A stretch of 62,859 nucleotides of DNA, counting the filler. It is 12 parts of 12 records of this genome, joined end to end, with 100 filler letters (N's around TTAATTAATTAA, not from the genome) between each part and the next. Parts side by side here need not be neighbours in the genome. Positions count along the whole stretch, not along the records: positions 3,327 to 7,705 come from SRR7504441_6220; 11 more parts are not named here. The stretch is one strand, 5' to 3'. The notes beneath the pieces are model-generated. The model was not told the origin of the DNA, did no database searches, and saw nothing but the letters and a program-made list of their open reading frames with translations. Of the stretch, positions 1 to 62,859 are shown piece after piece. Positions within the stretch are counted from its first letter, which is position 1, and every line of letters starts with the position of its first letter. A program made the translations under genes and the position numbers.

Positions 1-819
1 CAGCTGGCAATCACGGCAGTTAAAAAGCTCATTGCCTCTTCATCCTCGCATGTGCAGCTTAAGGCGGCACTGAAGAGCGCTGCAGCAATCAGGTCCCAGC
101 TTGCTAATGCTTATGAGGCTCTCCGGCATGCTAAGAAGGGCCATGAGCGCGCTGTGAAATCGTCTGTGCATAAGCATAGCAGAGAAGAAAAAATCCGGGT
201 AGAGAGCTGGGCTGTAGCTTCTAGGGAGAGGCAGAAGAAATTCACTCAGCTCAACACGGACTTGGAGCGAGAGAATTGGAAGGTGCAGTTAGGCAGCCTG
301 AGAACCAAGCACCTGCTGTTTCACGGTGAAAAAGCCGTCCAGACAGCTTCAGAAGATCTAGAGTCGATCAGACTGAAGCGTCTCCTCAGAGCTGTGGCCG
401 CAACCGATGCACGTAAGTCAAAAGAGACCGCTAAAATGGTGATTTTGCACAAGGAATTGCTTAAAGCGCAGGCCAAACTCGGTGACGCTACGAAGTTAGT
501 GGAGCAGTCTTCAGGGCCAGCAAGGGCAAAGGCGCAGCTGGCTCGATACATCTTGTCTCAAAAGACAAAGAGAGCCGCGCAAAGATTCAAACAGCAGAAG
601 CAGAGAGTTGTGGCTGCCAATGCTGCCAGGGCAAAATATCAAGTAGAGGACCTGGCGGACGGGACGAGCCCAGCTGCACAGTCACACGTAGCAGACCTCA
701 TCAGCCAAGCAAAGAAAAAGTTGGATCGAGCAAATCCACCAAGTACTAACGTCGAAGATTATGTTGCAAAAGTCAAGGCCAATATAGGGCGAAAGCGCAC
801 AGAAAGTTTATTAGACTAG
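1..819 (+). CDS. Basic coiled-coil protein, 3' fragment (open at contig start)
   Basis: Frame is open from base 1 to TAG at 817-819; Lys/Ala/Gln-rich helical composition; followed by AT-rich intergenic DNA. Confidence 0.65.
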   Translation, partial: QLAITAVKKLIASSSSHVQLKAALKSAAAIRSQLANAYEALRHAKKGHERAVKSSVHKHSREEKIRVESWAVASRERQKKFTQLNTDLERENWKVQLGSLRTKHLLFHGEKAVQTASEDLESIRLKRLLRAVAATDARKSKETAKMVILHKELLKAQAKLGDATKLVEQSSGPARAKAQLARYILSQKTKRAAQRFKQQKQRVVAANAARAKYQVEDLADGTSPAAQSHVADLISQAKKKLDRANPPSTNVEDYVAKVKANIGRKRTESLLD

Positions 820-1181
820 GGTCTCATACCAAAATAAAGTATAAAGTTGTTTAGTTCATTGTCCTCTACGATTTCGTCATCTACGGTGAGAGTCATCGGA
901 GAGTGAGATTCATCTGTTTTATTCGTTTTATTCGTACGTATTAAATCCAGCTCTAGATCCAGAGTCTATACACGCCTCAACAGGCAAACTTGCAATTATA
1001 CTGTAGTTACTGTACTGGTACATGTTTATAAAGTTATGAACTCGTTCGAACGCATCCATGTTGGTCCTCTTTTTTTTGCATTTTGTGTCTTCAAACTGCC
1101 TTTTGAAATGGATGAATTCGAGATGATAATTATGCCAGCAGGGGGTGCTCGGCGTTGAATGCCTCCGCATGATTGTATCGC

Positions 1182-3106
1182 TCAAGGTAGCGTTTGAATG
1201 TGCAAAGATTGATCGAAGACGCTACTTTGGCGGCGTGATCTGCACCTCCCAGGTTGTGTTCCCTCGACTCGGGCCCGCCACATGTTGACAGCGCGCCAGC
1301 GAGAACCATAGACAGCTAGCCTCAGTTCATACATCGCATCCCACAAACGGAGAAGCAGCGCGTTTCTCCGTTTCTCCAAAATGACCGCCACCGCGAAGAT
1401 CGCCGCAGTCAGGGCACTACAGCTGGCAACACTGCTTAGACACAGCGTCACACTTTTCAGCACCATGAAACCTCCGAGGAAGCCAAAGACAATTGTAGCT
1501 ACCGAGAGTGCCGCCTCCTTGATGATTATCACTTTAGATTGGTGTTCCTTGGCCAGCAAAAGGCTTGCTGCAGGCGATTTGATGTCGATGATGGTCACGG
1601 TTGCAGCGAAAAAGATATGAGCAGCAGCGCTGGCATACAAGTACTGAAGGAGCATGGTAAACAGAGCCAGAGCTTGAATCAAATTGGCAGCCGTCAGCGT
1701 ATGCGAGCGTTTCGTCGTGAGCATTATGACCAGGATCATGCCCAAAATAATGCCGCAGCCCTCGAAAATACCCGCAAACGTCATCGAGACACCAAGATAT
1801 TGTGTCCAGTAGAGAGGAAATGCTGCTTGGGCAGCAGCCGCCAGCGCATTGGTTGTCACGCAAGAGAGCAACGCCGCCCACATGAGAAGGGGACAATTCC
1901 AGAGACTAGAGGACACTGCTCCGGATTTCCCTCGGTCTGCATCATTTGAGGTGGCAGCATATGTTGCAGCATCCAGTGATAGACGGCGCAGAAGCTTGTT
2001 TGTTGCGGTGCCTGTAGCTTGGTGGCCTAAACCCATGGGCTCCACTGCATCGTCGGGAAGCGTGTCTATTGTGACGACCGGCGGCGGCTTCAAGGAGTTC
2101 CTTCGTGCGCTTGGCCGCGCCACACTGACAGGGTTGCATGGCAGCGTCGGCTCTAGTCCGACTTGATGTGCTGTAATACCGGCAAGAAGCAAAAGCCGCA
2201 CAGCCAAAAGCCCAGCCACAATACCAGCGATGGTTGCCCAGCCGCCACAGTTCAGGTACAACACCGGGCTGAGCACCATGATAATACATATCGCGCTGTA
2301 AGTGCAGAGCATGTTGTAAGTGCAGAGCTTCTCGGCCATGCGCGGTTTCGTCCGAGCCACTTGCTGAGCGTACACCCCTGAAAAGGAATTGCCGAACGTT
2401 GATCCGGTCCCAACCATCATTGACGCGATCACAGCAAGGCTGGTCGGAAACACTAGGTTGAGGGTCGCTGTGGAGATTCCAAAGATTAGAACAACGTAGT
2501 TCCATCGCTCCGCCTGCTCCTCGGGGAAGATTGACAACAGCGCAATCGGCACCAGCCGGGCCAGTTTGAGCAGCGCGTACATGGACGAGACGACCAGGCT
2601 TGAGTGGCCAAGCTCGAGCAGATAAACACCCAGCGGGGTTAGCACGATGTAGTTAGAAGCCGACTCGATGAACGCCAGCACCTTGAAGATTGTCGCCCAG
2701 CTCAGATCGTCGCCATCGTCCGCCTCGATCGGCTGCTCTTGAGGCTGCGCCTCCACATCTGCCCCAGGGCCGTCCTTCTTCGCGGCGTCAGCATAGCTGT
2801 TGCACAAGGGATTGACGATTATCCCGGGCGTGCTGATCTCCGTCGGCGGAGCGTCCCGCGTCTGACCCGATGGCACCGCGTGTCTGCATAACCCCCGTCG
2901 CGGGACCTCCCACCGACCCGGGTCGAGCTCGATGTCTCCCTGCCCGGGCTGGAGACTGGCCAACTGACAGCCGGGTCAGCCCACCTAAAGCCCAGCGGGC
3001 TCACCGCGGCGCCCATCGAGCCCAAGATCGGGGGATCGCCAGAGTCGGTTCCGAGAGACGCCAGGCCCCGTTCGTCCATAGCGCCAGGCCTCTTTGCCGA
3101 GCTCAT
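1182..3106 (-). CDS. MFS-like multi-pass membrane transporter
   Basis: About 12 hydrophobic segments in two halves separated by a hydrophilic loop. A 41-nt GT-AG intron (2964-3004) joins MSSAKRPG...MGAA to LASLQPG; start could also be 3079 or 3016. Confidence 0.7.
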
Positions 3107-3178
3107 CCCGCCCCCGTCGTCTCCAGCCGGTCCTTGGAATGGTTTCCGATGGGGCGTCCCCAACTGCTGCCGTTTGAT

Positions 3179-3185
3179 TCCGTTG
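3179..3185. promoter_or_regulatory. YAACGGA (TCCGTTG) Myb-like motif upstream of the MFS gene
   Basis: TCCGTTG about 70 nt upstream of the predicted ATG, with CAACTG at 3161; the same motif occurs in other promoters. Confidence 0.4.
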
Positions 3186-3226
3186 CTTCAACAACACGCA
3201 TAGCTGACGGCGAGCTCATCGAGCCT

Positions 3227-3326
3227 NNNNNNNNNNNNNNNNNNNNNNNNNNNNNNNNNNNNNNNNNNNNTTAATTAATTAANNNNNNNNNNNNNNNNNN
3301 NNNNNNNNNNNNNNNNNNNNNNNNNN
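3227..3326. other. Artificial contig spacer (first of 11)
   Basis: N-run + TTAATTAATTAA + N-run, 100 nt. Identical spacers at 7706-7805, 17605-17704, 20825-20924, 27252-27351, 32315-32414, 41601-41700, 44964-45063, 49940-50039, 54339-54438 and 58454-58553. Confidence 0.99.
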
Positions 3327-3334
3327 GTAGTGGA

Positions 3335-4062
3335 TTATAACAAGCGCCATTTGATCTTTGTTTTGATGTCTTCGGGTAGATGCTCCCAGAGCAGTTTGAT
3401 CTGCTTCGCCGGATTGGTCTTGGCCTGGATCTGTCTCGCCGGACTCACGACCCCAAGGCGGCAGCAGTCACCAGCTCGCCGGCCGCCGCAAGCGGTTCAG
3501 TTCCTCCCGCAGTAGCTTGCTCGAGGTCTTTCCACAGCAGCTTGAGCGCCTTAAAACGCCGTTGGATCTTCGCTTGCTCGGCTGGGAGTAGATTGTCCCA
3601 GTCTTGGAGGCCATTCTCCAAGACTGGCACAAAAATGTACGCACACAAAATGCGTATCCCGCCCCCAGGCTTCTTGCAGGCCTGGACGAAGTTGTCGACG
3701 AAGGTGTTGGCGGAGATGACCGCGTTGTCAACAGGGCCCTCCTCGGCGGTCTGGACCTGCCGCGAGCGCCGGGCCTCACGACTCGCCCAGAGCGCGCAGT
3801 CACCAGCTCGAGAGTGGGGATGAGAGCGTGACGTCCGACATCGAGACCTGCCCCGCCGGACTCACGACCCCGAGGCGCCAGCAGTCACCGCTCGGACCCT
3901 GCTTATCGATAAGCAGGTTGTCCTCCGGGACAACCTCGTCCACGTTGGCGATGGATTTGTCGTCGGCCAGGGCCAGGGCGGCGAGGAAGAAAGCAACTGC
4001 GCAGAGGGAGCGGGCCTGCCGGCATGCCGCCTGAGCACCACAAGCGCCAGCCAGCTCACCAT
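3335..4062 (-). CDS. Secreted 184-aa protein of unknown function, 4 introns
   Basis: Removing GT-AG introns 4016-4059, 3848-3888, 3757-3803 and 3431-3471 gives a clean 555-nt frame: MARSLCAVAFFLAALALA (signal peptide) DDKSIANVDEVVPED...IKLLWEHLPEDIKTKIKWRLL*. Confidence 0.8.
3431..3888 (-). repeat. Three related micro-introns (41, 47, 41 nt), introner-like
   Basis: 3431-3471 GTGACTGCTGCCGCCTTGGGGTCGTGAGTCCGGCGAGACAG and 3848-3888 GTGACTGCTGGCGCCTCGGGGTCGTGAGTCCGGCGGGGCAG are 37/41 identical; 3757-3803 shares GTGACTGC...GTCGTGAG..CCGGCG...CAG. Confidence 0.85.
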
Positions 4063-4167
4063 GTGTCGTAGAAGCTTGCGCCAAGGTCAGCCGTGCGTCG
4101 TGCAACCGAGTATCAGGATGACGGGCCTCACCGGTTCAGTTGCCGGTTCAGTCGAACACTCCATCTC

Positions 4168-6173
4168 ATGGGGAACAAACCGGCGAAGCAGCAGCCCGAG
4201 GAGGCGCCCGGCACCGGACTGGGGCGGATCTCGGGGCTCAAGAACCTGGACGTCGCCAAGGTGCTGGCCGAGGCCCCGGAGCCGCCCTCGGTGGCCGGCA
4301 AGCAGCTGGTGTTTACCGGCCGGCTCGGCCTGACTCGGGCCGAGGCCGCCCGGCTGGCCAAGGCCTGTGGGGCCACTGTGGGCGGATCGGTGACCAGCAA
4401 GACGGACGTGATGGTGGCTGGCGCCGACGTGGGCCAGGCCAAGACCCAGGCCGCCGAAGCCAAGGGGATCCCAGTCTGGGACGAAGCCACCTTCATGGTC
4501 GCCGTCCAGCCGGCCGGCCCTGCGCCGGCCGAGAAGCCAAAGCCTGCGCCAACCAAGAAGCCCAAGGCGGCATCAGCTAAAGCGCCCAGCGTGGCACCGG
4601 CCAAGAAGCCCAAGGCGCTGCCGGCCAAGAAGGGGAAACAGACCGCCGCGGAAGTGGGTGGGTCAAGCAAGCGGCCGAGTCCGCAGCCGGAGCCGGGCAA
4701 GGAGTTGAGCAAGCTGTCTGTGCCCAAGCTGCGGGCCGAACTCAAGAGGCTCGGGTCACAGAACATTTTCGGGTCCAAAGCCGAGCTGATAGCACGCATC
4801 CGCCAACTGACAGACGGCGAGGCAGCCGAGCAGTCGGAGTCGGAGTCGGAGTCGGAGGATGAGGTGGGTGCGCCGGGCGAGGCGGCTGCCCCGGCGAGCC
4901 TGGACGGTCTAGTGTTCTGCATCACTGGGCGGCTAGAACGGGTGCGCTCCAAGGTGATACAAGATATCGAGCAAGCCGGGGGTGAGTTCTCAGAGCGATG
5001 CACAAGGAAGGTCGACTACCTTGTGTGCAACAGACCCGGGTCCAAGAAGGCGCTGGCTGCCGCCAAGTACGGCACCAAGGTTGTGAACGAAGTCTGGCTC
5101 CAGAATTGGCTTGAAACAGCCCGGAGTGCAGGCGGCCAGCCAAAGCGCAAGCCGGCCAGCAGTCGGCGGGCGGCGCCCGGGGTGCTTCTGGCCCAGAAGT
5201 TCGAGCCAGACAAGCACGACTGCAGCGGCTGGTGGATGAGTGAGAAACTGGACGGGGTGAGGGCCTTCTGGAACGGAAAAGACTTGCTCTCTCGGGCCGG
5301 GAACAGGTTCGACGCTCCGAGCTGGTTCACAGATCAGCTCCCTGCCGATGGCTCCACCTTGGACGGGGAGCTCTTCACCGGCCGCGGCGAGTTCAACACC
5401 ACTGTGTCGATCGTGCGGAGCGAGAGCGATCCGCGCTGGAAGGACGTGGTCTACCTGGTGTGTTAGCCGCTGGCAGCGCTTAGTTGGGCGGATCAGGTGT
5501 TTGACGCGCCGTCGATGGGTGACCAGCCATTTGAGGATCGATTGGCCGCGCTGAGCGCCCGGTTCGGCTCGGCCGGGGCTGCGCAGGGTGGGCTGGCGCT
5601 GCCGCCCGGCTGAAGGCTGGCAGGAACGGCCAAGCTCTCGCGGTCAGGCTCTCTCAAACGGAGCTGTAGCGGCAGCCTGAAGGGCGCGCATGTGCGTGTG
5701 GTCGTACACGAGCTGGTGGCGGACAACGCTGCGATCGAAGCTGCGCTCGAGCAGATGGACGAAAAAGGAGGGGAAGGGCTGATGCTGCGGGAGCCTGGGA
5801 GCCGCTACAAGCGAGGCAGGCAGAGCTGTCTGCTCAAGGTGCCTGGCTCCGGGGCGGGACGAGTGAGCTGGCCGGGCAGGTGAAGAGTTTTGAAGACTTC
5901 GAGGCCGAGGTGATAGAGGTGCTGGGGGGCGACGGCAAGCACACTGGGCTTATGGGCGCGCTCAAGTGCCAGCTGCCACCGTGCAAGAAGCGCAAGACGT
6001 TCAAAGTAGGCACCGGATTCACCGACCATCAGCGGAGGAACCCGCCGGCTGTTGGCGATATCATAACCATCAAGTGCGCTGAGCTGACGAAGGGCGGGAT
6101 CCCGAGATTCCCGGTGTTTGTTGGGGTGCGGACCGACATGACCAAGGCTCAGTTCGTGAAGCTGGAGGAGTGA
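4168..6173 (+). CDS. ATP-dependent DNA ligase with N-terminal BRCT-SAP-BRCT domains, 3 introns
   Basis: BRCT (VFTGRLGLTRAEA..GATVGGSVTSKTD), SAP (LSKLSVPKLRAELKRLG..GSKAELIARI), second BRCT (FCITGRLERVRS), ligase motifs SEKLDGVRA, LDGEL, VFDAP, EGLMLR, LLKVK and OB fold (VGTGFTD...PRFPVF). Introns 5458-5496, 5588-5623, 5839-5879. Confidence 0.93.
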
Positions 6174-6428
6174 TCATGAGGGGAGGCTCCAAGTCACGAG
6201 CGGCTGTGCGCCAACCTCGATACGAGCTCAGTTTACTCGTAACACACGTTCTTAGTCAGAAGCGGAATCCACAATACAACTTAAATTAGTTGTATTGCCC
6301 GACTTTCTAATAAATGTACCCATGTGTAACTTTGCTGGTCAAAAACGGAACCTGTCTATTATAGGCTTGAGAACAACGTACAGTATGGCAAAATGACACG
6401 CTGTGGAGCTCGGTGAGCACTCCACTCG

Positions 6429-7705
6429 ATGGGAGATGCTACGACCTGGCGAGACAACACCAGCTTCGAGTGGAAGCCGATCTTACAGCAGAAAGAGGAC
6501 GTGAAGTCTGACGGGCTGGCAGCAGGACCGGGGTCCTGGGGCTGGCAGCATGGAGAACTCGGTGTGAAGGATGTGCTGACAGAGACGCCAGCGGTGCATC
6601 TCTGTGCGCGCAGTGTGCCGAATGATTTGACTAGGGCAGAGACGGAGTCGCTACTCGATGAAGTTTTTGCTCGTGAGGCTGAGCGGCTGCTGCCGGAGAG
6701 CCGCTTGTTCGGAAGGGAAGGTCGCTGTCCGCGGCCTGTCTTCCTGATCCATCCTGGATGCATGCCCCCGTGTGTTTACCACGTCCGGGCCCGTACGGGT
6801 ATGCGCGAGCAATCTGCTCAGCTGCTTGGCGAACAGACCCTGGGGGAGGTTCTATCGATGACAGGGTCCAGTGAGGCGTGTGTCAGGCACTTAGTAGACA
6901 GTGCACTTGAGCGCTTGGATTCACAGCATTCATTTGCTGAGGCCAAGTTTGACGATTATTTTGAGGTTTACGCCGAGGACACGGCACGCCGTCAGCTCGC
7001 GGATGTCACTGAGCAGACGCATATCTTAGGCGAGCAGACACCAGCTTTGATTCGTATAACGAGATGATGAAACTCGGTCAAATGTGCAATTTCACCCACG
7101 GAGTGATGCAATCGGAAGTGAGGCTGTTACGTGCAGTGCTCAATGGTAGGTTAGTGACCCATAAGCTCGACGACGGCCCGCATGTTCTTCACAGGATCCT
7201 TGCCCGTGAGTTCGAAAAAGAGGAGCACGCATTGCGCGACGCTAAGCTGCGCCGTGCTGCATACAAGCATGCAGCACGCGGGGAGGAGTGGCCGTCTAGG
7301 GCATTGCATCTCACTTATCTGGTCGGAGGGATGCTGATTATCGTCCTCGCAGCACTGGATGCACAGCTGCAGGGGAACTCATACTCACGGTCTACACTAG
7401 AGCAGGTCCTCAAATACACCCTCGCTATATTGCCCATCATCCTTTCGGCACTCCTTTCTCTGCGAAAGGACCTCAACCATGCTCCAAAGGCGGTTGCTTT
7501 CCAGTTCGGATATGCATTTATTGACTCCCAAATCTGGAGATATTGCACACGCACAGGGGTGTACTCAGACCTGAGTCTTGCGACGAATGACCAAGACACA
7601 CCAACTGCCCGCGCATCCCTCCTTGCCGACCAGCTTGTCGCCATCGCTGAGAAGGTTGTGCCGAACGATGCCTCACCGCCTCGATCGTCAGCTGTGCTGC
7701 CTCTG
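6429..7705 (+). CDS. Membrane protein with SLATT (DUF4231-like) 2TM domain, 3' truncated
   Basis: Two TM helices followed by LPIILSALLSL..DLN..PK...F..A.IDSQIWRYCTRTGVY, resembling SLATT C-terminal motifs. The two ORFs can be joined with three tentative introns. Confidence 0.55.
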
Positions 7706-7805
7706 NNNNNNNNNNNNNNNNNNNNNNNNNNNNNNNNNNNNNNNNNNNNTTAATTAATTAANNNNNNNNNNNNNNNNNNNNNNNNNNNNNNNNNNNNNNN
7801 NNNNN

Positions 7806-10004
7806 GCTACCAGGCAGAATGAGAACCCACCTTTGCAGGATCGAAGCGATACCCACGCATCACTCTGGTGGTTTCAGACGCGTGCACTCTCAGCGCGATG
7901 ACCCTACTCACTTCGGGCTGCCGCCGGAACCTGACCGACCTGATCAGCCCTAAGCGGGAGCGACCCGGTGCTCACTGCTCGAGTTCGCGCGGGTGCCGCA
8001 GGTCGGCCACAATAATCACAGCTGGAGGCTGGCTGGCTCCAACGAGGGGCTGGCGTGCCTTGCTCTGTGCAGTTGCCGGCTCACCAGCAAACCGACCCAA
8101 AGCTCGGCGCACCAGGAGGGTGGCGCAGATCCAATCAAGAGTTGGCCGGAAGAACTTGTAGAACTCAGTCAGGCTGGTGCGGTATCGTTCCTTGTAATCC
8201 CGGTCTGCCTTCTCCAGGGAGATCAGTCTTTCGAAATCCAAACCATATGCATCAGCAAAGACCTCTTTCACGGGATCTGCCAGCCTCATGATGCGACAGC
8301 CGCCTGCAGCACAGCGTTAGAGTGAGCATCAATACCGGCAATGCCGACATGCCTGTCCTGTGGCATAACCGAGAGACCATTGGAGCAATTCGGGCGCTCA
8401 CATAGTCCTTGCCTGCAAATCCAGGCAAGCGCTCACATGATATCGGGCGAGCGCTTCTTGCCTGTGCAGCGCTTGCCTGACACCATGAGCACGAGCTGCA
8501 ACCCAGCTCAGTCTGCCAGTTGGCAGCTCGGCCACCTGAGTTGGGCCGGCGGGAAGCTCTGGCATGCCACTGAGCTGCTCCCTCACTGAGACGGGCAGCG
8601 TGGATGGGTCCGGCAGCTCACCTGAGATCGTCTGATCAGATGCAAGCTGGTCTGGGCACCCTGAGATGGTCTGCAGGCCTCTGCTGGCTCCGGAGAGCTC
8701 TCTGTGGCCAGCTGGAATTCGGACGACAAACAGGCCCAAGCGGCCAGTCTGGGCAGCCGGTTTGTCGGCCGGATGCTGATCTCTGCGCTCCGGGCGATCT
8801 TGTCCAGCCACTCTACTGCCTCCACTGGGTGCGGCCCATGCGCGGTCGCATCCAGCAGCATCAGCCCAGTGCACCCATCCAGCAAAGCGTTGGATACTCC
8901 ATTCACATCAGCCCGACTGGGCACCGCCTCACCGATCATGCTGGCCATCAGCTCGCCGGCACAGATGCACAGCTTGCCGCTGGCCGCGCACTTGCCGGCC
9001 AGCAGCTTCTGAGCCAGAGGCACTTGCTCGAGTCCGAGCTCTGCCCCCAGCCCGCCTCGCCCGATGATCAGCCCGTCGGCCACCGCCAGGATCGCATCTG
9101 CATTGGCCAATCCGGTCCGGCTCTCGATCTTCGGGATGAGCCGGGGCCTGTCGGTCGCGGGCAGCGCCTCGAGCCGGGCGACCAGTGGCGCGAGCTGGCT
9201 GGCTGTCTGGGCTGGCAGCGCAATCCAGTGCACCCGGTGCTCCACGAACAGCTCGAGGTCGTCCCAGTCCTTTGGCGTGAGCGTGCCCAGCCCGAGATCC
9301 AGCCCGGGCACGGTCAGCCGCTCGGCCGATCCGATCAGCCCAGACTGCTCCGCCCTGCACAGCACGGCCTGCTCGCTCAGCCGCTGCCGCACAGTGAGCC
9401 GGAGCGCCCCGTCCTGCAGCAGCACTGCCGCCCCGGGATCCAGCGCCCGGACCAGCTCCCGGTGCTCCGGGCTGTCGGCCAGAGTTAGCCGGCCCGGGCC
9501 GCTCAGGTCGCGTGGGTGGCCCATGATCGCCAGCCCCACCGACTGCCCGGCCTGCACCGGATGCCCGGCCGGGTCGCACGCCTGTCCGGTCCGGATCTGG
9601 GAGCCCATCAGCTCGCCCATCAGCTCGACCGGCCGCCCGATGCTCTTGGCCAGCCGCCCGATCCGCGGCAGCGCTTCCTCGAACTCGCCCGGCCGCCGGT
9701 GGGCCGCGTTGAATCGGATCACGTCGAGCCCAGCCAGCAGGCACTGGTGCATCAGCTCCGACCGCCAGCTCAGCCCGCCGATCGAACCGATCAGTCGGAC
9801 GTCCCGTCTCCCCACGGTGCGGCCGCGGCGCGGCGCGGCTGCCAAGGCCGACGCGCTGCTGTTGAGTGCCGCGGCGGCCTCGGCCACCACCTCCGCGTCC
9901 ACCGGAGTGGCATCGTACTCGGGCTCCGGCCGGGCCGCACCTGAGCCCGGCCGCCGCGGGAGCGACCGGCGCACCAGCGAGTCATCGTGGTACCCTGCTC
10001 CCAT
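7806..10004 (-). CDS. Pyruvate-kinase-like barrel fused to animal-type phosphomevalonate kinase, 3' truncated
   Basis: PK motifs RFNAAH, GSQIRTG, KIES, GRGGLG, PSRAD, NALLDG. Introns 8575-8621, 8496-8535, 8413-8461 (GC-AG) and 8304-8352 (GC-AG) lead in frame to LVLMVSGKRCTGKDYVS...RLADPVKEVFADAYGLDFERLI...YKERYR...VADLR...ALRVHASETTRVMRGY, matching human PMVK motifs. Confidence 0.85.
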
Positions 10005-10091
10005 TCTTCGTCACCCGAGATCCGTAGGGCCGCGGCCGAGTAACGAAGTCGGTTGATCGAACGCGAACCCACCGCACGCTCGTCTCTCCAC

Positions 10092-11222
10092 ATGGCTGAA
10101 CCAACTGCTGAGGTGCCCGCAGAGCCCGCCGCTGCGGCTGAGGAGGAGGAGCTGGACCTGAACGGCAAGGTGGTCAAGCAGGTGGAGTACTACTTTAGCG
10201 ACGCCAACCTGAAGCGGGACCACTTTTTCCAGAAGGAGATGGCCAAAGACCCGGAGGGCTACATCCCGATGGCGCTGCTGCTCAAGTGCAACAAGCTCAA
10301 GCAGCTGACTGAGGACGGCAAGCTGGTGGCCGAGGCGCTCAAGGCCTCCGAGCAGGTCCTGGTGAGTGAGGACGGCGGCAAGGTCAAGAAGAAGGGCGGG
10401 GTGCCTCCGCTGGACCCGGAGGTGGCGGCCAAGGTCAGCAAGCGCAACAGCACCAAGGGCGTGTCGAGCGAGGAGCTGGAGGCGCTGATTAAGGAGAAGG
10501 CCGCTGCGGCGCAGAAGGAGCGGATCGTGTACAAGCTGAGCGGGCTGCCGGTGGGCTGCCGGTGGACTGACATCAAGGACGCGCTCAAGGAGCTGGTGGA
10601 GACGCAGGGCCGGATGCACGTGTCGCACGAGGACGGGGACACCGACGCGCACATCACGGCGTTCGCTGAAGGGAACACTGAGGCCTGGGCAGCGGCAGCC
10701 AAGCTCGGGGACAAGCTCAAGGTGCAGGAGAACGTGGTGACCATGGAGCAGCTGGAGGACCAGGCGCAGCTGCTCGAGTACTGGACGGCGGAGTTCACCA
10801 AGAACCCACCCAATGAAACGCCAAAGGCCAAGAAGATGCAGAAAAAGGAGGCAGCCACCAAGAAGCGCAAGCTGTCGAGCACTGTGACGGTCTGTGAGGT
10901 GGAATATGATTACAATGCCCTGAGGACCCGGGTGAATGAAATCTCAAAGGGGCACACGGAGGAGTTTAAGCAGCTGGAGGGGGATGAGGCCGAGTTCATC
11001 AAGGCGCTGTTCGAGCATCATCCGCGTGCGGCTGACAAGAAAGCAAACATGACTGGGGTGGCCGTCGGGGTGAATCCCCAGTTCCCCGACACCAGGTGCT
11101 TCTTTGTGGTCAAGGAGGGTGGCGAGAAGGAGGATTTCAGTTACAAAAAGTGCATCGACACTGCCTTTGGCGTTGAGCCCAAGGCGGATAGCGCAAAGAA
11201 AGCAAAGCAAGGCAATGAATAA
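10092..11222 (+). CDS. La-type RNA-binding protein: La motif, RRM2-like domain, DUF3223 (DeCL-like) domain
   Basis: QVEYYFSDANLKRDHFF...GYIPMALLLKCNKLKQLT (La motif); C-terminal HHPRAADK...GVNPQFPDTRCFFVVKEGGEKEDFSYKKCI (DUF3223); intronless. Confidence 0.9.
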   Translation: MAEPTAEVPAEPAAAAEEEELDLNGKVVKQVEYYFSDANLKRDHFFQKEMAKDPEGYIPMALLLKCNKLKQLTEDGKLVAEALKASEQVLVSEDGGKVKKKGGVPPLDPEVAAKVSKRNSTKGVSSEELEALIKEKAAAAQKERIVYKLSGLPVGCRWTDIKDALKELVETQGRMHVSHEDGDTDAHITAFAEGNTEAWAAAAKLGDKLKVQENVVTMEQLEDQAQLLEYWTAEFTKNPPNETPKAKKMQKKEAATKKRKLSSTVTVCEVEYDYNALRTRVNEISKGHTEEFKQLEGDEAEFIKALFEHHPRAADKKANMTGVAVGVNPQFPDTRCFFVVKEGGEKEDFSYKKCIDTAFGVEPKADSAKKAKQGNE

Positions 11223-11399
11223 TTCCTGCAACATTGATACAACCATTCTACGTATAGTTACAACCTTGTGTTGCTCACAATGAACCGTTTACCTCACGTT
11301 TACCTTATATATACAGTATACAATAGTACAGTTTAACCATCGAAAAAGGCAGCTTTTACTTGCTTAATGTGTTGTAAATTTGTCTATGATTTGCCCTAC

Positions 11400-14300
11400 T
11401 TAAAGTAGGCTGTCAGTCTTTGGTGACGTCGATCGCGAGCCACTCTTTGCTTCATTTCTAACACGCGCCGCTTCTACAGCAGCTTCGGCTTCAGCAAACT
11501 TCATCCTGGTAAACTCGGCTTTGTCGATCACCCCGTCGCTGTTAGTATCCCATTGGTTGAATTGTTTGTCAATTGAAGCTTGTAGCTTGTTTGCTTCGGT
11601 CGCGTTTCCAGTGCCATACAGCAATGCTTCTGCCCTCGCAGCGGCGCTTAGCTTACCTGATGAAGCCGCTGTCCTCTCACCACTCGACCCTAGTACCGCC
11701 CCTGCTCGATCTGCACCCCGTGCCTGTTCGCCCTTCCCAATGTCATGCAAGATCTCGCCAGCCCTCCTCGCGGCACTCCAATCCTTGTCCTGCACACCGT
11801 GATTCTTGTTTCCCCCAAGCTCAGTCTCCAGCTCCTGCAGCTCCTGAGCCTCGGCCTCAGCTTTAGCCTTGGCATTCCTGTCAGCCTGCTTCCTCCGATC
11901 GGCCTCCCACTGTCGGAGGTCGTCCTCCTCGTCTGGCTCATTCGTCCTTGGTGCGCTTGGCGATTTTGACTGGCTGGCTGCTGTTTTTTCATCCTTGTCA
12001 AACAGCCCAAAGGTGAAGGGTGCTTCTGGTTTAGGCTCAGGTTGCGATTTGGGAAGTGTGGGGTCCTGCATCAAACGCCGTTCAGCAGCCCGGCGCTCAT
12101 CGATGCTATTTACAGCCTGCTGAACGGCAGCAATACGGCTCTGCTTTGGCTCTGCAGCCACTACCTCTGATGGCACTGCACCATCACGGAGACTCTGGGC
12201 GACCTTCATAAAGGCATCACAGTGCTGGTAGAATTTGGAGTTCAGTGATGGCAGCTGCTCGTCGAAGAACTCCACGAATTCTTGCATTTCAACTCTGCCA
12301 TCACCACTACGATCCAATTTGGTCATGAGCCGTGCATTCATCTCCTTAGTCCATTCGCCGCTTTTTTGGCCGAGCTTCCGTCGTTGCTGCCCAAGCACAA
12401 GAAGCTCATCAGCGCCAATCGCCCCATCACCATCAATATCGAAAGCCTTGAACACTTTTTTCAGCTCCCTGTGTCGCTCTCCATAGTCGCTGTCAGGCTT
12501 CTTGCGAGGAACCCGTGGTGGAGTTGGTGGAAATTCCCTCGGTGGCATCCTGGAAAACTTCTCTGGTTTGGGGGAGGACTTCATTGACTTGAGCTGCGAA
12601 ACGCGACTTGAAAGCGATGATTCCAGCTCACGTAGTTCGCGGCTCTCCTCTGGAGTCCTGTTCCGTTTCATATAGAGAGAGTCGATCCTTCTGTTCTTCT
12701 GTGCGAGCGACATTGGCTGTGAGCTGTCGTACGTTACTTCAGGTTTGAATGTTCGGGCTGCTGGGGTCGCCTCCGTTGAGCTGATTGGCATATCGGTTGC
12801 ACCCTGCACTGAACGAGCCACAGCAAGGAACTGATCAATGTTGCTGCTAAACTCAAAGTTGTCGCGTGGCAGCAGATCGTCAAAAAAGGTCACAAACTCG
12901 TTCATCTGGATTCGGCCATCACCGTCGCTATCCATCCGGGTCATCATTCTGTTGTTCATTTCATGTGTCCATTCCCCTTGCTTGTGGCCGAGCCGACGTC
13001 GAGCCTGCCCGAGTTTGAGCAGCTCATCGGCCCCGATTGTGCCATCCTTGTTGATATCAAAAGCGTTGAACACATTGCGCAACTTCTCCTGACGCGCAGA
13101 GGAGCCACGCCGAGGCTGCTGATCAAAATGGATTGGACGCTCGACAAGGGGCTTCGGCTTGTAGCCATTAACAAAGTTCTCCATCTCTTTGAACGAAAGC
13201 TGGCCGTCCTGATTGGCATCGATGCGCTTGATGATGGCATACACAGCAGCGCGGGCTTCCGATTCTGAAAGTCGTGCCCTGGGATCTTGCACCATCTTCT
13301 TTGCGATGTCGCGGGCCAGTTGAATGAACTCACGGCCATCAATGAAACCATTTTGATCGGCGTCAAAAGTGTCAAACACCGCTTTCAGGCCACCCTTCTG
13401 GGCAGCCCGGAGTAATTCACGTTTCGCCTGCTCCATGTGCTCTGCTGCTGACTCAGACAGCTGATCTGAGGGTGGATTCACTTCAAGCCGAGCAGCACCA
13501 GTCTCCTCTGGTTGGAAAGCTGGCACATCCTCAGGATTGATCACGGGCCGCCCACCCTTCGCAGTCTGGTCAATGAGATAGTAAACGTCCTCCACGACAG
13601 TAGGGGGAAGCAGTGCACAAAAGGGCTCCTTGATCACAAGTCGGCTGAAGTCACTCTTGCACAGTCCACCCAGGACACCACGGTCGCTCATCAACATCAC
13701 GCTAGTGACAAACACATCCAAATCTTGGATTGCATCTCCAAAGAAATTTGCCAGGTACGTCTCGAGTTTTCGCTCATCTATTATAGCCTCAGAGCCTGCA
13801 ATCTCGGTAAACAGCTTCTCAATCGCACTGATTATACGAAGAACCACTTCCTGTGGGCTACCAGAAGCGGTGGGCTTGGCCCCTGTCTCTCTGCGTGGAT
13901 GCATTCTGTGGCTTGGGATGCCAGATTTGACGAAAGCTGACAATTCGCGTCGCACTGTCTGTGGAAGCATCGAGTTCCACGGCTTTTTTGTAATCATTCG
14001 CACAAATGCTGCAAACCCGACGCCTCCAGCCCCAATCTTGTCAAATTGCTTGACACAGTCTGATGCCTGCTCATGGACCTCCGCCTCCTTTGCTTTTGGT
14101 ATTGGAGTATTGAGTTGGTTCCACACATCTTTCACCATTGTTGTCAGTTGGTCTGCGGATAAGACCAGCGTGTTGTCTGTATCATATTTGCGGAAAAGCT
14201 CCTCGGCAGCTTTGTAGATCAACTGCATCGATCCAGCAGCTGTGTTCCAGCTGCTTATGATCTGGGCTATGTTGGTGCGAGAGCGCTCCTCTGCTCCACC

Positions 14301-17300
14301 AGCCTCCAAGTTTTGCTTACCAGGGACTGGAATCTGGGCATTTATGTAGTGCCAAGTGGAGTGATCCTTCTTGGGCACCTCCGATCCGGATGGCACTTGA
14401 GGGGCTGCATTCTTCTGGTCTGAGGTGCGTTTGCACCAGGCCTCGAATTCACTCCACCCAAGCTGCTTGTCCTCTGTCTGGTGCAACGTATCGACCAGCT
14501 TATCGGCCTCTGCTTGCCGGGTCTGAGCGTCCTCGGCACCAGGGTACAGCCTCTCGAGCACAAACTCGGCCACACTGCGCAGCTCGCGCTCTGGCAGCTT
14601 GCCGCTCATGAGGTTGTCCAGGCTGTCCCAGAGCGGCTTGGCCTCAGCCAGCAGCTGCCCCAGCGAACTGTCGATCAGTCCAACTTGCAACTTGGGGACC
14701 TGCACCCTGCATCAGGCCGCACAGGTACAAGCCCCAGGCGTACCGTGCTCGGACTTGCACGGACCGGCGCCGCCTCGGATAAATTCAAATCGTCGTGCTG
14801 GAGCGGGCCCTGTTGCGAGGTGAGCTCACGCCTGGCGGCTGGGAGCACCGGTGAAGGGTGCCGCTCCGGGGAGCCAGGCTGGGGTGATACGCGCTCCCTC
14901 GGGGTGATGGGGAGGCCCTTGGTGGGCGACACAACCCCAAGCTGGGCCTGCAGGTCTGCAGGGAGCAGCAGGTGCCACGGATGCTTTGTCACCTGCCGCA
15001 GCAGCTGAGCGCACACCCCAGCCGGAGCGGACCATCCTGAGGAATTGCATGAAGGTGACGAACTGCTCGCCAGTGCCGTAGGTGGCAAGCGCCAGCTCGA
15101 TTTCCTGCTGGAGCATCTGCTCGTCGTACTCGCTCACCCCTCTGATCTGGAGCACCTGCCCGTGGCTCAGCCGCTCCAAAGCCCGGGCCCGACCTGCTTA
15201 GCCAGGAACCGGATCTCGGCCAGTTCCAGCACGTCGTTCTGCGTCTTGTTGGCGGCGTCGAAGATTCCGCGAGCAGCATTCAGCACAGTGTTGGCTCTGG
15301 ATCCGGCGGGCATCATGGCTCTCGGCGAGCGACCTGGTGTGGTGACAAACAGGGCGCGTGGCGAGGTCTTGGGCTGTTGAATCGGTAGTCTGAGCAGACT
15401 GCAGCTCCGGGCCACTCCGCTGAACTGGACCATCGCGTTTTCAAACAGCTCGGGCTCGGGCGGCAGGAGCGGCTCCATGTGGCTCGTGAACTCCTGCACA
15501 TCGATCGAGCCGTCCTTATTCACATCCATCAGCTGCATCAGCTTTTCGTTCAGCTGCTGGGTCCACTCACCGGCCTTCTGGCCCAGCGCGCGCCGAGCCT
15601 TGCCCAGCTCGAGCAGCTCCTTCAGTTCGACTCGGCCAGATCGGTCCAGGTCAAACATGGCGAACACCGCACCCAGCTTGGCCCGCCGCGACTCCAGGTC
15701 CCTGCTCACCGGCTGTTGGGACACCGCTGGGGGCTCCGGTGCTGGCTCGGCCGCGGCCTGCTTTTGCTGGCGCGACTGCTCGAACTTTGCGATCGAGCCG
15801 GTGGTGCGCTCGAACCAGCCGGTGAACTCCTCAAAGTCCATCACGCCGTCGTCGTTTTTGTCGAGCCGGAGCATCAGCTTGTCCGCCTCGACCTGCTTCT
15901 GCTGCTCGCTCATCGGCTGGCCGTCCGGGTGGAAGCTGGCGAAGACCCAGGCTGCCAGCTCGAGCAGCTCGTTGGCCTCGAGCGTGCCGTTCAGGTTGAC
16001 GTCCAGCGAATTGAACTTCTTCTCAGCCGCTGTGAGCACAGCGGCCGGGTCGCTGCTCGGCTCCATGGTTTGCACTCCGCTGTGAGGGGTGCGCGACTCG
16101 AGCCCAGGAGCAGCACCACTTGCACTGCTCGAGCCTGGCGATGAAAAACTCAGCAACGGTTTTGCAGAGACACCTGCAGGCGCAAGATCGGGCCACCCAT
16201 GCGCAAACAGAGCCCACCAACCACGCCTTCAAACGCTTTGATGCGCGATTCAATACGATCCGTCAATTCCGAGTCCAACTCTTGCTCTGCATCAAAGACC
16301 ATTTCTTCCAAGGCAGCCAGCCGGCTCGAAGTTGCAGGATAAAACTCCTCCAATGAGTTTATCCTCAAATGCAAAGGATCTGTGATCTCACTCACATCTA
16401 CTTGTTTCCCCGCCGCTGATTCTCCATCTAATGTGTACGTGTTCTCCTTGGGAGCTGCACCACCTCCCTCCAGTACAGCCACCCTTTGGAGCAGCTCAGC
16501 AGTTGTGTCATTGCACTGGCTCATGCGTGTCTGGATTGGTGTCACACTGCTGTCCAAATGCTTGACTGCACGTCTCAACTCTGCCAGCAACTTCTTATCG
16601 TCACCCTTCATTTTCTTTTCGGCCGTTTCTTCTTGCACAGATGCTTCATCTCCTTTCATCGTGCGCTGCACGCAGCTGCTCCACAAGTTGGCCACCCCAA
16701 GCTTTTTTATTGTTCGCTCTGCGCGACCCATTCTCGCAATCAAAGGGTCCAGCATCTGCTGCATTGTCAGCATTGCCTGTCCTAGTGCCCGTGCAATCGT
16801 GTCCTCCAACTCTTGAGGCCCAATCCTATGGCTCTGGCGTGAAATGCCACGTGACGACCCAGTAGGCGTCGCCTGTCTGCTCAGCCCAGCAGGAGTCGGC
16901 TGTCTGGCCGAGTGAGGCTCCTCTATTTCAAACTCGTCTTCTCCAGTCGCAATCAGCCGCCAGTGCTCCGCGGCCTCCTTCCAGCTCTGAGCTTCGAGCT
17001 GAGACTCCTGGGCCGCCGCCTGCCACGAGCTCGGCCTCGGCCCGCCCCTGGTACCGGCCGTGCGAGCCCTGGATACCGGCGCCTCCGGAATTGAGGCTCG
17101 CGATGAGAGCGCAGCAAACGGGGTAATCTCGCGAGAGATTTGCCCACGAAGTTCAGCGACCTTGCTCTCGAGCAGCAGCCTTTCTTGCTGTTCGAGCTCC
17201 GACAAATCTTGGCCGCTGTTAACCAAATGCTCCAACTGAGCCGCCGCCAGCGCCAGCTCGCTCTGCTTGGACTTTGCTGTCTCCATGGCGCGCTCGGCCT

Positions 17301-17604
17301 CCTCCCGCTCCGAGCCCTGCGGCATGTCCTCCAGCTGAAGCGAGAGTGACTCAAGGGTGGCGCTGATGTCGTCTTCCTGATCGCCCAGTTTGGAGCCCTC
17401 GGCCCCGCCCAGCTCGGGGCTGGCTGGCCCTTCCAGCTCGAGCTGTTCGTCGTACCCAAGCTCGGCCTCCAAAAAGCCTTTGATTGTGGACAGCTGGCTG
17501 GCCAGGCTGGCCAGGCCGCCTTCGTCGTTCCCGTAGCAGGTGGCTCGCAGCTCCTGCACCAGCTGCTGGTTGGTGCTGATCGCCGTGGCCGCCGACTGGC
17601 TCCA
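11400..17604 (-). CDS. Very large coiled-coil plus multi-EF-hand protein (~2000 aa, 5' truncated)
   Basis: ORFs 16150-17559, 15167-16156, 14826-15179, 14675-15088 and 11400-14705 join through four ~38-44 nt introns. Many DxDxDGxI loops; a module F.AFD...G.....ELL.LG.ARR.LG.K.GEWT..MN..LM..MD...DG.I...EF occurs three times. Confidence 0.8.
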
Positions 17605-17704
17605 NNNNNNNNNNNNNNNNNNNNNNNNNNNNNNNNNNNNNNNNNNNNTTAATTAATTAANNNNNNNNNNNNNNNNNNNNNNNNNNNNNNNNNNNNNNNN
17701 NNNN

Positions 17705-18310
17705 CGGTCGCAACCCGTCACAAGGACTCTAGATCGATTCAGCTGGCTGTGATGAGCGGCATGTGGGCACTTTGTCGGACTGGGTCGCAGTCGGAGAAGC
17801 ACGCGGTCTGGGCCCTCGCCAAAGCGGTCACGCTGTCAGCTGCAGCGCAGCACTGCACCGACCCTGAGGTGCTGCCAACCGGTCTGGCTGCTCACTCTGC
17901 GGGCAGATGGTCGCGATCTGCATGGGCCTGCGTCTGGGCGGCCATGCAGCAGTCCACAACGGAACTACCCGCCCAGAATGCCGCCGTCGCCGACTTCAAG
18001 AGGTGCGCAAGTGTGGGCTGTCGGCTCACGGTGTTGGCAGGTTCAACAAGGTTTCCGTAGCACCTACTAGCGTGTTGTATGGCTCCGATGTGACAGGCCG
18101 GACTCGAGGTTGCAGCGAGCCGGACAGTCGGGTGGCACCACGCCAGGTGCGTTCGGGAGTGCTGGTGCGGGAACAGCCAATCTGGCTCAACCGATTGGAT
18201 TTCCAGCATGGTGTAAGCACTACTGCACTCGCAGGGAGGGAGGTGCCAACGGAGATAACATTATCCACAAGCTTTTAAACCATTTGAATAAATGGAGACT
18301 AGATAACTAG
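17705..18310 (+). mobile_element. Possible degraded non-LTR retroelement fragment
   Basis: Frameshifted GRDL../RRRRLQEVRKCG...APTSVLYGSDVTG weakly resembles the end of a LINE RT/thumb region; no catalytic YxDD motif seen. Confidence 0.25.
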
Positions 18311-18486
18311 TACTTCGAATGTGATGCAGGGCGACTTTATTTACATGGGTCACCGAAGTTCTAAACTTGAGTATTCTTGACTGAGATCTAGCTCTTAAAA
18401 GTACGTACTCGTACTCACACTGATTGTACATGATTGTGTAGTTGGTTATCTTGTGTGTTGCATGGCCGGTGGATTGGTCTGGGTCT

Positions 18487-19245
18487 TCAGGACGCCTTCA
18501 CACAGGATGACTTCACAGTGCCGGCTGGCAGGGGCGCCGGGGCGTCCTGTTTCTTAGGCTGGTTGTTGTATGTCTTGTTGTAAAAGCATGTAAACTGGAT
18601 CAGGTACATCAGGTAGCAGGCAAGGGCGATGCCATGCCCGACCACGCTGATGTCGCACTGGCCATAGTACCACTGGTAGGCCGAGTAGATCAGGGTGACG
18701 GTGCAGACCACGTGTTGGACCAGCTGGAGCTGCGTGATCAGCTGCCGGATCGGCCTCAGCTGCTTGGGCCAGGCGTAGTAGGCGTACATTAGAGTGTGCA
18801 CCGCCCCGTTCGAGACCACACCCAGATCGTAGACCGAGGAGCGCACGGTCATCCCGGCCGAGGCCGAGAGCACCACGGCCGCGGTGGTCAGGTGGTGGTT
18901 GTAGTGCAGCGACGAGATCGGCTTGCCCGCCGCCACCAGCAGCGCCGTGTCGATCCATTCCCAGAACTTGGAAGCGTACCAGGTGGGCACGATCAGCGGG
19001 TCCGGGGCCGCCGCCGAGCACACCAGCCGGTGCGGGTTGGTCCACCGGTCCGGATCTAGCCTGAGCACCCGCATCGTGATCCAAAACGAGTAGAGCGCGA
19101 GCAAGGCATTGTGATGCTTCCGGATGGCGAGCAGCGGCCCAGCGTACGAGGGAACGAACCGCTGGCAGAGCTTGGCGTAGACCGGGAAGATCAGCGGCGG
19201 GAGCACGATCCCGAGCACCTCGAGCGCAGTAGGGTAGGACGACAT
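18487..19245 (-). CDS. Fatty acid elongase (ELO/GNS1/SUR4 family)
   Basis: SKFWEWIDT, LHYNHH, NGAVHTLMYAYY, ITQLQLVQ motifs; ATG at 19245; intronless. Confidence 0.93.
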   Translation of the reverse strand: MSSYPTALEVLGIVLPPLIFPVYAKLCQRFVPSYAGPLLAIRKHHNALLALYSFWITMRVLRLDPDRWTNPHRLVCSAAAPDPLIVPTWYASKFWEWIDTALLVAAGKPISSLHYNHHLTTAAVVLSASAGMTVRSSVYDLGVVSNGAVHTLMYAYYAWPKQLRPIRQLITQLQLVQHVVCTVTLIYSAYQWYYGQCDISVVGHGIALACYLMYLIQFTCFYNKTYNNQPKKQDAPAPLPAGTVKSSCVKAS

Positions 19246-19305
19246 ACTCGGCGCGCCTTCCAATCGTAGAGTCCGCTCGCTGATTTACTAAAGCTGTGTT
19301 AAGAG

Positions 19306-19323
19306 TCCGTTGATATTCCGTTA
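19306..19323. promoter_or_regulatory. Two YAACGGA motifs in the ELO/lipase divergent promoter
   Basis: TCCGTTG (19306) and TCCGTTA (19317) in the 148-bp gap between opposed ATGs. Confidence 0.5.
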
Positions 19324-19393
19324 TAAATCGAGTGGACTGGGACACCAAAGCCATTGAGCTCAAGCGAGGCCTCGAGCTGGGACAGCATACGGA

Positions 19394-20539
19394 ATGGCTG
19401 GTGGCGCCGGGCGCCTCGGCGGTCCACTGGCGCGCCTGTTCCCCCTTCTCGGCGGTCTGTTGCTCCTGCCGGCGGCGGTCCGGGCGAACTGCGCCTGCTC
19501 CCCCTTCTCGGGCAACATAAACGCTGGCGACTGCTGCGACGGCGGCAAGAACGACACCTGCGGCAGCTGGTTCCACCGCGCCACCTGCAACGGCAGCTCG
19601 CCAGTCTGCTGCACCTCGGACTTTGGCTCGGCCTGCTGCCCCGCCGGCTCCTCATGCTCCCCAGGCTGCCGCAACTCGCTCGAGGGTGGCTGCGGCTGCG
19701 TGCCGGCGCCCGATTCGCTCTCGGGAGTCGGTTTCAACATGACCGCGGCCGTGCACGTGCTCGGTCTGAACGCGGCCACCCAGTGCGCGCCGAGCCAGGT
19801 GCAGGCCTGGAATTGCGTGGCCTGCGCCAAGAACTACCGGCTCGAAAACCTGAACGTGACCCAAAACGCGGGGCACATGGCGTTCACGGCCTGGGACGCG
19901 GACAACGGCAAGATCCAGGTGGTGCTCCGCGGGTCGCTGTCGATCAAAGACTGGCTGAGTGACGCCGACTTCCCGAAGACAGCTGCGTATGAAGAGCTCG
20001 GGTGCGTCGGGTGCGGGGTGCATGAGGGCCTGTACAAGGCGTACAAGGCGCTGCAGCCCGCGGTCGAGGAAGGAGTGGAGACGCTGCTCGGACTCCACCC
20101 AGGCGCCTCGATCTCACTCACGGGCCACTCGCTGGGTGCGGCGATGGCAGCGCATGCTGCGATTGCCTTCGCGATGGTCCGTGGGTGGAAGCTTGACCAC
20201 ACGGTGTACACCTTCGGACAGCCCCGTGTAGGCGATGCCCAGTTTGCGGCGTGGTTTTCACCCAAGTTCCCTGGGTGGTTGCGGTCGGTGCACTGGAATG
20301 ATCCGGTTCCGCACCTGCCCCCCACTTCACTAGGAAGCTACCACTACCGGCACGTGGGCCGGGAGCTGTGGTGGACAGAGGACTCCAAGGCGGAGATGGT
20401 GTGCGACGGGACCGGTGAGGACCCAAACTGCTCGGCATCGATCATGGCCGCGCTCAACCCGCTTGATCATTGGTATTACCTCGGATACGATGTGTGCAAT
20501 TGCGTGCCGTTCAAAAAGGGCAACTCACGAGTGATCTAG
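19394..20539 (+). CDS. Secreted class 3 lipase with Cys-rich N-terminal module
   Basis: Signal peptide, Cys-rich segment, VVLRGS, VHEG, TGHSLG, YTFGQPRVGD, DPVPHLPP, Y.H.G.E, C-terminal DH. Confidence 0.93.
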   Translation: MAGGAGRLGGPLARLFPLLGGLLLLPAAVRANCACSPFSGNINAGDCCDGGKNDTCGSWFHRATCNGSSPVCCTSDFGSACCPAGSSCSPGCRNSLEGGCGCVPAPDSLSGVGFNMTAAVHVLGLNAATQCAPSQVQAWNCVACAKNYRLENLNVTQNAGHMAFTAWDADNGKIQVVLRGSLSIKDWLSDADFPKTAAYEELGCVGCGVHEGLYKAYKALQPAVEEGVETLLGLHPGASISLTGHSLGAAMAAHAAIAFAMVRGWKLDHTVYTFGQPRVGDAQFAAWFSPKFPGWLRSVHWNDPVPHLPPTSLGSYHYRHVGRELWWTEDSKAEMVCDGTGEDPNCSASIMAALNPLDHWYYLGYDVCNCVPFKKGNSRVI

Positions 20540-20722
20540 AGGGCTGTAACTTGAGATTGTGTACGTTTCTCGGGCAAGGGGTAGCCAAGGGTGCTGTATT
20601 AAATGAATTGTGTGCAAACTATGAAATTTATATACTTCGATCAGACTTACAAGTGACCTCCTGAGGTGGCCTAGACACTACGGTAATGAGCAAAACTCTG
20701 GCGCTCGTTGAGAGCAACCGGA

Positions 20723-20824
20723 TCAGTTGTTGATTTCAGCCCATTGCTCCTTGGTGACGAAGTACTGCTTGAGGGCGCCAATCGGGCTCTTGCCCTCCAG
20801 CACCGCCTGGGTGGCCGACTCAGC
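20723..20824 (-). CDS. 3' end of an unknown gene
   Basis: ESATQAVLEGKSPIGALKQYFVTKEQWAEINN* running in from the contig end. Confidence 0.5.
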   Translation of the reverse strand, partial: AESATQAVLEGKSPIGALKQYFVTKEQWAEINN

Positions 20825-20925
20825 NNNNNNNNNNNNNNNNNNNNNNNNNNNNNNNNNNNNNNNNNNNNTTAATTAATTAANNNNNNNNNNNNNNNNNNNN
20901 NNNNNNNNNNNNNNNNNNNNNNNNC

Positions 20926-21174
20926 TTCTGCGAGGACCCGGACAACACCGCGGCCGGCCCCAGCAGCGACCCGCCCGACCACCCGCCCGCCCCGCCGGAG
21001 AGCCACCCCGACGACTTCGAGCGGCTATACGCCGCGTACTCGCGGGGTGGCAGCCCGGCGGAGGGCAGCTGCTCAACGGCAGAGACGGGCGGGGGGCGGG
21101 GGGCATTGTCACAGCAGTCGTCGGCCGCAATGCTGGACAGCTCCGAGGATGATGAGCCGGCGGCCGATTTATAG
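20926..21174 (+). CDS. 3' end of an unknown low-complexity protein
   Basis: FCEDPDNTAAGPSSDPP...SSEDDEPAADL* open from the contig start. Confidence 0.5.
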   Translation, partial: FCEDPDNTAAGPSSDPPDHPPAPPESHPDDFERLYAAYSRGGSPAEGSCSTAETGGGRGALSQQSSAAMLDSSEDDEPAADL

Positions 21175-21547
21175 AGCTGGCTGCCGTGGGGGCCGACGAT
21201 CAGTATCCGTCTGGTGCTGATCGGACTGCAAGGCGACTAGCGAATCAAAGCACCCTGAAGAGCTCGGGAGCAGCCGAGTAGCGCTCGCCCGGGCTGTTGC
21301 AGTGGGTGTGAGCGCACCGCAGCTACGACCGTTGATAGGCATCGCACGAGCAGCGTAGTACTAGAGTAACACTCTAATGTTACACGAATTATACACACGA
21401 CACTCGCGCTATCCGAAACCTTAGTACATGCAATGCAGCACGCTCGAAGTATGATGTACGTACGAGTACCAGCGAGTCAGCGCCGAGAAAAGCACTCGTG
21501 GTGTTTATACGAAAACGCAGCAACTGATCGGCTTGATTACTCACTGA

Positions 21548-22628
21548 TCACATGTGGTCGGCCTCCCCGTTCAAAAGCTTCAAATACAGCTCGCGCGACC
21601 ACGGCTGCTCGCTGTCCAGCTCCACCGCCCCCATAATCCCCTCGTTTGGCCCAGCATCTGCCTCCTGCTTGCTTTGCCAATACTCCCCACTAAGAGCCGT
21701 CATGTCCAGCCCCCTTGCCCTCCCCGTCCGACCAGGCGCGGTCTGCGGCCTCTCGATCCGGCGCGGCACCGCCCCCTGCCCCCCGCGCTCTAAGACCGCC
21801 GGGCCCAACGGAAACCTCCGGTCGGATCTTTGCTGATCGAGCTCGTGGCTGCGGCTCGACAGGAGAACTGTGCTGGGGTCTGCCGATCAGCCCGAGCTGC
21901 CGCTTGGCCACCTGCCGGACCGTAACGGACATTCCAAAAATAGGCCACCTTCCGTTGCTTGGTCCGCCAGCGGGAGAAACGCCTCGCGCCGTGCCACGCA
22001 GGCAGCTTGGTGTCAACCCTGTGCGGGGCGTTCTTAATCATTTCTTGATCCGCTTGGACCTGACCGGCCAGTAACGGCAATAAACGTCCGTTGGGGCCCA
22101 CCTGCCGCCGCAGCGTCCACAAAAAGAGAGAATCGTGCCCGTTTTTGTACGCCAACGGCAGCTTTACATCCGGAGCGGGCTCCTGCAGCCCCACGGTGAG
22201 CTGCACAGCCATGTTTGGCCCAATGCCTTGCGGGCGCGCATTCGCTTGGAGTAGTGCAGCGCCTGCCGGGGCGGGGCGCAGTCTATGCGGGCGGTAGCCT
22301 TCTCGATCAGCCGCTTATGGTTCTTAGACTGTATGCAGGCGTGCTGCATCGCGCCATGGCTAAGGTGGAGCCGAATCGCCAGCGGGCAATCCTTCTTCGA
22401 GAAGGCCGTCAGCTCGAGCGGCACCGACTTCGGCCGGGACGGCTTGCCTCCGGCGGTGGCCGGTCGGCGCTGTTTTATCCGGTCTGCCATCAGCGCCAGC
22501 TGGCCGGCCCAGCCGTGAGGCTCGAGCTCGAGTTCCGTTGGGATAACAGACGGGACCAGATCGTCCGGGTCCAGCGCCCAGGACAGCTCCGACGACCCGG
22601 CCGAGCTCGGCCGGCTGGCACCCGGCAT
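21548..22628 (-). CDS. Uncharacterised protein, possibly ciliary (CFAP97-like repeats), 4 introns
   Basis: Four 37-44 nt introns (one GC-AG) join MPGASRPSS... to ...LLNGEADHM*. Two repeats HKRLIEKATARIDCAPP / DQEMIKNAPHRVDTKLP and an RPQTAP motif. Confidence 0.6.
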
Positions 22629-22675
22629 CGCCCCTCCTCCTCTGCAAGTGCTGCTCCGTGTCCGAATTGGGCTTG

Positions 22676-22682
22676 CAACGGA
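22676..22682. promoter_or_regulatory. YAACGGA motif in divergent promoter
   Basis: CAACGGA centred in the 102-bp gap between ATGs at 22628(-) and 22731(+). Confidence 0.5.
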
Positions 22683-22730
22683 AAGAAAACTCAAAATCCC
22701 CCGGGAGTGTCGACCCCGAGGGGAGCCGCC

Positions 22731-25057
22731 ATGCCGCTGGACGAAGCGAAGCTCTCGGAGGCTTTGGCGCTGGCCAACCGGCACGCCAACCCGGCCCCGC
22801 ACCTCGGGATGAGCCCCGCGCGTGTCGGGGTGCTCGGCGGCGGCCAGCTCGGCCGCATGATCGCGGAGGCCGGGCACAGGCTCGGGGTCCGCGTGGCCGT
22901 CCTGGACCCCGCCGGGCCCGAGTCGCCGGCCGGGCAAGTGGTGAGCCCGGGCATGGCGCTCACCGGCTCGTTCAAGCAGCCGGACAAGATCGCAGAGCTG
23001 GCCGCCGCCGTGGACGTGGTCACGGTGGAGATCGAACACGTTAACTGCGACGCGCTGGCCGAGCTCGAAGCGGCCGGGAAGCGGGTGGCGCCATCCGCGG
23101 CGGTGATCAAGCTGATCCAGGCGCCCCGGGCGGTGCTTTCCGTTGGCCGACCGCTGGTGGCAGGACAAGTTCCTCCAGAAGCAGGCGCTGGCGGCGGTGG
23201 GGATCGCTACGCCCGAGTTCCGCTCGGCCGACAGCCCTGACGAGGCCGCGCAGCACGCCGAGCAGCTCGGATACCCGTTCATGCTCAAGGCACGCACAGG
23301 CAGGCTCGCCCGGTCCCCACGGGCCGAGCCTCAGCCGCAGGAGCTTACGACGGAAGAGGCAACTTCGCGGTTCAGAGCCCTGCGCAGCTGAACGAGGCGT
23401 TCGCGGCCCTCGGGGGTCGGCCGGGCTGGGCTGTCCGTTGGTTACGGCGGGGCCAGGTGAGATGCTGTACATGGAGCAGTGGTGTCCGTTCGAGAAGGAG
23501 CTGGCGGTGATGGTTGTCCGGTCGTCCTCGGGGCAGGCGCGCGCGGGGCCGGTAGCTGGATTTGAGCCCCCCGGGCAGGTGGCTTGCTACCCGGTAGTCG
23601 AGACAGTCCAGCGCGACTCGATCTGCCACCGCACAATGTGCCCCGCCCAGATTCCTCCGAGCGTCGAGCAAGAAGCGAAGGAGGTGAGCAGCTGAGCTCT
23701 GGGTGCTGCTGAGCGGTGGCACAGCTGGCCCTGCGGGTAGTGGAGGAGGCGCTCCCGTCGGCGGTGGGAATATTCGGAGTGGAGCTGTTCTGGTGCGAGC
23801 AGCAGGTTAACATTATTTCCCTAATAAGGAAGGTGTTAAGAGGAAGGTGCAGGGCGTGCTGCTAAACGAGATCGCGCCGCGGCCGCACAATTCAGGCCAC
23901 TACACGATCGAGGCCTGCGGCACCTGCCAGTTCGAGATGCACCTGAGGGCCGTGCTTGGACTCCCTCTCGCCGGCGCTGAGCTGGTGGTCGGTGCTTCGC
24001 TCATGCAGGTGTTGCTTTATTGATGATTATAATGACGATGATTATATACTAAGGAGGTGCCGGTTGCAGAACTGTCTGGGCGCCGAGAGCGAGGAGGCGA
24101 CGATGGCCCCGCTGCACAAGGCGCTGGAGGTGCCGGGCGCCTCGGTGCATTGGTACGCCAAGAAAGGTCGAGCGCTGTGCTAGCGGTCAAGGCTTGACCC
24201 GTGGTCAAGGTCAAGTCAAGCCCGGGCGCAAGATGGGCCACTTCACCGTCTGCGGCGACTCGCCCAGCCAAGTGGCTGCAAGACTCACCGAGGCAACAGC
24301 TGCGCCTCGTGCCGCCGCCGAGTCGTCGGCAGATCGTCGGCCCTGACCCTCAGATCGCGCAGCTGTGCGGGCCCCCCCTTAGCTGCGGGGCCCCCCTTAG
24401 CGGCCGGCCGGAGGTTGCGGTGATCATGGGCTCGGACTCGGACCTGCCCACCATGGCCGACGCCTGCAAGTGCGCCTCCCACCGGATGCGCTGACTATCT
24501 GACACAGAATGCTCGACCGGTTCGGGGTTAAGTACCAAGTGACTATAGTCTCAGCCCACCGGACCCCCCGCCGGCTGATGCAGTTTGCCTCCACTGCTGT
24601 GGCCCGAGGGCTCAAAGTGATCGTCGCCGGGGCCGGCGGAGCAGCGCACCTGCCAGGGATGGTGGCGGCTGTGACGCCTCTGCCAGGTGCCTCCTCATGC
24701 CTGGCTTGGACGAGGTTGCGGTGTGCAGTGATTGGCGTGCCAATCAAGACTTCAGCGCTGAGTGGGGTCGACTCGCTGCACTCGATCGTGCAGATGCCGC
24801 GCGGCGTGCCTGTGGCCACGGTTGCGATCGGGAATGCGACCAACGCAGGGTTGCTCGCGGTCAAGATGATCGGCTGTGGAAATCCGAGGCTGCTAGCTGA
24901 GCTGGAGGCGTATGCGGCCGAGCAGGAGAGTGCAGTGATGGAGAAGGTGCGCCGGGTTGTGGGGGGGGTGATTGTGGGGGAGGTGGGGAGGCTGGAGGGC
25001 GAGGGCTACGAGGAATATTTGCGCGGGATGGAGAATCAAAGCAAAGTGGTGATGTAG
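22731..25057 (+). CDS. ADE2: AIR carboxylase, PurK-PurE fusion, 12 introns
   Basis: [108 protein letters not shown]. Twelve introns of 36-61 nt, four with GC donors. Confidence 0.96.
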
Positions 25058-25384
25058 GGACACTAGGGGACAGAGGCGCTTGCATTGAGTGTTTGGTCGA
25101 GTAATGCAGATGATACTGGATCAGAGCGTCATAGAGCACACTGATTATGGACTCACATACTGTTAGTGTGTCATGCCGGGCTCACATAGCGTACGAGTAG
25201 TAGTTCATTAAAATTAATTACATGGTGATTGTTAAACCTTAAGTTATTGTATCGTTCGATCTCTACATAAAGAGCCCGCTACCTAGTGTATTCACTAGAC
25301 CGGTGTGGTCTTTACAAGTGTGATCGCACTACATCAGTCTACATGTAGTCTACATGTAACCTCATTTCGCATCTTGACATAGCC

Positions 25385-26995
25385 CTACTCAGCTGTCTCC
25401 TCGGCCGCCGCTAGCTTCTCGAGTTTGGCTTGGTTGCTCAGCTCCTTGGCGTGTCGCCGTTTATACGCTTTCTGCGCCAGTAGCACAGCGCCCACCTGGG
25501 TTGGCTCGCACGGCCAGCATAGCGACGGGTTGCACCATCCCTATTGTGTCGCCCATCTTGGAAGGAACGATGTAATGCGAGATCTCCGCACTGCCCGCCC
25601 GCTCACCTCGTGTGCTGCACTGCTGTGCTAACATATACAGCAGTATTATGCACTGTGCTAGTATAATTATACAGCAGTACTGTGCTAGTATATACAGCAG
25701 TATTATGCAGTACCTTGTCAGCTCCGGGCGCTCGACATAATCTTGGAGCAGCACCTGCCCTTATCTTAGAACAATTCCATACTACAGAATACAGAGACTA
25801 TACTATATACTATATACAGCAGTAGACCTGCACGCGGGCCCTTATCTTGTGGAACAAGACCTCTCGCTTCATCACCCCACCTGCCGGACCCGCTCCGACC
25901 ACTAGCACTGCCCAAGACCCTATATACTGGTACACAATACTGTAGTACTAGACCGCACCGGACAGCACAATCCTCTCGGGGGAGACTAGTAGGACCATAT
26001 TCGCACACAGCGTCGCCAGGTAATGTGCAGTCGCGTCCCACACCTCGGCCCCGGCTCACCAACAGGCCCCAACCGACCGCACCGGGTGGTCGTCTGGAAG
26101 ATCCGCCAGTCCCGACGGCGGCACCCCGGCTCTCAACGCTATCGCGCCCGCACAGGCCATTGATTCGGTATCTATCCCGCTGAATGGGGCGGCCGGATTC
26201 GTGGTCGGGGCGGTGTCGCCTGGGAAGGGCTGGACGCACCTGGGCCGGGTCATTAACGGAAATTAACGGCATGTCACAGGTGCCCGCCCTCGGGGTGAAG
26301 CAGCCCATGGACCGTCCGAGAGTTGACCACTAGTCCGACCCCGATCCCGGTGCCAACAGTCACGTACACGCAGGACGTGTCGCCCGGACGCCGGAAATAC
26401 TCAAACTGGCCGATCCAGTCAGAAGGTAACGGAAATCCGTTACCTCGGCCATCGCCGGCGCGTTCACGTCGGTGTCGAACTCGAAAGGCAGATGCTCCAC
26501 CCCTGCCAACGGTAACGGACATCTCCGGCGAGTAACGGACCTTCCCGGAGCGGCGTGAGGATGTCGGTGTTGCGCCATGCCTGCCCCCCGGGGCTGATGT
26601 CCGTTAGGGCCGCAACGGTCACCGCTTTGGGCGTGTTCGTTATGTAGCCGTAACGGGGCGAGGTCTTGTGCAGCTCGACGGGGCCGAACGAGGCCACTCC
26701 GAGCGCGTCAAAGCTCCTGGACCAACGGTAACGGACACCAACGGTAACGGCACCGGGCGTCCAGCCACTGCTTGACCTTGGCCAGCGTCTCGTCCGGGCT
26801 GGTTGTGGGGAAGACGGCGGACTCCACGATGTTAGTGGGGTGCGACACGGCCAGCGCCACCCGCCAGGTGGTGCCGCCCGCCTCCACACCGGCGAACACC
26901 GGCTCCTCGTACCGCCGCACCGGGTCGCACCAGATCACCCGCCCGCCCAGCCCCGAGCCCGCCGCAGCAGCGCAGCCGATCAGTCCTCGCCGCAT
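25385..26995 (-). CDS. ROK-family sugar kinase (fructokinase-like), 10 introns
   Basis: GVEAGGT, FPTTSPDET, GVASFGP, YGYITNTPK, DTDVNAPA, YVTVGTGIG, GLLHPEGGH, SPERIVLSGGV. Introns 26717-26753, 26581-26622, 26503-26540, 26406-26443, 26240-26277, 26044-26082, 25881-25958, 25755-25827, 25591-25713, 25496-25535. Confidence 0.93.
25591..25827 (-). repeat. AT-rich intronic minisatellite shared by adjacent introns
   Basis: TACTGCTGTATA...AGCACAG unit three times in intron 25591-25713; TACTGCTGTATATA also opens intron 25755-25827. Confidence 0.8.
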
Positions 26996-27351
26996 CGCCC
27001 AAAGCCACAATCAGCCGTTATCAGCGAGGTTGGCCTCGAAGCCACGCTCGAAGCTCAACTCCACGCAATATGGCAGTGCGCGCGGCCTGCCCGGTCTGGC
27101 CGGCCGATGAGTACACGTAGCGCTCCACGTGGCTCTTTTGCGGCCCCGGCATGCTCGTGGCCCGCCCCTCTGCCCTGATCTCTGAGGCTTCAAGAAAATC
27201 GCGAAAGCCGGGGGCCAGATTAACTGCAACTAGACGACCGAGCAGGACACGNNNNNNNNNNNNNNNNNNNNNNNNNNNNNNNNNNNNNNNNNNNNTTAAT
27301 TAATTAANNNNNNNNNNNNNNNNNNNNNNNNNNNNNNNNNNNNNNNNNNNN

Positions 27352-27560
27352 TCCAGGGCGTTCAACGGCGAGGTGCGCTCCAGCTTCAGGTTGCTTTGAC
27401 TGATCGGCGGGGGCAGGTGCTGGAGGAGGAGATGGTCTATGCCGGGGTGCCGACGAGGCGGATGCTTGGAGTGAGGCAGGCAAGTATGCCCGCTCTGGAC
27501 AAGCTCGTGCAGCCTGTGGCTGGGCCTGTGGAAGTGACGGAGGGCAAAATGGTGCCGTAG
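27352..27560 (+). CDS. 3' end of an unknown gene, 1 intron
   Basis: SRAFNGE|VLEEEMVYAGVPTRR...GKMVP* after removing a 44-nt GT-AG intron. Confidence 0.5.
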
Positions 27561-27718
27561 GAGGATGAGGGCCGGAGGCTGCTAGCTTGAAGAAACATAC
27601 TACTCGAGTAGTGCTCGAGTAGTGCTCGAGGGCTTGATAAAGCAGTCAAGGACAAATTTATAATTATGGTCAATGATGAGTCGACGAGTACTGTATGATT
27701 GGTCTGTGATTTATCAAT

Positions 27719-28963
27719 TTATGATTCTATCTCGAGAATACAAAGTAGGTCGAACACATCATTGCACACCTCCAGCGGCAACATGGCACAGGTTGCCATC
27801 GACACGAGCATCGCTACCATTCTAGCACGCATCTCCACATCCACCGGCCGCGTGACCGTGGCGACCCAGCAGTCGTCGTAGTAGCACACCTGCGGCCCGC
27901 CTGAATCAGCGGCAACTACTAGCCTCGCACATCCGGCCGCAGCCTGCCGCCGCCGAACATCACAACCTTGGCCTCCAGCCTGGTCCCCTCCCGCCGAGGC
28001 CGCAACTCCGTGAGCGTCATCCCTCCAGCCCACCGAATGAGCCGGCCCGCGAGCCGGGCCCGCACCGTTCCTCGCCTCCCACCCGCCCGGCTCCGCCCGC
28101 ACCCACCGGCCGCTCTGCAGGCAAAAGACCCAAGTGTCGTTGAGGAACTCTGTGAGACCTGAGTGCATGCAGACCGTAGAGCCGCCCACCAGCACCAGCC
28201 CGCCCAAGCTCGCGGCCATCCCATGGCAGAACCTACCGCATGGCCCGGCCTCCCCAGCCGCCTCGGCTACAAGCTCGAGCCGCGTGCCGGCCAGCCGGAG
28301 CGCCGTGAGCTTGCGTGGGAACATCTCTTCCAAGGTCTCTGCCCGCACGTACTGGCCTCCGAACGAGAACGCCAGCCCCTCGTGCACTGTGCACGCGCTG
28401 AACGCTGTGCACGCGCCCTGGGGCCACCAGCTTGCGCTGTGCAGGCAGTCGGCCAGCGCCAGCCGGCCCCAGCTCCAGCTGTCCAGGTCCAGACACGAGA
28501 TCTGGCCCTCGGGCTCCGGCTCGGTCCCGCCCCACACCAGCATCTGCCGACCCGCCAGCCCCGCCGAGTGCCCCCGTCGGCGAGGCGGCGGCTGGCCAGA
28601 GCATGACCTGTGCCGCCAGACCGGGGGGTCGAGTTGGAGCACCATCGTGTCGTTCAGGGTGAACTCCTCCGACGAGAAGCCGCCGGTGGTTCCCCCATGC
28701 ACCACCAGCCCATCGCCCTCCAGCACCGCCGTGTGCCCCCGCCGGGCGACGAACTGGTCGCCAGCGGTGCGCACGCGGGTCCAGCGCCAGTGGACAGTGC
28801 ACAGCTGCCACAGGTCGGCCAGGTGGCACATCTCGCCATCCACCAGCGCCCCGCCCCCGATCAGCCAGAGCAGCGAGCCCACCCGCGTGACCGTGTGAGA
28901 GCAGCGGGCCGCCGGCCGCTCGCCGGGCTCCACCGCAACCTGCTGGAATCCCGTCACCTCCAT
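27719..28963 (-). CDS. Kelch-repeat protein, 2 introns near the 3' end
   Basis: Repeated ARxxH...L.GG...D.W units (ARCSHT, ARRGHT, RRRGHS, GRFCHG, ARNG). Confidence 0.88.
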   Translation of the reverse strand: MEVTGFQQVAVEPGERPAARCSHTVTRVGSLLWLIGGGALVDGEMCHLADLWQLCTVHWRWTRVRTAGDQFVARRGHTAVLEGDGLVVHGGTTGGFSSEEFTLNDTMVLQLDPPVWRHRSCSGQPPPRRRGHSAGLAGRQMLVWGGTEPEPEGQISCLDLDSWSWGRLALADCLHSASWWPQGACTAFSACTVHEGLAFSFGGQYVRAETLEEMFPRKLTALRLAGTRLELVAEAAGEAGPCGRFCHGMAASLGGLVLVGGSTVCMHSGLTEFLNDTWVFCLQSGRWVRAEPGGWEARNGAGPARGPAHSVGWRDDAHGVAASAGGDQAGGQGCDVRRRQAAAGCARLVVAADSGGPQVCYYDDCWVATVTRPVDVEMRARMVAMLVSMATCAMLPLEVCNDVFDLLCILEIES

Positions 28964-29048
28964 CAGGACGGGAGACAGTCGGAGCTCCGCGTCGGTTTGC
29001 TCTGGCCCAGTCCTCCGGTCTGCCGGTCAGGTGCGACAAAAAACAAAA

Positions 29049-29534
29049 ATGGCTGGCTCTGCCAGGACAACGCACCCGGCTCTCCCAGGACACTGGCGCC
29101 AGGCTCAGATACTACTGGCGCTGGCCTGCTTGTGCGCGGTGGCGTCAGCGGGCTGCAGCTGGCACGGCCTGCCCTACGAAATGGACATCTGCACCCTGCT
29201 CTACCACAACCGCACCGGGGCCCTGCCGCCCGCCAGGATGCTGCCAGCGGTCCAATCCGCGGTGCTGAGGGCCGCGAACAGGACCAATACGCCCATCCAA
29301 ACGGGCAGCAAGCCGCTCGAGTGCGTGGGCTGCATCGTGGGCCTAACCTTTGGCGAGCTCACAGCAGCGAACTTTGGGGCGGCGGCGGAGGCGTGCAGGC
29401 TGTGCTCCTGCAAGAACCTGACCCAACCTCAATGCACCAACGCAATCGACGATGCGCTCTATGCTGTGATTGCGGCCATGCCCGCGCTCGCAGTCTCGGT
29501 CTTTGAGGGGTGCAAGTCGTTGTGTGTCAACTAG
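29049..29534 (+). CDS. Small secreted Cys-rich protein, saposin-like C-terminal domain
   Basis: A probable GC-AG intron 29052-29102 directly after ATG gives MAQILLALACLCAVASAG; C-terminal CVGC...CKNL...QCTNAID...GCKSLC spacing resembles saposin B. Confidence 0.65.
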   Translation: MAGSARTTHPALPGHWRQAQILLALACLCAVASAGCSWHGLPYEMDICTLLYHNRTGALPPARMLPAVQSAVLRAANRTNTPIQTGSKPLECVGCIVGLTFGELTAANFGAAAEACRLCSCKNLTQPQCTNAIDDALYAVIAAMPALAVSVFEGCKSLCVN

Positions 29535-29812
29535 GTTAAGGAAGCGCAGGCGTATGTTACGTTTATGTACTGCATTGTACGACGAATAATTAACGAATAA
29601 TGTCATGAATCGACGACTAAAATAGGGCTTGAAGCTAGTTTGAAGCAATACTTACAGCATGCAACATAAGTGCACGTAGCCGGCATATGGCCGGCATACC
29701 GAGTTAATACGAGTACCGAGTCATAACCGAGTCAGAGCACTTACGTACAATCATGTAATACAACGTTCGGGTACATGTCTACTTAATTATGTATTGTGAT
29801 TTGTGAACATTG

Positions 29813-32314
29813 CTATAATTGTCCACTCGCTCGTGCTTCGCTATTCAACTCGTTCGCTTGAAGGTCGTCTAGCTCCTCCCCGGCTTGATCATGATTGTCG
29901 TTAATATTGGTCGACTGCGTCAACTCGTTCAAAATTGGAGTCCTTCGTAGCCGCGATGCGCGTATTGACTTACTGGGCTTGCGCGAGCCTGTCCTTCGCA
30001 GAGTGCTTCGCAGCCCGTCACCGCGCGAGCCTGTTCTTCGCAGCCCGTCATTGGACGCGGATCCCGAGATCTCGTCATAGGCCACAGCATCAATGATCAA
30101 AGCAATGATTCGCTTACCATGATCTGGCACACAATTTGTATCAGTAAACGCGCAAGGTTATCGGGCGGTACCTTTTGCATATGTCAACTGACCCTCACAC
30201 CAGGCTGAACACAAGAATTCTCGAGTAATGAGAAGCAAGCAAATCTGGGCCTCGTCGCAACGGTTGAACCATTTCGGATCTCCAGCCTCAAATACAATCG
30301 TCGACGCTGTAGCGTGCTCATAGATTGCAGCTTCAAGCTTGGTGGCTACTTCCATGTCGTCGTGCACAAATATGGCGGTTGGAATTTGCTCGGATGGGTT
30401 CACACCAACACTCCGTGGACTGAACCATGACCGCGTTGCACCCATGGACGTCAGTGCAATCGTCAGCTCTTGCATGTTGTTACTCTCGTCACTATGGAAC
30501 GGCCTCATGTCACTCGGTACCTTGAGCACATCGTGCGATCCAATCACAGAAGCGTACTTGGGCAGACGGCGCATGGTGAGTGCATAGTCACTCCGGTCAG
30601 TCGAATTCTGAAACTGGATGGCTGCCTTGAGGGCGGCAAGGGCTGTCGGGTCTGTATCAAAGTCTGCAACACAGTCAAGCCCTCAGTCGCAGCAGCCTCT
30701 ATTGGCAGCAGACCTTGATTTGGAGGGACACGGTTATGCCGGTTCAGAACACTGCACAGAAAAGGCAGCCAAGGGTACTCGGCTACGTGCTCCGCTCGCT
30801 TGTTCATCGCATCTTTGAACGCCTGGCAATCGCACAACACAGGTACAATCGCCATGTCCCGCTGGCATGCCCATAACACGCCCGCAAAGCAGGCCTCGCT
30901 GTGCAAGAACTTGTCGGTGAGCACAGGTATCAGAACCCCGGCTTCTGCCCAAGAGTCCTTGACGCTTTGGCCATAGCAAGACAGCACCCCGTGTTGATTC
31001 AGCGCAGTCGACAAGGCCAAGGCAAACTCTTCGTGTTCGGAGTCGTAAAGCAGCACTCCCTGCATGTTGCTACCCTGCTGAAGGAACGGCAACAATTGGT
31101 TCACCAACTCAGCCAAGTGATCAAAGAAGGCGCAAGTTTTGCAGGGCGGCTGTGGTGACAGGTCGCCAATGTCGATTTCATGCGCATCAGTGGTATCGTC
31201 GGCAGTTTTGGTAGAAGCTTTTGCCAGGGCCGAAGGCACAATCTGCTTGAAATACCGGCTGTATGTGGCTGCCCTGGTCTGTGACTGTGCATCTGTCTCG
31301 GCCATTGCTGATGCCCAGCCGTCGGGGTCCGCCTGATAGCAGACCGCTGACAATCCGACACTTTCAGCCCTGGTGGCCTCCTCGTAACAAGCATTTGAAC
31401 CCAAATAATTGGACGAGAGCACCGGAAGAAAGACCTTGGCCGACTCAAGCCGGTCAAAGTACCAAGCTCTCCAATCGTCCCCCGACGGCACCTGCGTCCC
31501 ATCGGCTGTGCTGATTCCGAGCACGTTTAGAGCCTGCCTCAGCCGCTTCATCTGGGTGACCTGCGTGCTTTGATAGCTTATAATCACATCAAGGTGGCCA
31601 TCAACACCCGGCAGCGCAGGCAGCTCGATTTCGCGCTCCCAGAAGAACGGATGCGCCAGCACCTCCTCCATGGTCTGGACCCGTGCGTTGGGGTTACCCT
31701 GCAGGCAGCGGGCGAGCAGATCTGTCGCCACCAGCCGCCGGGCGTCTGAACAGTCTGGCAGCACCGGGCTCAGCTGATCGTCTGACAGATCCTGCCAGGT
31801 GGCCAGCAGCATGCAGCCGTTGGCCGAGGCTAGCTTGCCTTCGACCAGCGAGTGCTGGAATAAGGGCAACCCAGTGACCAGCGAGTAGAGTATTACCCCA
31901 AACGCCCAGATGTCCACTGTGGGCTGGGCGGTGATGGTCGGCAGCACCTTCGGAGTGTTCGGACCACCTCCGGACTGGCAGGCTCTGAACGGCAACAACT
32001 GCACACAGCGCTCTCAAGCCGGAGCCCATGCAGGGCACCTCAATCATGTACTCGGGTGGCATGTAAGCCTCCGTGAATCGGCCGGGCCGGAGCTGCTCGC
32101 CTATGGGGACCGACGCATCCAGGTCTATCAGCAGTAGCCGGCCCTCGGTCGAGATTATGTTAAAGTGCTTCAGGTCACCTGCCCGAGCTCACCGCCCGCA
32201 CCCTTTGCTGCAGACCGTGCACTATCCCGTGCTGGTGCAGGTGGTGGACCGCCTTGGCGATCTCCAGTGCGAACTGCCGGATCTTCCGCAGGTCCTTGCC
32301 CGCAAAGTCCTGCT
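29813..32314 (-). CDS. Protein kinase fused to three TIR-like domains, 5' truncated, 4 introns
   Basis: HGDLK, IDLDAS, YMPPE, DIWAFG; then DVIISYQ...FLPVLSSNYLGSNACYEE, LIPVLTDKFLHSEAC, LLLITREFLCSAWCEGQL. Introns of 37, 40, 50 and 48 nt restore one frame. Confidence 0.85.
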
Positions 32315-32414
32315 NNNNNNNNNNNNNNNNNNNNNNNNNNNNNNNNNNNNNNNNNNNNTTAATTAATTAANNNNNNNNNNNNNNNNNNNNNNNNNNNNNN
32401 NNNNNNNNNNNNNN

Positions 32415-33221
32415 GCGACAACGAAGGCACGAGCCGGTCGGCTCCACACATCTTCGCTCGCCCTGCTTGGAAACAGGGCGGCGTGCTTCATGATGGTGAA
32501 CCAGTTTGAGAAAGCACTGCAGGATTGCAATGTTGCAGTGGCCTTGGACCACAGCTCCATCAAAGCACATCTAAGAGCTGGCAAATGTCATCTGATGCTT
32601 GGTGAACTGACACAGGCAGAGGAGTCTTACATGCAGGTGAAAGTGCTGGAACCACGGAACAAAACCTTGAAGCCAGATTTGAAGCTACTCAGAACTGTGC
32701 AGATGAGATTCGATCGCGCCAAGAAATTCGTTGAAGAAGGAGAGTTTCATAAAGCTGTGGTTAACCTACAAGAGGTTCTGGTCCATTGCACTGCTGCTGA
32801 GAGTATTCGCCTCATGCTAGCTCGACAAGCGTTGAGACAGGCTAAGCTGGAGGTCAAGAAGGCCCAAAGAAAGGATTACTATAAAATACTTGGTGTACCC
32901 AAAAGTGCAACAGAAGCCGAGCTCCGGAAAGCCTTCAGAAGGGCAGCCATTAAATGCCATCCTGACAAGGTGGCTCCGGAGGAAAGGCAAGCCGCTGAAG
33001 ATAGGTTCAAGGAGCTGAACGAAGCGCACGAGCTGCTAACAAACAAAGAGACCCGGCATCGGTATGACAGCGGGCAGGATCTAGAGATGGATGGAATGGG
33101 ATTTGGTGGCGGAATGGATATGAGTGATCTATTTGCACAATTCTTTAGTGGAGGCGGCGGAGGTGGTGGCACCAGTGGCTGCACGCGAGGGGGGCATGGT
33201 TTTACGTTTCACTTTGCGTGA
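32415..33221 (+). CDS. DNAJC7: TPR plus J-domain co-chaperone, DNAJC7-like, 5' truncated
   Basis: GNRAACFMM...ALQDC TPRs; AKLEVKKAQRKDYYKILG, HPDK, G/F-rich tail. Confidence 0.85.
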   Translation, partial: ATTKARAGRLHTSSLALLGNRAACFMMVNQFEKALQDCNVAVALDHSSIKAHLRAGKCHLMLGELTQAEESYMQVKVLEPRNKTLKPDLKLLRTVQMRFDRAKKFVEEGEFHKAVVNLQEVLVHCTAAESIRLMLARQALRQAKLEVKKAQRKDYYKILGVPKSATEAELRKAFRRAAIKCHPDKVAPEERQAAEDRFKELNEAHELLTNKETRHRYDSGQDLEMDGMGFGGGMDMSDLFAQFFSGGGGGGGTSGCTRGGHGFTFHFA

Positions 33222-33586
33222 CCTAGCATGACCCGGCTTTGAAACTTCGGATGAGGCGAAACAGCTCAATGATCACAGCGTCCTAGCACCAATGCCAATC
33301 GTCTGTACAATAGTAGTTATAGTACTGTGCTAACAACCCGAATTTAGAGCTAGAGCGTCAAGATTTCTAAAATCCAATGCTCTTCCGCTGTTAGGATTTA
33401 AGCGGAGCGGTACAGACTGGCATACCAAGCACTGTATGAGTACCATATATACTCGTACGTATACGGTACGTACAAAGCTAATTATATATAACGAAGGTAC
33501 GGTACGAGTACGGTACACACTCGCCAATCGTTCTAATTATTAAATCGATTTAGAGACGGCACACCATGCGGGGCGCTGCGCTAGGT

Positions 33587-34165
33587 TTAGGATGGGTCAG
33601 TGTAGGTGCTACGGCAGTTCTCCTCGTAGGGATGGAAAGATATAGCCTTGCCGTCCTCGTCCCGGCCTGCCCAGACTCGGCCCAGCACACATCGGCGGCA
33701 CCTAGTGGCTCCTCGATGTTACACCAGATGGTGGTGCCCGGCGGAAACTTAAAGTCCCTGACCCGCTTCAGGTGAGCCTCCTTATCCACCGTTCTGCCCG
33801 GCAGACAGTGAATTATCTGGCGTCCGCACGAGACAGCCGCACCTATCAAACAAGTCGACGATCTTCTGGTCCTCGCCGTCAAGGTACTTGGCGTAGAGTT
33901 TACCCAGTTCCATCGGATGCTGCCCCACCTGCAGGCTCGGGCTCAGCAGTAGTCCGCCATAGGCCCCGCCGACCTTGGCTGCCACGCCGACCAGGTAGTG
34001 TTGCACTTGCACCTCCGCGTCGCTCGGCAGGTTCAGGTAGATGGTGGTGGTGTTGTAGCTGTGCCCCCAGTCTCCCAGGACGGGCTGGGCCGCGCACCGA
34101 GGAGCCATGAACTGGATGGCCTGCAGCGTGCGCACCCGGATCTTCACAGGTCGCAGCACCCCCAT
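33587..34165 (-). CDS. Small uncharacterised protein, ~3 introns
   Basis: MGVLRPVKIRVRTLQ...DLFDR|TVDKEAHLKRVRDFKFPPGTTIWCNIEEPLG|RDEDGK...DPS*; 3' end uncertain (33550 if the last intron is not used). Confidence 0.55.
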
Positions 34166-34432
34166 TACGTTAACTCTGCCACATGCACAACCTCCGTAGA
34201 GCTTTGCAGTGTTGTTGACTACGCCGTACAGTATACTGACGCCGTACCTCGTACCAGTAGGCTAGCCTTCAATTCGGCGCCGGCTGTAGAGGTCGTCACG
34301 GTGACTACACGGTGACGGAAACTCAGTTTATATCATTGGTACAAATAACACCAGTTACATCGATCAGTACAGTATGGTTGACATGTACGAGTAGATTGAT
34401 CAAAATTAATCATTCATGCGTCATTGACGTGA

Positions 34433-36041
34433 TCACTTTAGCTTTGTCTTTTTGGAGCCTAGCTGCTTATGTGAGGCAAACTTGGCGCCCATCCCGAGTT
34501 GTTGTTGCACTTCCAAGCAGCCGATCGATTTGAGGAAGTTGTAATAGACCTTCACCCGCACCGATCAACCCTAGCCCATTCAACCGCATGCCACCTTTGA
34601 CGAGCGCGGGTCCTCCCCGAAGAAGGAACCTGCCCGTCCCCGTCACCCCCTCCCCTTGCCCGCGCACACCATGCTCGCCCGGCATCGAGCTTGAGAAGCT
34701 CTTGCGGAAGTCTGCCAGCTTGGCGTCCGCTGCACAGGCAAACACTGCGGCCTCAGCCTTGGCGCGGCCTTCCGGCAGCTTTAACTCGACTCCTCGCGTG
34801 CTCATCCCCAACTTGCTCATTACTACCCTCAGCTCCTGCCTGACGCTCCGACCCAGACAAGACTAGCCAGCCACCCGTTCCCACAGCCCGGCGATCCACT
34901 GCTTGGACTGGCAGTTGGCTACAAGTGCATCAAAGTGCGCCTGACCAGCAGCTGGCCGAGCCCGGCAGGGGCGGGCACCTGAACAAGCCCCTGAGCGAAC
35001 TCTGCGGGCATCATGTGGTCCTCTCGGGCCCAGAGCACGAAGAAGTGCCCCCGTATCTCGCCAGCCTTCCGCTGGTTGTCGTACCCGTCAGTCAGAACCT
35101 GCCCAGTCCACTAAGCGGGACCAGCCGGCTTCGCACCCCAGGGAAGTGAGCGTCCTCGATGTCCGTTGGGAAGCACCGGGTAGCCACGCCAGCGGCCACC
35201 CAGGCAGGCAGCAGCGGCGAGACCAGCGAGGCTGAGTTGGCTGCCATCACTTCGGCCGAGGGGAAGGTCTGATCTACAGTGCAGTGCACGCCCGGTCTGA
35301 GCACAGCAGCCGCACAGGCGAGCGCGCCCCCGATGGACACCCCATGAAGCACAATCTTATGCCGGGGCACCGCGTGCAGGCATTCCAACCAGTCCACAGC
35401 TGCGTATGCGTCAGCGTAGCTGCTGAGCTCGGTGGTGTCGCCCTCAGATCCAGCGTATCCGCCCATCGTCACCAGCAGAGCAGACATGTTGGCCACTTTG
35501 AAGTACCAGAGCCCCCAGGCCACCATGTCCAGGCAGGTCGCGCTGTTCGGATGGAATATCTGTCCGGCCGGCTCGCCAGCCGCCCAGCCCGCCGCCCACC
35601 GCCACTGCCCCGTGTCTAGCCGCTGGCTTGTTCTCTATCCAGATCGCGTCCAGCTTCCGCCCGTCGGTCGTGACCACCTGCCAGCGGCTCGCCCCCGGCT
35701 CGATCGCCCAGCACCTTGGCAGGCACCCCGCAGCTGTGCTCCTGAATCACCCGGCGCCACTCCTCGGCCGACTCGAAGCTGGCCTCCAGCCCCCGTATTC
35801 GGAACAAATCCTGCTCGGTCAGCCCCTTGGCCACGTAGAACGTGCTATTCCGCAGCACCTTGGCCAGCCCCGAGCCGCTGGACGGGTCCGGCGCCTCCGA
35901 TGGCCCTGGCGACCCGGCGCCGTAGCTGCTGATGATACCCGGCAGAGAGCTGATGTGTGGTAGCCTCTGCTGGGTAGCCGGGAGCATGTCTGACGGCTCG
36001 GGCTTCCCCCGGTCCACGCACGGCCGGCCTATGTTCCCCAT
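34433..36041 (-). CDS. Alpha/beta hydrolase (ABHD12/13/16-like), multiple introns
   Basis: TTDGRKLDAIW, IFHPNS, GYAGSEG, IVLHGVSIGG nucleophile, WAREDHMM (Asp), GEH|GSFF (His); MGN N-terminus. Confidence 0.85.
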
Positions 36042-36064
36042 AGGCGGTGCAGTGTTCGGAGCTG

Positions 36065-36071
36065 TCCGTTG
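36065..36071. promoter_or_regulatory. YAACGGA motif in divergent promoter
   Basis: TCCGTTG in the 101-bp gap between ATGs at 36041(-) and 36143(+). Confidence 0.5.
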
Positions 36072-36142
36072 GCAGCGAGGCGCCAAGTCCGTGGTGGGTG
36101 GGTTGAGGGCAGCGACTCCTCCCCCAGGCACTCGGTGAGCCG

Positions 36143-38217
36143 ATGAACAACAAGGTGGCGGGCGCTACGGCCCGGCTCACTCGGCAGCAGGGCGGCTTCT
36201 TCAGCCGGCTGTTCGGCACCGCCGATGAGGCGGCCGAGCCTGCCGCGGAACCAGCGGCCCAGCGCTCCCGCATAGGCAGCTTGTTCTCACGGTGGATACG
36301 GCGGTCGGGTCCAGCCGAGCCGGCCCGGCAGGTCTGGAAGGAACGCGCCCGGGGCGCCTCGCCGGGTGAACTCTACGACGGTGCGCGGGGCTCAGTACCC
36401 GCCGCCAACCGACACGGTTCCGGCGAGCTTCCCAGACGAGATCGCCCAGTGCGGCCGGGCTGGGGTCGGGCCGACTGGCTGGATCAGGGAATTGTCACCG
36501 GGGTCGACTCGGCAGGGCTGTGTGATCGGAGCCGGGATCGAAACGGGAGAAATGGTCACCCCAGAGCCGCAGAGCGCCGGTGCGCTGCCGTCGACGCAGG
36601 GTGGGGTTCACCGGTTTGCGGCCAGATCCGGCGCTTTCCCGGTCGTCGGAGCGGCTGCGAATAGATCCCTTCGGGGCTGTAAAGCCGCTGGAGAAGCAAA
36701 AGAGGTGATCGGTCTGTGAGGGGTGGGCTCACGACTGGCGCAGCGGTGAAACAATTCGCCGGTCGATGGACGGATCGTCGGAAGTGGAGGAGGAGGCGCA
36801 GTGGGTGCCGCAGGGGCTGGGTGACCGACTGTTAGATCAGGGCGGCACTGCCACCAAGGTGAGCCATCGTGCCACGCAGGCTGAGCACGGTCGGTATTTC
36901 AGGTGGCTAAGTTCCAGCGACTAATGTCGCAGCCGACTATAGACCTGAGCCAGCTGCGCCGGATCGCCTGGTCTGGCTGCCCATCTGAATTCCGCGTCAC
37001 GGCATGGCAACTTTTGCTCGGGTGTGAACACAGTGCATCGATTGCGGCCTCTGAGCAGGCTGGCAGGTATCTACCAGTCAATTCTGATAGGCGGCACGGC
37101 ACGCTGGAGCGGAAGCGGCGTGAATATCTGGACTTTGTGCCACAATATTTTGAGTCGGGGAACTGTGAACGTACTGAGTACGAGCAGGGAGTAAGATGAG
37201 CCGCGCCATCAGCCTGCGAGCGTGGAGCAGGTCTACAGACAAATTAAAGTCGACTGCCCTCGTACCAGCCCAAATGTGCCGCTGTTCCAGGATGCGATCG
37301 CGCAGGAGGCACTGCTGCGGTGTGCTGGCGTGCTGCGCTGGCTGAGCGCTGGGCAGTGTGCTTTACATATGGGCCATCCGGCACCCAGGGAGCGGTTACG
37401 TCCAAGGGATCAATGACCTGCTCACTCCATTCTTTGTAGTCTTCCTCACGCCGTGCGCCACCCCATTGCCACGTATCCACTCCAGCGGGCAGGTATGTGG
37501 ACGACATAGCTAGCTGCAACCTGGCAGAACTCCCGCCTGGTGTGATCCAGGTCGCCCAGCGCCGCCTGGGCCTGGCCAATCAGCGGCAGGTTGTGGAGGC
37601 GGATGCCTATTGGTGCCTGACAAAGCTGCTAGACGGCATTCAGGCGAGCTGCACCTCTGCTCGGGCTCGAACGGCTGGGCAGGACCACTACACGTTTGCG
37701 CAGCCCGGGATTCAGCGGATGGTATTTGAGCTCAAGAACTTGATGCGCCGAATCAACCAGCCGCTGCACGACCACCTGGAGGAGCAGGGGCTCCAGTTCA
37801 TTCAGTTTACATTCCGTTGGATGAACTGCCTGCTCATGCGTGAGCTGCCGCTCGAGCATATCGTCCGGCTATGGGATACATACCTCTCAGAAGAGGACGT
37901 AAGCCCTGCCTCCGCCCCAGCCCGTCAGCCGGCCGGTAGGGATTCTCGCGGTTCCATGTGTATGTGTGCGCCGCCTTCCTGGAACATTGGGCAGCTGAGT
38001 TGATCGGACTGGTATGTGATGGCCAGATGGGGTGGGTGTCAATGTTGGGTGGCAGGAGTTCCAGGATCTTGTCATCTACTTGCAACATTTGCCCACCAAG
38101 GACTGGGGGGCAGACGAGCTAGACACGCTGCTGTCCAAGGCGTTTGTGCTCAAGCATCAATTTGAGGGCGCGCAACACCACTTGGTGTCTGAGGAGCCAG
38201 TGGGGACCCCGAACTAG
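36143..38217 (+). CDS. TBC1D22: Rab GTPase-activating protein, TBC1D22/GYP1 family, many introns
   Basis: DLSQLRRIAWSGCP, QIKVDCPRT, WAIRHPGSGYVQGINDL, EADAYWCLTKLLDGIQ|DHYTFAQPGIQ, FRWMNCLLMRE, RLWDTYLSE. Confidence 0.93.
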
Positions 38218-38436
38218 CAAGCTCAGGTGAAGACAGCCGCACGAGTTTGAATGCTAATCAATTGGTGGACCCAATAAAAATGCATGTATATAATTATTAC
38301 TTAAATTGTTGCATGCATATGTAGTGGTGCGTGTGTTGTCGGTGCAGAGACGTAGCAGTAGCGCGGTGCGTACTAGGTGCTTACCCGAGTAGTACCCTTG
38401 GAAGGGCCGCCGATGTACTCGATTACTTTGACTATT

Positions 38437-39119
38437 TTAATTATTAATCGCTGGCAATTTCAAAGCGTCAGGAGCTCCGTTCTTGTCAGTCGATTCTTCG
38501 TATGTTGATTCGACATAATCGCTATCAGTATACCGGCCACGGCCTATGCGGCTAGACCAATTCATTACCTCCTTTGCCATCTTGTCGACTTGGGTGCCAC
38601 CCTGTTTGCTTGAAAGCTTTGATTGCCTGATGTGCGAGAAGCCGCCGCTGCTCTCAGGATGTCTCTTATGTGAGCCTTGCACCTCTGGAAATCGTGATTT
38701 CAAGGGATTCTTTTTCTGCGCTAATTGATCTACACTCTGTTCTTGGCTATTGAGATTCTTATAGTAATCCGGATTGACGAATCCAACCCTCCCTGCAGTG
38801 TGCTCTGCCGTCTGCCCCCTCGTAGTGCCTTGTTGCCCCCACTGTGCCTGATTCCGGTCATGTACCCGCCCGGAGAGCTCAGCTGGGCCCAGTGCAGCTC
38901 GCGCCTGATTGTAGCTCACTGGGGAGAGGGGAGCCTCCGCGTCCATCCCAGGATACCAGAACTCGCTGGGCGAGGAGGTGCCCTGGGCCCGGCTGGCCGC
39001 GGGCTCCTCCGCGATCTCGCTCATCGAGCACCGAGCGACCGGCGCCGCTGACCCCGGCGCAGGGTCGGAGTTCCCGAGGTGCTGGGCGGCGCACACCCCA
39101 GCCCCTGGACCGGCGGCAT
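38437..39119 (-). CDS. Uncharacterised hydrophilic protein
   Basis: Long open frame ending ...LKLPAINN*; start uncertain (39024 or 39119). Confidence 0.55.
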
Positions 39120-39261
39120 CCTTGCCTGGGGGAGGCAGGTATTCCTGGCTGGATCCGTTGCCAGCAGCTGCAGCGGCACAACTGCCACCTGAGCTGTCCA
39201 CAAGGGCCGTGACGTGGACGTGCTCTAGGAGAACTAGGTCATCCAGAGGGTCCTACACACA

Positions 39262-41221
39262 ATGCAGGACGACGGGGAGCCAATGATCGCGGGCTCCCCG
39301 ATGCAGTCCCAGGCCTTCTCGCGGGCAGAGACCGAATCGCGCGGGGCCGCCATCGCAGACCTGCAGGCCAGGCTGGCCAGCACTGAGGCCAAGCTGGAGC
39401 AGGCCGGGAAGGCACGCCTGGGCCTGGGGCCAGGGGGCGAGCTGGGGGTGCAGTTTGGGCTGGGACTGCTGGAGAAGATCCGCACGCTGGAGCAAAGCCT
39501 GGAGCAGGCGCACGAGCAGGCACCCCCCCCCCGCCGCCTGCCGATGCGAGCCGCCGGGGTAGACGGCCCGTGAGAAGGAAGCCGCGGCAGCGCAGGCCAA
39601 GCGGTGCGGACAGCTAGAGGAGCAGCTGGGCAAACGCGAGGCTTACACAGCCCGGTTGGCTTCAGACTTGGACGAGGCTCAGCAGGCACTCGATGAGGCC
39701 ACGGCCGCCGCCAAGCAGGCCGAATCCTCCGAGGAAAGGGCCAGGAAGAAGGCGGCCGAGCTGGCGCTATCGCGGAACGATTCGAGGAGGCGGCTCGAGG
39801 GGGAGGCAGCGGAGACGAGCGACCAGCTGCTGCAGGCTCAGACCGAGGCCCGGCGTCTGCGGGCCGAGCTGCGGGCGAAAGCGGATGAAGTGCGGGGAGT
39901 GGAGGACTTCAACCAGCAGCTGCAGACCTCCACCCAGGCGGCAGAGCGGAAGGTGGCGGTGCTCGAAGCCCGACTGTCCGAGGCCCGGGCCAAGATCCGA
40001 GAGGAAGCAGCCAGGGCCGAGGCCGGGAACGAGCGCGAAATGGAACTGGCCAGGGACAGAGCCCGGCTGACCTCGATGAACGAATCGATGCTCCGAGAGC
40101 TGGACCGATTGCACCAGGCGGCAGCCGAGGCGGATCAGTTGGCCGCGTCCATGTCAGTGCCGGACTCTCCGATGATCATGGGCAACCCTGGTGAGAATCT
40201 GATGAGTCAGCTGCAGGAGCAGGCAGCCGGACTCAGAATCCCGCGGACCAGCGGGCTCTCGCCGCGCTCAAGTGAGGAGATCTCAGCGGCAATGTCGCCG
40301 GCTCAGAAGTTCAAGGCCCAGCGGGAGGGCTGGTCGGCAGCCACAGTGGGTGCTGTGGCAGATGACGGCACATCAGGCGATGTGAGTCGGGCGATAGATG
40401 CTGCGAGAGAATTCTTCTACATGAGCGTCCAGACAGTGATCATCGCCAGGACCAACCCTTCGAAGATGGCCCAGGAGCAGCAGGCCGAGATGCAGCTCGA
40501 GCAGCTCGAAGCGAGCTTCAAGACAGCCGCTGCGCTGGCTCAGGCCTCGGGAGCATACAATGACCCGCACCTTTATGGATTATTTAAGCAGGCCACTGAT
40601 GGCCCGTGCAACGTGGACAAGCCTTCGATCTGGCAGCAGATCCGCAGGCGCAAGTGGCACGCGTGGCACGAGCTGGGCGAGATGGGCACACAGGTCGCCA
40701 AGAGACAATACGTCGACTTGGTGGCCCAACTCTCGCCCTCCTGGGACACCCCGACCGGGCTCGCCCGCCTATCCGAGCAGCAGCCTGACGACGCCACTTC
40801 GTACTACTTCCTGACCCACCGCGCAATTGACGCCATGTACAAGCATGTGCGCGCGCAGGGGATTCCAATGCAGGACTGGCACACGTGGATTGAGAACCGG
40901 CTGGACACCAGCGTGTCGCGCTACCTCGGAATGGGCGAGGAGGAACGCGAGGTGCACAAGGCCCGGCTGGCCAGCCCGGAGCAGTTTGGCGGCAATCCGC
41001 AGGCGCTGGCATTACTCTCTCCGGAGCGCGAGGGTGCAGAAGATGACACTGGACCGCGGATCAAGAGGGCGGACTCTTCTACAGTGATTGCGGCAATGAT
41101 AGCGGGAATCATTACAGAGGAGGAGCTCACTTGCTTAAGCCCGAGGACGCCCGAGCAGGAGTTTAGGCAGGCTGGGTTTGAGATCGAGGCTGGCGATACC
41201 CAGTTTGGCCACAGTGTGTGA
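39262..41221 (+). CDS. Coiled-coil protein with acyl-CoA-binding (ACBP) domain, 2 GC-AG introns
   Basis: LEQAGK|FGLGLLE N-terminal motif; long coiled coil; LYGLFKQATDGPCNVDKPSIW...KWHAWHELGEM...AKRQYVDLV ACBP signature. Confidence 0.85.
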
Positions 41222-41702
41222 ATTACTTGTACTTTTTTTAGCACTGTTGCCAATCGAACCGGGTGTCGGCAGTCGCGTTCTCAGAGCTAGCTTCCCTAGG
41301 ATGAGAAGGTAACCTTCCTACCTGTAACCTGTGGTGCCTTGGAAGTATGCGTACCTTAGAGCACCGCAAAGTGAGAAAGGTTTTATTGTATAAATGGTTT
41401 CTAGATCGCTAAGGCGAACTAAATCCAGCTTCAGTTGATAAAAGTGTAGCTACTGTGAGCTACCTGTGAGCACACTCGTACACCGGTCGGTCGACACTGG
41501 CTAGGCGTAAGCTAGGCGCTTGATCCGCCAGTACTTAATTAATTGTTACAAGTCTTTATGTGCGTACACATTTCTGGGCCGGGTGTGTGCTTTTTGGTGC
41601 NNNNNNNNNNNNNNNNNNNNNNNNNNNNNNNNNNNNNNNNNNNNTTAATTAATTAANNNNNNNNNNNNNNNNNNNNNNNNNNNNNNNNNNNNNNNNNNNN
41701 AG

Positions 41703-41954
41703 CGTGACAAATTAGAACATTGCACTGAGCAACATCGACCAGAAATCGAGAAGAGAGTTAAAAACCTCGAGGACGAACTCGATCAACTGAGAGCGAAGGC
41801 TAGCCAGCAGTCGATTGCGGCAAGCTCGAAGGTGCGGGATCAGCGTATGAAAGAGGCGGTGGTCACCCGCAAGTATGCTGAGCGCTGCTTTAGAATCGAA
41901 GATGCTGAGCGCGTACGACGTGCAATTGGATTAACGTGCAATTGGATCAATTGA
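41703..41954 (+). CDS. 3' end of a coiled-coil protein
   Basis: RDKLEHCTEQHRPEIEKRVKNLEDELDQLR...WIN* open from the contig start. Confidence 0.5.
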   Translation, partial: RDKLEHCTEQHRPEIEKRVKNLEDELDQLRAKASQQSIAASSKVRDQRMKEAVVTRKYAERCFRIEDAERVRRAIGLTCNWIN

Positions 41955-42263
41955 TACAGCATGAATACATTATGACATTCGTGGGTCTATCGTGTGACAT
42001 TCAAGGTGATAATACGTACATGTAAATCAGCTATTAATTGATAAATTATTAATTTATCGAATCAAGAAGAACGTGTACATGCAGTCATCGTAGTGCTCAT
42101 CGAGACGATGATCAATGTACTTGTCCAAGGTGACTGGTTCTGGCCGTCTGCATAATTATGAGCTATTCATACTCTGCGCCCAGTGGCTCCTTCGCTGAAT
42201 CGCCCTTGCAGCATTCGTGATACACGCCAGACAGGTCCTTCCACCAAACACCAAAGAGCCAAA

Positions 42264-44963
42264 TCAAAGCTTGGCAGCAGGCTGGTAGTAGTCGCGAATG
42301 AGCCCGCAGACCCGCTTGACTTCCTGCCCGAATCGTCATCACCACCCACCGCTCTAGCCAGGCACCTCATCAGACAGTTTTGAAGAAGAAGGCAACCAGA
42401 GTCCGTGTGTCGCGACCTGCTGCATGCTCAAACCGAAAGGTCGGCGCGGCGGCACTTGGGTGGTCTGAGGGAAAGCTTGCCCGTGCTGCGGGTGGTCATC
42501 GTACGCTTGCTGGGTGTGGATCGGAGGATACACTTTCCTATCGCTCCGGTCAGGCCGGCTCGAGGATCGCAATGCCTTGTGCCCACACGGTGCTGCTTCA
42601 GGTGAGCTGCCAGCCCGTCCCGATCGGGCACGTACACATCCACAAACCACGGGATCCATCCGGGTTCCTGCAGGTGGTGCCGCGGCATTTGCACCTACAC
42701 CGCCAGGCTGGGCAGCCCGCAGTGCGTGGCTCGGCACCTGGGGAATGGCCTCGAGTTCTCGGAAGTAGAGCAGCCAGATCTGACGCATACGGTTCACCCG
42801 CCACGGCAGCTTGTGCATCTGCTCAATCCCAACTACCGCCTGCATCCCAATCTAACCCCAGGCGCCCACGGCCAGCGATCACCTGCATGTCGGTGAATTT
42901 AAAGTTCCAGCCGATCACTTCGTGCGTGTCGGTGCCACCGGCGGCCCGACCAAAGTCCTTGATCTTACTGCACACACACTGTCAGGCCCAGCCACACGCC
43001 GCTGGCTTGCCGGATCCGTGCGGCCACGCCGTCATCGTTCGTGACCAGCGCCCCGCCCTGGCCAGTCGAGATGATCTTGGGCGACGAAAAAGAGAAGCTG
43101 CCCACATCCCCGAAAGTGCCAAGATGTTTGCCGTGATGGAAAGACCCGAGTGCCTGCGCCGAGTCCTCGACCAGGGGGAGCCGATGCTCGGCGCAGAGCG
43201 CTACGAGCCGGGCGATGTCGTTGGATCGCGCGTTCATCGAGACGTGGATCACAGCCTTGGGTCTGACAGAGCCTATCATGCTCGACACCTTGTCGATGTC
43301 GATGCAGTAGGTATCGGGCTCCACATCCACGAACACAGGCTCCGCCCCAAGCAGCTTGCAGCAATTGGCCGTGGCCACCTACCCGGTCTGACCGGATGCG
43401 CCGGGTGGGGTGCCGCACCATGCTCCAATCCGGCACAAGCACCTTGTCGCCAGCCCCGACTCCGACAGCTGCGAGTGCAATCGAAAGAGACACCGTGCCG
43501 TTATTCACCGCGATGCAGTGCTTGGCACCCACATACCTGCCGGGTGGTCAGTGCCGGCAGTCAGCAGGTGCAGACTGCGCAATCATGGACTCGAACTGGC
43601 GCGTCTGGCGAAACTCTGTCAGGTATCCTCCGGAGAGCATATACTGGTGCATTGCGTCGGCCTCGGACGAATCAAACCAGGGCGCCATCTGCGGCAGCCC
43701 CGGCGGGCCGCTCGGCTGGACGGCCTTCTCTCTGGCCATGTCCTACACAGACAGTCAACGCCCGGATAGCCACACATTAAAGTAGCAAGTGTTATGTATA
43801 CGGGTTAGTAAGTATTATGACTACGGGCGCGTACCTTCAAGATCCAGTCAAACGTCCTGCGCATGCCTTCCTCGAACGGGACTTGCGCCGTCCACCCCAG
43901 CACCGCCGCGGCCCGACTGGTCACGGCCACCCTCCCCCTGTCGCCCTCCGGCTTGCTACGGTCGAACTGAGCAGTGATCTGCTTGCCTCCCATCAACTCA
44001 GACGCCAGCCGCTGCACCACACTCGCCGCCTTCTTGAGCGTGACTGCCTGGCCGGTCCCAATTTGGACGACTCCCCGGTTGAGACCGCGCTCAGCAATCA
44101 AACAGAGCGCGCTGCACACGTCGTCAATATACAGGAAATCTCTATATTGCTCCCCAGAGCCCCACACGCTGAACGGTTCGGCAGGACTGAGGATGGCTTT
44201 GCGAATCAGCGACGGGAGCGCCTGCGAGCGCTCCGGCTGCCACGGGCTGCCCGGGCCGTAGACATTGTGCAGCCTGAGCAGCCCGACATTGATCGCCCCC
44301 GAGGCCTGTGCGAGCGCTGCCTCGTACTCTCCCATCAGCTTGCTCCAGCCGTAGGACGACTCGGGCTCGGCCGGGTAAGTCTTGTCCTCGTGGAGCGCCA
44401 CCACCCCGTCAGCTACCATCTGGAGGTGCTGGGGGAAGGAGCAGGCGGTGCCCACATAGACGTAGTTGGGCACTTTATTAGCCACACAGGCCCCGAGCAC
44501 GTTGGTGTTGATCAGCACGTTCTGTCGGAAGACGAACGGCTGGTGCGCGAAGACGAAGTCGACCCCGGCCACCACGTCGGCCAGATGGAACACAATGTCT
44601 ACGCCCTTGATCAGCCGGCGGCAGAGCACCGGGTCAGTGAGGTCAGCCTGGATGAACTGAGTGCTCAGGTCGATCAGCCCCTCGAGGTTGGCCTTCTTGC
44701 CCCGCCACAGGTTGTCCAGCACCATCACCGAGGCCTGGTACTTGTGCACCAGCAGACGGACGAAGTTGTGTCCAACAAACCCCGCTCCCCCAGTCACCAG
44801 CACCCGCGCCCCGGTCAGCCGGCAGCCGGTCGTGCTGGGCGCGTCCTGCTGCGCTCTGGTCCCGCCCACCTGCCCACAGCTCGGCCGGCCCGACCGGCGG
44901 CTGCTACCGGCGGCGGCGTCCAGCCTGGTAGTGTAGCCATCAGTGAGGTGATCTCGGAGGACT
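42264..44963 (-). CDS. GDP-mannose 3,5-epimerase-like SDR fused to DegT/DnrJ/EryC1/StrS aminotransferase, 10 introns
   Basis: VTGGAGFVG, FHLADVVAG, GTACSFP, PESSYGWSK, RLHNVYGP; a 92-nt GT-AG intron (43743-43834) joins FDWILK|DMAREK; then VNNGTVSL, VEDSAQALG, SFSSPKIISTGQGG, GWNFKFTDMQ, LWLPSS. Confidence 0.85.
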
Positions 44964-45063
44964 NNNNNNNNNNNNNNNNNNNNNNNNNNNNNNNNNNNNN
45001 NNNNNNNTTAATTAATTAANNNNNNNNNNNNNNNNNNNNNNNNNNNNNNNNNNNNNNNNNNNN

Positions 45064-46606
45064 CGACACGACCACCGGGCTGTGCATCTCGCGCCGGCAC
45101 AGACGGTACACCGTTGTGAACAAGGACTGGAGTTTAATGAAGTATCCGTTCGACGAGCGCGAGGCGAAAGTCGAGTACTTCCTCGGCCACCGGATGCGGA
45201 TCCCCAGCCAGCCGCTCGCGGGGCTGGATGCGAGTGCGGGGCCGCTGGTTGAAACGTCAGCAGCTTCTAGTACGACAACCTCCTGTGGAGGGCGTGGCTT
45301 GATCTCGGAGAATCCTTCGATGCTAATGCTCCGGCCGGATCGGTGGTTCACCGATTCAGTGGTGCTCAATAATGGTACCCACATGATCAACGAAATGCTG
45401 AGGAGCTTCACCAGTCCTTGGATTGGGTGGGATCTGGAACCGTCGGTCACCTCGTTCGCAAATGGGGAATACGACTTGGCACCAAGGTGCAGGGACGAGA
45501 CGTGTGGTAGCACCACGCTCAAGATGACGCGCCGACCAAGACAAATTCTGCTGACGTCTGTGTTCCCCATGACCCTATGCTTTATGATTGCGTACTTCAC
45601 CTTCTACCTCAGCGTGTTACTATGGGAGCCACGGTGTGGGCTCGCTAGCTTGGGAACAGGTTCTGAATGGTGCCCTGTGCAGACTGGCGCTGGTTATCTT
45701 TACATTCCTGACTGGCGTCACCCTACTCAACATTGTGAAACGCAAGCTGCCCCCAGCATCCAACATGACACTGCTTGAGTGGTGCAATTGCAACTAGTCT
45801 GAGCGCTGACCAGGCTTCCAGGTACTTTTTTTTCAACTTGATCATGTTGGCTCTGATGGCAGTCTCCCACTGCGTTGTCCACTATCTGTATATGGCTCAA
45901 AACCTGTCCAAGCATTCCAAGTGTCTGGACTACACGATGAGAACAATCATGATCCCGCTCCACCTCTTCTCTTACCTCTTTGCATTCATGTTGGGCTTTG
46001 CCTCAAGCGAGAGACGGATTGTAAGCTGCCCATTCGCCGCAACTTACTGACTGGTTTCACAGTACGGGGTCGTTCTCGCTGGGCTGCTTATGGTAATCTT
46101 ATTTTCGGCCTCCTTCTGGGCTTGGTACCCTCGTGATGCAGGCATCTACCTGATAGTGTTCCCAACTGAACTGGTGGTCAGGAACCGAACAAAAGAAGCT
46201 GCCAGGCTTCGGTTTCGGCGCCTCTAAGCAAAAGTTCATCGACAGGTTTGAGAAGACTGGCCTGCAAGTGTTTATGCTGGGCTTTAATCTCTGTGCGGGG
46301 TGTCTGTGGCTTATTTGTGCAGCAATGTTCTGGGTCCTCGAGGTGGCACCTCAGGCCCTTGGCCAGGCGCTTAGTCTTGATTAGGTGGAGGTTGGTTATT
46401 GGATCTGGGCAATGCCGATTGTTCACTTTACTACTGCGTTGCTGTTTTACTACTACTGCAACACGACTAAATCAGCCACGCCTGAAGAAGACAATGACGT
46501 GCCACCCAGTGATGATGTAGAAAAAAAGGACATGCCTGAGGCGCATGCTGGCGGCAAACTCGCCGAAGATAATCCGGATGCGGACAGTGCAGCTGACGCA
46601 AGCTGA
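45064..46606 (+). CDS. Pentameric ligand-gated ion channel subunit (Cys-less Pro-loop) with 3 extra TM helices, 5' truncated
   Basis: WSLMKYPFD loop, MTRRP pre-M1, VFPM in M1, EPR|L at M2, LPPASNMTLLEW, LDYTMR before M4; five introns of 40-49 nt. Confidence 0.85.
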
Positions 46607-46718
46607 TGACTCCGAAGTGGGAGATAATTCCTACTCTTCGTGTTGGTAAAAATAACAGAAATATAACATTAAATGCAATGTCATATAAGCTGGCCAATAA
46701 AGTCGATTTATTCTAACC

Positions 46719-49571
46719 TCAATCGGCAGCTAGTGCCTTTACAAGGCTCCTCCTTTGATCCTCGTGGTCAATGGAAGATCCCGAGTAGGGCTCTGCGGTC
46801 TCTCCTGAGCTGCGTAGGTCTAATTCCTGCTCTATCGGCGAATCGTCTAATTCGCTATCGTCTTCCTGTCCCATCCGCAGCCCATCGCTTTCCCGTGGCG
46901 AGTCCGCCTCGCCATCATCTACTCCACTAGAGTCTGGATCAGACTGCTGCACTGGACCATCGCACGTGAGTTTCAGATCTAAGTCATCATCTGGGTCTTC
47001 GACTAGAGAGCTGATCAGGTCCTTATACCCAGCTACAGCGCTGTGTGCCGATCTGGAGGCTTTCCGCATGTGACGGATCGCTGGTGACCGTGGTGGGGGC
47101 GACGATGTGTCATTCCGGCTGGTTGGCGGCCTCCCTCCTTGCGGTGGGGGCGAGCCCAACTGCGCAAGCTGCCAGTATCGCTCAGCCAGCCAGCCAGCAG
47201 ATCAGGTACCTGAAGCAAGAAGCCATCTTCCTGCCCCGGCTCTGGCCTTGGGTTGGGAGATCCCGGCTGAGACGCAGGATTGCTTGCTGCAGAGCCGCCT
47301 ACCGCGTCCAGCAGCGACGAGCGGATTGAGCGCAGCACCCGGCACGAGTTGGCTGCTGTGCGCTGCCAGAGCGTTCAGGCCTGCATACGCACATGCGGCG
47401 CAAACCTGAAGCGTCGAGGCGCCGCGCGTGGCGTGACCGTCCTCGAAATATGACGACATCATCCGCGAGCTACCCAGCTGCACAGCACCAGCTCAGACCA
47501 GTGCAGAAGAGCCGCGTGTACAGTGTCGAGAAATGTGGCTTCTTGTGGCGAAGGCCGGCTGTAGTAGAACGGATTGTCAGAGAGGAACTGGTACTGATGC
47601 ACTCTGCACACCAGCGACCTGTTGCCCCACGCATCAGCTATGAGCACGGTGCAGGCCACCTGATATAGTCTTTCAAACTGGCTGTGGCCGAGTCCATCGC
47701 TGCAGTGAGCTCGGGCTCCAGTTTGAACAGCTTAGACTAGAGCCCATGTGAGTGCTGGCCAGGCTCGCCAGCGCACCCGGAGCATCTTGCGCCACGGCGT
47801 GGCGGCAGTGGGCAGCGCTGGCCGGAGCAGCTTCTTCAAGTGGTCCACAGCAGGCAGCGAGCACTGCTTGGCTAGCAGGTTCCATCCCTCTACCCTATCC
47901 TCCTGCAGGTAGACGTACACTGCATCCGGGATTTTAGATTTCCAAGATCCTCCAAACTGGCCACTCATCAGCTCTACGTACCAGCTGGCAACTCACCTCT
48001 GTGACACCGACAATGTACGGGACGGGTGCGTCGAAGAAGTGGTGCAGCTTGGCAGGCAGAATCGGGACAAACCTGGCACCCACTGTGGGAGGGACCGAGC
48101 CCACGTCTCACATGGACTGCCACTCGAGTGGTCGGATGAGCGTGACGAGCGCTAGAACAGCAGCCGAGAGCATCCCGGGGCAGCTGGCTATGAAGATCAC
48201 GCGTCGCTCGAGCAGAACCGACATGAGCACAAACAGGAACGAATCCATCGACAGGCATCGCAGCAGCAGTGAGCAACCATACCCAGTGAATAGCGGCGTG
48301 TATTGGTACGGTGAGTAGGCAGCACAACTGACGTTGATCTGCCCCATGTCTTCGAACGGCTTGAAGCTCACCTCGGTCCCGGCGAAGAGCAATTGCCGCT
48401 CCGAAAGCTGCCCACCCCGCCTGAGCCCGGGCCTGAACTCCGGGCTGCCTGCTCGAGCATGCGTATTGCCGCTGCTCGTTCTGCAGCGACCAGCTGCCCT
48501 CGCACCTGGCCGGCCCTCGCCCGACTCGGGGGACCGTGCGCACCTCGGCTTCTGACACGGCGAACAGGCTCACTTTGAGCAAGCGACCTCGGTCCAGCAG
48601 CGTGTAGAGCGCAGCAAACAGCAGCTGGAGCGCTGGCACCTAGCCAGCGATCACCCAAGCGTGTCCAGGGCCAGCACTCGTGTGAGGAAGCAGTAGCAGC
48701 GATTGGCCGCGTGCAGCGGCTTGGACTTGGGCGGTGGATAGACGAAGCGGGTAGGGAGTTCGAGGAATGATGCGCCTGCCCAAACTGATTGCGTCGCATA
48801 GCCAACCAGCACTGACCGTCCTCCAGCAGCTCATTGTTGTACACACACACTCCGTACAGGTCGCCGGCCAGCCCCGAGAACTGGAACACGTGCGACATGC
48901 TCGGGCAATCCGGCTCGGTGTGGCTGCACGCAGTCAGCCTTCGCCGGCAGCCAGCGCAACGCACCCAAACATGAAGCTGGACAGGTCAGAATCGGACTGA
49001 GAACGCCGGAGCGCCCGGGTCTGTGCCCCGGCTCAGTGGGTTCGGCGGGAGGGGTGCCTTGACGCCGCTCGGGAAGCAGAAGCTCGGGATATCTACCCGG
49101 CCCTGCAACTCGCAGTCGCCGGCCCTCCGGAGCCCTGGCCACTTGTGAGGCCCGCCAGCTGCGGCTGGGCACCAGGCGCGGTGAAGTGGTACAGCACGCT
49201 CGGCTCGGGCTCGTCTGGAGTCTCCCCGTCCATACCGACCTGTAGGCTCGGCTCGGGCCAGCGGAGGCCCCGCGGCGGGGTACGATCATGAAGTGGTCGA
49301 ACAACGGACGGTCCGAGCTGTCCCCGTGGTGCTCCAGCAGCCCCGGCACCGCCCGCTCCAGCCGCTCGCGCTGCCCCGGCCCGTGAGCCCCGCCAGCCTG
49401 CTGCCGCACCTCCGACTCGAGACCCCGCACCGCCGCGCCCACCGCCCCCACCAAATCGGAGTCCGGACGGGGGCTGGCCGGGCCGTTGGTCGGAGTGCCC
49501 GGTGGGCCATCTCGCAGCGCGGGGGCGCGCATCGGAGATGCGGGGCAACTCTGCGGCGCCCTGCTCTCCAT
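46719..49571 (-). CDS. DENN-domain Rab GEF, many introns
   Basis: LFDHFMI, FCFPSG, HVFQFSGLAGDLYGVCV, LLERRVIFIAS, LIRPLEWQ, FVPILP..L..FFDAPVPYIVG. Confidence 0.9.
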
Positions 49572-49631
49572 CCTCTCGCGCTACCCTAGGTCATGTCGGG
49601 CCCCGACTGCGCCCACCAACTTCGAGCTGGC

Positions 49632-49638
49632 CAACGGA
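49632..49638. promoter_or_regulatory. YAACGGA motif in divergent promoter
   Basis: CAACGGA centred in the 123-bp gap between ATGs at 49571(-) and 49695(+). Confidence 0.5.
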
Positions 49639-49694
49639 AACAGAAGCGGGCACTTGGAGCACTGGAGACGTCTCCAAGCCCGGGGGCGGCATCA

Positions 49695-49939
49695 ATGGAG
49701 GCCAAGCCCGGGGACATACCGCCCCGGCCGCTCACGATCCGGCTGACCGGCCCGCGGGGCACCAGCCGGCTCCAAGTAGACCACACGGCCAGCGCGGGCG
49801 ATCTGTTCGCGGCGGCGGAGGCCGCTCTGAACAGCGTCCCGGGGTCACTCGCCCTCTCGTTCGACCTCCCGGGGAAGCGCCAGCTGGCCCGGGACGGCCA
49901 ATCGCTCCGGCAGTGTGGGCTGGCGCACGGGGATCAGGT
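49695..49939 (+). CDS. Ubiquitin-like (NPL4 N-terminal type) domain protein, 5' fragment
   Basis: LTIRLTGPRGTSRLQV...SLRQCGLAHGDQ resembles the UN_NPL4 domain. Confidence 0.6.
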
Positions 49940-50039
49940 NNNNNNNNNNNNNNNNNNNNNNNNNNNNNNNNNNNNNNNNNNNNTTAATTAATTAANNNNN
50001 NNNNNNNNNNNNNNNNNNNNNNNNNNNNNNNNNNNNNNN

Positions 50040-51575
50040 GCCTCATCATGCCACCCAAGTGAGTGCCGGGGGTGGGGACTCGAGTGGGCTGATCGCTGGT
50101 TGGTCGCAGGGGGCGCAGCGCTGGCCGCGGCGCAGGCAAGGTGGCAAGGCCAGGGTCGCGCCCTCAGTCTGATTTTTGCGTTCGTGCAGCCTGCGGAAGT
50201 GGTGGAAGGCGCAGAGGTTGAGATGGGCGGGATCATGCTGAGGGCCGTCAAACAGCCGAACGGCACCATCGTATACAAGCCCGTCGCAGAGCTCGACAAA
50301 GCCGCGGGTGAGCTGCCGCCGAGTGAACCACGTCAGTTTAATTGACTGGCGAATGCAGCGGCTGCTAACCAGGCAAAGAAGTCCGAGAAGGCCTGGCTGA
50401 AGGAGAAGCAGCGCCAGGTGACCGGCACCGCCTGTCGGCCGCTGCATTCGGCCCCACAGGTCGTGCAAGCTCGCGATGCTCAGGGCCGCGAGAATCGCCG
50501 CAACGAGCAGAAACGGAACGCCAAAACCTACGGAGCCAGCGAAATATACACGCGGCGGAACGATCGGCAGGGCCAAGTCCGCGTGGAAGTGTCGAAATAT
50601 CTGGCCGACCTGCGGCTCGAAGAGGAGCAGGCGCGACACGCGCAAAAGGATGTGAAAAAGCCCCAGGAGTACCGGCTCATTAAGGAGGCTCTCGACGCCG
50701 AGGAGGCAAAATACCAGCAGGTCCGCATCACCAGCTCTGCCTTGCTCACCCGCCTGATTGGTGCAGAAAGTGATCAAAGCGCGTGAGGCAGCGTACGCCC
50801 GCACCCGGAGACGGATGGGAGTCCGGGGCCGAGGTGAACAGGTGCTCACAGCACTCGGAGTGGCCGTGGTCTGACCCGCAAGCAGGGTGAGAGCTCTGAT
50901 GAGGATGAGGACCAGGAGCTCTCTGCCGATCAATTTCGCAAGCTCTGTCAGGTGTGTAGCCCTGCATCTGCTCTCCCGACTGTGGAGTGCAGGCCAGGAA
51001 TGAGTCGGCAAACCAAGATTTGGCGCAATCGGGGGCCAAGCTCACCAAGCCTGTCGAAAGCGCGGCCGAGAGTGACTTCCCTAGCAGCTTGAGAGCATAC
51101 TGCTGACTAGCTCGTGGCAGTCAAAAAGGCACACAAGAAGCAGCCGGTCCCTGCAGCAATGCGGTCCGATAACAGGAGCAATCACAACAACCACGCGAGG
51201 CCAATAAAGCAAAGCACTGGATATGTGGACCCGTACTCGCTGGCAGCCCAGGAACAGGCTGCTGCAGAAGCTGAAAAGTGGCAGGCACTCAAGGTGTGCG
51301 CTCCTGCCTGGTTGCTGCTGATTCTCGTATACACTCCATCTGCACAGCACTGACATTTGGGTTTTGCTCAGGAGGAATCTGATATGTCAGCCCACAATCG
51401 CGAACAATCCAATGGTGAAGGCAAGAAGGGTAAAGGCGGCCGCAACCGGAACAACCGTAGGCGCGACGGCAAGGGCAAAGGTGGAGGCAAGGGCAAAGGT
51501 GGAGGCAAGGGTGGTTCTAATCAGAGTGGCAAGGGTGGTCGACAACGGGGCCAGCCAGCAGGGAACGGATCATGA
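50040..51575 (+). CDS. Uncharacterised basic coiled-coil protein with GK-rich tail, multi-exon, 5' truncated
   Basis: Successive coding-like segments separated by ~40-nt GT-AG gaps, ending GKGKGGGKGK...AGNGS*. Confidence 0.55.
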
Positions 51576-52090
51576 CTTAATTCCCCCTGGTTGAGAGCAA
51601 CAAGGATCTCACAGGAGCAGGAGCACCATGCATGAATACGAGCAGCTTGCCGACGTCCCATGGTGGAAAAGATGGGCAATCACACCATACGATCGTGTGT
51701 GATTCAAGTGCAGCCACTGCATGTGCAAGGAGGGCACTAAGCGGATTCTCCGAGGCCCCAAACGAGTTCGCACCTTTGCCGAGAGCTTATGTACAATACC
51801 TCCTAAAGCGACAATGTCGAGGTTCGGAGGTTCAGCGTAGATTCTAGGTTGTTCTAGGGATGCAAACGACTCACTTAGAGGTTGATAAAAGACCGGCTTA
51901 CATTTTGTATATTAATTTTCATGCTGAGCACTATTTGCATGCATGCATGAGCACTCTGCGTGTGGAAAAGCGAGGAGCTCTTTGATTTCCATGGGTCACA
52001 CAGCCCGCTGTGCATACTGCAGACGTGAGAGCTGACTCGCTACGTGCACCAGCCTCCAGGAACGGGCCCTCCCGCTCACCTGCAGCAGCC

Positions 52091-52828
52091 ATGATGCAGG
52101 CTCGATCTTCGGTGGATTCGTGGCTGCTTGGGGCACGACCATGGCAGGAGGTCAGCGTTGAGGTGAAGGCTGCGAAGCCAGCCGCCAGGGTGTCTGCACC
52201 TTATCAGGCGGTGCGATAGCGCCCCTGCAACATGCCTGAGCAGCACTTGTACAGGCTATCGAATCCGAAGCTGATCGGCATCGCAGGGTCGGAAAGGAAC
52301 ACAAGCGCGGCGCCAAGAAGCGGGACACGTCGCGGCGCACCTCGGCGACAACCACAGGCTATGGCAGTTGCCACAAGGGCTGAGGGCAAGCACCAACTCA
52401 CAGACTGGCCATTGCGAACACGCCAAGGAGAGTGAGAACAAGAGTCCTCGATCAAAGTTAAAAAGTGTGGAGGTGACTACCCCAAGCCTAAGCCGAATCC
52501 TTAAGCTCTGTATAGATGCTGGCACTGCTCAAGAGGTTTGACCTCACTCGAGAGTCAGTAGCAGCCAATGCGGTTCCACCCAATGAGGTGTCCACCCCTT
52601 GATTAGCAGTAGCCCTTGTAAGCTTTGCACCTGTTCCAGGCAAAAGCACGAGTCAAGGACCTTCTCGTGACAACGCACACTGGATCTTTCAATCGCGATC
52701 ACCATGACGTTATAGAGGATGGTGGACCTTTGTCCTCGACTTCTCACTGCTCTGAGGTGCATCATAAGGGCTCTGAATCATCAGAACATGCCAAAGTTGA
52801 TTCTTTACGATCAAGATACTTGCTTTAA
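52091..52828 (+). CDS. Possible small multi-exon gene, unknown
   Basis: Coding-like segments ending ...HAKVDSLRSRYLL*; exon structure not resolved. Confidence 0.3.
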
Positions 52829-52948
52829 CGCTCTCATTTAATAGAGGAGATCATGTACAGCTACAAGTGTAATTCATCATCGGTGTCAGCTTTGAAACGC
52901 TTTATAGCTAAAGTGCTCATCAGTTTGAACATGACTATTACACTACTA

Positions 52949-54338
52949 TTACACTTCGCTTTTCCGTCCAAACAGCCGCGAAAAAAGTTCCTCGGTGACG
53001 GGTGGCATTTGAAAACCAGTGGCATACATGTAATTAACAAGCTTTTGATGCACTTGGTATCGAATCTTGCGACCTTTGCTTGCTCGAGTGTCTACCTGCA
53101 TCCACAGGGATTAGATGGAACAGATCGTGCTTTTCACCTGAGGCTTGGACTTTTTAATCAAAGTCCGTCCATTCAAAGCTGCCTGGAGCGAAGCTACACC
53201 CCATCCTCAGCCATGTTTCACTCAAGGGCACTTACTCTGCGACCCAGTGTCAATTAATTCTTGCAACAGCCGTTCATAAAAGTCTGTGTCGTCAAATATG
53301 CATTCGTTATACTGCTGCAAGTGACTGTCGCGTGTGTCTTTCGTAGATGCACCCGGTGATGGCGCATCCAGGTCCCCTATGATCTTGTACTCACTTCGCT
53401 TGAGCTGAGTCCGTTTGACGAGTCTCTCCATGTCTGAAAGCACCTCCTTCACCTGCATAGCCAGAATAAAAGTCACTCCAAATCTCAAGCCGGACCTGCT
53501 CCATTGGTCCCTTTGACAAAGTCTGAAATGCTTTGCCACCTCGCATCTGCTGTGAGGCCATAGTTTTTTGTCCCCACCTGCACAGGAACAAAGTCCAGCA
53601 GACAGGACATAATTTTACTGACCACGTGACTTGCTCCTCACGCCACGATCGCGATGCCTCGTAGCCATCTTCGATCAGCATCCACAAGGCCTCAGGCTCC
53701 TGCCGACCAACCACTCACTCAACTCAATTTTGCTAAAGGCTACCAGCACATCCTCATTCTGGTTCTCGGATCCACCTGGCTGAGCTTTGCTCAAGGCATC
53801 CCCAAGCTTTTGCAAATCGCTCACAGTAGAAGCGGCCACCTGTGGCACGTGAGTATGTTGACTCGCGCTGAAACACCTGTTGAACTCGCTGGAGTCGCTT
53901 CTCGACCTCCGGGTCAGCTCGAAACGCATCCAACACTTCCGGCTTTGGCATCCGGTTCGCACAACTCAAGCATCCCTTGTTCGCAGCACGACCATCACAC
54001 AACGGCTCGCCAGAGCTGGTTACCTGAAGTGATATTCTAAGCTCGAGTAGTGAAGTCCACAACCTCTTCTGCTCTCTGCAGCCACAATCATGTCTGCTGG
54101 TACCCGATCGGCCAACCTTACAGCTGCAGCCTGCTCGAGTTCCGCTGAGTTCACGGTCGAGATCCTGGCCAGCACCTGCAGCATTGATCAATCTACGTCT
54201 CTTTCGGCTGCTCGGGCCACCTGTTTCTCCTCCTCCCTCAGCTGCTCCAGCTCCTTCTCAAATTTATCCATACCAGCCGCTGGTCCGTCGCCGTCGTCCA
54301 GTCCGTCCTCCTCCTCCTCCTCGTCGTCGTCGTCGTCG
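52949..54338 (-). CDS. AATF: AATF/Bfr2 ribosome biogenesis factor, 5' truncated
   Basis: Acidic N-terminal tract, QKRLWTSLLELRISLQ, IFDDTDFYERLLQELI, VDTRASKGRKIRYQVHQKLVNYM, ELFSRLFG. Confidence 0.93.
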
Positions 54339-54438
54339 NNNNNNNNNNNNNNNNNNNNNNNNNNNNNNNNNNNNNNNNNNNNTTAATTAATTAANNNNNN
54401 NNNNNNNNNNNNNNNNNNNNNNNNNNNNNNNNNNNNNN

Positions 54439-57400
54439 GTTTTGCAAAACGGTGCACTTGATTCACCTCTCGTTCAGCTATCTGTCATCCCCACCCGTTT
54501 AACAGATGTTAGCGCCAACAGCAGTTCTGCTTCTGCTTTGGATGACATGGATCGACGATACCGGGCATGGTCTGCACACCTTTCTATCCACGCCAGTGAA
54601 GCCCAAGAAGCTAGTATCCATCTTTCAGATGGAGACAGCACTTGGTCTCTCAGTAACAGTGGCGCTCTGCAAATCGGGAAGGGACCGGATGTGGATTCGG
54701 CAATCTCACTTGAGACGCAAGAGTGCTCCATTCAAAGCACCCTGTTCCCTGCATTTGGTTTGAATTCTGATGATGCTAGTGGCGAACAGGCAGTAAGTGC
54801 ATCAGACTGCTTCAGCTCAACTCTCACCGTGCCTGGCGAGCAGACAAGCCTGCACTTTGCCCACGGCCATGAAAACATATTCTCCATCTCACAAGATTTT
54901 AATGAACTAAAACTTGCGTCTGCTGATGACTATTCTTTGCACGTTCGCGATACTCCCGATCAATTGGATATAGCACTGGTTTCAACAATGGAGGCGCATC
55001 TTGTGGTAAGTGCAAATCAAAGTTCGACAGTCTCGCTTCATGCATCAGAAGCTATGTATCAGCTGTCTCATGATTCGTCTTCACAAGCCCTCAGAATACA
55101 CTCATCTCTTGGTGATACTCCCTTTGTCCTCTCACAAGGCACAGACAACAGTGATACATCAGCAGAAATTACCTCCGGCCTCACCATAGAGGCAGCTCCT
55201 GGCGCTGAATCTCAGATTGTTCTAAGCAGAGACCAATTCAACAGCATGTGGAAAATACGTGGCAGGCAAGACACGTTGCATTTTGCCAATGGAGATTCAA
55301 GCGCACCGCTCATCTGGCATTCACCGCTAACTGGCAATCGCACTGAGCTCGTCATCAGCTCGACTGGGCACGCTGCAGCCTTCCTTGGTGGCTCTGAAAG
55401 TAGTGTGACACTTGGAAAACGTGATCAATTCACCCTCAAGAGCGCTGATGGCAAAATGGCATTAGCCCGAAATAAGATTCCCCTCATGCATGTGGATACA
55501 GACCTGGTTAGCGACACACGGTCGCTTGCGGTGGTTTCTCCCAAGGATAACGATCCTGTTTCGCTTGTGTTGGTCTCCGGGAGTTCAAGCTCTAGCATCA
55601 GAGCTCGGGATGCTTCGCAGCTGCAGATTGGCCAGGGATTAAAGCTACACTCAGAACCGGTCGCTGGACAGAGTCAAAAAGATGCCTGGGATACGATCCT
55701 CTCTGTAGAGTCATCGCCTTCTGGACGACCGAGGCTTGAATTGGTCAGTGGTGCAGGCGGCTCGACCTTAGAATTGGACAGTGTCAAGCACACACTACAG
55801 GTGGGTCCAGCAGGGGCTGCCGACACACTTACCATAGGAGGTCTGAATCGTCAGAAGTCTGAATCGTCAGACAATGTGCGGCTGGCAAGTCAAGACACAG
55901 GAGCAAATGTAATTCTCCAGGCTGCAGATCGCGCCACTGTGAACATTGGCAAGCATATGCGACTCCAAGTAGATGCAGATGGTTTGAATATGATTTCGGA
56001 GGGACAAATACACCTGAAACCTAGAGGCCTTGACCTCAAAGTGGAGCACCTAGACCTTTCGGGAATGCAGTTGCAGCGTCATGGCATTGCAAGCACATTG
56101 TCAGATTATACCGCTTGGAGAGCAGGTGGTGGTTTCGACTTTGCGACTGGTGGCGTTCTTGACACTTCCAGTCGCCGCCTTCGGGTGAGCAGTGTCACCA
56201 AGACGCTACTGGAGGCTGACCAGCTCCGTTTTCTTGTTGGGTTCAACATACCAATCAGCCTGGAAGGACCCATGCAACTAGTGTCAAATTCACCGCAGAT
56301 CCGAGATCAAGTGTTGTCATCTGGACCAATTACAGCAAAGAGCGACCAAATCCTGGTACGTGCTCGCGACCAGCTTGAGTTGCACGCTGCAACTGATCTA
56401 ATGATCCAAGGAACCTCCCTGTCCCTCCATCCTGGTTTGAACGCAAATGTAGCAATCACGGGTAGACTCCTTGTTGGAGACAGGGAGAGCGGAGTGAACT
56501 TCGAGGGTTCTCGCATCCTGTCCGAGGATCGCCTCCACGACTTTGAGTTTCGGTCTGCCGGTGGTCTGCACTTTGGGACCGGTAAAGCGACCTTGCAAGC
56601 AAAGCTCACAGGCAGTGAGCTCCAAGTCAGTGGGGAGCCTCGATTTTCTGCAGGGCAACTAGCTGACCTGAGTGCAGGCCAGATAGAAATTGATGCTGAG
56701 ATTGATACCGGCCCAATACGTTTCGCTGGAGAAAAGGTCACATTGAATGACCATCACAGTACAAAGGCGATGCATCTTACAGGAGGGAATCGCCTCGCAC
56801 TCAAAAGCACAGCAGATTCCTTTATAAATGCAAATGCTGCACTTTTGTCTGGTCAAAGCGAATCCAGCATAGCAGCGCCAACTATCCGTGTTCGAGCTCG
56901 ATCTCACAATTCCCTCATCAAAATTCCTTCTTTACTTCGAAATGCTGACAGTCGTGTGGAGGTCGATGGTACAAGTGTGCAATCGGCTGAAAAGGCTCAT
57001 CTGAGCTCAGATCGGGGATTTATGATCCGTTCAGAGGCAGCAGTTAACATTTTCAGCACAGAATTGTCGACACGTGCCCAAGATATAAGATTGAAAGCAA
57101 CTGCAATCAAGTCATCTACTGGTATTAACCAAGACCTCGCTGCTGTGCTGCAAGGAGGCCACGTGCGAGCTGATGATGTAATCATGGATGGCTCGGGTCT
57201 ACATCTAAACAGCCCAAAAGGCGCTTCTTTCACATCAAATCATGACATTACAGCAAGAGCAGAGACTGTGCATTACGATACAGATGAACTGGTGTTGGAG
57301 AGTGGTGAGCACATGTCAATTGCTGCAGCCAGCCTCAAGCTGTCTGCGAATGGCATTGAACTCCAAAGCTCTGAGGGTATAACCATTGATAGCATCGTCA

Positions 57401-58453
57401 TGGACGGAAGCAGGCTTGAAACAGAAACAATCTCACACAAGAGAGTCTCCATCAAATCTGAGAACGAGGCCGCAGTTGCAAGCAGCAAGGACTTGCAAGT
57501 GAGCGCTGGCAATCTACTGGTCGAGAGCAGCGACATCAACGTTCGTGCCCCAATGGTGACGACAGAACACTATGTTTTAATCAAGGAAGCACTCTTCTTG
57601 GATGGTCGAACAGTCGAGACGTTGGACAAAATGAAGGGGCTGGACATTCGAGGAGGCAGCACTTTACTTTCTGGACACCACCTCGGAGGTTCAGCGCAAA
57701 CAATCGAAGCGGTTGCCAACGAACGCATCACACTAGCTGCCCACGGCCTCTCTTCAGAAAGTGGTCAGCTCGAGGTATTGACAAGCGGCGGCGCCCTGAA
57801 AGTAGATGGTAGTCTGTTTCAAGGTTCGCAAGTCAAGCAAGTGAACCGTATCGCTGCCTCTAACCTTGATATTAAGTCTTCAGAGGCAGCAATCCTGTCC
57901 TCAGACAGCATGTTCGTTCAATCCTCAAGGGTAGTAATTGAAGCAGAGAATGGCGTTGAGCTCAAGTCGACGCGTGTGAAACTGACCGATTCAGGTGTAG
58001 CTGTATCTGGACATCTGCTGTTAGATGCCAACACACTGTCCTCACAGACTGGACTGAATCTCGATAGCACCCATCTACAGCTCATGGCACCAGAAATACA
58101 AATGCATGCGCCCTTAAACCTGAAAAGCGACAGAAGGACTCTGCTCTCAAGTCCATCATGGGAACTGATCAGTTCTAAAGAGAGTATCATCCTGCAGAGT
58201 GGGCCTGGGCCAACTCTCTTAGATGGCAACACCAAAGTGCAAGGAGGACGAATAATTGGCGGGACAGAGGTAGCGCCATGGCGACTAAAATCCAAAAGTG
58301 GAGTCACTATTACAGCTCCTGAGATGATAAAGCTTGATGGTCAGAGCATCCTTGTGGGTGATATGACCTCGAATTTAGAACTAGCGTCAAGAGGACGTAT
58401 TCTAATTGAGGGCGACATGACCCACTTTGCATTGGGAGGCGGGAGCCTGAACG
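54439..58453 (+). CDS. Large beta-strand-rich repetitive protein, open at both ends (>1330 aa)
   Basis: Uninterrupted 4-kb frame filling the contig; Ser/Gly/Leu/Ile-rich short alternating strands; only 2 Cys; lower GC and no introns. Confidence 0.8.
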
Positions 58454-58553
58454 NNNNNNNNNNNNNNNNNNNNNNNNNNNNNNNNNNNNNNNNNNNNTTA
58501 ATTAATTAANNNNNNNNNNNNNNNNNNNNNNNNNNNNNNNNNNNNNNNNNNNN

Positions 58554-59557
58554 TCGTGCACGGCCACGATCAGCCAGTACCCGGCCTACGCTACGGCGTT
58601 TCCAGTTTACCCGTCCATCACCGGCTCGGTCCAAGTAACCACAGCCGGCGACCTGAACGCGCCGGGGTGAGAGCGGTCTCTCTGGGGCTGACCGGCCGGC
58701 AGGTACGGGACAACTCTCCGGCTGAGCTACGAGCTGGCCGAGACCCAGCCCGACTGCGTCAACTGCGGGCTGCACATGCACGTCGGGGTGACCTGCGAGC
58801 AGGCCGCTTTCGTCGGGCCGCACTACTATGCCACCAGCGCGTACGATCCCTGGAGCTCGGCCTACGGCGCCATGTACAGCTCCAACGACGCCGGGACCGC
58901 TCAGGGCCAGTTCACCATCGAGGTCGGGCTGCCGGAGGACGCGATGGTGGGCAGCCCCCGGGGTGGCGGCCGGGAGCCGCGGGGGGCAGTACGGGCGGGC
59001 GGTGGTGATCCACGGCTCGGGCGGGGGGGCTGACCGGATCGGGTGCGGAATCTGCTACGAGGACAACGTGGACCGGGAGCAGCACGGGATGACAACGGAC
59101 GACTGGATCGCGATCACTTGCTCTGTTTGGGTGGCCGGTGTGCTGATGGGAGCCGCTATCTTGTACATTGTGTATGGCACCTCACTCTGCTCAGAGCCTT
59201 GCTGCCCATGGCGCGAACGGTGGTGCTCCTCAAAGCCGGCCGACCAGCCCGAGGAGAAGACTGAACTCAGGTGCGGCCGGCCCGGGCGTTGTGAGCGGTG
59301 GCAGCGACTCGCCGGAGGTGATCACCCAGAATGCGATCGCCGAGGAGAATCCCGGTGACAGCCTGCAAGCCGCCCGTAGGCTGACTGGAGCGGAAGAGGT
59401 GAGCCCAGAAGAGCAGCATGAGCAAGAGGAGCTCAGCCCCGTGAGCCCGGAGCAGCAGCACGAGCATGAAGACCTCAGTCTCCCGGTGATGGATGACCGG
59501 ACAGAGATGGCCAGCTCGTACGAACGCAAGCATACTGACAAGCTGCCGCCGGTGTGA
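58554..59557 (+). CDS. Membrane-anchored Cu/Zn-SOD-fold protein lacking Zn ligands, 5' truncated, 3 introns
   Basis: GLHMH..C...VGPHYY, GRAVVIH, DRIGCG, then TM WIAITCSVWVAGVLMGAAILYIVYG and an acidic tail. Confidence 0.75.
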
Positions 59558-59857
59558 TGACTTTCCCATGGCCAAAGCATTCCTAGATGACTTCGGAGTG
59601 CATGGAGTGGCCTCATTGAGGATTGAAGACGACAAAATGTGTACGAGTCCTGAGACCGATAGTTCCGATATTGTAGTTACGGGACAATTTACAAATCAAT
59701 AAGACGGATCTATAGCTTTGAATTCGCTTCCAGTATTCCACCGGTTATGTGGGCTAGGCTCGACTGTCCGAATACATGTAGTTATATATCGCTTTCTAGT
59801 ATTCCACCAGGAACAATCATGGCGCAAACCGCACAGCCAGCCCGAAGGCTCCGGGCA

Positions 59858-61075
59858 TCACGATTCGGCTGTGGCCTCGCCGGGCTGGTCGCCCGGGCCT
59901 AGCATGTCCGGCAGCAGCCGCAGCACGGCCCTGGTGCCCATAGGCATCTGACACAGCCCCAGCCGCTCACAGATCGACAGCGGCGGCCACCAGCGGTGGT
60001 TGTGGGAGCCCTGCCCATGGTTGGGCGCCGCGAACCAGCGCCAGCCGCTGGCTTCGCATCGGTCCCACGAGCCGTACGCCGCGCGCAGCTTATTGAGCAG
60101 CTGCTGCGACTGGACGGCCCAGCCAGCCTCCGGCCCGTGCCGCTCGCACGCCCGGCAACCAAACTCGGAGAAGCAATAGGTCCGGCGCGCCTCCCACCGG
60201 CCCAACGGCAGCCCTGCGCTCTGGGCCAGCCAGTGCGGGTGGGCTCGGCCGTCGCCCCGCGAGTGGCCCGGAGGCTGCTGAGGTCCCAGGTGAGGCTTGA
60301 GCGCCTCTAGCATAAGCGTTCCGTGCTGCGCCAGCCGCCGATCGGAGATGCCCCAGACCCCTCTGAGCTGATCGAGCGTGCGCACCTTGCACCGGACCAT
60401 CTGGACCAGCGTGCGGTTGTGTGCCACCACGCAAGGGTTATTGTACCCCAGCTCCCGCCCGCGGGCCCGCTTCCACTCTCGAAGCGCCTCGAAAGCTGGC
60501 CGCTCCTCTGGCTGGAGCTGTGCTTCGCTCACCGGCAGCCCGGCCTCGGCCAGCTGGCTGTAGGCCGCGAGCATTGAGGCCCCGTGCAGCCGAACCCTCT
60601 CCGACGAAAGCCCCCAGAGCCCCCCGAGCTCGGACAGGCTGGCCGGCCGGGCCCTGGCCAGCTCGTACAGGCTCCGGTTGTGGCACACCACGAACGGGTT
60701 CCGGTAGCCCTTGGCCTTTGCCCGGGCCCGCTTCCACTCGATCAGCCCAAAGTAGATCCTGCGGTCCTCCGGCCCTAGCTCGCGCTCCCAGCTCGGACCC
60801 CCGCCCCCCGGCGCTGCGGGCTGCAGGGCCGACTCCGGCGGTGTGACCTCGGCCAGTGCCTGGGGCTCCGCTGGGGCATCCTGACCGGCCGAGCGGCGGG
60901 TGGTGCGGACGGCGGTGCGGGCGGGCGTCCTGGGCTTTGGAGGCCGCTTGGAGGGTGGCTTGGAGGGCGGCTCGGGGACGGGCGAGTGGATGCCGAGCTC
61001 GGCCAGCTTGCGCTTGTTCCGCTCGATCCGGGCCAGCCGGGCCTGCTCGTACGGCCCGAGCTGCTCGCCTGGCAT
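59858..61075 (-). CDS. Tandem HRDC-domain protein
   Basis: Two copies of L.EWKRAR....GY.NP.VV.HNR.L...R....L..L.G.WG.S..R...HG..ML; N-terminal YEQARLARIERNKRKLAELGI; start 61075 or 61132. Confidence 0.8.
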   Translation of the reverse strand: MPGEQLGPYEQARLARIERNKRKLAELGIHSPVPEPPSKPPSKRPPKPRTPARTAVRTTRRSAGQDAPAEPQALAEVTPPESALQPAAPGGGGPSWERELGPEDRRIYFGLIEWKRARAKAKGYRNPFVVCHNRSLYELARARPASLSELGGLWGLSSERVRLHGASMLAAYSQLAEAGLPVSEAQLQPEERPAFEALREWKRARGRELGYNNPCVVAHNRTLVQMVRCKVRTLDQLRGVWGISDRRLAQHGTLMLEALKPHLGPQQPPGHSRGDGRAHPHWLAQSAGLPLGRWEARRTYCFSEFGCRACERHGPEAGWAVQSQQLLNKLRAAYGSWDRCEASGWRWFAAPNHGQGSHNHRWWPPLSICERLGLCQMPMGTRAVLRLLPDMLGPGDQPGEATAES

Positions 61076-61102
61076 CGCGCGACTGCCGGTCTCGCCAGAT
61101 TC

Positions 61103-61109
61103 TAACGGA
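61103..61109. promoter_or_regulatory. YAACGGA motif in divergent promoter
   Basis: TAACGGA between ATGs at 61075(-) and 61184(+). Confidence 0.45.
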
Positions 61110-61183
61110 CTTCGGCCTTTCCCGGGTGGCATTTGGGAGGGCGTAATCGACTGTTTAGATGTCGAGTTCAGGCACAGGATCGC

Positions 61184-61826
61184 ATGGCCGAGTGTACAGC
61201 TGGCACCCCCGACGGCCGACCCTCCCAGTCCGCCCCATCGGGCCTCTTCCCCGGCCCCCATCTGGACCAAGTCAGCGGGCCGCCACCGGCCGAGGCAGCG
61301 GCGCCTGGACGCAAGCGGCGGCGAGCAACTGGCGGGATGCGGGTGTGTTTTGATTTGATGGAAATGCTCACTGAGCGCCGGGACGGGCCGTTCGCGTACG
61401 TCGGGTTGGTGGACCACGTGGCATTCAATTTGCCCGGGCGCGTCGTCGGGCGGCCAATGGACCTTCGGACAGTCTGGCGGCGACTCGATAGCGACCAATA
61501 CTCTGGTGGCCCGCACTGCTAGTGGCGCGTGAGCCTGTCCAGGTGTGGACGAATGGGCAGCGGACGTCCGACTTACCTTCCGGAACGCCGGCCTGTACCG
61601 GCCAGCGGGCCATTTCGTGAGCCAGGCGGCCGCGCAGCTCTTAGAGGCGTTCGAGGGCTTGCTGCTTCAGATGACCGAGCAGCCCGCGCTGTCGCCCGCT
61701 TGTCCTCGATCGGGGGGAAAGGCTGGTCGGCCACGCAAGTCGATGGCGATCGATCAGAGCGGCTGCAGGAGCGGCTGCAGGCCGCAGCAAGTGCATCTGG
61801 CGCTCGTGACAGCTAGTGACGGGTAG
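61184..61826 (+). CDS. Small bromodomain protein, 1 intron
   Basis: GPF...RPMDLRTVWRRL...YSG|VDEWAADVRLTFRNAGLY.P; 37-nt GT-AG intron. Confidence 0.8.
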
Positions 61827-61968
61827 TCAGTCCTACCCACAGTTCTATAAAGTATTTAGTAAGTGTTTACAGCAGTAGACAATTGATTGTTGATAAATCA
61901 CTCATGAGCTTAGAACGATTAGCATGGCAAACTTGTCTACCCATACTCATGCAATGCGCCAGACGGGA

Positions 61969-62735
61969 TCACTGGAGCGCGTCCATCTGCTCCTGGATGG
62001 TCTCGAGGTCGTTGAACAGCTTGGACAGCTTCTCATGCCCTAGCTCCAAAAGCAGCCGCTCGCTCCCACCCTCCGGCCGCCTGAGCCCCAGGTGCAACAC
62101 ACCCACCGGCTCCCTCCGCTCGGCCGAGCCGCTGTCGGCCACTCGCACGTGCAGGTCCCAGTTGACCGTTTCGAGCGCCGTGCTCCCCCCCAGGCTCTTG
62201 TCGCGCAGCCCGGTCAGGGCCCCGGCCGAGCCCTCGACCCATACCGCCTCCAGCACCGCAACTCGAGCCGGCGACAGCCCGGTCTCGGCCAACGGACCTG
62301 CCTACGGCTCGCACACGCCTGCCTGGCCCCGCACCCTCCAAACTGGCCTGGCCCTCGTAGGCTGCGCGCTCGAACAAGTAGGCGCACCCGTCGAGCACTG
62401 CCGCCACCCTGAGCAGCCCGGGGCCGGGCGCGGACACCGGAGTCGAGCCCGGCGGGGGGCAGGCCGAGCATCTCCATCAGCTTGGCCCGCTCCTGCTCGC
62501 TGAACGGCCCAGCCTCCTGCGCCAGGCTCGGGGGCCGGGTGCGGGCGGGGGAGGTACCTCCGGCAGGCTGCTGAGCACGCGCTGGGCGATCGGCTGGAGA
62601 GTGGCGTCGGGGATCTCGTTGAGCAGCCCCACCAGCTCAGCCAGACTGCCCCCCACCCTCCAACCTGCCGCCCGGGCCGGCCCACCGAGAGGTCTTGGCG
62701 AAGAGAGGAGGCTCGCCCGGAGCTTGTTCGGCCAT
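61969..62735 (-). CDS. COMMD10: COMM domain protein, COMMD10-like, several introns
   Basis: LETVNWDLHV...PVGVLHLGL...LLLELGHEKLSKLFNDLETIQEQMDAL; N-terminal FSEQE.AKL and YLFERAAY. Confidence 0.85.
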
Positions 62736-62740
62736 GGGAG

Positions 62741-62747
62741 TCCGTTG
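62741..62747. promoter_or_regulatory. YAACGGA motif upstream of COMMD10
   Basis: TCCGTTG immediately 5' of the predicted ATG at 62735. Confidence 0.4.
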
Positions 62748-62859
62748 CCAGGCTATGGTGCGGCTCCAGGCTGCTGTGCTCGTCCTTTGGGGGGCGGCGG
62801 CCTGCAGGGACTCGGCCCATCTCAACTGCACCGACCTCGTGCGGGAGCGGGGCTGCGAC

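Follow-up and report, generated by a model that had tools for sequence, protein, structure and literature searches.

Three look-alike introns of 41-47 nucleotides in one gene of a marine eukaryote: a candidate same-gene intron duplication

Three short introns of a small gene from a marine eukaryote, here called A, B and C, are best explained from their letters as paralogous introns, making up three of the four introns proposed for that gene. We think it somewhat better than an even chance that copies of a pre-existing intron, and of the intron only, arose at new positions within the same gene, that is, by same-gene intron duplication. Intron C is best explained as the outcome of an older event and the A/B pair as that of a younger one. 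Two observations define the case: near-identical introns lie in one gene, and the exon flanks of A and B are not duplicated, which places the pair in the transposition subtype. We infer intron gain from paralogy alone, as the gene is an orphan with no homologues and no orthologue showing an intron-free state.

The gene and its tiny introns

The gene lies on the minus strand at 3335-4062 of the analysed stretch of DNA (62.8 kb in total, hereafter the window), and the intron cluster sits near the start of one of its contigs, 3327-7705. The proposed start codon (4060..4062, minus strand), which is the coding part of exon 1, would be followed directly by a proposed intron 1 of 44 nt (4016..4059, minus strand; GT..AG). 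No in-frame ATG is found in exon 2's own frame, and the model with intron 1 puts an ATG in frame with a signal-peptide-like N-terminus. Downstream, and all on the minus strand, come exon 2 (3889..4015, 127 nt), intron B (3848..3888, 41 nt, GT..AG, phase 1), exon 3 (3804..3847, 44 nt), intron C (3757..3803, 47 nt, GT..AG, phase 0), exon 4 (P0001; 3472..3756, 285 nt), intron A (3431..3471, 41 nt, GT..AG, phase 0) and exon 5. The last of these (3335..3430, minus strand) includes the stop codon at 3335-3337 and ends 8 nt from the contig end. For the three similar introns, the coordinates, strand, GT..AG ends, lengths and phases proposed in a first-pass annotation of this DNA all hold.

Excising A, B, C and intron 1 yields one 555-nt ORF of 184 codons, with a GC content by codon position of 0.65/0.37/0.72. 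It stays open only if exactly these segments are removed, read-through of any one of them leading to a stop. Eight coding stretches of the window with Pfam or homology support served to train a codon model and themselves score 0.22-0.55 bit per codon; the spliced ORF reaches 0.316 bit per codon in frame vs -0.34 and -0.46 out of frame. Taken individually, exons 2, 4 and 5 strongly prefer the proposed frames by codon log-likelihood (+14.9 vs -20.4 and -25.7 in the other frames for exon 2; +33.4 vs -23.6 and -40.9 for exon 4). In exon 3, the proposed frame is the best one but weakly so (+0.75 vs -1.4 and -13.3), and the exon is required for the ORF to be open. Plus-strand ORFs across the region have negative codon scores. 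A single 132-nt intron running from the donor of B to the acceptor of C was considered and rejected: by hand reading, the frame then shifts into a stop.

Judging by their sequence, A, B and C are most likely true spliceosomal introns of the U2 type: they have GT..AG ends, and their removal restores the coding frame. A GTG 5' end and a CAG 3' end are common to all four introns of the gene and to two introns of a neighbouring ligase gene. In each of these six, an NTNAG motif, putatively the branch region, occurs 13-19 nt before the 3' end.

The ligase gene (4171-6170, plus strand) encodes a DNA ligase with BRCT-like matches, the Pfam domains being those of its homologues. It is divergent from the focal gene, with start codons 108 nt apart. 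Among named sequences, its closest matches come from oomycetes (Pythium insidiosum, with 53-54% identity across 24-26% of the query). An intron of 39 nt (5458..5496, plus strand), which contains stop codons, is skipped by the tblastn alignment to oomycete ligases, and at another of 41 nt (5839..5879, plus strand) the frame passes from 1 to 3 exactly across the intron in 5/5 homologue alignments. A probable third intron of 36 nt (~5588-5623, plus strand) is placed by reading only. Since the 39- and 41-nt introns are fixed by homology, the host does use introns of about 40 nt; together with these, the focal introns span 39-47 nt, a host-typical length. Identity of the 41-nt ligase intron to A, B and C is at background level (63-69%), and only the splice signals are common to it and them. 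ORF-joining scans for tiny introns across the window gave no length enrichment, real and chance introns being indistinguishable by such scans in GC-rich DNA.

No homologue of exon 4 (95 residues) was found among 1.84 billion representative proteins, and the focal protein has no match in Pfam or PDB. The gene is best explained, on its predicted structure, as a small lineage-specific orphan in a marine eukaryote with introns of ~36-47 nt. Its 184-residue product is probably secreted. We also observe that the C-terminal half of the protein is made of repeats with a W-x-x-L ... K-I motif.

Likeness of the introns and their flanks

Introns A and B are identical at 37/41 positions, confirming the value first given (40/45 when extended by a few bases); they are thus ~10% apart. 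In a self-BLAST of the 62.8-kb window they form the sole off-diagonal pair at E<=1e-3 (E 5.6e-10). A 35-nt degenerate pattern, allowing <=3 mismatches, finds the A and B sites only, with 0.00 expected from 100 shuffles.

Intron C had been annotated as a diverged third member, and several shared blocks bear this out. An 8-mer at its 5' end, GTGACTGC, is common to A and B, and its donor-junction string of 15 nt is the same as that of A. The 11-mer GTCGTGAGKCC occurs three times in the window, each time within A, B or C, where 0.09 occurrences are expected. Local alignment scores of A-C and B-C are higher than those of 300/300 shuffles. The relatedness of C rests on these blocks and not on overall identity, because its gapped global identity to A and B is 71-76% and the unrelated tiny introns of the locus already reach 56-70%. 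Judged by the blocks, C is genuinely related to A and B, at a greater divergence. At the two positions that differ between A and B and for which C is informative, B has the state of C, which does not fix the direction of copying. Intron 1, for its part, is unrelated in sequence to A, B and C (alignment p 0.08-0.44).

The exons around A and B do not share this likeness. The intron alignment scores 62 vs a null maximum of 23, whereas the 90-nt flanks in the exons match at chance level (upstream p 0.75, downstream p 0.05), as do longer flanks under permissive scoring (p 0.37 and 0.75). Apart from ~6 upstream exon bases, the likeness ends at the intron borders. The exon context is therefore unrelated, as first claimed, which excludes a recent exon-plus-intron duplication for A-B and indicates intron-only copying within the gene.

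Some likeness is nevertheless seen at the junctions that pure reverse splicing does not predict. A CGAGC(T)G exon motif stands immediately before the donor in A, B and C. The junctions of A and C, moreover, have 7 identical bases upstream and 7/9 downstream, giving EL|xQ in the protein. These shared bases suggest target preference, microhomology or slight copying of the flanks. The first-pass view that exon duplication could explain the EL|xQ junctions of A and C, and not B, agrees with the present tests.

Intron A shows a further feature at its ends: its last 13 nt are a near-repeat of the 12 bases of exon that precede its own donor. The exact part is an 8-nt direct repeat, CCGGCGAG, whose exon copy lies at 3475..3482 (minus strand), 3 nt upstream of the donor of A, and whose partner lies at 3435-3442 (minus strand), within the 3' end of the intron. 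Compared with coding 12-mers, the repeat resembling a target-site duplication (TSD) has p ~0.005 in A, 0.05 in B and 0.42 in C (uncorrected, 12 tests). A TSD reading of B and C was rejected as not significant; the absence of TSDs claimed earlier is thus right in part, copy A being a possible exception. The claimed absence of terminal inverted repeats (TIRs) holds for A, B and C, which also form no stable hairpin (fold z-scores +1.03, +0.36 and -0.79).

A near-copy (14/16) of the 3' end of A plus the first 3 exon bases is present at 3398..3413 (minus strand), in exon 5, 30 nt downstream. By our own estimate its significance is borderline; it could be an in-frame alternative acceptor, with its AG ending at 3401 and 10 codons skipped, or a partial copy. 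In the ligase gene, the 39-nt intron and the exon downstream of it begin with similar stretches of 12 bases (5458-5508, plus strand; p 0.012 uncorrected). Two of the 12 flank tests thus have p<=0.012, those of copy A and of this ligase intron, a hint that flank-repeat duplications or insertions may create introns generally here.

Same-gene copying and competing explanations

Two routes could underlie a same-gene duplication. In the one we prefer, an excised intron would reverse-splice into its own transcript, and reverse transcription and recombination would next return the intron copy to the gene. This route accounts for the restriction to one gene, the exact boundaries, the change of phase and the absent TIRs, and it is what textbooks propose for cases of this kind. 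Nearly as likely would be a DNA-level route, by which a templated copy from ~400 bp away is inserted during break repair. Templated insertion would account better than reverse splicing for the CGAGC motif common to the copies and for the direct repeat of A, and under it selection would retain only the copies that include a complete intron. Intron A itself may stem from an insertion or short duplication, in which case the right-hand repeat would have supplied its 3' splice site. It is a candidate founder, as its 8-nt direct repeat is of the kind left by such events.

A genome-wide family of very short introners, i.e. mobile intron-generating elements that would have struck this gene three times, is an unlikely source. 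It would fit introns that are nearly identical, yet differ in phase and have unrelated flanks. The insert of A would carry the 5' splice site, the 3' site lying in the 8-nt TSD-like repeat, an architecture similar to that of Chrysochromulina in Gozashti et al. (PMC9860276). According to that 2022 study (PMC9860276), the median lengths of introner families run from 30 to 654 nt, and a family numbers between 5 and >2,000 copies, placed in unrelated genes; introners are found in Micromonas, Aureococcus, fungi and many marine protists, with enrichment in aquatic and marine organisms. The premise of the first-pass annotation that introners are mostly longer than 41 nt is thus weaker than stated. 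Like introners, A, B and C resemble each other in sequence but not in placement, have a marine host and fall within this length range, and copy A possibly has a TSD-derived 3' splice site, as introners do.

The number and placement of the copies tell against such a family, as does their lack of TIRs and of a stable fold. Were insertion dispersed, three members within a single 0.73-kb gene and none across the remaining ~62 kb would not be expected; the pattern indicates a local process. Pattern search, blastn-short (the search for copies recommended at first pass, here run on the window), self-BLAST and an nhmmer profile all found 0 further copies in the 62.8-kb window. The profile, built from A, B and C, recovered the three members and gave its next match at E=3; weak profile matches at 26328-26363 and 19636-19677 were inspected and are not family members. 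Where introner families are recognised by at least 5 copies in unrelated genes, the 62.8-kb window holds 3 copies in 1 gene.

A scan of JGI metagenomes with a 21-nt pattern of the 3' half (two R positions) gave one locus (L001), which we rejected as an intron copy; by our own reading, it is a chance match within a bacterial ABC-ATPase-like reading frame. An IMG/VR scan with a pattern of 5' and 3' blocks had 0 matches. An introner family is therefore not supported by tests on 62.8 kb of genome and exact-pattern scans, although this is the only part of the genome sampled, which leaves such a family some room. The pipeline of Gozashti et al. (PMC9860276) discards introns whose host proteins are similar, i.e. 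paralogues. Of the proposed micro-introner spreading by local copying, intron-to-intron copying or reverse splicing fits, and the self-copying family remains unsupported.

Improbable, too, is a tandem duplication of an exon-plus-intron module, after which the exons diverged and the likeness of the introns persisted or was restored by gene conversion. Module duplication has shaped the focal gene, as the internal protein repeats and the comparison of exon 5 with exon 4 indicate: exon 5 DNA (3338-3430) resembles an internal part of exon 4 (3554-3602) at 33/48 positions, above 500/500 shuffles, with a weak counterpart at protein level (p 0.022). The alike junctions of A and C point the same way, and half of the fungal same-gene duplications are described as segmental (PMC3609843). 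Yet A and B are 90% identical next to random 90-nt flanks, and exons, neutral or selected, cannot outpace the divergence of a 41-nt intron so far. It is unlikely that a conversion tract would stop precisely at the two splice sites, and the exon 4/5 repeat units do not each bear an intron at the equivalent place, one unit alone having one.

We hold it decidedly unlikely that the 41-nt unit is a still-active minimal mobile intron, composed of an insert of ~28 nt and a target duplication of ~12 nt, with more copies elsewhere in the genome. The insert would supply the donor and branch signals and the target duplication the acceptor, as copy A suggests. If true, it would be among the shortest introners known, and intron gain would be directly observable with ~40-nt introns.

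Very improbable, finally, is the reading that the segments are not introns, the frame being a chance or decayed one and the repeats a short non-coding repeat or an assembly artefact: it would suit an orphan gene at the extreme end of a short contig, with no RNA contig on it in run X5 and no help from simple ORF-joining scans, but it conflicts with the codon statistics on both strands, with a frame kept only by removing exactly these segments, with splice- and branch-like motifs and lengths that match the homology-supported ligase introns, and with the recurrence of part of the region in an independent DNA metagenome run.

Known intron copying and the source of the DNA

The closest precedent for same-gene intron duplication comes from fungi. 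Clustering of introns there gave 82 same-gene-duplication introns in 11 of 24 species, of ordinary length and stability (van der Burgt et al. 2012, as summarised by Collemare et al. 2013; PMC3609843). According to this summary, half of them have duplicated exon flanks; for the other half, transposition inside one and the same transcript or a transfer from paralogue to paralogue is put forward. As with A-B, the near-identical introns are confined to one gene and a subclass lacks duplicated flanks; length and folding energy likewise resemble those of ordinary introns (PMC3609843). Unlike the fungal cases, the focal introns are only 41-47 nt long, count three members in one gene and belong to a marine protist.

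Yenerall & Zhou (2012) list 14 unambiguous intron-transposition events, from Mycosphaerella and Oikopleura; the process is reverse splicing of an intron into 'its own mRNA', which that review describes as never shown in vivo (PMC3443670). As in intron transposition, the focal copies have their own donor, branch and acceptor, occupy new positions in any phase and lack TIRs. Intron transposition does not, however, predict the CGAGC motif or the 8-nt repeat at A. In Oikopleura, many look-alike introns reportedly lie within the same gene, as Denoeud et al. are said to have noted in 2010.

Tandem duplication of an exonic segment, also treated in that review (PMC3443670), recalls intron A, whose 3' end likewise repeats the exon just upstream of the donor. 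Unlike what such a duplication would give, no likeness to the downstream exon is seen in the 5' part of the intron (p 0.87), and B and C carry the 3' end of A and not copies of their own exons.

Against this background, the copying of A, B and C would look like a rare but known way of intron gain. New introns traceable to a source intron are scarce, as the 14 events of the 2012 review attest (PMC3443670). The locus offers three related introns near the minimum size for the host spliceosome, in two phases; the youngest pair has unrelated flanks and one copy shows a possible insertion scar. Combined with the genome and transcriptome of the organism, it could help to separate RNA-mediated from DNA-mediated intron copying. 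Its value is moderate, as it is a single locus, within an orphan gene, and the assembly is fragmentary.

The source is a eukaryote from seawater. Between 5 and 10% of the sampled words of contig 3327-7705 were found in 6 public runs, all marine or aquatic metagenomes, one of them RNA. Contigs from four of those runs (X5, X1, X2 and X3) cover parts of the contig at 93-100% identity, and no joints were reported in this comparison. Positions 3479-4002 are uncovered by the contigs of these four runs, which are thus uninformative on splicing or presence/absence polymorphism.

One contig of a DNA metagenome (X2 record 4) aligns with 3366-3478, differing at 8 positions, and spans the 3' junction of intron A, so that intron A exists in the DNA of a related population. 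Before 3366, this contig continues for >250 nt unlike the window. Either the relative has a different C-terminus or 3' end, or window 3327-3365 is non-collinear with it.

In the RNA run, X5, a marine metatranscriptome, no contigs lie on 3335-4062. Two X5 contigs are 100% identical to 6495-6818, overlapping an open frame at 6417-7067 (plus strand) that has no Pfam match; these matches speak for presence in the RNA library only.

The window as a whole is made of 12 short contigs (~3-10 kb each), and those side by side need not adjoin in the genome. They are joined by 11 linkers of 100 nt, each consisting of 44 N, a 12-nt all-frame stop string and 44 N (3227-3326, 7706-7805, 17605-17704, 20825-20924, 27252-27351, 32315-32414, 41601-41700, 44964-45063, 49940-50039, 54339-54438 and 58454-58553). 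Rfam and tRNA scans of the window had 0 matches. An HRDC protein has 6 matches and a pyruvate kinase 17, those named for the kinase being bacterial; neither these searches nor the protein Atlas pointed to a taxon for the source. The pyruvate kinase homologues map onto a single exon, so that no further introns come from that gene. Other ORFs include one of 1338 residues with no Pfam match (54439-58453, plus strand), one of 1103 residues full of EF-hands (11400-14711, minus strand) and one with a kinase C-lobe followed by a TIR domain (30544-32013, minus strand).

Follow-up and report, generated by a model that had tools for sequence, protein, structure and literature searches.

An animal-type phosphomevalonate kinase (PMVK) lies directly downstream of a pyruvate kinase (PK)-like barrel at the locus described here, on the same (minus) strand. 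The window, i.e., the whole stretch of DNA analysed (62,859 nucleotides), consists of small contigs joined by N44-TTAATTAATTAA-N44, and all coordinates refer to it. RNA evidence was obtained from spliced contigs of seawater metatranscriptomes (X1 and X3) and from further RNA-library contigs (X2 and X4). The locus comprises the following features:

8586-10004, minus strand: PK-like open reading frame (ORF), 473 codons, ATG at 10004-10002 and stop codon TGA at 8585-8583
8814-9806, minus strand: pyruvate kinase barrel (A and B domains, PF00224), residues 67-397, with degenerate catalytic motifs
8591-8813, minus strand: linker after the barrel, of which 8591-8698 is without RNA contig and residues 416-461 have a pLDDT below 50
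8575-8621, minus strand: 47-nt stretch (GT..AG) proposed as the fusion intron by an earlier note on this DNA, unsupported by RNA contig X1
8583-8585, minus strand: TGA closing the PK frame, retained in spliced RNA (X1)
8536-8565, minus strand: first PMVK coding exon, with the in-frame ATG 8565-8563 taken as its start
8496-8535, minus strand: intron, 40 nt, GT-AG, spliced out in one RNA contig, X1
8462-8495, minus strand: PMVK exon with the first part of the P-loop, seen in RNA and by homology
8413-8461, minus strand: intron, 49 nt, readable as GC-AG, spliced out in X1 only
8353-8412, minus strand: PMVK exon, seen in RNA and by homology
8304-8352, minus strand: intron, 49 nt with a slide of 5, readable as GC-AG, spliced out in X1 and X3 from two studies
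7976-8303, minus strand: main PMVK exon, matching PF04275, with 53% identity to a stretch of the Namystynia karyoxenos protein P0014
7931-7975, minus strand: GT-AG intron, 45 nt, predicted from homology alone; the alternative is 7940-7975, 36 nt
7831-7930, minus strand: PMVK exon, with a GTGGGT donor behind it at 7830
7706-7806, no strand: artificial contig joint N44-TTAATTAATTAA-N44

The 473 PK-like codons contain no stops or frameshifts, and 87 nt separate their ATG from a divergently oriented La-domain gene. A Pfam profile search of the 473-aa ORF matched PF00224 over profile positions 2-328 of 328 (E 4.1e-56) and returned no PK_C domain (PF02887) at E up to 0.1, in agreement with the earlier note, which had described a PK barrel devoid of its C-terminal domain. 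A SAM domain was likewise not matched by Pfam in this protein. ORFs of 304-350 aa are present in other frames of this GC-rich stretch, where long ORFs often arise by chance. RNA-library contigs cover the PK-like ORF at 9305-9490 (X2) and 8699-8849 (X4); 8591-8698, 7807-8178, 8850-9304 and 9491-10100 are without RNA contig, which is an absence of cover and not evidence.

The PK plus PMVK architecture, for which the earlier note recommended a EukProt search, is present in P0014 (EukProt EP01062) of the diplonemid Namystynia karyoxenos, an unannotated complete transcript ORF of 721 aa that combines SAM, PK barrel and PMVK in a single ORF. Among 25 other scanned database proteins, none contained PMVK (0/25). 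Both halves of the window locus are orthologous to those of P0014, with identical order and strand, and in both cases the PK barrel is followed by an animal-type PMVK without an intervening PK_C. Identity amounts to 48% between the PMVK parts and 38% between the PK parts, and the linkers are of similar length. P0014 differs by its N-terminal SAM domain and its one uninterrupted ORF, while the window PMVK carries a 16-residue insert relative to P0014. The two PK barrels are sisters (SH-aLRT 95) within a 12-row clade at 99 in a tree that was a quick search without bootstraps, and this grouping unites two long branches. The window's terminal branch is the longest in the tree (1.87 vs a median of 0.83).

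The assignment of an animal-type PMVK beside the PK barrel, also made in the earlier note, is confirmed by the P-mevalo_kinase profile PF04275, which matched the 114-aa frame 8316-7972 of the main exon alone (E 2.5e-9; score 37.5 bits, cut-off 33.8). Upstream of the first exon, the RNA contig continues as far as 8590, and the PMVK frame stays open as far as 8907. The boundary of intron 8413-8461 slides over an 8-nt repeat, and the X1 alignment skips 8408-8456. The P-loop, G-K-R-x-x-G-K-D, is completed across an RNA-confirmed 49-nt intron junction and lines up with that of P0014. One more intron, either 7931-7975 or 7940-7975, must be spliced out to eliminate TGA 7974-7972, and the predicted intron preserves the frame. 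The PMVK model built on the RNA junctions comprises 184 stop-free aa and is 48% identical to residues 510-671 of P0014 (E 2e-49); homology reaches residue 671 of 721, and then the contig ends. Position 7806 is a contig edge and not the end of the gene, the 3' end of which lies beyond it, and about 50 C-terminal PMVK residues are missing. Homology and splicing show the PMVK half to be an animal-type PMVK of the ordinary kind, expressed and with several introns; it would be active in the mevalonate pathway.

Catalytic motifs and predicted fold of the PK-like protein

The catalytic set of PK includes the RGD Asp as Mg ligand, the ATQ Thr and the SGE Ser and Glu, as well as the Asp of the D-x-x-G-P loop and the Arg-Lys of the B domain. 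Motif states were read from an alignment to human PKLR and from a 10-sequence alignment of relatives. Compared with human PKLR, KIE is retained, RGD is changed to RGG, ATQ to AGE, TKGP to LMGS and SGET to LDAT, all of which had been correctly listed in the earlier note. In addition, N-F-S-H reads N-A-A-H, the Asp preceding TKGP is replaced by Glu, and R-K-G in the B domain by A-E-R. With RGG, AGE, LDA, E-L-M-G-S and A-E-R in its catalytic columns, the window protein departs from the canonical set, and it is the sole outlier among the 10 aligned relatives at the RGD Asp, the ATQ Thr-Gln and the SGE Ser and Glu. The view that the PK half is catalytically dead, likewise put forward by the earlier note, is well supported by these comparisons; because the catalytic residues are replaced, the protein is presumably incapable of converting PEP to pyruvate.

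Across the same 10 relatives, 33 columns are invariant, including the substrate-site Arg, Asn, Lys and Glu; K292, E294, R97, N99 and R138 of the Lys-x-Glu and Arg-x-Asn substrate site are found in 10/10 sequences. P0014 keeps N-A-S-H, D-L-Q-G-P-K, R-K-G, RGD, ATQ and S-x-E, whereas all of these are changed in the window, and because of the retained motifs the PK module of P0014 may be active. An RNA contig from a second strain differs from the window at two sites in the PK part, both of them non-synonymous (S221P and R206Q), which hints at loose constraint on this part.

The AF2 model of the PK-like protein has a mean pLDDT of 78, with values of about 85-97 for residues 80-410 and below 50 for residues 416-461, which are predicted to be disordered. 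Pyruvate kinases make up all of its best PDB matches (E 8e-32, TM 0.63-0.72), and the retention of the PK fold despite motif loss is thus predicted with confidence. Modelled as a homodimer, the protein scored 0.61 vs 0.02 for the best of three controls; the runs shared at least 91% of contacts, and the partner pLDDT was at least 82. Of proteins solved as one-chain pairs, 21/30 attained this homodimer mark, as against 0/23 of those solved as single chains (17/29 vs 0/30 for eukaryotes, but just 1/7 where no older relative had been solved). An A-A type PK homodimer would suit a scaffold role; as PK tetramers are already solved structures, the pass may reflect memory of them.

The junction between the PK and PMVK coding regions

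Contig X1 carries the PMVK exons together with 25 nt or more of sequence before their ATG, the PK stop codon included. It is unbroken over 8536-8590 with no other letters, contains 8575-8590 with the TGA, and has the three downstream introns removed. X1 shows neither a spliced leader nor any other foreign sequence at its 5' end, and no loose ends; one unaligned last letter beyond 8590 is present in its record. Because X1 spans both the PK stop and the PMVK exons, the two coding regions share transcript sequence, and therefore no space is left for a separate 3' UTR and 5' UTR. The in-frame ATG of the PMVK (8565-8563) sits 17 nt past the PK stop, just before the P-loop.

For the earlier note, which had listed two introns and asked for reads across the junction, these data give a divided answer. 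The 40-nt intron is spliced in X1, while the acceptor of the 47-nt intron is read through and TGA 8585-8583 is retained, and the two 49-nt introns (8304-8352 and 8413-8461) had been missed. Its claim of a fusion to PMVK stands as an architecture, which P0014 displays in a single ORF, and is not supported as an in-frame join via the 47-nt intron. We counted 14 other possible GT/GC-AG introns that lie entirely within 8591-8698 and would join the frames stop-free, e.g., a 38-nt GT-AG intron (8659-8622) that yields a 55-residue linker vs 56 residues in P0014. Codon scoring over 8622-8575 slightly preferred the PMVK frame (+5.2 vs -3.3 bits, 16 codons). The mere existence of an in-frame option among 14 chance candidates in GC-rich DNA is weak evidence. 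On balance, a PK-PMVK fusion at the window locus appears to be the likelier state.

Other ways of joining the frames were tried and rejected. Readthrough of TGA 8583 leads into a frame that misses the P-loop and never reaches the PMVK frame, and for a -1 frameshift the PK frame offers no X_XXY_YYZ heptamer between 8800 and 8586. End-pairing is seen in the confirmed introns A and B and also in the 38-nt and 56-nt linker elements; as an intron signature, such hairpins do not discriminate, as 16-23% of PK ORF windows pair likewise with similar energy.

Counted against a single chain are the TGA of X1 in the PK frame, the PMVK's own ATG and the lack of SAM in the window, and also the non-synonymous strain differences and the long-branch sister grouping. 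A less probable, though real, possibility is fission of an ancestral fusion, with the PK ending at TGA 8583 and the PMVK translated separately from ATG 8565, either from an overlapping transcript with its start inside the PK gene or from an mRNA with two cistrons, so that the proteins act separately. The retention of the TGA in X1 RNA even though three downstream introns were removed, the in-frame ATG 17 nt after the stop, a stand-alone PMVK in another organism (L001) and a PK part that looks freed of catalytic constraint all speak for such an event. However, a second ORF behind a long first ORF, here of 473 codons, is poorly translated by scanning ribosomes, and a separate PMVK mRNA would have to begin within the PK coding region; moreover, X1 lacks a spliced leader or foreign 5' sequence, and the ortholog P0014 is one ORF.

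It is quite improbable that X1 represents an intron-retaining form and that the 47-nt GT-AG intron (8621-8575) is removed in some transcripts to produce the fusion. This intron has a good donor (CAG/GTGAGC); its acceptor shows the GCAG ending of the three confirmed introns and, 12 nt upstream, a CTCAG comparable to CTGAG in the 40-nt intron. Its removal would join the halves in frame with a 52-residue linker. Nevertheless, it is unused in the sole contig at this site, although three neighbouring introns were removed from the same molecule, and its acceptor would face competition from a closer AG (8587-8586) that follows a pyrimidine-rich run and gives a 36-nt intron with which the TGA stays in frame. 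We consider it equally doubtful that the PK-like part is a decaying relic that now serves as a mere upstream leader or untranslated region, with the PMVK alone being of importance. The many changed catalytic columns, the longest branch in the PK tree, the two non-synonymous strain differences and the frequency of long chance ORFs in this stretch (304-350 aa in other frames) would fit with decay, but 473 codons without stop or frameshift, a Pfam profile covered end to end, the 33 invariant columns with the substrate-site residues and a confidently predicted fold argue against it. The Glu-for-Asp and RGG changes in common with P0011 also suggest a maintained type of pseudo-PK.

Proposed function and related systems

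The explanation that we prefer, and to which we give an even chance, is a lineage-specific PK-barrel plus PMVK gene that is orthologous to P0014 and likely encodes one chain with a dead, dimerising PK. The halves would most likely be connected via an intron within the uncovered 8591-8698 rather than via the 47-nt intron, and the PMVK half would perform its step of the mevalonate pathway. The PK half would be a fast-evolving barrel-only PK, which kept the fold and the PK-type dimer surface but no longer has the Mg-ligand Asp, the Thr-Gln, the Ser and Glu of SGE or the Arg-Lys of the B domain. It may act as a non-catalytic N-terminal module that dimerises the PMVK, possibly with residual binding of phosphate ligands via the retained Arg, Asn, Lys and Glu, and it may be the remnant of an ancestral PK by which ATP was regenerated beside PMVK. 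The earlier note favoured a role as sensor or scaffold, which we can only infer; ATP regeneration, ranked second there, seems the more plausible role of the fusion in its ancestral form because P0014 keeps RGD, ATQ and other motifs. A broader scenario, which we regard as rather unlikely, assumes an undescribed conserved PK-barrel plus PMVK fusion in a marine protist lineage, shared with diplonemids: barrel-only PKs would have been wired to adenylate kinase, ATP sulfurylase or PMVK as a local ATP supply, and the PK would here be a dimerising pseudoenzyme that binds PEP or phosphate ligands and ties mevalonate flux to the glycolytic state.

If both halves form one protein, isoprenoid synthesis would have one of its steps physically tied to a glycolytic enzyme fold, and Namystynia, with an apparently active PK, and the window, with a dead PK, would provide a natural before-and-after pair that is useful for understanding how enzymes become pseudoenzymes inside fusions. 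The locus also draws attention to a little-noticed marine-protist clade of PKs without C-domain in which fusions to ATP-handling enzymes recur. Should the two halves be separate proteins, the locus would neatly illustrate a fusion that was later split and would be of local interest only.

Full-text searches found no paper describing a PK-PMVK fusion, which agrees with the earlier note. Word-index protein searches returned nine matches of near length for the window PK part, none above 35% identity and none with PMVK, no match of longer length for the window PMVK exon, and P0014 alone for the PMVK part of P0014. A metagenome scan with the PMVK alignment gave one locus (L001) from 155 pattern matches, a stand-alone intron-less PMVK on a 1013-nt contig that is uninformative on the PK-PMVK join. 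The ESM Atlas held plain PK clusters and plain PMVK clusters only, and Rfam gave no match over the whole window, including none to a spliced leader or snRNA.

Canonical PKs (PF00224 plus PF02887; human PKLR 4IMA and E. coli PykF 8EQ3) have the A/B barrel fold in common with the window protein, as well as Lys-x-Glu and Arg-x-Asn and, by prediction, an A-A type dimer surface. Unlike them, the window protein lacks the C-terminal regulatory domain, and its Mg-ligand Asp, Thr-Gln, Ser/Glu and B-domain Arg-Lys are replaced. The window PMVK resembles human PMVK (3CH4) by its PF04275 match above the curated cut-off, its type of P-loop and its size up to the contig end, but the direct similarity of its main exon is weak (E 0.0024) and it sits behind a PK barrel. 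The closest ortholog is the diplonemid one, and the PK clade around it includes sequences from haptophytes, dinoflagellates and chlorarachniophytes. Barrel-only or multi-domain PKs of this clade include P0012, P0016, P0018 (Amorphochlora), P0034 (Pavlovales) and P0028 (Gymnodinium). P0010 combines two barrels, the second of which is degenerate, with adenylate kinase, P0011 has two degenerate barrels with the Glu-for-Asp and RGG changes of the window, and P0006/P0008 join a PK barrel to PUA_2 and ATP sulfurylase. Like the window protein, these protist PKs have a barrel without PK_C that often precedes another nucleotide-handling enzyme.

Gene layout and the pyruvate kinase part

The window consists of 12 contigs of about 3-10 kb with 11 joints (3227-3326, 7706-7805, 17605-17704 and 8 more), each bridged by a linker of the form N44-TTAATTAATTAA-N44. 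Genes at contig edges are therefore truncated, and adjacency across a joint is artificial. Position 7806, the left coordinate of the gene fusion proposed in the earlier note, is such an edge, and the last ~50 residues of the phosphomevalonate kinase (PMVK) are thus absent from the assembly.

Coding features at the locus
10092-11219, plus strand: La-domain gene (PF05383, E 1e-22; DUF3223, E 1.6e-16)
10004-10002 (ATG) to 8585-8583 (TGA), minus strand: pyruvate-kinase-like (PK-like) ORF of 473 codons, by ORF reading
8565-8563, minus strand: ATG in the PMVK frame, 17 nt after the TGA at 8585-8583
8316-7972, minus strand, downstream of PK: frame matching animal-type PMVK (PF04275, E 2.5e-9; score 37.5 bits, cut-off 33.8)

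The La-domain gene lies head-to-head with the PK-like ORF, 87 nt from its ATG, a spacing that points to a compact genome and a shared promoter region.

In Pfam, residues 67-397 match the pyruvate kinase barrel PF00224 (E 4.1e-56, profile positions 2-328 of 328), and the PK-like ORF has no match to the PK C-terminal domain PF02887. In pyruvate kinases, Glu and Asp residues ligate Mg, a Thr lies near the enolate, and Lys and Arg residues serve the substrate. The motif substitutions that had been read from the sequence are all present in the alignment to human PKLR. Of 10 aligned sequences, the window alone deviates at D131E, P135S, the B-domain R-K-G, D318G, T350G, Q351E, S384L and E386A; R97, N99, R138, K292 and E294 are invariant. 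The PK part keeps the pyruvate kinase fold, but its active site has been dismantled. A marine RNA contig from another strain (X2) differs from the window at 9344 and 9388; both differences are non-synonymous and lie in the PK B domain (S221P, R206Q), in what is a very small sample.

AlphaFold2, run on the 10-sequence alignment, returned a mean pLDDT of 78, with about 85-97 for the barrel and B domain and <50 for the first 64 residues and for residues 416-461; the best PDB matches in Foldseek were all pyruvate kinases (E 8e-32). A two-copy complex model scored 0.61, compared with 0.02 for the best of 3 controls, and passed a mark that is reached by 21 of 30 same-chain solved pairs and 0 of 23 solved single chains (among eukaryotes, 17 of 29 pairs and 0 of 30 single chains, but only 1 of 7 without an older solved relative). 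Contact agreement between runs was at least 91%, partner pLDDT at least 82, and the modelled interface lies on the barrel (residues 316-333, 350-375 and 399-410). Since PK tetramers have already been solved, the predicted complex demonstrates resemblance to a PK-type dimer, not binding by this copy.

Expression and splicing of the PMVK region

A search of public runs returned five seawater or marine RNA runs, each containing a small share of the stretch, of which four, each from a different study, were used. The evidence consists of assembled contigs, which show presence and joints but not levels.

RNA contigs and introns
8216-8301, 8351-8407, 8457-8495, 8536-8590: RNA contig X1 (238 nt), 0 other letters
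8179-8301, 8351-8409: RNA contig X3 (182 nt)
8699-8849: RNA contig X4
9305-9490: RNA contig X2 (186 nt, depth 9.2)
8496-8535, minus strand: 40-nt GT-AG intron, spliced out in RNA
8413-8461, minus strand: 49-nt intron, spliced out in RNA; aligner slide of 8 nt (boundary repeat)
8304-8352, minus strand: 49-nt intron, spliced out in RNA; aligner slide of 5 nt (boundary repeat)
7931-7975 (45 nt) or 7940-7975 (36 nt), minus strand: predicted GT-AG intron, from homology

PMVK is expressed and spliced. The 40-nt intron had been proposed beforehand and is removed in X1, whereas the two 49-nt introns were missing from that proposal. As placed, both 49-nt introns can be read on the minus strand only as GC-AG and not as GT-AG, and all three RNA-confirmed introns measure 40-49 nt with the 3' end TGCAG. 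A TGA at 7974-7972 falls inside the PMVK homology, so that one further intron is needed; both candidates would preserve the frame, and the 45-nt option fits slightly better to the ortholog P0014, which comes from a transcript of the diplonemid Namystynia karyoxenos. A model scripted from these junctions runs through 184 residues without a stop, is 48% identical to P0014 residues 510-671 (E 2e-49), and completes a P-loop of the G-K-R-x-x-G-K-D type across an RNA-confirmed junction. Human PMVK (3CH4) gives a weak match to the window's PMVK (E 0.0024). A GC-rich metagenome contig (L001, 156-926) carries an animal-type PMVK that stands alone, lacks introns and has a 50-residue N-terminal extension rich in Ala and Gly; it is 31% identical to the spliced model.

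The short introns agree with the median lengths of 37-42 nt given for three diplonemid species in PMC12621601. In the hemistasiids Artemidia and Namystynia, according to that paper, noncanonical splice sites make up about 97% of the total, a warning that the PK-PMVK join need not be GT-AG.

Possible joins between the two frames

A 47-nt intron at 8575-8621, as drawn in the earlier note, would place PK and PMVK in one frame. X1, from which three downstream introns have been removed, is nevertheless continuous over 8536-8590 and thus includes 8575-8590 and the TGA ending the PK frame, so this join is not supported; that it serves as an alternative splice yielding one polypeptide is improbable. 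The same five letters stand upstream of 8586 and of 8622, and a 36-nt intron at 8586-8621 is possible from the sequence and would leave the TGA in frame. TGA read-through was discarded because it misses the PMVK frame, and a check for a frameshift route found no -1 slippery heptamer. By an RNA-hairpin criterion, introns looked no different from background sequence.

We consider it about an even chance that one polypeptide is made through an intron within 8591-8698, a segment that the RNA contigs leave uncovered. The PMVK frame is open upstream of its ATG as far as 8907, and codon scoring over 8622-8575 mildly prefers it (+5.2 versus -3.3 bits, 16 codons only). By our own count from a script, 14 stop-free GT/GC-AG joins lie wholly inside the segment; as many are to be expected by chance in GC-rich DNA, and their existence proves little. 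One example, 8659-8622 (GT-AG, 38 nt), would give a linker of 55 residues, compared with 56 in P0014. Two separate products after fission, with the TGA retained in X1 and the PMVK ATG close behind it on one side and the single ORF of P0014 on the other, are a less probable outcome, though one to be taken seriously. We give little credence to the PK part being a relic: a lost catalytic centre speaks for this reading, a confidently predicted barrel against it. Immediately ahead of the TGA, the linker contains three copies of TCTCAG (minus strand, 8666-8661, 8627-8622 and 8591-8586; 39 and 36 nt apart), all in one phase of the PK frame. They may represent a short tandem repeat that has degenerated, and they make splice placement there ambiguous.

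Relatives and comparison with fused proteins

At E up to 0.001, a full HMMER pass with the PK part through 1.84 billion representatives returned 11,379 proteins; as no identity exceeded 41%, the window's protein itself is absent from that collection. Among 26 database proteins scanned with Pfam (24 from the 150 best, P0006 from a separate word-index search, and one repeat), PMVK accompanies PK in P0014 alone. This complete Trinity transcript ORF from EukProt (721 aa) carries an N-terminal SAM domain (5-68), a PK barrel (102-426) and P-mevalo_kinase (524-645). The two-part architecture therefore exists as one ORF in another protist. The earlier observation is partly confirmed and its interpretation partly supported. 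Among the matches listed in full-text literature searches on PMVK with PK fusion, diplonemid PMVK and eukaryotic mevalonate-pathway gene fusions, no description of a PK-PMVK fusion was found; in the passages found in PMC9512073, PMVK is mentioned only in a figure legend.

In a quick IQ-TREE of 44 rows, P0010, P0011 and P0014 were trimmed to single barrels, and P0013, P0015, P0017, P0021, P0027, P0031, P0038, P0055 and the second barrel of P0011 were left out. The window's barrel is sister to that of P0014 (SH-aLRT 95). The pair falls within a clade of 12 rows (99), made up of protist PKs that lack the C domain; Amorphochlora, Pavlovales, Tisochrysis and Gymnodinium are among its row labels. 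The branches of the two sisters are long (1.87 for the window and 1.21 for P0014, against a median of 0.83), so long-branch attraction is possible for this grouping.

In contrast to the window, P0014 keeps every motif changed there. We infer an ancestral protein with an active PK beside PMVK, in which PK plausibly turned PMVK-made ADP back into ATP from PEP. In the window's lineage PK catalysis would have been lost, and what remains may persist as an N-terminal module that is folded and probably dimerises. Other members of the family offer parallels: P0010 joins an intact and a degenerate barrel to adenylate kinase, P0006 and P0008 join a PK barrel to PUA_2 and ATP sulfurylase, and both barrels of P0011 are degenerate, with the Glu-for-Asp and RGG changes of the window recurring in its first barrel. 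Multi-domain proteins built on PK barrels that lack the C domain look like a recurring, apparently undescribed theme among marine protists.

Follow-up and report, generated by a model that had tools for sequence, protein, structure and literature searches.

CCGTT-bearing micro-introns in three adjacent protist genes: a candidate local intron family

The origin of new spliceosomal introns is an old open question. To our knowledge, the known families of repeated introns, the introners, are longer, dispersed through genomes, and mostly derived from transposons. Introners are defined by many near-identical copies; the introns described here have ten members, known from one window alone. This window, the whole stretch of DNA analyzed (62,859 nucleotides), consists of 12 small contigs separated by linkers of the form N44-TTAATTAATTAA-N44 and contains 61,891 non-N bases. 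Among the closest described systems, the IE-C introners of Micromonas RCC299 have a mean length of 67 nt and contain a branch-point motif that is conserved (excerpts of PMC3879977). In the same excerpts, BOC1 introns are described as shorter than 75 nt, AT-rich (<43% GC), and lacking a common motif. Fungal introner-like elements measure 90-200 nt, contain 45-55-nt inverted repeats, and are genome-dispersed, in all of which they differ from the introns of the present locus (PMC8469720, in part). In a limited literature search, no description of an intron family of ~38 nt with the hexamer YAACGG was found.

The pentamer CCGTT/AACGG occurs 112 times in the non-N bases of the whole window. Fourteen copies lie at 26240-26753, of which 13 fall inside five segments of 37, 42, 38, 38, and 38 nt (193 nt in total, with 4, 2, 3, 2, and 2 copies, respectively) and one, at 26652, in the 321 nt of intervening exon. 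Thirteen copies against 0.35 expected per 193 nt correspond to a Poisson P of ~1e-16, a value that treats partly tandem, hence non-independent, copies as separate. An earlier note on this DNA had reported 13 copies in both orientations, and a full listing of the motif over the window bore this out. The motif was not uniformly common: AACGG ranked 234th of 512 strand-symmetric pentamers overall and clustered at this place, with 14 copies in a 514-nt interval against 0.93 expected. The strongest pentamer cluster of the window, at the same place, was CGTTA (11 copies against 0.27 expected), which overlaps AACGG; AACGG came second.

A single 6.3-kb contig, representing 10% of the window, held 9 of the 9 copies of CCGTTAC and 27 of the 56 copies of YAACGG. 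On this contig, 19 YAACGG copies were located in 1,224 nt of intron, four in 3,735 nt of exon, and four in 1,368 nt of intergenic sequence. The exonic count did not exceed background (1.95 expected, P 0.13), and the background rate predicts ~0.64 copies in all 1,224 nt of intron. All 19 intronic copies had the YAACGG form, as compared to only 29 of the 80 CCGTT/AACGG copies off the contig. The three genes concerned, termed FRK, G2, and ADE2, do share this contig, as had been stated earlier; the window as a whole comprises 12.

The five segments lie in FRK, a ROK-family fructokinase-like gene on the minus strand (25445..26995, ATG at 26995, ~10 introns). Its structure was obtained by spliced alignment of four homologues, a procedure that is blind to the motif. 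The spliced translation of 350 aa aligned end to end with the homologues (50% identity to P0143, E 7e-101). The NCBIfam model ScrK (NF045550) was matched by the homologues and by FRK exons 1 and 5, below its cutoff, and a homologue search with exon 1 as query gave no hits. All five segments, on the minus strand, have GT-AG ends. Intron 1 (26717..26753, 37 nt), with four sense copies arranged as two tandem 16-nt units, intron 2 (26581..26622, 42 nt), with one sense and one antisense copy, and intron 5 (26240..26277, 38 nt), with two sense copies (CCGTTAAT twice), were each found by 4 of 4 homologues. Intron 4 (26406..26443, 38 nt) was found by three. Intron 3 (26503..26540, 38 nt), with three sense copies and the donor GTCCGTTAC, was found by two, while the others cut at 26444-26516 and 26495-26520.

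Junctions 1-5 all fell in gap-free conserved columns of the homologue alignment. Judged by this alignment and the end-to-end protein, a ROK/fructokinase-like protein is restored only if the five segments are taken out, and the five consecutive introns proposed earlier could be confirmed at this level, less firmly for 26503-26540 with its two of four homologues. It is hardly credible that the segments are instead coding insertions or artefacts of a small-contig draft assembly. The assembly is indeed fragmentary, and intron 2 of FRK and intron 2 of G2 are multiples of three without in-frame stops; for FRK intron 2 (42 nt) removal is therefore not forced by the frame and is called from the homologue alignment by itself. 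However, the other four FRK segments, of 37 or 38 nt, shift the reading frame if kept, removal yields a protein collinear with its homologues and free of junction gaps, and all ends are GT-AG or GC-AG, in the same 36-43-nt length class as introns of ADE2, DegT, and COMM. In an aquatic-metagenome DNA run (X1, share 0.05), short contigs of a 90-99% similar relative covered parts of the 6.3-kb contig; the pieces shown left FRK introns 1-5 uncovered, and no joints were seen. No traces of the motif in relatives' introns were seen among the read-through ORF fragments of 150 FRK hits.

The donor of FRK intron 4, GTAACGG, is itself an antisense copy of the motif, paired with a sense copy. A perfect 10+10 inverted repeat with a 2-nt spacer was read directly at 26424..26445, so that the hairpin described earlier is exact over its 22 nt and covers the donor of 26406-26443. 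In RNA folding, intron 4 alone was predicted to form a 7-bp stem with a 4-nt loop (-12.6 kcal/mol, z -2.6), and intron 4 with flanks reached -23.2 kcal/mol (z -3.6). A shared structure was not detected: only one of the five FRK motif introns, the set counted, folded better than shuffles. A nucleosome-linker spacing of the FRK introns, with observed spacings of 134, 80, 97, and 166 nt, was considered and rejected. Introns 8 and 9 of FRK alone carry a second repeat, TATACAGCAGTA, with four exact occurrences, which shows that sharing of sequence between neighboring introns is not unique to the CCGTT motif.

The motif was also present, as claimed previously, in three introns of the gene at 21548-22628 (G2) and in two introns of ADE2, where the G2 introns were read by ORF continuity alone. 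On the minus strand, G2 intron 2 (22060..22101, 42 nt) carries one sense and one antisense copy and, being a multiple of three without a stop, is a putative intron. G2 intron 3 (21912..21948, 37 nt) contains TGTCCGTTAC, and once it is removed the reading frame stays open as far as the stop at 21548; G2 intron 4 (21776..21815, 40 nt) has the donor GTTTCCGTTGG. On the plus strand, ADE2 intron 1 (23121..23163, 43 nt, GC-AG), with TTTCCGTTGG, was found by 5 of 5 homologues. ADE2 intron 3 (23416..23456, 41 nt), with TGTCCGTTGGTTAC, was found by three of five, and the other two chose 23433-23461, a cut that also includes the motif. A metagenome match to G2 exon 1 (locus L001, 70% GC) was attributed to chance, since neither blastn nor tblastx revealed similarity to the window.

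In total, 10 of the 26 introns of the 6.3-kb contig carried the motif and 16 did not. Read on the transcribed strand as CCGTTR, 16 of the intronic copies were sense and three antisense (P 0.004), and a sense copy was present in all ten motif introns, even though ADE2 (plus strand) runs opposite to G2 and FRK (minus strand). All ten were located 242-813 nt from the ATG of their own gene, distances being taken from the ATG and not from the TSS. Ten of the 13 proximal introns carried the motif, as compared to 0 of 13 distal introns (>860 nt; Fisher 1e-4 with a post hoc cut, Mann-Whitney 2e-4). The GC content of the motif introns was 0.53-0.77.

Introns elsewhere in the window served as controls. 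The 5'-proximal introns of COMM (0 of 3) and DegT (0 of 4), on other contigs, lacked the motif (0 of 7, Fisher 0.003). Among micro-introns predicted ab initio on other contigs, 0 of 21 carried it, against 10 of 26 on the 6.3-kb contig (P 0.001), these controls being unverified predictions. The exon-chaining parser used for them over-joins genes and sometimes picks antisense frames; 28 of 97 predicted introns passed flank-score and frameshift filters, of which 21 lay on other contigs. A homologue search with an HRDC ORF, a further source of control introns, returned only six HRDC-only proteins and was of no use. Intron density was seen to differ from gene to gene on one contig, with no introns in an epimerase gene and four in the adjoining DegT.

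The concentration of one hexamer near gene starts raises a regulatory reading, in which the intronic copies would be candidate Myb-type DNA sites, promoter-proximal and IME-like in their action on ADE2, FRK, and G2, parked in the sole non-coding space downstream of the start. Several observations are consistent with this reading. The Myb form, YAACGG, was found in 19 of 19 intronic copies against 29 of 80 copies off the contig. In the 100 nt preceding estimated start codons (2,000 nt in all), six unique YAACGG sites were counted against 1.05 expected (P 7.5e-4), or seven with the copy in the spacer between G2 and ADE2 (P 1e-4), in both orientations. That spacer copy, TCCGTTGC (22675..22682, minus strand), is located in the 102 nt between the divergent start codons of the two genes, and another YAACGG (27015..27020, plus strand) lies ~25 nt upstream of the FRK ATG. 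The restriction of the ten motif introns to within 813 nt of the ATG, with 0 of 13 beyond 860 nt, resembles the behavior of stimulating introns of Arabidopsis, which act only within ~1 kb of the start (10.1101/269852, in part). In plants, AACGG also forms the core of the MSA element, to which 3R-MYB binds (PMC5405339, in part).

Other observations are difficult to reconcile with DNA sites. Such sites would not be expected to show the 16:3 strand bias or a sense copy in every one of the ten introns, and promoter copies are unbiased; in Arabidopsis, the effect of introns works in either orientation (an excerpt of PMC3355757). The MSA consensus (T/C)C(T/C)AACGG(T/C)(T/C)A, as given in part of PMC5405339, was matched only in part, with T at -3 in 10 of 10 introns and, at the two positions next to the core on the motif strand, mostly T or G/T rather than the purines of MSA. 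COMM has an upstream copy, yet none of its three proximal introns carries the motif, nor do any of the four in DegT. YAACGG was not enriched on the other contigs, where the -200 to +860 zones make up 27% of the sequence and held 11 of the 29 sites (P 0.125). Simultaneous occupancy of four copies spaced 6 nt apart within a single 37-nt intron is not feasible, and FRK, G2, and ADE2 are neighbors without a functional relation. The regulatory reading is regarded as the foremost alternative, possible but on the doubtful side.

The location of the block within the introns suggests a role in splicing. In at least five motif introns the adenosine of TTAC lies at -13, -11, -12, -13, and -13 from the acceptor, including -11 in FRK intron 3, -13 in G2 intron 2, and -12 in G2 intron 3. 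In FRK intron 1, where the only two internal A's are those of TTAC at -13 and -29, and in ADE2 intron 3, with its sole internal A at -13, it is the sole usable A. ADE2 intron 1 has its sole internal A, in CCGAC, at -14. Where an intron lacks the motif and contains a single A, this A is at -12 to -14, and the same position is occupied by TGAG, TGAC, or CGAC in motif-less introns of this organism. TTAC would thereby provide A-poor introns with an adenosine 11-13 nt from the acceptor, and this adenosine may be the actual branch point. In FRK introns 2 and 3 and G2 intron 4, the block lies at or beside the donor. The variant CCGTTGG has no A, so that a branch-point role would fit only part of the block, and CCGUUAC would presumably pair poorly with the GUAGUA of U2, which we take to be universal; both points weigh against the family reading developed below.

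An RNA-level signal, either a variant branch-site context or an intronic splicing enhancer recognized by a sequence-specific RNA-binding protein in a subset of micro-introns, would account for the sense-strand bias, for the TTAC adenosine at -11 to -13 in five introns (the sole candidate A in two), and for the block at the donor in three. We nevertheless consider it improbable, because the block is absent from 16 of the 26 introns of the contig and from every intron inspected elsewhere, which splice without it, its position varies between donor, middle, and branch site, the CCGTTGG form lacks an A, no structure is common to the introns (one of the five in FRK beat shuffles), and the restriction to one contig and to 5' positions is left unexplained. 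A general splice signal was rejected, as most introns lack the motif. The donor consensus of U12-type introns is RTATCCTT, and their branch site, TCCTTAAC, lies 10-15 nt from the acceptor. TCCGTTAC agrees with this branch consensus at 6 of 8 positions and occurs at -11 to -13 in four introns, but 0 of 10 donors fit RTATCCTT, and U12-type introns were rejected. Rfam and tRNA scans of the window detected no U12 or U6atac gene, no snRNA, and nothing else.

Direct comparison of the introns identified several pairs with common sequence. FRK introns 1 and 3 have 16 nt in common, with the highest score (34) of 1,081 intron pairs; the tandem unit noted earlier as shared by 26717-26753 and 26503-26540 is this 16-nt string, with tandem CCGTTACCGTTGG. 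ADE2 introns 1 and 3 are identical at 18 of 21 nt (score 27), and 82% of 22 nt agree between the 3' end of G2 intron 2 and the 5' half of FRK intron 3. Beyond the top pairs, within-gene scores were no different from between-contig scores (class means 11.7, 11.6, 11.1, and 11.6). All ten motif introns have the CCGTT core in common, preceded by T at -3 and followed by R at +1. The junctions of 35 introns showed neither target-site duplications nor terminal inverted repeats beyond the AG/GT consensus; an 8-nt in-register repeat in G2 intron 3 was not significant over these 35. Tandem duplication of exon sequence (the AGGT model) was rejected, since the intron ends do not repeat the exon flanks.

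Absence of any common origin or function, with independent slippage of a hexamer in unrelated introns and chance in a small sample for the remainder, would agree with the tandem copies in FRK introns 1, 3, and 5, on account of which the 13 copies represent about five events, and with the high pair scores that arise by chance in GC-rich introns. This explanation appears very unlikely in view of a block found in ten separate introns of three genes against ~0.64 copies expected in 1,224 nt, of the contrast between 10 of 26 introns and 0 of 21 elsewhere (P 0.001), and of the same strand, R at +1, and T at -3 in all ten.

We tentatively favor, at a probability somewhat below one half, the reading that the five FRK introns and the five in the neighboring genes are a local, splice-competent family of micro-introns. 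Of the two interpretations in the earlier note, carriers of Myb-type sites or a locally spreading intron family, the latter is the better supported, by the confinement to one contig, the shared nucleotides, and the sense bias; for its further claim, descent of the family from the promoter element, there is no more than a hint in the 9-mer TTTCCGTTG, which occurs in the promoter shared by G2 and ADE2 and in one intron to either side. The family would be built on a block of ~10 nt, T-(G/T)-T-CCGTT-R-(C/G) on the transcribed strand. Intron sequence may have been copied over short genomic distances, by intron duplication, by conversion between neighboring introns, or by break repair templated nearby, after which slippage would have multiplied the block within single introns. 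Inside coding sequence only the splice-competent orientation would survive, as with introners. With YAACGG also found just upstream of start codons, and with all ten introns close to promoters, a promoter element may have seeded the family, or promoter-proximal regions may tolerate it. Against a local family, an unrelated pair from two other contigs scored 28, indicating that the GC-rich background attains most of the pair scores within the family. Copying by itself predicts neither the strict 5' position nor the exclusive YAACGG form, both of which would fit a regulatory role. Within the window, the motif introns amount to just ten members on one contig, an observation that likewise counts against this reading.

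A bolder version of the local-family reading, which at present must be called unlikely, holds that these introns would be the smallest self-sufficient intron family yet (~38 nt), spread only a few kb around promoters from a Myb-type promoter seed, with a block that would be a factor site in DNA and a branch site in RNA. Copying could in this case be break repair templated on nearby sequence, a route by which the tandem units, the inverted pairs, and the absence of target-site duplications would be explained as well.

The motif introns seem alike, are promoter-proximal in three adjacent genes and oriented with transcription, and contain a promoter-type hexamer. Such a set would provide a compact, recent-looking test case for local copying of introns or for their recruitment as carriers of regulatory sites, and the ten-intron family may be a snapshot of intron birth in a protist. 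Should the regulatory reading be true, it would exemplify intron-mediated control in a protist whose introns are extremely short and have to serve splicing with every base.

Compared with known systems, the motif introns combine features of several. They differ from plant IME signals in motif and in their strand-biased copies, where an excerpt of PMC3355757 gives activity in either orientation, and enhancement is here putative. They share with the MSA/c-Myb site YAACGG the pyrimidine before AACGG (19 of 19 intronic copies) and copies close upstream of start codons in both orientations, and differ from it in intronic location, strand bias, and flanks that fit the 11-nt consensus in part (PMC5405339, in part). 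As with the BOC1 introns of Mamiellophyceae, many tiny introns occur in some genes and none in others (PMC3879977, in part); the BOC1 length limit holds for the motif introns, its GC limit does not (0.53-0.77). Like fungal introner-like elements and the sister (stw)introns of Hypoxylaceae, they are seamless, without flanking duplications (excerpts of PMC8469720; see also PMC3609843), and some members show internal symmetry, namely FRK intron 4 and, through motif copies in opposite orientation, FRK intron 2 and G2 intron 2; putative decay toward ordinary introns is a further likeness (the same part of PMC8469720). Unlike in those elements, a significant hairpin was found in only one of the five motif introns counted, those of FRK. 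They are shorter than IE-C introners (37-43 nt against an average of 67 nt; PMC3879977, in part), and differ from introners in having ten members on one 6.3-kb contig, within ~800 nt of a gene start, and in a similarity that extends over a block of 10 to 21 nt without target-site duplication or terminal inverted repeat. Like introners, as described in excerpts of PMC3879977 and PMC11282704, they are short introns at unrelated positions, apparently similar to one another, with their own splice signals, a conserved motif containing a putative branch point, and an uneven genomic spread, and, like introners, they keep one orientation to transcription, with a sense copy in 10 of 10.

Five segments of FRK, a fructokinase-like ROK gene (25445-26995, minus strand; introns numbered from the ATG end), contained 13 copies of CCGTT/AACGG in 193 nt, as the earlier note had counted, with 0.35 predicted from the window-wide rate; the 321 nt of exon between these segments held a single copy. 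All counts given in that note were correct, and the 16-nt string common to the introns at 26717-26753 and 26503-26540 and the 22-nt inverted repeat across the donor of the intron at 26406-26443 were present as it had described them. Window-wide, the pentamer is ordinary (112 copies, rank 234 of 512). Its local clustering ranked second among the 512 pentamers in the window, only the overlapping CGTTA being stronger. The clustering is real and statistically strong, and base composition does not account for it. Chance and U12-type introns were set aside as readings of the motif introns, as was exon tandem duplication as their origin.

A protein-to-genome spliced aligner, blind to the motif, was run on FRK with four ROK/fructokinase homologues. 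The minus-strand introns at 26717-26753, 26581-26622 and 26240-26277 were recovered by all four homologues, that at 26406-26443 by three of the four and that at 26503-26540 by two, the remaining two cutting elsewhere. Further downstream, the aligner placed minus-strand introns at 26044-26082, 25881-25958, about 25755-25827, 25591-25713 and about 25496-25535. Once spliced, FRK translates into 350 aa that align with homologues over the full length (50% identity, E 7e-101), and junctions 1-5 were gap-free in the homologue alignment. The 42-nt intron at 26581-26622 has no in-frame stop. Since the ScrK fructokinase model was matched, below cutoff, by the homologues and by FRK exons 1 and 5, FRK was assigned to the ROK family as a fructokinase-like kinase. 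In the alignment of exon 6 (26100-26240), a cysteine-rich CPFHxxC motif occurs in some homologues and is absent from FRK and several others; FRK may represent a subfamily without the metal site of this motif.

The motif introns all reside on the contig at 20925-27251, which holds 10% of the bases of the window, 27 of its 56 copies of the hexamer form YAACGG (CCGTTR on the opposite strand) and all nine of CCGTTAC. Nineteen YAACGG copies on this contig were located in introns (1,224 nt), four in exons (3,735 nt; 1.95 expected) and four in intergenic DNA (1,368 nt). The motif was carried by 10 of 26 introns: FRK introns 1-5, introns 2-4 of G2, a gene without assigned identity, and introns 1 and 3 of its divergent neighbour ADE2. 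As the other 16 lacked it, the motif is unnecessary for splicing, and a general splice signal was set aside. An ab initio intron control set retained 28 of 97 predictions. On the other contigs, the motif was found in 0/21 ab initio micro-introns, which are unverified predictions, and in none of seven better supported 5'-proximal introns, three in a COMM-domain gene (based on ORF continuity and a Pfam match in the last exon) and four in a DegT aminotransferase gene (successive exons matching Pfam profile positions 36-72, 75-197 and 230-262).

Three regularities were absent from the earlier note: a strand rule, a 5' position in the gene and intron position. Of the intronic CCGTTR copies, 16 were sense and three antisense with respect to transcription, and each of the ten motif introns has a sense copy, whether its gene is on the minus strand (FRK, G2) or the plus strand (ADE2). 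All ten lie 242-813 nt from the ATG; the motif occurred in 10 of 13 introns within 860 nt of the ATG versus 0 of 13 farther downstream (Mann-Whitney 2e-4; cut chosen post hoc). On the DNA, motif introns form two zones, one around the divergent G2/ADE2 promoter and one beside the FRK promoter.

Five motif introns have the adenosine of TTAC at a distance of 11-13 nt from the acceptor, and FRK intron 1 and ADE2 intron 3 offer no A other than that of TTAC. Single-A introns without the motif have their A at -12 to -14, within TGAG, TGAT or CGAC. The TTAC part of the motif is therefore very probably the branch site; the CCGTTGG form, having no A, cannot act as one. Among the 35 introns listed, the stretch from branch A to acceptor is rich in G, not pyrimidine, and 16 are followed by an exon starting with GT, so that many junctions read AG|GT on both sides. 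CGGGGGGCAG forms the 3' end of three introns on two contigs.

Alignment of ADE2 (22731-25054) to five homologues gave 12-13 introns, three of which (23121-23163, 23300-23340 and 23537-23578) had GC-AG ends in 5/5 spliced alignments; a fourth is likely at about 24293-24332. G2 (22628 to 21548) has four putative introns, predicted from ORF continuity, including a 42-nt intron without in-frame stop and a probable GC-AG intron at 22183-22226. GC-AG introns usually make up ~1% of introns in eukaryotes and are far more frequent in ADE2 and G2. The small COMM gene (61969-62735, minus strand) has three introns of 37-41 nt within its first 400 nt and one YAACGG copy 12 nt upstream of its ATG. Intron density was sharply uneven: ADE2 has 12-13 and FRK about 10, while several long ORFs are uninterrupted (EF-hand, 1,104 aa; HRDC, 603 aa; pyruvate kinase, 476 aa; lipase, 394 aa; epimerase, 363 aa), and the intronless epimerase gene adjoins the DegT gene with its four introns.

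The window is not a single molecule; its 12 separate contigs (3-10 kb each) are joined by N44-TTAATTAATTAA-N44 (3227-3326, 7706-7805, 17605-17704 and eight further places), and gene neighbourhood across these linkers is without meaning. The contigs are eukaryotic DNA; they encode BRCT, La, Kelch, TIR-kinase, COMM and ELO domains, GC at third codon positions is ~80%, and many introns measure 36-43 nt. The best named relatives of ADE2 were from brown algae and haptophytes (60-64% identity in exon 1). Short contigs from run X1, an aquatic metagenome, were 90-99% identical to portions of contig 20925-27251, and one piece covers ADE2 intron 23537-23578 with two differences, indicating that a close relative is present in that metagenome. 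An ORF of 1,338 aa (54439-58452, plus strand) occupies an entire contig, gave no Pfam matches and has a GC3 of 0.46 versus ~0.8 in other genes; it may be a foreign or mobile element.

The label 'promoter motif' in the earlier note was supported, within the limits of start-codon estimates (20 genes), by six unique YAACGG sites within 100 nt upstream of starts versus 1.05 expected; with the copy in the 102-nt G2/ADE2 spacer and true ATGs included, there were seven (P 1e-4). Upstream copies occurred in both orientations. On the other contigs, YAACGG was not enriched in the -200 to +860 zone, which makes up 27% of the sequence and held 11 of the 29 sites (P 0.125). The real upstream enrichment helps the reading that intronic copies are regulatory sites, which predicts both their strict 5' position and the YAACGG-only form and is favoured by the ~1-kb rule of plant intron-mediated enhancement (10.1101/269852). 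However, regulatory sites would not predict the 16:3 strand bias, the plant effect acting in either orientation (PMC3355757), nor the motif-less proximal introns of the COMM and DegT genes, and give no reason why the carriers are three neighbouring genes. A regulatory role is rated somewhat less likely than the second reading that remained, a local intron family.

The leading, though tentative, reading is that the motif introns constitute a local family of splice-competent micro-introns, which would explain why they occur on one contig, the strand rule, shared flanks, tandem units and branch-site placement. In the ten-intron alignment, T was invariant and was followed by two variable positions and CCGTT, with A or G after every copy. 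A 16-nt string is common to FRK introns 1 and 3, the top-scoring pair (34) among 1,081, ADE2 introns 1 and 3 are identical at 18 of 21 nt (score 27), and FRK intron 3 is similar in its 5' half to the 3' end of G2 intron 2. Several results argue against a family: mean pair scores did not differ between intron classes, an unrelated intron pair from two other contigs scored 28, no target-site duplications or terminal repeats were found at intron ends, and only intron 4 among the five FRK motif introns folded better than its shuffles. Nor does a local family alone predict the strict 5' position and YAACGG-only form. Both readings can be combined in an intron family seeded from the promoter element.

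Precedents for a local family are the IE-C introners of Micromonas, short and with a conserved branch motif (PMC3879977), and the seamless insertion of fungal sister introns (PMC8469720). A second intron-borne repeat, TATACAGCAGTA, has four exact copies (25634-25645, 25668-25679, 25691-25702 and 25813-25824), found only in FRK introns 8 and 9, both AT-rich; sequence sharing between neighbouring introns is a habit of this locus. Related work reportedly covers transposon introners (Huff et al. 2016), similar neighbouring introns in Oikopleura (Denoeud et al. 2010), repair-linked gains in Daphnia (Li et al. 2009) and minor introns in Physarum (Larue et al. 2021). Judged from their sequences on one 6.3-kb contig, the motif introns would most simply represent a variant of the repeated-intron theme that is new, very short and very local, with a possible link to a promoter element.
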